Position numbers and translations under genes: made by a program. Below the pieces are notes generated by a model. The model did not search any database. It was not told the DNA's origin and saw nothing but the letters and a program-made list of their open reading frames with translations. From NCBI GenBank assembly GCA_947624175.1, contig CANQJD010000054.1:1-11578 (forward strand): a stretch of 11,578 nt of DNA. The letters run 5' to 3'. How positions within the stretch are numbered: the stretch's first letter is position 1; every line of letters starts with the position of its first letter. The DNA comes from an uncultured Bacilli bacterium. GTDB taxonomy: Bacteria; Bacillota_I; Bacilli_A; RF39; UBA660. Of this stretch, positions 1-11,578 are shown in pieces.

Positions 1-27
1 CAAAAAAATCAACCCGAACGGATTGAT
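1..27 (-). terminator. Rho-independent terminator ending the minus-strand tRNA operon
   Basis: Read on the minus strand, a stem AUCAAUCCG/CGGGUUGAU (one G-U pair) from +8-27 is followed by U7 (the A-run at +2-8). On the + strand the same stem has a C-A mismatch, so it is strand-specific. It lies directly 3' of tRNA-Gly. Confidence 0.5.
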
Positions 28-71
28 TATATGTTAAGTTCAAACTATAAAAGTTCGAACAGAAACGTCAC

Positions 72-146
72 TGGAGCAGCTGACGGGAATCGAACCCGCG
101 TCCTAGCCTTGGCAAGGCCATATTCGAGCCACTAAACTACAGCTGC
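72..146 (-). tRNA. tRNA-Gly (anticodon GCC), 75 nt with encoded CCA
   Basis: The reverse complement folds as a cloverleaf. Acceptor GCAGCTG/CAGCTGC, anticodon arm TGGCC-TTGCCAA-GGCTA (GCC), T-arm GCGGG-TTCGATT-CCCGT, 3' CCA. Confidence 0.9.
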
Positions 147-148
147 AT

Positions 149-222
149 TGGAGGGGCCAGTCGGATTTGAACCAACGATCAAGGAGTTGCAGTCCACTGC
201 CTTACCACTTGGCTATGACCCC
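149..222 (-). tRNA. tRNA-Cys (anticodon GCA), 74 nt with encoded CCA
   Basis: The reverse complement reads GGGGTCA TA GCCAAGTGGTAAGGC ... CTGCAAC ... GTTGG TTCAAAT CCGAC TGGCCCC T CCA. The D and T arms closely resemble the Bacillus-type tRNA-Cys. It is separated from tRNA-Gly by only 2 nt, so the two are co-transcribed. Confidence 0.9.
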
Positions 223-228
223 ATGCAC

Positions 229-264
229 TTAAGATTATAACAAACAATTAAAAGAAAATCAACT
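229..264. repeat. Left copy of an imperfect direct repeat flanking the accessory segment. It coincides with the tRNA promoter.
   Basis: Block ttaagattataacaaa (229-244) matches ttaagaattataacaaa (7561-7577) with one indel. Block aaaatcaact (255-264) equals 7588-7597. The 10-nt spacer between the blocks is unrelated. Weaker similarity continues to about 218 vs 7549. Confidence 0.45.
234..262 (-). promoter_or_regulatory. Sigma-70-type promoter of the tRNA-Cys/tRNA-Gly operon
   Basis: On the minus strand, -35 TTGATT (+262-257), a 17-nt spacer, and an extended -10 TGtTATAAT (+242-234). The predicted start is ~5 nt upstream of the tRNA-Cys 5' end (222). Confidence 0.5.
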
Positions 265-322
265 GAAATTTTTTATTTTGTACAAAATATTATATTCTAA
301 AAAATAAAAACTGATAAAATAA

Positions 323-351
323 TTGACATTAAAAATTTATCAGTTTTGATT
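323..351 (+). promoter_or_regulatory. Possible outward promoter reading into the recombinase cassette
   Basis: Perfect TTGACA (323-328), a 17-nt spacer, and a weak -10 TTGATT (346-351). The -35 is flanked by a 6-bp inverted repeat CTGATA (311-316) / TATCAG (339-344). AT-rich context makes chance matches likely. Confidence 0.2.
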
Positions 352-363
352 CAAAAAAAATAT

Positions 364-384
364 AGTCGTAGAATAAATAATTCT
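364..384. repeat. Left 21-bp inverted repeat (IR-L) AGTCGTAGAATAAATAATTCT
   Basis: It is the perfect reverse complement of 1483-1503. It contains an internal dyad AGAAT-AAATA-ATTCT, as expected for a recombinase core site. Confidence 0.85.
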
Positions 385-530
385 TTGACTTCTTTCTTTT
401 AGATTATAACATATAAATTGAATTTTGTTAATAATTTTTATAAATTTTTGTCGAAAAATATTTTATATATTGGAATTTAACAAAAAAATATAAGTAATCC
501 TTGTAAAATAAAGGATTGGAGGTGAAAAAT

Positions 531-1478
531 ATGTTTCATTCTAATAATATGCAAAAGAAAAAAATTTTATTTGATGAAATATTAAAACAATGGTTGAATT
601 CAAAAAAAAATATAAAAATCCAAACATATCAAAAATATGAAAACTTAATTAGACTTAATCTCAATAATAATTTAGGTAAAATTACAATATCTGAAATAAA
701 ACAATTAGATATTGTTAATTTCTTTGAAGATTTAACAAAGAAATGTGTTTCTATTTCTACCCAAAAAACTTTGTTTTATATTATAAATTCAGCTTTAAAA
801 TTTGCATATCAAAATAAGTATTGCAAATATATTGATTTAAAAATTATAAAATTTAAATCTTCTATACCAAAAATTCAAGTCTTTTCTAGAGAAATCCAAC
901 AAAAACTTGAAGAAGAATTAAAAAAGAATTTAAATATTCGAAAAGTTTGTTTGCTACTTTGTCTTTATACAGGACTTAGAATTGGAGAAATATGTGGTTT
1001 AAAATGGGAAGATATTGATTTTGATAATAAATCTATACATATAAAAAGAACTATTGAAAGAATCAAAAATGCTAATAAAGAAAGTACTTCTAAAACAATT
1101 TTAATTGAAAGTACTCCTAAAAGTATTACTTCAGAAAGAATTATTCCAATACCTGATTTTTTAATAGAATACTTAAAGAAATATCAAAATTCTGATAATT
1201 ATTATATTTTATCCAATGACGAAACTTTATATGATACAAGACAATTTGAAGCCTTTTATGCTAGGACTTTAAAGAAAATTGGTATTGATCATGTAAATTT
1301 TCATACTTTAAGACATACTTTTGCAACTAGATCAATTGAAGCAAAAATGGATATAAAAACTTTAAGTGAAATATTAGGACATTCATCGATTGAAATAACT
1401 TTAAAACTATATGTTCATCCATCATATGAACTAAAAAAGCAATCAATTGAAAGTTTAGTTAAGTTTATGGCTAATTAA
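531..1478 (+). CDS. Tyrosine site-specific recombinase (phage-integrase family)
   Basis: 315 aa from ATG 531, with an RBS GGAGGTG at 518-524. The ORF track begins at an upstream TTG at 516. The N-terminal core-binding region is Lys-rich. Catalytic signature: GLRIGE (Arg), HTLRHTFAT (His-x-x-Arg), LGHSSIEITLKLYVH with the nucleophile Tyr codon at 1410-1412. Confidence 0.9.
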   Translation: MFHSNNMQKKKILFDEILKQWLNSKKNIKIQTYQKYENLIRLNLNNNLGKITISEIKQLDIVNFFEDLTKKCVSISTQKTLFYIINSALKFAYQNKYCKYIDLKIIKFKSSIPKIQVFSREIQQKLEEELKKNLNIRKVCLLLCLYTGLRIGEICGLKWEDIDFDNKSIHIKRTIERIKNANKESTSKTILIESTPKSITSERIIPIPDFLIEYLKKYQNSDNYYILSNDETLYDTRQFEAFYARTLKKIGIDHVNFHTLRHTFATRSIEAKMDIKTLSEILGHSSIEITLKLYVHPSYELKKQSIESLVKFMAN

Positions 1479-1482
1479 TCAT

Positions 1483-1503
1483 AGAATTATTTATTCTACG
1501 ACT
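1483..1503. repeat. Right 21-bp inverted repeat (IR-R) AGAATTATTTATTCTACGACT
   Basis: Perfect reverse complement of 364-384. It starts 5 nt after the recombinase stop and ends 4 nt before the RBS of the downstream ATPase gene. Confidence 0.85.
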
Positions 1504-1520
1504 GCTAAGAGGTATTGATA

Positions 1521-4175
1521 ATGGATAGTTGTATTTTAAGTGAACTTAACGATGGATACATTGGAATAGATATTTTAGAAATATCTTCAATTCCAGATAT
1601 ATCAATTTTAGGAAACATTAAAGAAGATGACTGTGTAAATAATATTAAAAAGAGTTTTGAAAAACTTTTAAGTGAGTTTTATATCTCATCTATTGAAAGA
1701 GAAAACATTGATTATGAAAATCAGGATTATTCCTTGAGTTTACTTTTTAAGTCTAATGAAATTAGTAATCAAACCTATAAAGCTAACGTTAGTATTTATA
1801 TAGTTATAAGAGGTTTATCAAACGATAAAAATTATTTAATCCATAAAATACAAGAAATAAAAGATGCTATTAAACTTAATTTAAGTTTTTCGAAATATAC
1901 AACTAAAGAAGTAAGTTCTAAAGAAACATTACTAAACGATTTAAAAAATATGTTACAAACGGAAAAAAGATTAATTATTAAAGAAACTAAAAATCAAAAT
2001 CTTCAAAATGCATATTTACCAAGCATTTTAACATTTGATTTATTTCCTAAAAAATCAACTAATTTTACAAAAATTATTAATACTTTAATGGAATTTCCAA
2101 ATGCGTTAATTATTTTTGATTTAATTCCGACTAAATTAAATAATAAAGAAAAAGAAAATTTAAATTATACTTTAAATACTATTTCACTTTTAAAAAATGA
2201 ATATGAAAGAAATCAAAGTAACTTTTCAATGATATTACCAGATAAAAATATCTTTGCCTACAATTACTATGAAGAAAACCAAGATAATATGCTTTTTGCT
2301 TATAATATAGTAGTTGCATCTTTATACAATGCTAATAATATAAGCAATAATTTAATTAGTGAATTATCTTTAGGAGAAAAAGAGGAATTTATTAATTTAA
2401 AAAGTGTTCCATTATCAAATGATGAAGTAGATATAGAAACTTATTTTGATACCTTATCTTGGGTTATAAATGAAATAGTCTTAGATAAATTTAATTCTAA
2501 TAATGAATTAAGGAGATTACCATTTATTATTACATTGGGGGAAGCTAGTGAGTTTTTTAGATTACCATATGGTGATAATCATTTAACAGCAGGAATTAAT
2601 ATAAGTAAAGTAGATATAAACCAAAAAGAATATAATAAAAAAGTTATTGATAATGGAGATATAATGGTGGGATCCTTAAAGAACTCCAATAATAATAAAA
2701 TTGGATTTACTTTAAATGATTTAACCAAACATATGCTTATTGTTGGAACTCCTGGTAGTGGTAAAACAACATTTTCAGTTAGTTTGCTTGATAGAATTTG
2801 GAAAGATTTTAAAATACCATTTTTGGTTATTGAACCAGCTAAGAATGAATATAGAGCTATGATAGATAGTATTCCTGATATTCAAGTATTTACACCAGGA
2901 AAAGATTTTATTTCACCTTATATAATAAATCCATTTATTCCACCTAAAGGAGTAAAGTTACAAAGTTATAAAACCGTTTTAAAAACTGCCTTTGGAGCAG
3001 CTATTCAACTTACAACTCCACTTGATAAAATATTTGAAGATACACTGGATGAGTGCTATTCAAGAGCTGGCTGGTTACCTTTTCATACTATCGAAGATGA
3101 ACATGAAATATTTACAATGGATGATTTTTTAAAAACATTTATGGAAGTATTTGAAAGAATTGGTTATAAAGGTGAAGCATCCAATATTGGAAAAGCAGGA
3201 TATGTAAGATTTAAAAGTCTTCTTAGAGTCTTTGGTTCATATAATACAATTCCAATTGAGGATATTCTAACGAGACCAACAATTATAGAATTAGCAGCTA
3301 TTGAAAATGAAGAGCAAAAATCCTTAATTATTGCTTTACTATTATTAAATATTCAGTCCTATGTAAATGCCAATTATGTCGGAGATGGCGAGATGCGTAA
3401 CTTACTACTTTTAGAAGAAGCTCATGTATTACTTGCATCATCTAATTCAAGTTTTGATAGTGAAAGTCCAAGTATGGTTGCTAAAAAGTTACTTACAAGA
3501 ATGCTTGCTGAGATTCGAAGTTTAGGAGTTGGAATTGTAATAGCCGATCAAAGTCCAGAAAAAGTTACTACCGATATTGTTAAACTTACAAATATTAAAC
3601 TAGCTTTTAACTTAGTTGAGAAGAACGACCGTCAAATTCTTGGCGACTCCACAGATATGAAAGAAAATCAAGTTAATGCCCTTGCTAAGTTAAGACCAGG
3701 AGAAGCATATTTTTATATGAATGGTTTAAATGAGCCAGAAGAAGTTATAACAGAAGATTATCGAAAGAAAGTTCATATTAGAACTACTATATCAGATGCT
3801 GAGATTGCTGATAAAACTACATATTGGTTAACAAGACAAGATAAATTATTACCTCATCGAGAATGTAATTTTATTAATTGTAAAAATACTTTCTGTGACT
3901 ATAAAATAAAAGAAGAAGCAACAGAGTATGCTAGAAGAATTTATGCCAAATATTTTAATCAAGATAGTGATAATAAAGATAAATTAAAAGAAGTATATAA
4001 AAATATTTTAAAAGAAGTAGAAGAATATAAAAAAGGTTCGATTGATGATAAATTATTAACTTGTGTTAAAGTTCATTTTTTAAGATATATCTATTATGAA
4101 ACGAAAATCTTATTTTCTTTAAAAGGAATGGAAAATACTTTAAAAAATGAATTAAATATGGAAGGTGGTGATTAA
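1521..4175 (+). CDS. Large P-loop ATPase of the FtsK/HerA/VirB4 (DUF87-like) superfamily with an unrecognised ~400-aa N-terminal region
   Basis: Likely start ATG 1521 with RBS AAGAGG at 1507-1512. The ORF track starts at TTG 1515. Walker A GTPGSGKTT (2745-2771). Walker B variant LLLLEEAH (3402-3425). An RSLGVGIVIADQSPE box (3525-3569) resembles the Arg-finger/ATQ-P motif of FtsK/HerA/VirB4 ATPases. C-terminal H-x2-C-x4-C-x4-C cluster (3855-3896). Confidence 0.8.
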   Translation: MDSCILSELNDGYIGIDILEISSIPDISILGNIKEDDCVNNIKKSFEKLLSEFYISSIERENIDYENQDYSLSLLFKSNEISNQTYKANVSIYIVIRGLSNDKNYLIHKIQEIKDAIKLNLSFSKYTTKEVSSKETLLNDLKNMLQTEKRLIIKETKNQNLQNAYLPSILTFDLFPKKSTNFTKIINTLMEFPNALIIFDLIPTKLNNKEKENLNYTLNTISLLKNEYERNQSNFSMILPDKNIFAYNYYEENQDNMLFAYNIVVASLYNANNISNNLISELSLGEKEEFINLKSVPLSNDEVDIETYFDTLSWVINEIVLDKFNSNNELRRLPFIITLGEASEFFRLPYGDNHLTAGINISKVDINQKEYNKKVIDNGDIMVGSLKNSNNNKIGFTLNDLTKHMLIVGTPGSGKTTFSVSLLDRIWKDFKIPFLVIEPAKNEYRAMIDSIPDIQVFTPGKDFISPYIINPFIPPKGVKLQSYKTVLKTAFGAAIQLTTPLDKIFEDTLDECYSRAGWLPFHTIEDEHEIFTMDDFLKTFMEVFERIGYKGEASNIGKAGYVRFKSLLRVFGSYNTIPIEDILTRPTIIELAAIENEEQKSLIIALLLLNIQSYVNANYVGDGEMRNLLLLEEAHVLLASSNSSFDSESPSMVAKKLLTRMLAEIRSLGVGIVIADQSPEKVTTDIVKLTNIKLAFNLVEKNDRQILGDSTDMKENQVNALAKLRPGEAYFYMNGLNEPEEVITEDYRKKVHIRTTISDAEIADKTTYWLTRQDKLLPHRECNFINCKNTFCDYKIKEEATEYARRIYAKYFNQDSDNKDKLKEVYKNILKEVEEYKKGSIDDKLLTCVKVHFLRYIYYETKILFSLKGMENTLKNELNMEGGD

Positions 4176-4397
4176 ATGAACGAATGGAGTGATAGGGATG
4201 AATTTTTAGCAGGTTTAAGAGAGAAAACAAATGATCTTGAAGATATGTCTGAAGAACAATTAAAGAAAATTGCTAATGAAGATTTAAATGATAAAAAAAG
4301 CAAAGATACTGATGATAGTAGTGATGACATGGAAAATGATATTGATGCTAAAACCCCTAAAAAACCAATAAAAGAAGAGGATGAGCCAATTATATAA
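4176..4397 (+). CDS. Small (73 aa) highly acidic protein, translationally coupled to the ATPase
   Basis: The ATG directly abuts the ATPase TAA stop (4173-4175). An SD AAGGTGG lies inside the end of the upstream gene. About 26 of 73 residues are Asp or Glu, with Lys-rich patches. No motif was recognised. Confidence 0.6.
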   Translation: MNEWSDRDEFLAGLREKTNDLEDMSEEQLKKIANEDLNDKKSKDTDDSSDDMENDIDAKTPKKPIKEEDEPII

Positions 4398-4418
4398 TTT
4401 TATGGAGGTGAAGTAAAT

Positions 4419-5546
4419 ATGGAATTATATAGTGTTATCAAAAATGATAGACCAGGAAATGAATTAGTTTGGAAATCACCGAATGAAGATTTTAAAAACA
4501 ATACTCAATTAATTGTAATGGAAAGTGAAGAAGCCTTATTTGTTAAAGATGGTATTGTTGTATCAACATTTGAGGGTGGTAAATATACTTTAAATACTGA
4601 AAACTATCCATTTATTGAAAAATTAAAAAATGCCATGAGCGATGGAGTAAGTGCCTTTAATTGCAAAGTATATTTTGTTGATAAAACCCATAAAATGGAA
4701 CTATTTTGGGGAACTGATTCACCAATTCAAATTCGAGATTATGAATATGGATTTGCAGTTGGAGTTCGAGCTAGAGGTTCCTACAATATAGAAATTTCTG
4801 ATTCTAAAAAGTTTTTAATTAAATTAGTTGGTTTAAATACAGTTTCTTATACTGAAGAAAATGTCAGGGATCAATTTAGAACTTTTTTCCAATCAAAGAT
4901 AAAACTTGAAATAGCTACTGTTATGAAAAATTGTAAATATACAATTTTGGATATGAATACAGAGCTTGAAAATATTGCTAATTTAGTAGTTAACAGTTTA
5001 GCAGATAAGCTAGATGAATATGGAGTTAGATTAGTTGATTTTTATATTTCAGATATATCAATTCCTGAAGATGATCCTAATTATAGAATAATTAATGAAG
5101 CTTATGCTAAAGCCCATGTTGGAAAAATTGAAACTAAAGTCCAAGGTGATGATTGGGGTAGAATTGCTGCTAAAGAATTAATGAAAGATATTGCAAATAA
5201 TCCTAATTCAGGAGGAATGGCTAATACGGGAGCTGGAATTGGTATGGGACTTGGAGCAGCCGGAATGTTTGGTAATTTAGCTAACCAAATGTTTGCTCCT
5301 GCTAAAGAGACAATTACACCAGCACCTACTGAAAATAAAACTTCAAGATTTGCTCCTAAAAAGGAGTCTTCTGAAGAAAGCATCAAATGTCCAAATTGTG
5401 GAAATGACAATTCAAAAGGTAGTGCTTTTTGTTCAAAATGTGGTACTAAACTTGTAACTGAAAAATATATATGTAAAAATTGTGGCAAAGAATTACCTAA
5501 TGATGTAGTATTTTGTAGTCAATGTGGAACTAAGAGGGAAGGGTAA
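4419..5546 (+). CDS. SPFH/Band-7 family protein (Band_7_1, B. subtilis YdjI-like) with a Gly/Met/Ala-rich linker and two C-terminal zinc ribbons
   Basis: RBS GGAGGTG at 4404-4410. The N-terminus (LVWKSP...LIVMESEEALFVKDG...GGKYTLNTENYPF...KVYFVDKTHKMELFWGTDSPI...) fits the Band_7_1 pattern as I recall it. Low-complexity NPNSGGMANTGAGIGMGLGAAGMFGNLANQMF. Then CPNCG...CSKCG and CKNCG...CSQCG (about 5388-5530). Confidence 0.75.
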   Translation: MELYSVIKNDRPGNELVWKSPNEDFKNNTQLIVMESEEALFVKDGIVVSTFEGGKYTLNTENYPFIEKLKNAMSDGVSAFNCKVYFVDKTHKMELFWGTDSPIQIRDYEYGFAVGVRARGSYNIEISDSKKFLIKLVGLNTVSYTEENVRDQFRTFFQSKIKLEIATVMKNCKYTILDMNTELENIANLVVNSLADKLDEYGVRLVDFYISDISIPEDDPNYRIINEAYAKAHVGKIETKVQGDDWGRIAAKELMKDIANNPNSGGMANTGAGIGMGLGAAGMFGNLANQMFAPAKETITPAPTENKTSRFAPKKESSEESIKCPNCGNDNSKGSAFCSKCGTKLVTEKYICKNCGKELPNDVVFCSQCGTKREG

Positions 5547-5549
5547 TTT

Positions 5550-6197
5550 ATGAAAAATAATAATATTTTAAAGATAATTATTACAATTATTTTGTTAGCA
5601 ATTATTGATTCAATCGTTTTCTTAACAGTAAAAGAATTTGATGCAGCAAGAATTATAAATATTAGTATACTTAATTTAGTTGTAATTTGTTTACTTATAT
5701 TATCTTTTAAAAATAATGAAGGTAAATATAAATTTTTAGAATATTCTAAAATTACAATTATTGCAATATATACAATTATTACTTTTATATTAAGTATTAC
5801 ACTTATTGCAGTTAAAGCTAATTTAACTTTAACTTTAGTTTCTCAAATATTAGTAACAGGTATATCTTTAGTACTTATATTAACTAATCAAATGAGTGAT
5901 AATAATATAATTGAAAATACTACAAAAGTTAATGAAAAGGTAGATAATGTAAAAGTTATAAGTAATAAATTAAAAACTATCTTAAAATTAATAACAGATA
6001 GAGACTTATATAAAAAAGTTGAAAAAGTATATGATAATGCCAGAAGTTTAAAAGTTGATGTTAATAATAGTCAAGATATTGATAATGAAATTTTAACATT
6101 AATAGGAATGCTTGATAGAGAAATTAAAATGCAACATGATGTTACGGATCTTTTAAATAAAATAAATAATAAATTTATTGAAAGGAATAATTTATAG
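5550..6197 (+). CDS. Polytopic membrane protein (4 predicted transmembrane helices) with a C-terminal coiled-coil-like soluble region. YdjH-like.
   Basis: It starts 3 nt after the upstream stop. It has four hydrophobic stretches in the first ~110 aa and a charged, Lys/Asp-rich C-terminus. Confidence 0.65.
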   Translation: MKNNNILKIIITIILLAIIDSIVFLTVKEFDAARIINISILNLVVICLLILSFKNNEGKYKFLEYSKITIIAIYTIITFILSITLIAVKANLTLTLVSQILVTGISLVLILTNQMSDNNIIENTTKVNEKVDNVKVISNKLKTILKLITDRDLYKKVEKVYDNARSLKVDVNNSQDIDNEILTLIGMLDREIKMQHDVTDLLNKINNKFIERNNL

Positions 6198-6208
6198 GAG
6201 TGTGAAGT

Positions 6209-7426
6209 ATGGTAAAATTAAAAGATGCAAAGTGCCCAAATTGTGGTGCAAATATTGAAGTAAATGATAAATTGGAGAAATCTATTTGTCAATATTGTGG
6301 TAGTACGGTTATGGTTGATGAAGCCATTGAAAAGTATAAGTTAGAAATAAGTGGTAAGGTTGAAGTTGAAGGTATTAAGGGTAGAAGTAGTAAGATAAAA
6401 CAAGCTATTAAACATAAAAAATTAAAAGAATATGATAAAGCAACAAAAATTTTAAAAGAAGTTATTGCTGATGATGAATTTGATATTGAGGCTTTAGCTG
6501 AACTTGTTAAATTAGATATTGATATTATTGAAAATAGTGATTTTGATGAAAATCTTGATAGTAGACAAAGTGATGAAAAAAGTTTCTTATTAATAGATGA
6601 AATTATTAATACTTATAATCGTATTAGTGATATTGATGAAAGTGAAGGGGAAACTTATGATATGTTAGATGGATATCATGAGAAAGTTACTCATTACTGT
6701 GATGTTGCTAATAAATTGATTGATGACAATGAATCATTAGATAAATATCTTGAAAAATTAAATGATGATTATGATATAGTTAGTAAAATAAGTGATAAAG
6801 CAGCCGAAGAATGGTGTAAGGAATTATCTCAAAGAATGCATTTGGCAGACTTTAATAACTATTATAAAGTTAGGTATCGTCAGCCAGGGGCTACTGGATT
6901 TAGTTGGTATCGTTTATCAAGTTTCAAAGAAATTGCTAGAAATGGAATTATAGAAAGTCATTATAGTTGGATACATGATGGAGAATATGGTAATCCTTCA
7001 ATAGCTGATTTATGGATAAAACCAGAGCCTGATAAAGAGTTTAAAAGCCTTGATGAAGTTAAAAAAGCATTGGATGGCTTCTTAGAATATTCAAATGAAT
7101 ATGTTGAAGAAAATTCAAAATCTAAAAATAGTGAAATAGATAAAGCAAATAGAAAGTTAGATAGACAAAATACTGTAATTGATGCTAAAATAAAAATGAA
7201 ATATGTTAAAATTGGAGTTATGGCATTTATAATACTATGTATGGTAATTTGGTCTATTTCAATATTAGTAAAAAGTTTTGTTGGATTTATTGCTTTTGTT
7301 ATCTTGGTTGATTCTTGGGCTATATCTTTACCATTTATGTCTATTCAAGATACGTTATATGATATAAAGGGTAAGAAGAGAGAAAAAGAAATAAATAAAA
7401 GTAGTAAAAGAGATCATGTTAAATAA
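6209..7426 (+). CDS. Zinc-ribbon protein with an acidic central region and two C-terminal transmembrane helices. YdjG-like.
   Basis: RBS AGGAG at 6196-6200. N-terminal CPNCG...CQYCG (about 6236-6302). An Asp/Glu-rich central part. C-terminal hydrophobic stretches VMAFIILCMVIWSISILV and FVGFIAFVILVDSWAISLPF. Confidence 0.7.
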   Translation: MVKLKDAKCPNCGANIEVNDKLEKSICQYCGSTVMVDEAIEKYKLEISGKVEVEGIKGRSSKIKQAIKHKKLKEYDKATKILKEVIADDEFDIEALAELVKLDIDIIENSDFDENLDSRQSDEKSFLLIDEIINTYNRISDIDESEGETYDMLDGYHEKVTHYCDVANKLIDDNESLDKYLEKLNDDYDIVSKISDKAAEEWCKELSQRMHLADFNNYYKVRYRQPGATGFSWYRLSSFKEIARNGIIESHYSWIHDGEYGNPSIADLWIKPEPDKEFKSLDEVKKALDGFLEYSNEYVEENSKSKNSEIDKANRKLDRQNTVIDAKIKMKYVKIGVMAFIILCMVIWSISILVKSFVGFIAFVILVDSWAISLPFMSIQDTLYDIKGKKREKEINKSSKRDHVK

Positions 7427-7449
7427 TTAAATAAGATATTAAAAATAGG

Positions 7450-7479
7450 GAATGATGAAGATTTTATCATTCTTTTTTT
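7450..7479 (+). terminator. Rho-independent terminator ending the 5-gene operon
   Basis: Stem GAATGAT (7450-7456), a 9-nt loop, stem ATCATTC (7466-7472), then T7 (7473-7479). It lies 24 nt after the last stop codon. Confidence 0.75.
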
Positions 7480-7483
7480 GACT

Positions 7484-7512
7484 AAAAAAATAAGACATAT
7501 AAAAGATGTCTT
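7484..7512 (-). terminator. Minus-strand rho-independent terminator (palindrome AAGACAT-N7-ATGTCTT plus a U-tract)
   Basis: Perfect 7-bp inverted repeat at 7492-7512. Read on the minus strand it is followed by U7 (the A-run at +7484-7490). Together with 7450-7479 it forms a back-to-back terminator pair. Confidence 0.45.
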
Positions 7513-7560
7513 GTTAAATTTATATAAAGTAAATACTAAAATTTAGACCATAACTATACA
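7484..7560 (-). ncRNA. Candidate ~75-nt small RNA or orphan transcript. It starts from the duplicated promoter and ends at the minus-strand terminator.
   Basis: A promoter copy at 7567-7595 (minus strand), a predicted start near 7560, and a terminator at 7484-7512. The only internal ORF is AUG GUC UAA, so it is not a coding sequence. Confidence 0.25.
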
Positions 7561-7597
7561 TTAAGAATTATAACAAAGAAAGTTTGTAAAATCAACT
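7561..7597. repeat. Right copy of the imperfect direct repeat flanking the accessory segment
   Basis: See 229-264. There are two conserved blocks (17 and 10 nt) separated by a 10-nt divergent spacer. Confidence 0.45.
7567..7595 (-). promoter_or_regulatory. Second (orphan) copy of the tRNA-type promoter
   Basis: On the minus strand, -35 TTGATT (+7595-7590), a 17-nt spacer, and -10 TATAAT (+7572-7567). The hexamers and spacing match the tRNA promoter at 234-262. No tRNA or CDS lies downstream on that strand. Confidence 0.4.
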
Positions 7598-7697
7598 AAA
7601 AATTATCAATTTTTGAAATAAATTAATAAATTTAAAAGGTAAAAAATGGTATCTAAAAAAAATTTAAAATTTAGGTGTAAATTAAGATGTCAAAGGG

Positions 7698-7726
7698 TTG
7701 TTTTTTTCAAAAATCGTGACTATAAT
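7698..7726 (+). promoter_or_regulatory. Putative lon promoter
   Basis: -35 TTGTTT (7698-7703), a 17-nt spacer, -10 TATAAT (7721-7726) with an upstream TG. RBS GAGGAGGG at 7747-7754 and ATG at 7761. No CIRCE or CtsR operator was recognised. Confidence 0.35.
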
Positions 7727-7760
7727 AAAAAGCAAATTAAAAAAACGAGGAGGGATTATC

Positions 7761-10037
7761 ATGATAAAAACAAAATTGCCAGTCTTATTCATTAAAAATC
7801 ATGAAATCTTCCCGTATTCTGATACAAAAATTGAATTTTCCGATACCAATTTAAAGAAAACGATCTCTTTAGGAGAAAGTGTCTATGATAATTGTGTTTT
7901 TATCATTCATCAAAAAAGTGAAGATACATTTGAAAACTTAAATAACCTAAATTTAGGAATTATTGCTAAAATTAAACTTAAAATTGATATGCCTAATGGT
8001 AATATGCGAGTTACTTTAAGAGGATTAAAGAGAGCTATTATTGGAAGTATAAACGAAGAAGAAGGTTTATATGATGCTGATGTATCTGTGATTACTCAAG
8101 AAGAAATTGATCCTATTGAAGAAATTGCTATGTCTAGAAGTCTTTATAAAGAAATTGATAAATACGTAAAAGAGACTGATACTAATGATTTTTTAGAAGT
8201 TAAAGATATTCTTGATATTGATAAATTAACGGATATTACAACCAATTTATTACCACTTAATCATGACAGGAAACTTAAATATTTAAAAGAAATATCACCA
8301 GTTAAAAGATTAAAAATGTTACTTGATGATATTGAATATGAATTATCAATTATTGAAATTGAAAAACAAATAGATATTAAAGTTAGTAAGAAATTAGATG
8401 ACAGTCAAAAAGAATTTTATTTAAGAGAAAAGTTAGGAGTTATTAAAGAAGAATTACATGAGAATGTTGATGATTTAACATTGTTAGAAGAAAAAATTAA
8501 AAATTTAGATGCTCCTCAAAGAATAAAAGAAAGATTAGGAATTGAATTAAATCGTTTTAAAACATCTCCTTCAAATTCACCAGAAATTGGCATAATTAGA
8601 AACTATATTGATATATTATTAAATTTACCTTGGAATGTTTCAACTTCGGAAAATTTTGATATCGATAAAATTAAAGAAACTTTAGAAAAAAGTCATTTCG
8701 GACTAGAGGAGACCAAGAGTAGAATAATCGAACATATTATGGTTAAACATTACACGGAAAGAGAAAATGTCCCAATTCTTTGTTTAGTTGGACCACCAGG
8801 GGTTGGTAAAACTAGTATTGCGAGAAGTATTGCTAAGGCCTTAAATTTAAAGTGTGTTAAGATATCAGTTGGTGGAGTTAATGATGAAGCTGAAATAATT
8901 GGACATAGAAGAACCTATGTTGGAGCAGCCCCTGGTCGGATTATGTCTGGTATTTCCAAAGTTGGAGTTAATAATCCGGTTTTCATTATTGATGAAGTTG
9001 ATAAAATGACCAAAGATTTTAAAGGAGACCCAGTAAGTGCTTTACTTGAAGTTTTAGATAAAGGCCAAAATAGTAGATTTGTTGACCACTTTATTGATGA
9101 AGAATTTGATTTATCAAAAGTTATGTTTATTTTAACTGCTAACTATATTGATTTAGTACCTGCAGAACTAAGAGATAGAATGGAAATAATTGAAGTTCCT
9201 AGTTATAGTGAATATGAAAAGATTAAAATTGCGAAAGAACATATTATCCCTAAATTAATGGAAGAATATAAAATAGCTAATGAAGAAGTAAATATAACTT
9301 CCAAAACTTTAACCAATATTATTAGATATTATACCCATGAAAGTGGAGTTCGAGAATTAGAAAGAGTTTTAGATAAGGTTTATAGAAAGTATGTTGTTAG
9401 TAAACTTGAAAAGAAAGTACCCCTTGATCCTAATAAAAAATTAGAATTAATTTTAGGTATTCATAAGTATCAAATAAATCAAAATACAAGAAACAACAAA
9501 GGAGTAGTAACCGGTCTTTCTTATACTCCATATGGGGGAGATATTGTAAAAGTTGAAGTTATTTCTTATCCAGGGGACGGGAACATTAAAGTAACGGGTC
9601 AAGTTGGAGATGTAATGGAAGAATCAATTAAAGTTGCTTTTGACTATATTAAAGGAAATTATAAAAACTTTAATTTGAATATTGATGAAATAAGACATAA
9701 TGATTTCCATATTCATATTCCATCAAATGCTATTAAAAAAGATGGACCAAGTGGTGGTATCACGATTACAACGGCCTTACTTTCTTATCTTAAAAATGTT
9801 ATTATCACGAATACAATCTCGATGTCTGGTGAGATTACTTTAACTGGTAAGATCCTTAAAGTTGGAGGTATTAAAGAAAAATTAATTGCAGCGATTAACA
9901 ACAACATCGATGTTATTTATATGCCACTTGCCAATAAGTCAGAAATTGAAAAGTTAGAATATATTTATAAAAATAAGTTAGATATTAACTATATTGATAA
10001 TTATCAAGAATTATATGATATTTTAATTGCCCCATAG
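7761..10037 (+). CDS. lon: ATP-dependent Lon protease (LonA type)
   Basis: The start is ATG 7761 with a strong SD. The ORF track starts at an upstream in-frame ATG at 7698 that lacks an RBS. The Lon N-terminal domain begins KLPVLFIKNHEIFPY. AAA+ Walker A GPPGVGKTS (8791-8817) and Walker B FIIDEVDK. Protease dyad DGPSGG (Ser codon 9750-9752) and TGKILKVGGIKEK (Lys). Confidence 0.95.
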   Translation: MIKTKLPVLFIKNHEIFPYSDTKIEFSDTNLKKTISLGESVYDNCVFIIHQKSEDTFENLNNLNLGIIAKIKLKIDMPNGNMRVTLRGLKRAIIGSINEEEGLYDADVSVITQEEIDPIEEIAMSRSLYKEIDKYVKETDTNDFLEVKDILDIDKLTDITTNLLPLNHDRKLKYLKEISPVKRLKMLLDDIEYELSIIEIEKQIDIKVSKKLDDSQKEFYLREKLGVIKEELHENVDDLTLLEEKIKNLDAPQRIKERLGIELNRFKTSPSNSPEIGIIRNYIDILLNLPWNVSTSENFDIDKIKETLEKSHFGLEETKSRIIEHIMVKHYTERENVPILCLVGPPGVGKTSIARSIAKALNLKCVKISVGGVNDEAEIIGHRRTYVGAAPGRIMSGISKVGVNNPVFIIDEVDKMTKDFKGDPVSALLEVLDKGQNSRFVDHFIDEEFDLSKVMFILTANYIDLVPAELRDRMEIIEVPSYSEYEKIKIAKEHIIPKLMEEYKIANEEVNITSKTLTNIIRYYTHESGVRELERVLDKVYRKYVVSKLEKKVPLDPNKKLELILGIHKYQINQNTRNNKGVVTGLSYTPYGGDIVKVEVISYPGDGNIKVTGQVGDVMEESIKVAFDYIKGNYKNFNLNIDEIRHNDFHIHIPSNAIKKDGPSGGITITTALLSYLKNVIITNTISMSGEITLTGKILKVGGIKEKLIAAINNNIDVIYMPLANKSEIEKLEYIYKNKLDINYIDNYQELYDILIAP

Positions 10038-10069
10038 GAAAAATATAATGTCAAAAAATGTTTAAGCCT

Positions 10070-10098
10070 TTGAAAAAGTTTCTAAAAGTTGTTATAAT
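10070..10098 (+). promoter_or_regulatory. mutS promoter
   Basis: -35 TTGAAA (10070-10075), a 17-nt spacer, and an extended -10 TGtTATAAT (10090-10098). RBS AAGGTG at 10114-10119 and ATG at 10125. Confidence 0.5.
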
Positions 10099-10124
10099 TG
10101 AGATTAGTGAAGTAAGGTGTAAAA

Positions 10125-11578
10125 ATGAAGAGAAGTGAAGTAGATAGAACAAAATTAGCTCCAATGATGGCTAAATATATGGAAATTAAAGATAATTACG
10201 AAGATACATTAATCTTCTTTCGATTAGGGGACTTTTATGAAATGTTTTTTGAAGATGCAGAAATTGCAAGCAGAGAATTGAGTCTTACTTTAACGGGTAG
10301 AAATGCTGGACTTGATGAAAGAGTTCCAATGTGTGGTGTTCCTTATCATGCTTATCAAGGATATGTTTCAAAACTTATTGAAAAAGGTTATAAAGTTGCT
10401 ATCTGTGAACAATTGACAGATCCTAAAGAATCTAAAGGAATGGTTGAACGAGATATTGTGCAGGTAATTACAAAAGGAACGGTTTTAGACAACTTGAATT
10501 TTGCCAATGATAATAATTATATAGCAAGTATCTATGACTTTTCTTATTGTTATGCCTTAACCTATGCTGATATTTCAACGGGTGATATTTATTCCATGTT
10601 AATAAGTGATTTAGATAGTTTATATAGAGAATTAATTAATCATAATATTAAAGAAGTTATTGTTAATGATAAGATAAATAGAGAAATACTTTATAATTTA
10701 AAAACACTTTATAATATTTTAGTAACGGTAACTAATGAAGAAAAAGAATATCCTGATTATAAAGAAATCTATGAAGATATAAGTGATGTAAGACTATTAA
10801 CTTCGATTAAACATTTATTAACTTATGTAACGGAGACTAAAAAAAGTAGTTTAAAGTATTTAAAGAAAGTTATTATTAATAAAGAAGAAGATCATTTATT
10901 ATTTGATTTTCATACGAAAAAGAATTTAGAGTTAACGGAGACGATAAGAGATAATACAAGAAATAATTCTCTTTTATGGTTTTTAGATAAAACCAAAACC
11001 GCAATGGGAAGTAGATTATTAAAACAAAATTTATTATCTCCATTTACGGATATTAAAATAATTGAAAGACGATTTGATTATATTGAAAAACTTTTAACCA
11101 ATTTTATTACTAAAGAAAACTTAAGTAATTATTTAAATGATATTTATGATTTAGAAAGATTAATTGGGCGTATTAGTTATGGAAATTTAAATGCAAGAGA
11201 TATGTATCAATTATTAAAGTCTTTAAAAATGTTACCAAATATTAAAGAAGAACTCAAGAATATTGAATATGATAAGGAACTTAAAACTTTAGATAATATT
11301 GTTGAAATATTAGAAAAAAGTATTAATCCTGATGCCCCTTTAACTTTAAAAGAAGGAAATTTAATTAAAGATGGTTATAATCCGGAGTTAGATGAACTAA
11401 GAAGTATCAAGAATAATAGCAAAGACTTTATTTTAAGACAAGAAGAAGAAGAGAGAAAGCGAACCGGAATTAAAAATTTAAAGATTGGTTATAATAAAGT
11501 ATTTGGTTATTATATTGAAGTAAGTAAAATGAGTGTTCCTTTAGTTAAAGATGAATTTGGTTATATTAGAAAACAAAC
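10125..11578 (+). CDS. mutS: DNA mismatch repair protein MutS, 5' portion (about 484 aa). It continues past the window end.
   Basis: The N-terminus MKRSEVDRTKLAPMMAKYMEIKDNYEDTLIFFRLGDFYEMFFEDA carries the mismatch-binding GxFxE motif. Connector and core domains follow. There is no stop before 11578, which is why the ORF track does not list it. Confidence 0.95.
   Translation, partial: MKRSEVDRTKLAPMMAKYMEIKDNYEDTLIFFRLGDFYEMFFEDAEIASRELSLTLTGRNAGLDERVPMCGVPYHAYQGYVSKLIEKGYKVAICEQLTDPKESKGMVERDIVQVITKGTVLDNLNFANDNNYIASIYDFSYCYALTYADISTGDIYSMLISDLDSLYRELINHNIKEVIVNDKINREILYNLKTLYNILVTVTNEEKEYPDYKEIYEDISDVRLLTSIKHLLTYVTETKKSSLKYLKKVIINKEEDHLLFDFHTKKNLELTETIRDNTRNNSLLWFLDKTKTAMGSRLLKQNLLSPFTDIKIIERRFDYIEKLLTNFITKENLSNYLNDIYDLERLIGRISYGNLNARDMYQLLKSLKMLPNIKEELKNIEYDKELKTLDNIVEILEKSINPDAPLTLKEGNLIKDGYNPELDELRSIKNNSKDFILRQEEEERKRTGIKNLKIGYNKVFGYYIEVSKMSVPLVKDEFGYIRKQ

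Follow-up and report, generated by a model that had tools for sequence, protein, structure and literature searches.

The 11,578-nucleotide stretch of DNA analysed here, referred to below as the window, has a GC content of 26% and carries tRNA-Gly and tRNA-Cys genes, followed by a tyrosine recombinase gene, a five-gene ATPase operon and the genes lon and mutS. Its composition gives no clear island signal. The tRNA-Gly(GCC) and tRNA-Cys(GCA) genes (72–222, minus strand) form one flank of the recombinase gene, and the ATPase operon, which we call the cargo, forms the other. A TG-extended promoter-like element, TTGATT-17-TATAAT, is located directly upstream of tRNA-Cys (234–262, minus strand). As judged from its sequence, this element probably drives the tRNA genes themselves, in which case they would not depend on the outward promoter discussed below. 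Two contigs from sister samples (L108 and L109) differ from the window left of position 294, as compared over window 239–293, and in the sequence found there instead TGGTCCAA occurs twice, at a distance of about 20 nt.

The recombinase gene is enclosed by two inverted repeats. The 21-mer AGTCGTAGAATAAATAATTCT at 364–384 is the exact reverse complement of 1483–1503, and no further copy is present in the window even when three mismatches are allowed. Two such 21-mer matches did not arise by chance in any of 200 dinucleotide shuffles of the window. The exact 21-bp repeats which the original prediction had placed around a segment of about 1.14 kb are hence real and non-random, and the match reaches 25 nt at 96% identity (364–388 and 1479–1503). 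The exact 21-mer had no match in JGI metagenome contigs.

The internal dyad that had been pointed out in each repeat is confirmed as an imperfect dyad of two 9-nt arms around an asymmetric 7-nt spacer. The left, lox-like site (IR-L, 364–390, plus strand) consists of the outer arm GTCGTAGAA (365–373), the spacer TAAATAA (374–380) and the inner arm TTCTTTGAC (381–389). The right site (IR-R, 1478–1503) is the second copy in inverted orientation and reads GTCGTAGAA-TAAATAA-TTCTATGAT on the minus strand (1502–1478), with its outer arm at 1502–1494, spacer at 1493–1487 and inner arm at 1486–1478. The two TAAATAA spacers are identical and inverted relative to each other. Two binding arms flanking an asymmetric crossover spacer are the layout of lox, FRT and dif sites. 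Inverted spacers combined with a recombinase of the tyrosine class predict inversion of the enclosed segment and not its excision. A role of the repeats as an RNA hairpin or terminator was rejected, since the arms lie 1.1 kb apart and the hairpins of the single sites are weak (−4 to −8 kcal/mol).

The recombinase gene (531–1478, plus strand) encodes a protein of 315 aa with Pfam matches to PF00589 (Phage_integrase, 3.5e-31) and PF14659 (5e-08). A SAM-like core-binding domain is joined to a catalytic domain, and an arm-binding domain is absent. The product shows the R..H-x-x-R..H/W..Y pattern of the PF00589 superfamily, and its residues R150, H258, R261, H284 and Y294 are conserved without exception across an alignment of 38 family sequences. 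All of its recognised domains are of the tyrosine-recombinase type, and a resolvase-type serine domain is absent. Searches of NCBIfam and of PDB sequences did not place the protein in any named family, and it falls below the NCBIfam cut-offs of all named Xer, FimB/E and integron families. A FimB/FimE-type invertase was rejected at 34 bits for NF007370 (cut-off 221) and 24 bits for NF007371 (cut-off 222). An integron integrase was rejected at 62 bits against a cut-off of 265 for the IntI model, with no further sites in the cargo. A Xer recombinase acting at dif was likewise rejected, the best model (XerA) giving 95 bits against a cut-off of 220, and the two inverted sites around the gene also speak against a single dif site. 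At the sequence level the protein matches only Xer and Tn1549 Int-type recombinases, with no membership in the Cre/Flp family. Its best phage relative is 37% identical and its best plasmid relative 35%. The cluster that contains it at 90% identity has five members.

The recombinase stop codon occupies 1476–1478, the repeat of IR-R begins 4 nt further on, and the ribosome binding site of the cargo (1507–1512, AAGAGG) follows directly. The spacing previously given for these elements is correct, and the coordinates bear out that no room for a promoter is left between IR-R and this ribosome binding site. The cargo operon (1507–7426, plus strand) comprises genes for a HerA/DUF87-like ATPase of 884 aa with its ATG at 1521 (1521–4175), a 73-aa ORF (4176–4397), an SPFH protein with a double zinc ribbon (4419–5546), a membrane protein (5550–6197) and a zinc-ribbon protein (6209–7426), all on the plus strand. 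It is closed by a terminator-like hairpin, GAATGAT...ATCATTC followed by T7 (7450–7479, plus strand, −11.4 kcal/mol). The SPFH (Band_7_1)/zinc-ribbon, small membrane and TFIIB-type zinc-ribbon proteins encoded at 4419–7426 may resemble the products of the membrane-stress genes ydjG-ydjH-ydjI of Bacillus subtilis.

The ATPase has weak matches to HerA, FtsK, CedD and mad8-type models. PADLOC returned generic HerA/mad8 matches for it and nothing for the other cargo proteins, and an exact look-up of the ATPase protein found no record. Its ATPase domain has homologues (E = 2e-31 and 2e-42) among the cassette-cargo ATPases of two Clostridia. HerA/DUF87-like ATPases of about 900–1100 aa recur as cassette cargo in both of these classes, Bacilli as well as Clostridia, and in each case on the side of IR-R (window 1521–4175; L055, 7365–10634; L065, 7485–10586). 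Contig L001 lacks 81 nt of the ATPase gene between two 30-nt direct repeats (D13, 80% identical; window 2034–2144), an in-frame length polymorphism of 27 codons in the N-terminal region of the ATPase.

A family of recombinase genes bracketed by inverted sites

Homologues of the recombinase at 55–78% identity occur in unrelated contexts but have inverted repeats placed equivalently around the gene, the two arms varying in concert. We scanned the family with one genome per species, giving 80 loci, mostly from uncultured gut Bacilli (46–66% identity) and Clostridia (35–44%). A bracketing inverted repeat (score at least 18) was found in 49 of the 80 loci as against none of 238 position-shifted controls, a count in which at least one negative locus had its sites outside the search range and others keep one site. 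Direct-repeat scores around the family loci are at background. The spacer is the same in both sites of a locus in 51 of 52 loci, and 46 distinct spacers, none of them palindromic, occur across these 52. The arms share a TCGTAGAA, TCGCAGAA or TCGCAAAA theme. Such co-variation of the spacers within a locus is a requirement of strand exchange and not of operator binding.

On predicted viral contigs the architecture is present in 12 of 20 relatives at 33–36% identity and in none of 20 at 32% or less. The IR-bracketed relatives of this kind lie on IMG/VR contigs L111–L128, and their presence there suggests that the switch may operate in prophages too.

Paralogues within one metagenome-assembled genome (MAG) are 51–70% identical, and identical multi-copy cassettes were not seen. 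In one such case (L027 and L033, both in CANQON01) the recombinases are 70% identical and the sites differ by one spacer base (ctcataa and ctcatta); this single difference may insulate the two switches from each other. Two members (L030 and L054) have one recognisable site, upstream of the gene, and may represent locked or decayed switches or have a different role. In six Clostridial members (L056, L057, L063, L092, L096 and L099; L092 is from the cultured Blautia fusiformis CLA-AA-H217), direct repeats arranged in pairs, (G/C)GTCA-N7-8-GGTCA, precede the recombinase ribosome binding site and also follow the stop codon. The window lacks such pairs; they may serve for accessory or regulatory binding.

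Both orientations of the cassette

The cassette exists in both orientations in natural populations, as seen at the level of contigs. Among the contigs of public assemblies, the native order of the window is found in L109 (ENA ERZ27249329), which corresponds to window 294–2136, and in L001, L002 and L110, and the inverted arrangement in L108 and L101.

Contig L108 (ERZ27249337, from the same study as L109) runs from window 454 to 1503 and then continues as the reverse complement of 363–294 (98.9%), so that the junction sits directly past the outer end of IR-R and leads onto the tRNA-side flank. Nucleotides 1–125 of L109, reverse-complemented, match the tail of L108 without a difference. This is the junction that a flipped cassette predicts, at a coverage of only 1.6x, at which a chimeric join through the repeat could also have arisen.

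The reciprocal junction of the inverted state is given by the Logan contig L101 (1151 nt), which comprises the cassette only. Its left end reads CTTATAAAT and then IR-L; on the other strand this matches the cargo flank ATTTATAAG that follows IR-R in L100, of which just 9 nt are covered. The contig (k=31) starts exactly 31−22 = 9 nt before the repeat, at the first k-mer of the k=31 graph holding the base that tells the two inner ends apart. Two further Logan contigs (L102 and L103) also comprise the cassette only, with both ends exactly inside the inverted repeats. The longest contig measured 1.07–1.40 kb, approximately the size of the cassette, in 16 among the 120 matches listed. Assembly breaks at these recombinase genes are explained by the invertible cassette.

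At the well-sampled P0022 locus no inverted orientation was found, all 12 assemblies examined having the same orientation in one fixed context, and none of the three P0022 loci in metagenome contigs is inverted. Some switches may accordingly be strongly biased or locked. As to the cassette of the window, the description of a self-contained, hin-like cassette with its own tyrosine recombinase is supported, with both orientations found and with bracketing sites that are conserved and co-vary across the family.

Outward promoter, switch polarity and alternative readings

Upstream of the recombinase start codon, the part of the cassette that follows IR-L (385–530) contains a predicted sigma-70-like promoter on the minus strand (403–431), which we call P_out. 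It consists of a −35 element TTAACA (431–426), a 17-nt spacer and a TG-extended −10 element TATAAT (408–403), and reads leftward across IR-L. With 11 of 12 consensus positions plus the TG it is the best match within 200–1700, a prediction to be read against the fact that promoter-like matches are common in a 26% GC genome, the region 200–1700 itself scoring fewer of them than its shuffles. No good match to a plus-strand promoter was found upstream of the recombinase gene (best 9 of 12), which is presumably transcribed from a weak promoter within 385–530.

The outward direction of this promoter is a property of the family. In promoter scoring the outward strand outscores the other strand in 47 of 52 loci, and scores of at least 11 are reached on the outward strand in 27 loci and on the other strand in one. 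The best-scoring outward −10 element ends about 10–40 nt inside IR-L in most family loci, and several Clostridia have a perfect TTGACA-17-TATAAT outward promoter. Clostridial members also carry a hairpin of −20 to −32 kcal/mol with a T-run between the recombinase stop and IR-R, which would block read-through into the cargo. No terminator-like site is present between the recombinase and ATPase genes in the window. In the subfamily to which the window belongs, which has no terminator before IR-R, basal read-through would therefore be possible and the present state could be ON.

Across the family, the distance from IR-L or IR-R to the first cargo gene outside it is 0–40 nt, too short for the cargo to have a promoter of its own. 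Where the cargo adjoins IR-L it starts 14–40 nt outside the site, and P_out is then its only possible driver. Cargo lies at IR-R in about 22 loci and at IR-L in about nine, so that most assemblies would be in the OFF state if P_out is the driver. The repeat beside which orthologous cargo lies, IR-R or IR-L, differs between genomes while the 21–22-nt spacing stays the same, as in L040 compared with L043 (79–85% amino-acid identity over 5.5 kb) and in L097, from the cultured Ruminococcus sp. LCP21S3_E8, compared with L056 and L044. The simplest model would have the cargo ON when it faces P_out.

The conserved outward promoter, together with the Clostridial terminators, makes an OFF or low state of the window the likelier one, and by this sequence-based argument inversion would probably switch the ATPase operon ON. 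In the orientation of the window P_out would face the tRNA genes, and the ATPase/SPFH operon would receive at most read-through from the recombinase gene. The recombinase, which we infer to be sufficient alone, would bind the four arms, exchange strands within the spacers and flip the 1.14-kb segment. P_out would then map to 1436–1464, about 55 nt upstream of the ATPase ATG, and would transcribe across the site into the operon. We therefore read 364–1503 as an autonomous invertible promoter cassette with lox-like sites, its own recombinase and an outward promoter, standing OFF or low in the window, and assign to this reading a probability of about 0.7.

The original prediction had the opposite polarity, with the operon ON at present through read-through from the recombinase promoter and inversion turning it OFF or lowering its level. 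Its proposal that the cassette controls the abutting operon is retained here, while its polarity is not, as the conserved promoter lies on the opposite strand. The absence of a terminator-like site between the two genes, the close packing of stop codon, IR-R and ribosome binding site, and the predominance of cargo that is co-directional with and downstream of the recombinase gene (about 22 loci to about nine) would all suit such read-through. However, the best plus-strand promoter reaches only 9 of 12 positions whereas the strong, conserved one points the other way, Clostridial relatives with the same layout have strong terminators before IR-R, and cargo placed 14–40 nt outside IR-L could be driven by P_out alone. 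We consider an operon that is ON in the window to be unlikely. A different possibility is that mobility or the capture of cargo is the main role of the cassette, as either a tyrosine-recombinase element with terminal IRs or an integron-like platform where recombination at IR-R exchanges the adjoining operon, and that inversion is a side reaction. In L100 the same tRNA flank and a cassette 96% identical to that of the window are followed by unrelated cargo (WXG100-like, E2-CBASS, JAB and ThiF genes, like those of the 78%-identical relative L003), and homology stops exactly at the outer end of IR-R (window 1503/1504; L100 1451/1452). Cassette and cargo also move together into differing genomic contexts, and IR-bracketed relatives occur on predicted viral contigs. 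Yet neither a third nor a hybrid site was found where the cargo ends in the window, and with no second site bounding the cargo the exchange may have been site-specific or may have come about by homologous recombination within the conserved cassette, which would give an equally sharp boundary. The lack of identical multi-copy cassettes, the divergence of paralogues within a MAG and the one fixed context of P0022 in 12 assemblies further make a chiefly mobile module decidedly improbable.

It could also be argued that the gene is the ordinary integrase of a tRNA-adjacent island and that the repeats are incidental, or are autoregulatory operators that do not take part in inversion. The gene does adjoin tRNA-Cys and tRNA-Gly, and Pfam assigns it to the generic phage integrase family. 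However, both tRNA genes have the recombinase gene on their 5' side, and the putative island lacks flanking direct att repeats, on which grounds a tRNA-integrated island or prophage integrase was rejected. The same observations, with direct-repeat scores at background and only two sites in the window, uphold the earlier view that the repeats are not att sites. Bracketing repeats are moreover absent from the viral-contig relatives at 32% identity or less but accompany 12 of 20 at 33–36%, inverted junctions are observed, and the co-variation of the spacers fits strand exchange and not operator binding. Taken together, these points leave an ordinary integrase hardly tenable and favour the invertible promoter cassette.

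Relation to known inversion systems and implications

The functionally closest known system is the H-segment of Salmonella (hin/hixL-hixR, fljBA), which is likewise about 1 kb in length and holds an invertase gene and an outward promoter between short inverted sites. Hin belongs to the serine recombinases and depends on Fis and an enhancer, whereas a tyrosine recombinase is encoded here. The promoter of the H-segment is downstream of and co-directional with hin, while in the present cassette it is divergent from the recombinase gene and located at the opposite end of the segment. The sites and the enzyme are reminiscent of Cre/loxP and Flp/FRT, in which two inverted arms surround an asymmetric 7–8-nt spacer that sets directionality, a recombinase of about 300–340 aa has no arm-binding domain, and inverted sites lead to inversion, as with the FLP gene between inverted FRT sites on the 2-micron plasmid. 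The arms of those systems are 13 nt long in comparison to 9–10 nt here, and the present cassette is chromosomal and moves a promoter.

Inversion of a promoter segment between short inverted repeats by a tyrosine recombinase is also shared with fimS (FimB/FimE), with RecV of C. difficile and with Tsr of Bacteroides, which phase-vary surface or other costly functions. In these switches the recombinase gene lies outside the segment, in some cases far away, one enzyme often serves several switches, and the segments measure 150–400 bp; here the gene lies inside a 1.14-kb segment with a private spacer. A tyrosine recombinase gene that lies between inverted repeats and moves with the inverting segment is reported for the CreX/PsrA hsdS shufflons of type I R-M systems in S. 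pneumoniae (PMC7672463, PMC7096588). There the repeats lie inside the hsdS coding sequence and specificity domains are reshuffled, whereas the sites described here are intergenic and it is a promoter that is moved. A predicted fimbrial switch of Providencia stuartii (844 bp, with 14-bp imperfect repeats) resembles the present cassette in enclosing a recombinase ORF within an invertible segment that adjoins a surface-structure operon; it is a single proteobacterial locus, noted in a passing mention that gives no recombinase type, family, site anatomy or promoter (Sekulovic et al. 2018, PMC5903667).

Promoter inversion by tyrosine recombinases and the self-contained switch of the hin type are thus known, and what appears to be new is the recombinase inside a promoter inverton combined with a spacer private to each cassette. 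In the accessible portion of the literature, mostly outside subscription journals, no tyrosine-recombinase family bracketed by its own inverted sites is described, and a large family of such switches in gut Firmicutes has apparently not been described before. To our knowledge, standard inverton surveys seek short intergenic segments and would skip gene-containing segments of 1.1 kb. An entire class of phase-variable loci may therefore have escaped notice in the uncultured Bacilli and Clostridia of the gut. The dozens of natural recombinase/site pairs with distinct spacers could also serve as an orthogonal set of Cre/lox-like switches.

We tentatively suggest, at a little under even odds, that the members of this apparently undescribed family are portable phase-variation modules, each with a Cre-like recombinase, a strong outward promoter and a private spacer, and that they are perhaps points of cargo exchange as well. 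If so, private spacers would let several modules coexist in one genome without cross-talk, and the outer edge of the site would be a swap point for HerA-like ATPase, T7SS-like, surface-protein and kinase cargo. The family cargo is mixed, including HTH regulators, FHA domains, Ser/Thr kinase and PP2C modules, a SipW-type signal peptidase with secreted proteins, glycosyltransferases and WXG100/EssC-like loci. It extends beyond surface antigens to HerA/FtsK-like ATPase operons, T7SS-like and ubiquitin-like loci and kinase/phosphatase modules. This range of cargo is suggestive of bet-hedging at the level of the population, applied to costly machinery for membrane, secretion or defence functions.

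Follow-up and report, generated by a model that had tools for sequence, protein, structure and literature searches.

The window analyzed here is the whole 11,578-nt stretch from an uncultured Bacilli bacterium. It contains five co-oriented genes at positions 1521 to 7426, and its features are listed in Table 1. Homologues of all five proteins exist elsewhere, so the five ORFs are genuine genes and did not arise by chance. The gaps between them (0, 21, 3, and 11 nt) are those given in a preliminary description of this DNA, and the genes look like a co-transcribed unit. The operon was said there to end in a strong terminator. The hairpin and T-run are present, but they form a plausible terminator rather than a strong one, and a consensus terminator scanner made no call at this site. 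The operon is flanked by tRNAs, lon, and mutS. The left copy of an imperfect direct repeat carries, on the minus strand, a TTGATT-17-TATAAT promoter-like site upstream of tRNA-Cys. The two copies are possible left and right borders of an inserted segment; this is tentative because they share only ~74% identity in AT-rich DNA.

Table 1. Features of the window and the evidence for them
Feature	Positions	Strand	Details and evidence
tRNA-Gly and tRNA-Cys	72-222	minus	
Imperfect ~40-nt direct repeat, left copy	229-268		Repeat family D5, alignment, promoter scan
25-nt inverted repeat, left arm	364-388		24/25 complementary with 1479-1503 (pair I2)
Tyrosine recombinase	531-1478	+	315 aa from ATG at 531; PF00589 E 3e-31, PF14659
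25-nt inverted repeat, right arm	1479-1503		Separated by 17 nt from the ATPase start codon
ATPase (gene 1)	1515/1521-4175	+	Pfam DUF87/HerA, AF2 model, Foldseek
73-aa acidic protein (gene 2)	4176-4397	+	Gap 0 after ATPase; 34% D+E
Soluble SPFH protein, YdjI type (gene 3)	4419-5546	+	Gap 21; PF13421 E 2.3e-40, PF13240, PF12773
215-aa membrane protein (gene 4)	5550-6197	+	Gap 3; ~four TM helices (7-114) by hydropathy, cytoplasmic coiled-coil-like tail
405-aa zinc-ribbon/TM protein (gene 5)	6209-7426	+	Gap 11; alignment A7
Hairpin and T-run	7448-7479	+	dG -12.1 kcal/mol, z -2.76; likely intrinsic operon terminator
Imperfect direct repeat, right copy	7563-7601		Repeat search, alignment, promoter scan

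The recombinase matched Xer-like and invertase-like NCBIfam models, all under cut-off. Two further contigs encode an identical protein, oriented as it is here. The recombinase may be an invertible switch, because 25-nt inverted repeats bracket it, as inverted repeats do for homologous recombinases in three other taxa (L037, L053, and L075). The locus may be subject to phase variation by inversion of the recombinase cassette.

The ATPase starts at the ATG at 1521, with an AAGAGG ribosome-binding site at 1507 to 1512, and the 884-aa database protein (P0001) agrees with this start. Numbering of its residues begins at the TTG at 1515. The protein contains a VirB4-type N-terminal domain (residues ~1 to 375), a HerA/DUF87 P-loop core (~380 to 760), and a helical C-terminal domain (~775 to 886) with four conserved cysteines. 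Its placement in the FtsK/HerA/VirB4 superfamily was upheld, with a Pfam DUF87/HerA match of 45.1 bits (cut-off 23.2). The motifs and the Cys cluster were also as first described. Walker A (GTPGSGKT, 411 to 418; G411-x-P-G-x-G-K417-T), Walker B (LLEEAH, 632 to 637; L-L-E634-E635-A-H, with Glu replacing the usual Asp), and the R668...A-D-Q-S-P box (ADQSP, 677 to 681) are invariant among 62 homologues. In the same set C784, C794, and C850 are invariant and the middle Cys is nearly so; from this conservation, the four are candidate metal ligands. Hydropathy gave no TM segment.

The AF2 model of the ATPase had a pLDDT of 80.7. Its best Foldseek match in the PDB was TrwK/VirB4 of the R388 T4SS, at full length (E 1.7e-17), and HerA was next. 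TrwK was also the top match for the N-domain alone, followed by EccE3 and EccE5. The window ATPase and VirB4/TrwK have the same two-domain build, an N-domain of ~370 aa and then a RecA-like P-loop domain. The window ATPase differs in its extra four-Cys helical domain, and VirB4, CagE, and TraC models gave no sequence-level match. To our knowledge, VirB4-type ATPases are known solely from secretion, conjugation, and DNA-transfer machines.

Gene 3 encodes a YdjI-type SPFH protein, as had been proposed. It contains a Band_7_1 domain (residues 22 to 218), a conserved Gly/Ala/Met-rich segment (~262 to 292), and two C-terminal CxxC...CxxC zinc ribbons (323 to 345 and 351 to 371). It has no TM segment by hydropathy. 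It is 41 to 63% identical to the products of the SPFH genes of L001, L003, and L005. In Bacillus subtilis, membrane localization of YdjI requires the membrane proteins YdjG and YdjH (PMC8581546).

The 215-aa protein had been likened to YdjH, which in B. subtilis is a TPM-phosphatase-domain protein (PMC11237479). It matches no Pfam family and contains no TPM domain, and the likeness was rejected. In L001, L003, and L005, the gene that immediately follows the SPFH gene encodes a homologue of it. The 405-aa protein has a zinc ribbon at its N-terminus (C9/C12...C27/C30); a helical TPR-like stretch and a variable central part follow, and a double TM segment lies at the C-terminal end (~328 to 379). 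The zinc ribbons of this protein and of the SPFH protein are as originally reported. The 405-aa protein resembles YdjG, its proposed counterpart, in architecture only (N-terminal TFIIB-type zinc ribbon, C-terminal TM segments). It scored 22.3 bits against PF08271, under the cut-off of 29. Its family is small, with 48 matches, some of them named "TFIIB-type zinc ribbon-containing protein." At the N-terminus it is similar to the ZnR-TPR protein found in other clusters, and a jackhmmer search seeded with the ~360-aa ZnR-TM protein of Bacteroidota clusters recovered its relatives.

Relatives of the ATPase were found in at least 568 GTDB species representatives from about 10 phyla. Carriers include Clostridia, Bacilli, Bacteroidota, Spirochaetota, Planctomycetota, Verrucomicrobiota, Synergistota, Actinomycetota, and Fibrobacteria. 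Some carriers are in culture: Ruminococcus albus AR67, Faecalibacterium prausnitzii, Fretibacterium fastidiosum SGP1, Paludibacter sp. 221, Bengtsoniella intestinalis BP47G, and Faecalicatena contorta ET55. Gene maps of the relatives were made by simple ORF calling with phmmer/jackhmmer. Linkage was counted in loci of species representatives whose downstream flank reached 6 kb or more. The survey of ATPase orthologues suggested in the preliminary description bore out the link to SPFH (Band_7_1) genes, which were present in 43/43 loci. The 4-TM protein was linked in 40/43 loci, and 31/33 had a zinc-ribbon protein. A membrane protein with a YidD domain (PF01809, E 4e-15) is a further component of many clusters. 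No outer-membrane-crossing component is visible in the cluster, though many carriers are diderms. As first supposed, the combination matches no described system in NCBIfam, PADLOC (no specific matches), or the literature searched.

The acidic protein, which the preliminary description listed, is the key to the cluster, and this significance was missed there. In relatives, the gene directly 3' of the ATPase always encodes an acidic protein, without a Sec signal. These proteins share an N-terminal motif (M-x-[DE]-[DE]-[FYW]), which is enriched in this position, with 34 of 76 post-ATPase genes versus 11 of 1078 other ORFs (p 1e-34). The 73-aa protein of the window contains an N-terminal MNEWSD motif, an RDEFLAGLR motif, an acidic tract, and a C-terminal EEDEPII. 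It had no Pfam, NCBIfam, or PADLOC match. Proteins of 66 to 67 aa in L086 and L006 align with it, as does the C-terminal module of the longer acidic proteins in L003, L009, and L010. A Priestia plasmid encodes a 34%-identical ATPase followed by a 1135-aa acidic repeat protein.

The cargo proteins in this position are about 67 to 1374 aa long in the relatives. From the N-terminus on, they consist of a conserved leader, a long disordered stretch, and a swappable C-terminus, and they are accompanied by a cognate small gene. Some loci carry two cargo genes. The C-termini include classic polymorphic-toxin domains, namely Gln_amidase (glutamine deamidase; three), TNT (two), WHH (two), Colicin-DNase (two), Endonuclea_NS_2, and a DUF6782/SprT-like metallopeptidase (nine), with a recognizable toxin domain in only ~20 of 54. 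The commonest "toxin" class, the DUF6782 metallopeptidase with its conserved 98-aa partner, shows such wide conservation that its role may be that of a core processing component and not of a toxin. The small variable genes after the cargo have no Pfam match, so their candidate role in immunity is inferred. The same C-terminal module occurs with the same small downstream gene in unrelated taxa (e.g., L023, Lachnospiraceae, and L046, Acholeplasmataceae). One locus (L030) encodes five tandem paralogous polytopic membrane proteins, which look like an immunity array. Toxins beside a HerA-type ATPase also fit intracellular abortive-infection systems. The window cargo contains no toxin domain, and an immunity gene is absent too. 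It keeps the leader motif, aligns with the cargo of its clade, and is the minimal, leader-only form of the cargo protein.

Our best reading, to which we give an even chance, is that the window operon is a minimal, toxin-less member of a widespread and undescribed polymorphic-toxin-handling cluster with putative ATPase-driven export or delivery. With its secretion-type ATPase and membrane-scaffold module on either side of interchangeable toxin genes, the cluster looks like a toxin-delivery machine and not a phage-defense or membrane-stress module. Export is favored by the VirB4-like fold, the conserved partner linkage, the toxin-tipped acidic cargo, the acidic repeat protein that also follows the more distant Priestia ATPase, the leader kept in the mini-protein, and the precedent of YdjI recruitment. 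The ATPase, presumably hexameric like its relatives, would dock on a membrane platform made of the 4-TM and zinc-ribbon/TM proteins. The SPFH protein would be recruited to this platform as an oligomeric scaffold, by analogy with recruitment of YdjI by YdjG and YdjH. The ATPase or the zinc-ribbon/TPR partners would recognize the leader motif and polyanionic tract of the downstream-encoded protein, and ATP hydrolysis would drive it to or across the membrane.

Known systems share parts of this arrangement. In T4SS toxin delivery, an ATPase of the same superfamily energizes effector export. The cluster differs in having SPFH, 4-TM, zinc-ribbon, and sometimes YidD-like partners in place of other T4SS genes, and its cargo would be recognized through an acidic leader at the N-terminus rather than a VirD4-binding domain at the C-terminus. 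Type VII secretion (EssC/EccC; LXG/WXG toxins) likewise places an FtsK/HerA-superfamily ATPase beside polymorphic toxins, small partners, and immunity genes. Its small non-toxic substrate WXG100 is comparable to the 66- to 73-aa leader-only proteins, and its EccE3 and EccE5 are the second-best matches of the N-domain noted above. The cluster, however, has one ATPase domain and not three, no FHA/TM region, no WXG100/LXG domains, and unrelated membrane components, and it also occurs in diderm phyla. Polymorphic toxin systems (Zhang et al. 2012, PMC3482391) have the same N-terminal trafficking region, variable center, exchangeable toxin C-termini, and small downstream gene, and also WHH, TNT, colicin-DNase, and Tox-PL1-type deamidase domains. 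The leader motif and machinery of the cluster are not among the trafficking modes of that work, nor in the same laboratory's 2025 survey, which covers T4SS, T6SS, T7SS, T9SS, and MuF (PMC12419801).

It is unlikely, though the strongest of the alternatives, that the cluster is an intracellular abortive-infection or defense system in which the ATPase and membrane module sense phage attack or membrane damage and release or activate the adjacent variable toxin, with the small downstream protein as antitoxin. Among proteins of solved structure, those nearest to the ATPase core in sequence are HerA proteins, including those of the Sir2-HerA and DUF4297-HerA (Nezha) anti-phage complexes, where a variable toxic effector is encoded beside HerA. 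The PADLOC mad8 (MADS) and HerA models match the core, NADase and nuclease effectors are also typical of abortive infection, and the L001 cluster adjoins cas9. Yet none of the four partner proteins matches any PADLOC model, and no full PADLOC system was detected. The N-domain is VirB4-like and not the effector-binding HAS-barrel of defense HerA complexes. The cargo has the layout of exported polymorphic toxins, with long acidic leaders and cognate small genes, and the cluster adds a membrane/SPFH module. The defense-island context first proposed was not borne out: the flanking genes are mostly housekeeping, relatives' clusters sit in unrelated, mostly housekeeping contexts in the annotated neighborhoods, and the PADLOC matches reflect generic ATPase similarity only.

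We consider it improbable that the operon is a PspA-independent membrane-stress or membrane-organization module, with an ATPase-powered YdjGHI-like SPFH complex and acidic proteins as passengers or regulators. The SPFH protein does share its family (PF13421), its low-complexity segment, and the zinc fingers at its C-terminus with that of the B. subtilis PspA-YdjGHI (SamGHI) set. It too is soluble, and its gene lies beside genes for membrane proteins, one of which has the TFIIB-type zinc ribbon at the N-terminus that is reported for YdjG. Operons related to PSP have been described in which SPFH proteins come with partner ATPases (PMC11237479). However, the YdjH counterpart lacks the defining TPM domain, the gene order differs, and the module comes firmly coupled to an ATPase and acidic/toxin cargo. 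The absence of pspA from the set was confirmed in the window and extends to six relatives with Pfam-annotated neighborhoods. A stress module also leaves unexplained the leader-bearing, often toxin-tipped acidic protein that always follows the ATPase.

Descent from a conjugative or DNA-transfer element, with DNA moved by the ATPase and the polyacidic protein as DNA mimic or regulator, fits the VirB4-like fold, the adjoining recombinase, and a partial match to NCBIfam CedD, an archaeal DNA-translocating ATPase (E 2e-22, 79 bits versus a cut-off of 600), but is very improbable, as VirB3, VirB6, VirB8, VirD4, relaxase, and pilin families (Pfam) are absent from all annotated neighborhoods, a search of 72,556 plasmids and 50,697 phages gave no full-length family member, the conserved partners are unrelated to T4SS components, and toxin-domain cargo is not expected. 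The preliminary description had named a VirB4 protein in a decayed conjugative element as the case against it; the structural likeness to VirB4 stands, and the decayed element was rejected on the missing T4SS families and on partners that are conserved rather than unrelated cargo.

Under the toxin-handling reading, cassette inversion of the recombinase may switch expression of the window copy. In most relatives an exchangeable toxin domain forms the end of the cargo, and small candidate immunity genes come next. Because the cargo is reduced to a leader-only acidic peptide of 66 to 73 aa in the window and its closest relatives, this copy may transport a small substrate that is not toxic, or it may handle toxins whose genes lie elsewhere.

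The operon lies on a window with a GC content of ~25%, and ORF positions bear out the five closely spaced genes proposed in the preliminary description. In order, these encode an ATPase, an acidic protein of 73 aa, an SPFH protein, a four-transmembrane (4-TM) protein, and a zinc-ribbon/TM protein. The right flank is housekeeping, with lon followed by the part of mutS that encodes the N-terminal part of MutS. The operon is flanked by tRNA genes, lon, and mutS, so the defence-island context claimed earlier is unsupported. We found no compositional sign of recent acquisition; GC was 0.19-0.33 inside the segment versus 0.22-0.33 outside. A search for an empty insertion site with the exact Lon protein gave no record. 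The recombinase and operon are bracketed by an imperfect direct repeat. Each copy is a minus-strand promoter-like site (TTGATT-17-TATAAT), and the left copy precedes tRNA-Cys. The repeat could conceivably mark an insertion, as a duplicated site, or may just be two similar promoters.

Features of the window and inverted repeats around recombinase genes in three related loci
Sequence	Feature	Position	Details
Window	tRNA-Gly and tRNA-Cys	72-222	minus strand
Window	direct repeat, ~40 nt	229-268 / 7563-7601	imperfect; brackets recombinase and operon
Window	inverted repeat, 25 nt	364-388 / 1479-1503	24/25 complementary; brackets recombinase gene exactly
Window	tyrosine recombinase	531-1478	adjoins operon upstream
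Window	five tightly packed genes	1521-7426	plus strand; gaps 0, 21, 3, 11 nt
Window	hairpin and T-run	7448-7479	dG -12.1 kcal/mol, z -2.8
Window	lon	7761-10037	TIGR00763, 724 bits
Window	mutS, 5' part	10122-11578	runs off right end
L037 (Ruminococcus albus)	inverted repeat, 20 nt	6629-6648 / 8087-8106	100% complementary
L053	inverted repeat, 29 nt	3290-3318 / 4718-4746	97% complementary
L075	inverted repeat, 23 nt	5683-5705 / 7072-7094	100% complementary

Gene 1 encodes an ATPase with a single P-loop domain and no TM segment. It matches DUF87 (Pfam PF01935) with 45.1 bits against a cut-off of 23.2. With this match, its Walker A motif, the catalytic acidic pair of its Walker B motif, a conserved arginine, and a polar sensor following strand 4 place it in the FtsK/HerA/VirB4 superfamily. 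The motifs and cysteine cluster noted earlier are present and invariant across 62 homologues. They are GxPGxGKT (GTPGSGKT in the window), LLEEAH, ADQSP, and the cluster itself, which is joined by a fourth conserved Cys at 850; R668 is likewise invariant. The N-terminal region had been described as unrecognised, and a structural search had been proposed. An AlphaFold2 model was built from the 62 homologues (pLDDT 80.7). Foldseek matched it over its whole length to TrwK/VirB4 from the R388 type IV secretion system (T4SS), and then to HerA hexamers. From this match, the N-terminal region is predicted to be a VirB4-type N-domain, which gives the protein a VirB4-like two-domain architecture. The core's sequence is closer to that of HerA than of VirB4, and searching PDB sequences with a profile recovered HerA and not VirB4. 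The VirB4/CagE/TraC profiles of Pfam and NCBIfam gave no family match, only a 17.6-bit TrbC_conju trace. NCBIfam matches to the CedD and HerA equivalogs were partial and below threshold, with the HerA equivalogs far below cut-off. Matches of the core to the PADLOC mad8 and HerA models were partial, generic, and also below threshold.

Genes 3 to 5 had been likened to YdjI, YdjH, and YdjG of Bacillus subtilis, and the three likenesses fared differently. The SPFH protein (gene 3) contains a Band_7_1 domain (PF13421, E 2.3e-40) and two zinc ribbons, with no TM segment. A Gly/Ala/Met-rich segment lies between domain and ribbons, as in relatives from other phyla. YdjI is reported to have the same layout of Band_7_1, low-complexity segment, and C-terminal zinc finger (PMC8581546), and by this architecture gene 3 is of the YdjI type. 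The SPFH protein has no sequence relative among solved structures. At L005 14566-15684, in a Candidatus Azobacteroides cluster, the SPFH protein has no zinc ribbons and ends in a SHOCT-like motif, judged by eye (KIKQLKEMFDFGAISQEEFDIVKQEILNKM). The C-terminal part thus seems to be an exchangeable module in the SPFH protein.

The gene 4 protein begins with about four TM helices and ends in a coiled-coil tail. It belongs to no Pfam family and has no TPM match at E <= 0.01. YdjH carries a TPM-phosphatase domain (PMC11237479), so the YdjH identity is rejected for gene 4. In the gene 5 protein, a zinc ribbon at the N-terminus is followed by TPR-like helices and a variable middle, and the C-terminus carries a double TM. 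Its family is small (48 matches), and some members are named "TFIIB-type zinc ribbon-containing protein." YdjG is reported with a TF_Zn_Ribbon domain and a TM segment (PMC11237479). Its features are one or more N-terminal ribbons of this type, an NTF2-like (YpeB-related) middle domain, and the TM segment. The likeness of gene 5 to YdjG is one of architecture only, in the N-terminal ribbon and the presence of TM sequence; PF08271 scored 22.3 bits, below the cut-off of 29. Some homologues of gene 5 do carry PF08271.

The ATPase family is large, and its members are conserved over the full ~890 aa (45-66% identity). Scanning GTDB with one genome for each species turned up an ATPase relative in at least 568 species. 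The carriers belong to the Clostridia, Bacilli, Erysipelotrichaceae, Acholeplasmataceae, Bacteroidota, Spirochaetota, Planctomycetota, Verrucomicrobiota, Synergistota, Actinomycetota, and Fibrobacteria. Among the cultured carriers are Ruminococcus albus, Faecalibacterium prausnitzii, Fretibacterium fastidiosum, Paludibacter, Bengtsoniella, Faecalicatena, and Modestobacter. A tblastn search of plasmids and phages with the ATPase retrieved only distant relatives that matched in the core alone, none of them a full-length family member.

Related loci were fetched and are denoted by L numbers. Their genes were mapped by our own ORF calling and labeled using phmmer and jackhmmer. The survey had been proposed for co-occurrence of ATPase and SPFH genes, and the two were linked in every family locus with at least 6 kb downstream (43/43). 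The 4-TM protein was present in 40 of these 43. Among loci with both flanks, 31 of 33 encode an accessory protein with a zinc ribbon, which comes in two forms: a ~197-aa zinc-ribbon-TPR protein and a 360-400-aa zinc-ribbon-TM protein related to gene 5. The SPFH gene was absent only in loci of distant ATPases (26-34% identity). The closest relative, L086, has a 66% identical ATPase and a minimal layout like that of the window; it lies beside a NUDIX gene and has no recombinase. Upstream of the ATPase, many loci encode a protein of ~230 aa and a membrane protein with a YidD domain (PF01809, E 4e-15). The latter has 150-170 aa, with YidD (membrane-protein insertion efficiency factor) at its C-terminus, and its gene lies directly upstream of the ATPase gene (L037 9457-9942, L028 9420-9869, and about 22 others). 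The window version has no YidD protein. In Pfam-annotated neighbourhoods the flanking genes vary in every taxon, and six such loci contained neither pspA nor T4SS genes.

The gene after the ATPase encodes an acidic protein in every locus, which we call the cargo. The cargo proteins are 67-1374 aa long, and D+E makes up 28-57% of the clearly acidic ones. They share a start, M-x-[DE]-[DE]-[FYW], often followed by S/V-x-D-T-S, which we call the leader motif. The strict leader motif was found in 34/76 first-downstream genes versus 11/1078 other ORFs (Fisher p 1e-34). The C-termini are mutually unrelated, with a mean column identity of 9%. Pfam identified glutamine deamidase (papain-fold toxin; 3 cases), TNT NAD+ glycohydrolase (2), WHH nuclease (2), Colicin-DNase (2), non-specific endonuclease (1), C39-like peptidase (1), and DUF6782/SprT-like metallopeptidase (9) domains in them. 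Small variable genes of 60-170 aa lie 3' of the cargo. Ten of these candidate immunity proteins were searched against Pfam with no meaningful match: nine had none, and the tenth matched DUF789 below threshold (E 0.0057, 16.8 bits versus a cut-off of 25.5). At L023 and L046, for instance, distant taxa share both the C-terminal module and its small partner. Polymorphic toxin-immunity cassettes have this same layout of cargo and small downstream gene (PMC3482391). The cluster family has the conserved N-terminus, exchangeable toxin C-termini, and small cognate gene of a polymorphic toxin system, and we rate it as such a system with a new trafficking module.

At L030, a tandem array encoding five paralogs, all polytopic membrane proteins of 184-213 aa, lies between the ATPase and cargo genes (12670-15783), and homologues of these occur in L043. 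By analogy, the L030 array resembles the immunity-gene arrays found beside membrane-targeting toxins. At 12 loci in several phyla, a DUF6782/SprT-like HExxH acidic protein is followed by a conserved 98-aa protein (L016 4915-6002, L024 6582-7600, L040 12631-13663, L064 12643-13931, and eight further loci). The DUF6782 acidic protein is sometimes beside a second cargo gene. This protein and its partner may be a leader-processing peptidase, as a core component, rather than a toxin-immunity pair.

The window does not show the polymorphic toxin anatomy, having a leader-only protein with no candidate immunity gene after it. The 73-aa protein starts with MNEWSD, contains a RDEFLAGLR motif and an acidic tract, and ends in EEDEPII. 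It had no match in the Pfam, NCBIfam, or PADLOC libraries. It aligns with 66-67-aa proteins of the nearest relatives and, in longer acidic proteins of the same clade, with the C-terminal module. Judged from its sequence, it is a leader-only, toxin-less cargo. The Priestia megaterium plasmid NZ_CP064271 (L090, 7116-13589) encodes a distant ATPase with 34% identity across 64% of the query. This ATPase is followed by a 1135-aa acidic protein of TDTDTELQDD-type repeats, with no SPFH gene annotated nearby. The ATPase-acidic protein pair thus seems older than its linkage to SPFH.

The right arm of the inverted repeat in the window ends 17 nt before the ATPase start. Other families also have a homologous recombinase immediately before the cluster, likewise bracketed by inverted repeats (see the table). 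In L047 and L066, short inverted-repeat pairs are instead placed between recombinase and cluster. By analogy with the Salmonella Hin segment, the bracketed recombinase suggests an invertible on/off switch for phase-variable expression. No inverted form of the cassette was found, and two further contigs with an identical recombinase have the same orientation. A metagenome scan gave no match to the right junction of the window. For the R. albus-type junction it gave one contig, L091, whose start falls exactly on base 1 of the inverted-repeat arm. This start is suggestive of heterogeneity at the site, which it fits but falls short of proving.

We found no complete anti-phage system in PADLOC-DB v2; mad8 and HerA matched the ATPase core only, and the other five proteins had 0 matches. 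This agrees with the novelty for which the search had been proposed. NCBIfam (June 2026) contained no model for any partner protein and gave no family-specific match across all proteins. The cluster's mode is not among the polymorphic-toxin trafficking modes listed in 2012 (PMC3482391), nor among those of that laboratory's 2025 survey, which covers T4SS, T6SS, T7SS, T9SS, and MuF (PMC12419801). No description of the cluster was found in the literature, of which our coverage was incomplete, so absence is unproven.

The cluster lacks defining features of T4SSs, T7SSs, and the YdjGHI module. Its ATPase superfamily and N-domain fold are those of T4SSs, but their gene content and VirB4 profile matches are missing. 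With T7SSs it shares a logic in which polymorphic toxins and a small non-toxic substrate accompany a motor of the FtsK/HerA class. However, EssC/EccC has multiple FtsK-like domains and WXG100 substrates, whereas the window ATPase has one P-loop domain, and neither window nor cargo proteins matched WXG/LXG families. The cluster shares the SPFH protein type with the YdjGHI module. That module has pspA in its operon; the window and annotated relatives encode no PspA family protein, as the preliminary description had noted for the window.

We give an even chance to the reading that the cluster is an ATPase-driven system exporting or delivering acidic-leader proteins. This reading is suggested by the combination of a VirB4-fold ATPase, exchangeable toxins with a leader, dedicated membrane proteins, and an SPFH scaffold. 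To our knowledge, VirB4-fold ATPases occur only in secretion, conjugation, and DNA-transfer machines. The cargo toxins have no Sec signal. The dedicated membrane proteins are several, and in many clusters they include the YidD-like insertion factor. The export reading has two weaknesses. No outer-membrane component is visible in diderm carriers, and the DUF6782 pair of the 12 loci may be a processing peptidase belonging to the core rather than a toxin.

Chief among the rival readings is an intracellular defence system of the HerA-effector type, which we consider unlikely. The HerA-like ATPase core and the nature of the cargo toxins would fit it. The predicted VirB4 N-domain argues against it, since the mark of HerA in NurA-HerA and HerA-effector systems is a HAS-barrel N-terminus. 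The leader/linker/toxin layout of the cargo and the lack of PADLOC matches among the partner proteins also speak against it, and the HerA partners NurA, Sir2, and DUF4297 are absent from the window and relatives. A PspA-less membrane-stress module would retain the SPFH likeness but accounts for less of the evidence and is improbable. The novel defence or envelope-stress system proposed earlier stands as an undescribed combination, but both functions rank below export. A DNA-transfer remnant accounts for less of the evidence too and is very improbable; a true VirB4 in a decayed conjugative element is rejected, as VirB3/6/8/10, coupling protein, and relaxase are absent from the window and the six Pfam-annotated loci while non-T4SS partners are conserved.

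Returning to export, we tentatively propose a new type. A motor from the VirB4/HerA DNA-pump lineage would thread the polyanionic, DNA-like leader with its attached toxin through a membrane platform. A dedicated SPFH cage would scaffold this platform, and an invertible recombinase cassette would phase-switch expression of the cluster. We infer complex formation, leader recognition, and translocation of the cargo, with the DNA-pump-derived motor engaging a polyanionic peptide. The window copy would be the minimal, toxin-less form, which would define the core parts. That the cluster is a new type of secretion system is plausible, at somewhat under an even chance.

If export is correct, at least several hundred species would have an unrecognised route for deploying antibacterial toxins. 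Its carriers would include Faecalibacterium prausnitzii, Ruminococcus albus, Prevotella, Alistipes, and oral Fretibacterium. The system would span monoderm and diderm phyla, with major gut commensals among them, and would add a trafficking mode new to polymorphic toxin biology. The Band_7_1 SPFH family would gain a concrete, genetically hard-wired client machine. The defined N-terminal leader motif would be a handle for new toxins and immunity genes in genomes. The window version is a minimal core (ATPase, leader peptide, SPFH, 4-TM, and zinc-ribbon/TM proteins) and so would be a practical start for reconstitution. Even if the cluster proved to serve intracellular defence, the coupling of a VirB4-fold ATPase with an SPFH module and with exchangeable toxins would be previously undescribed.
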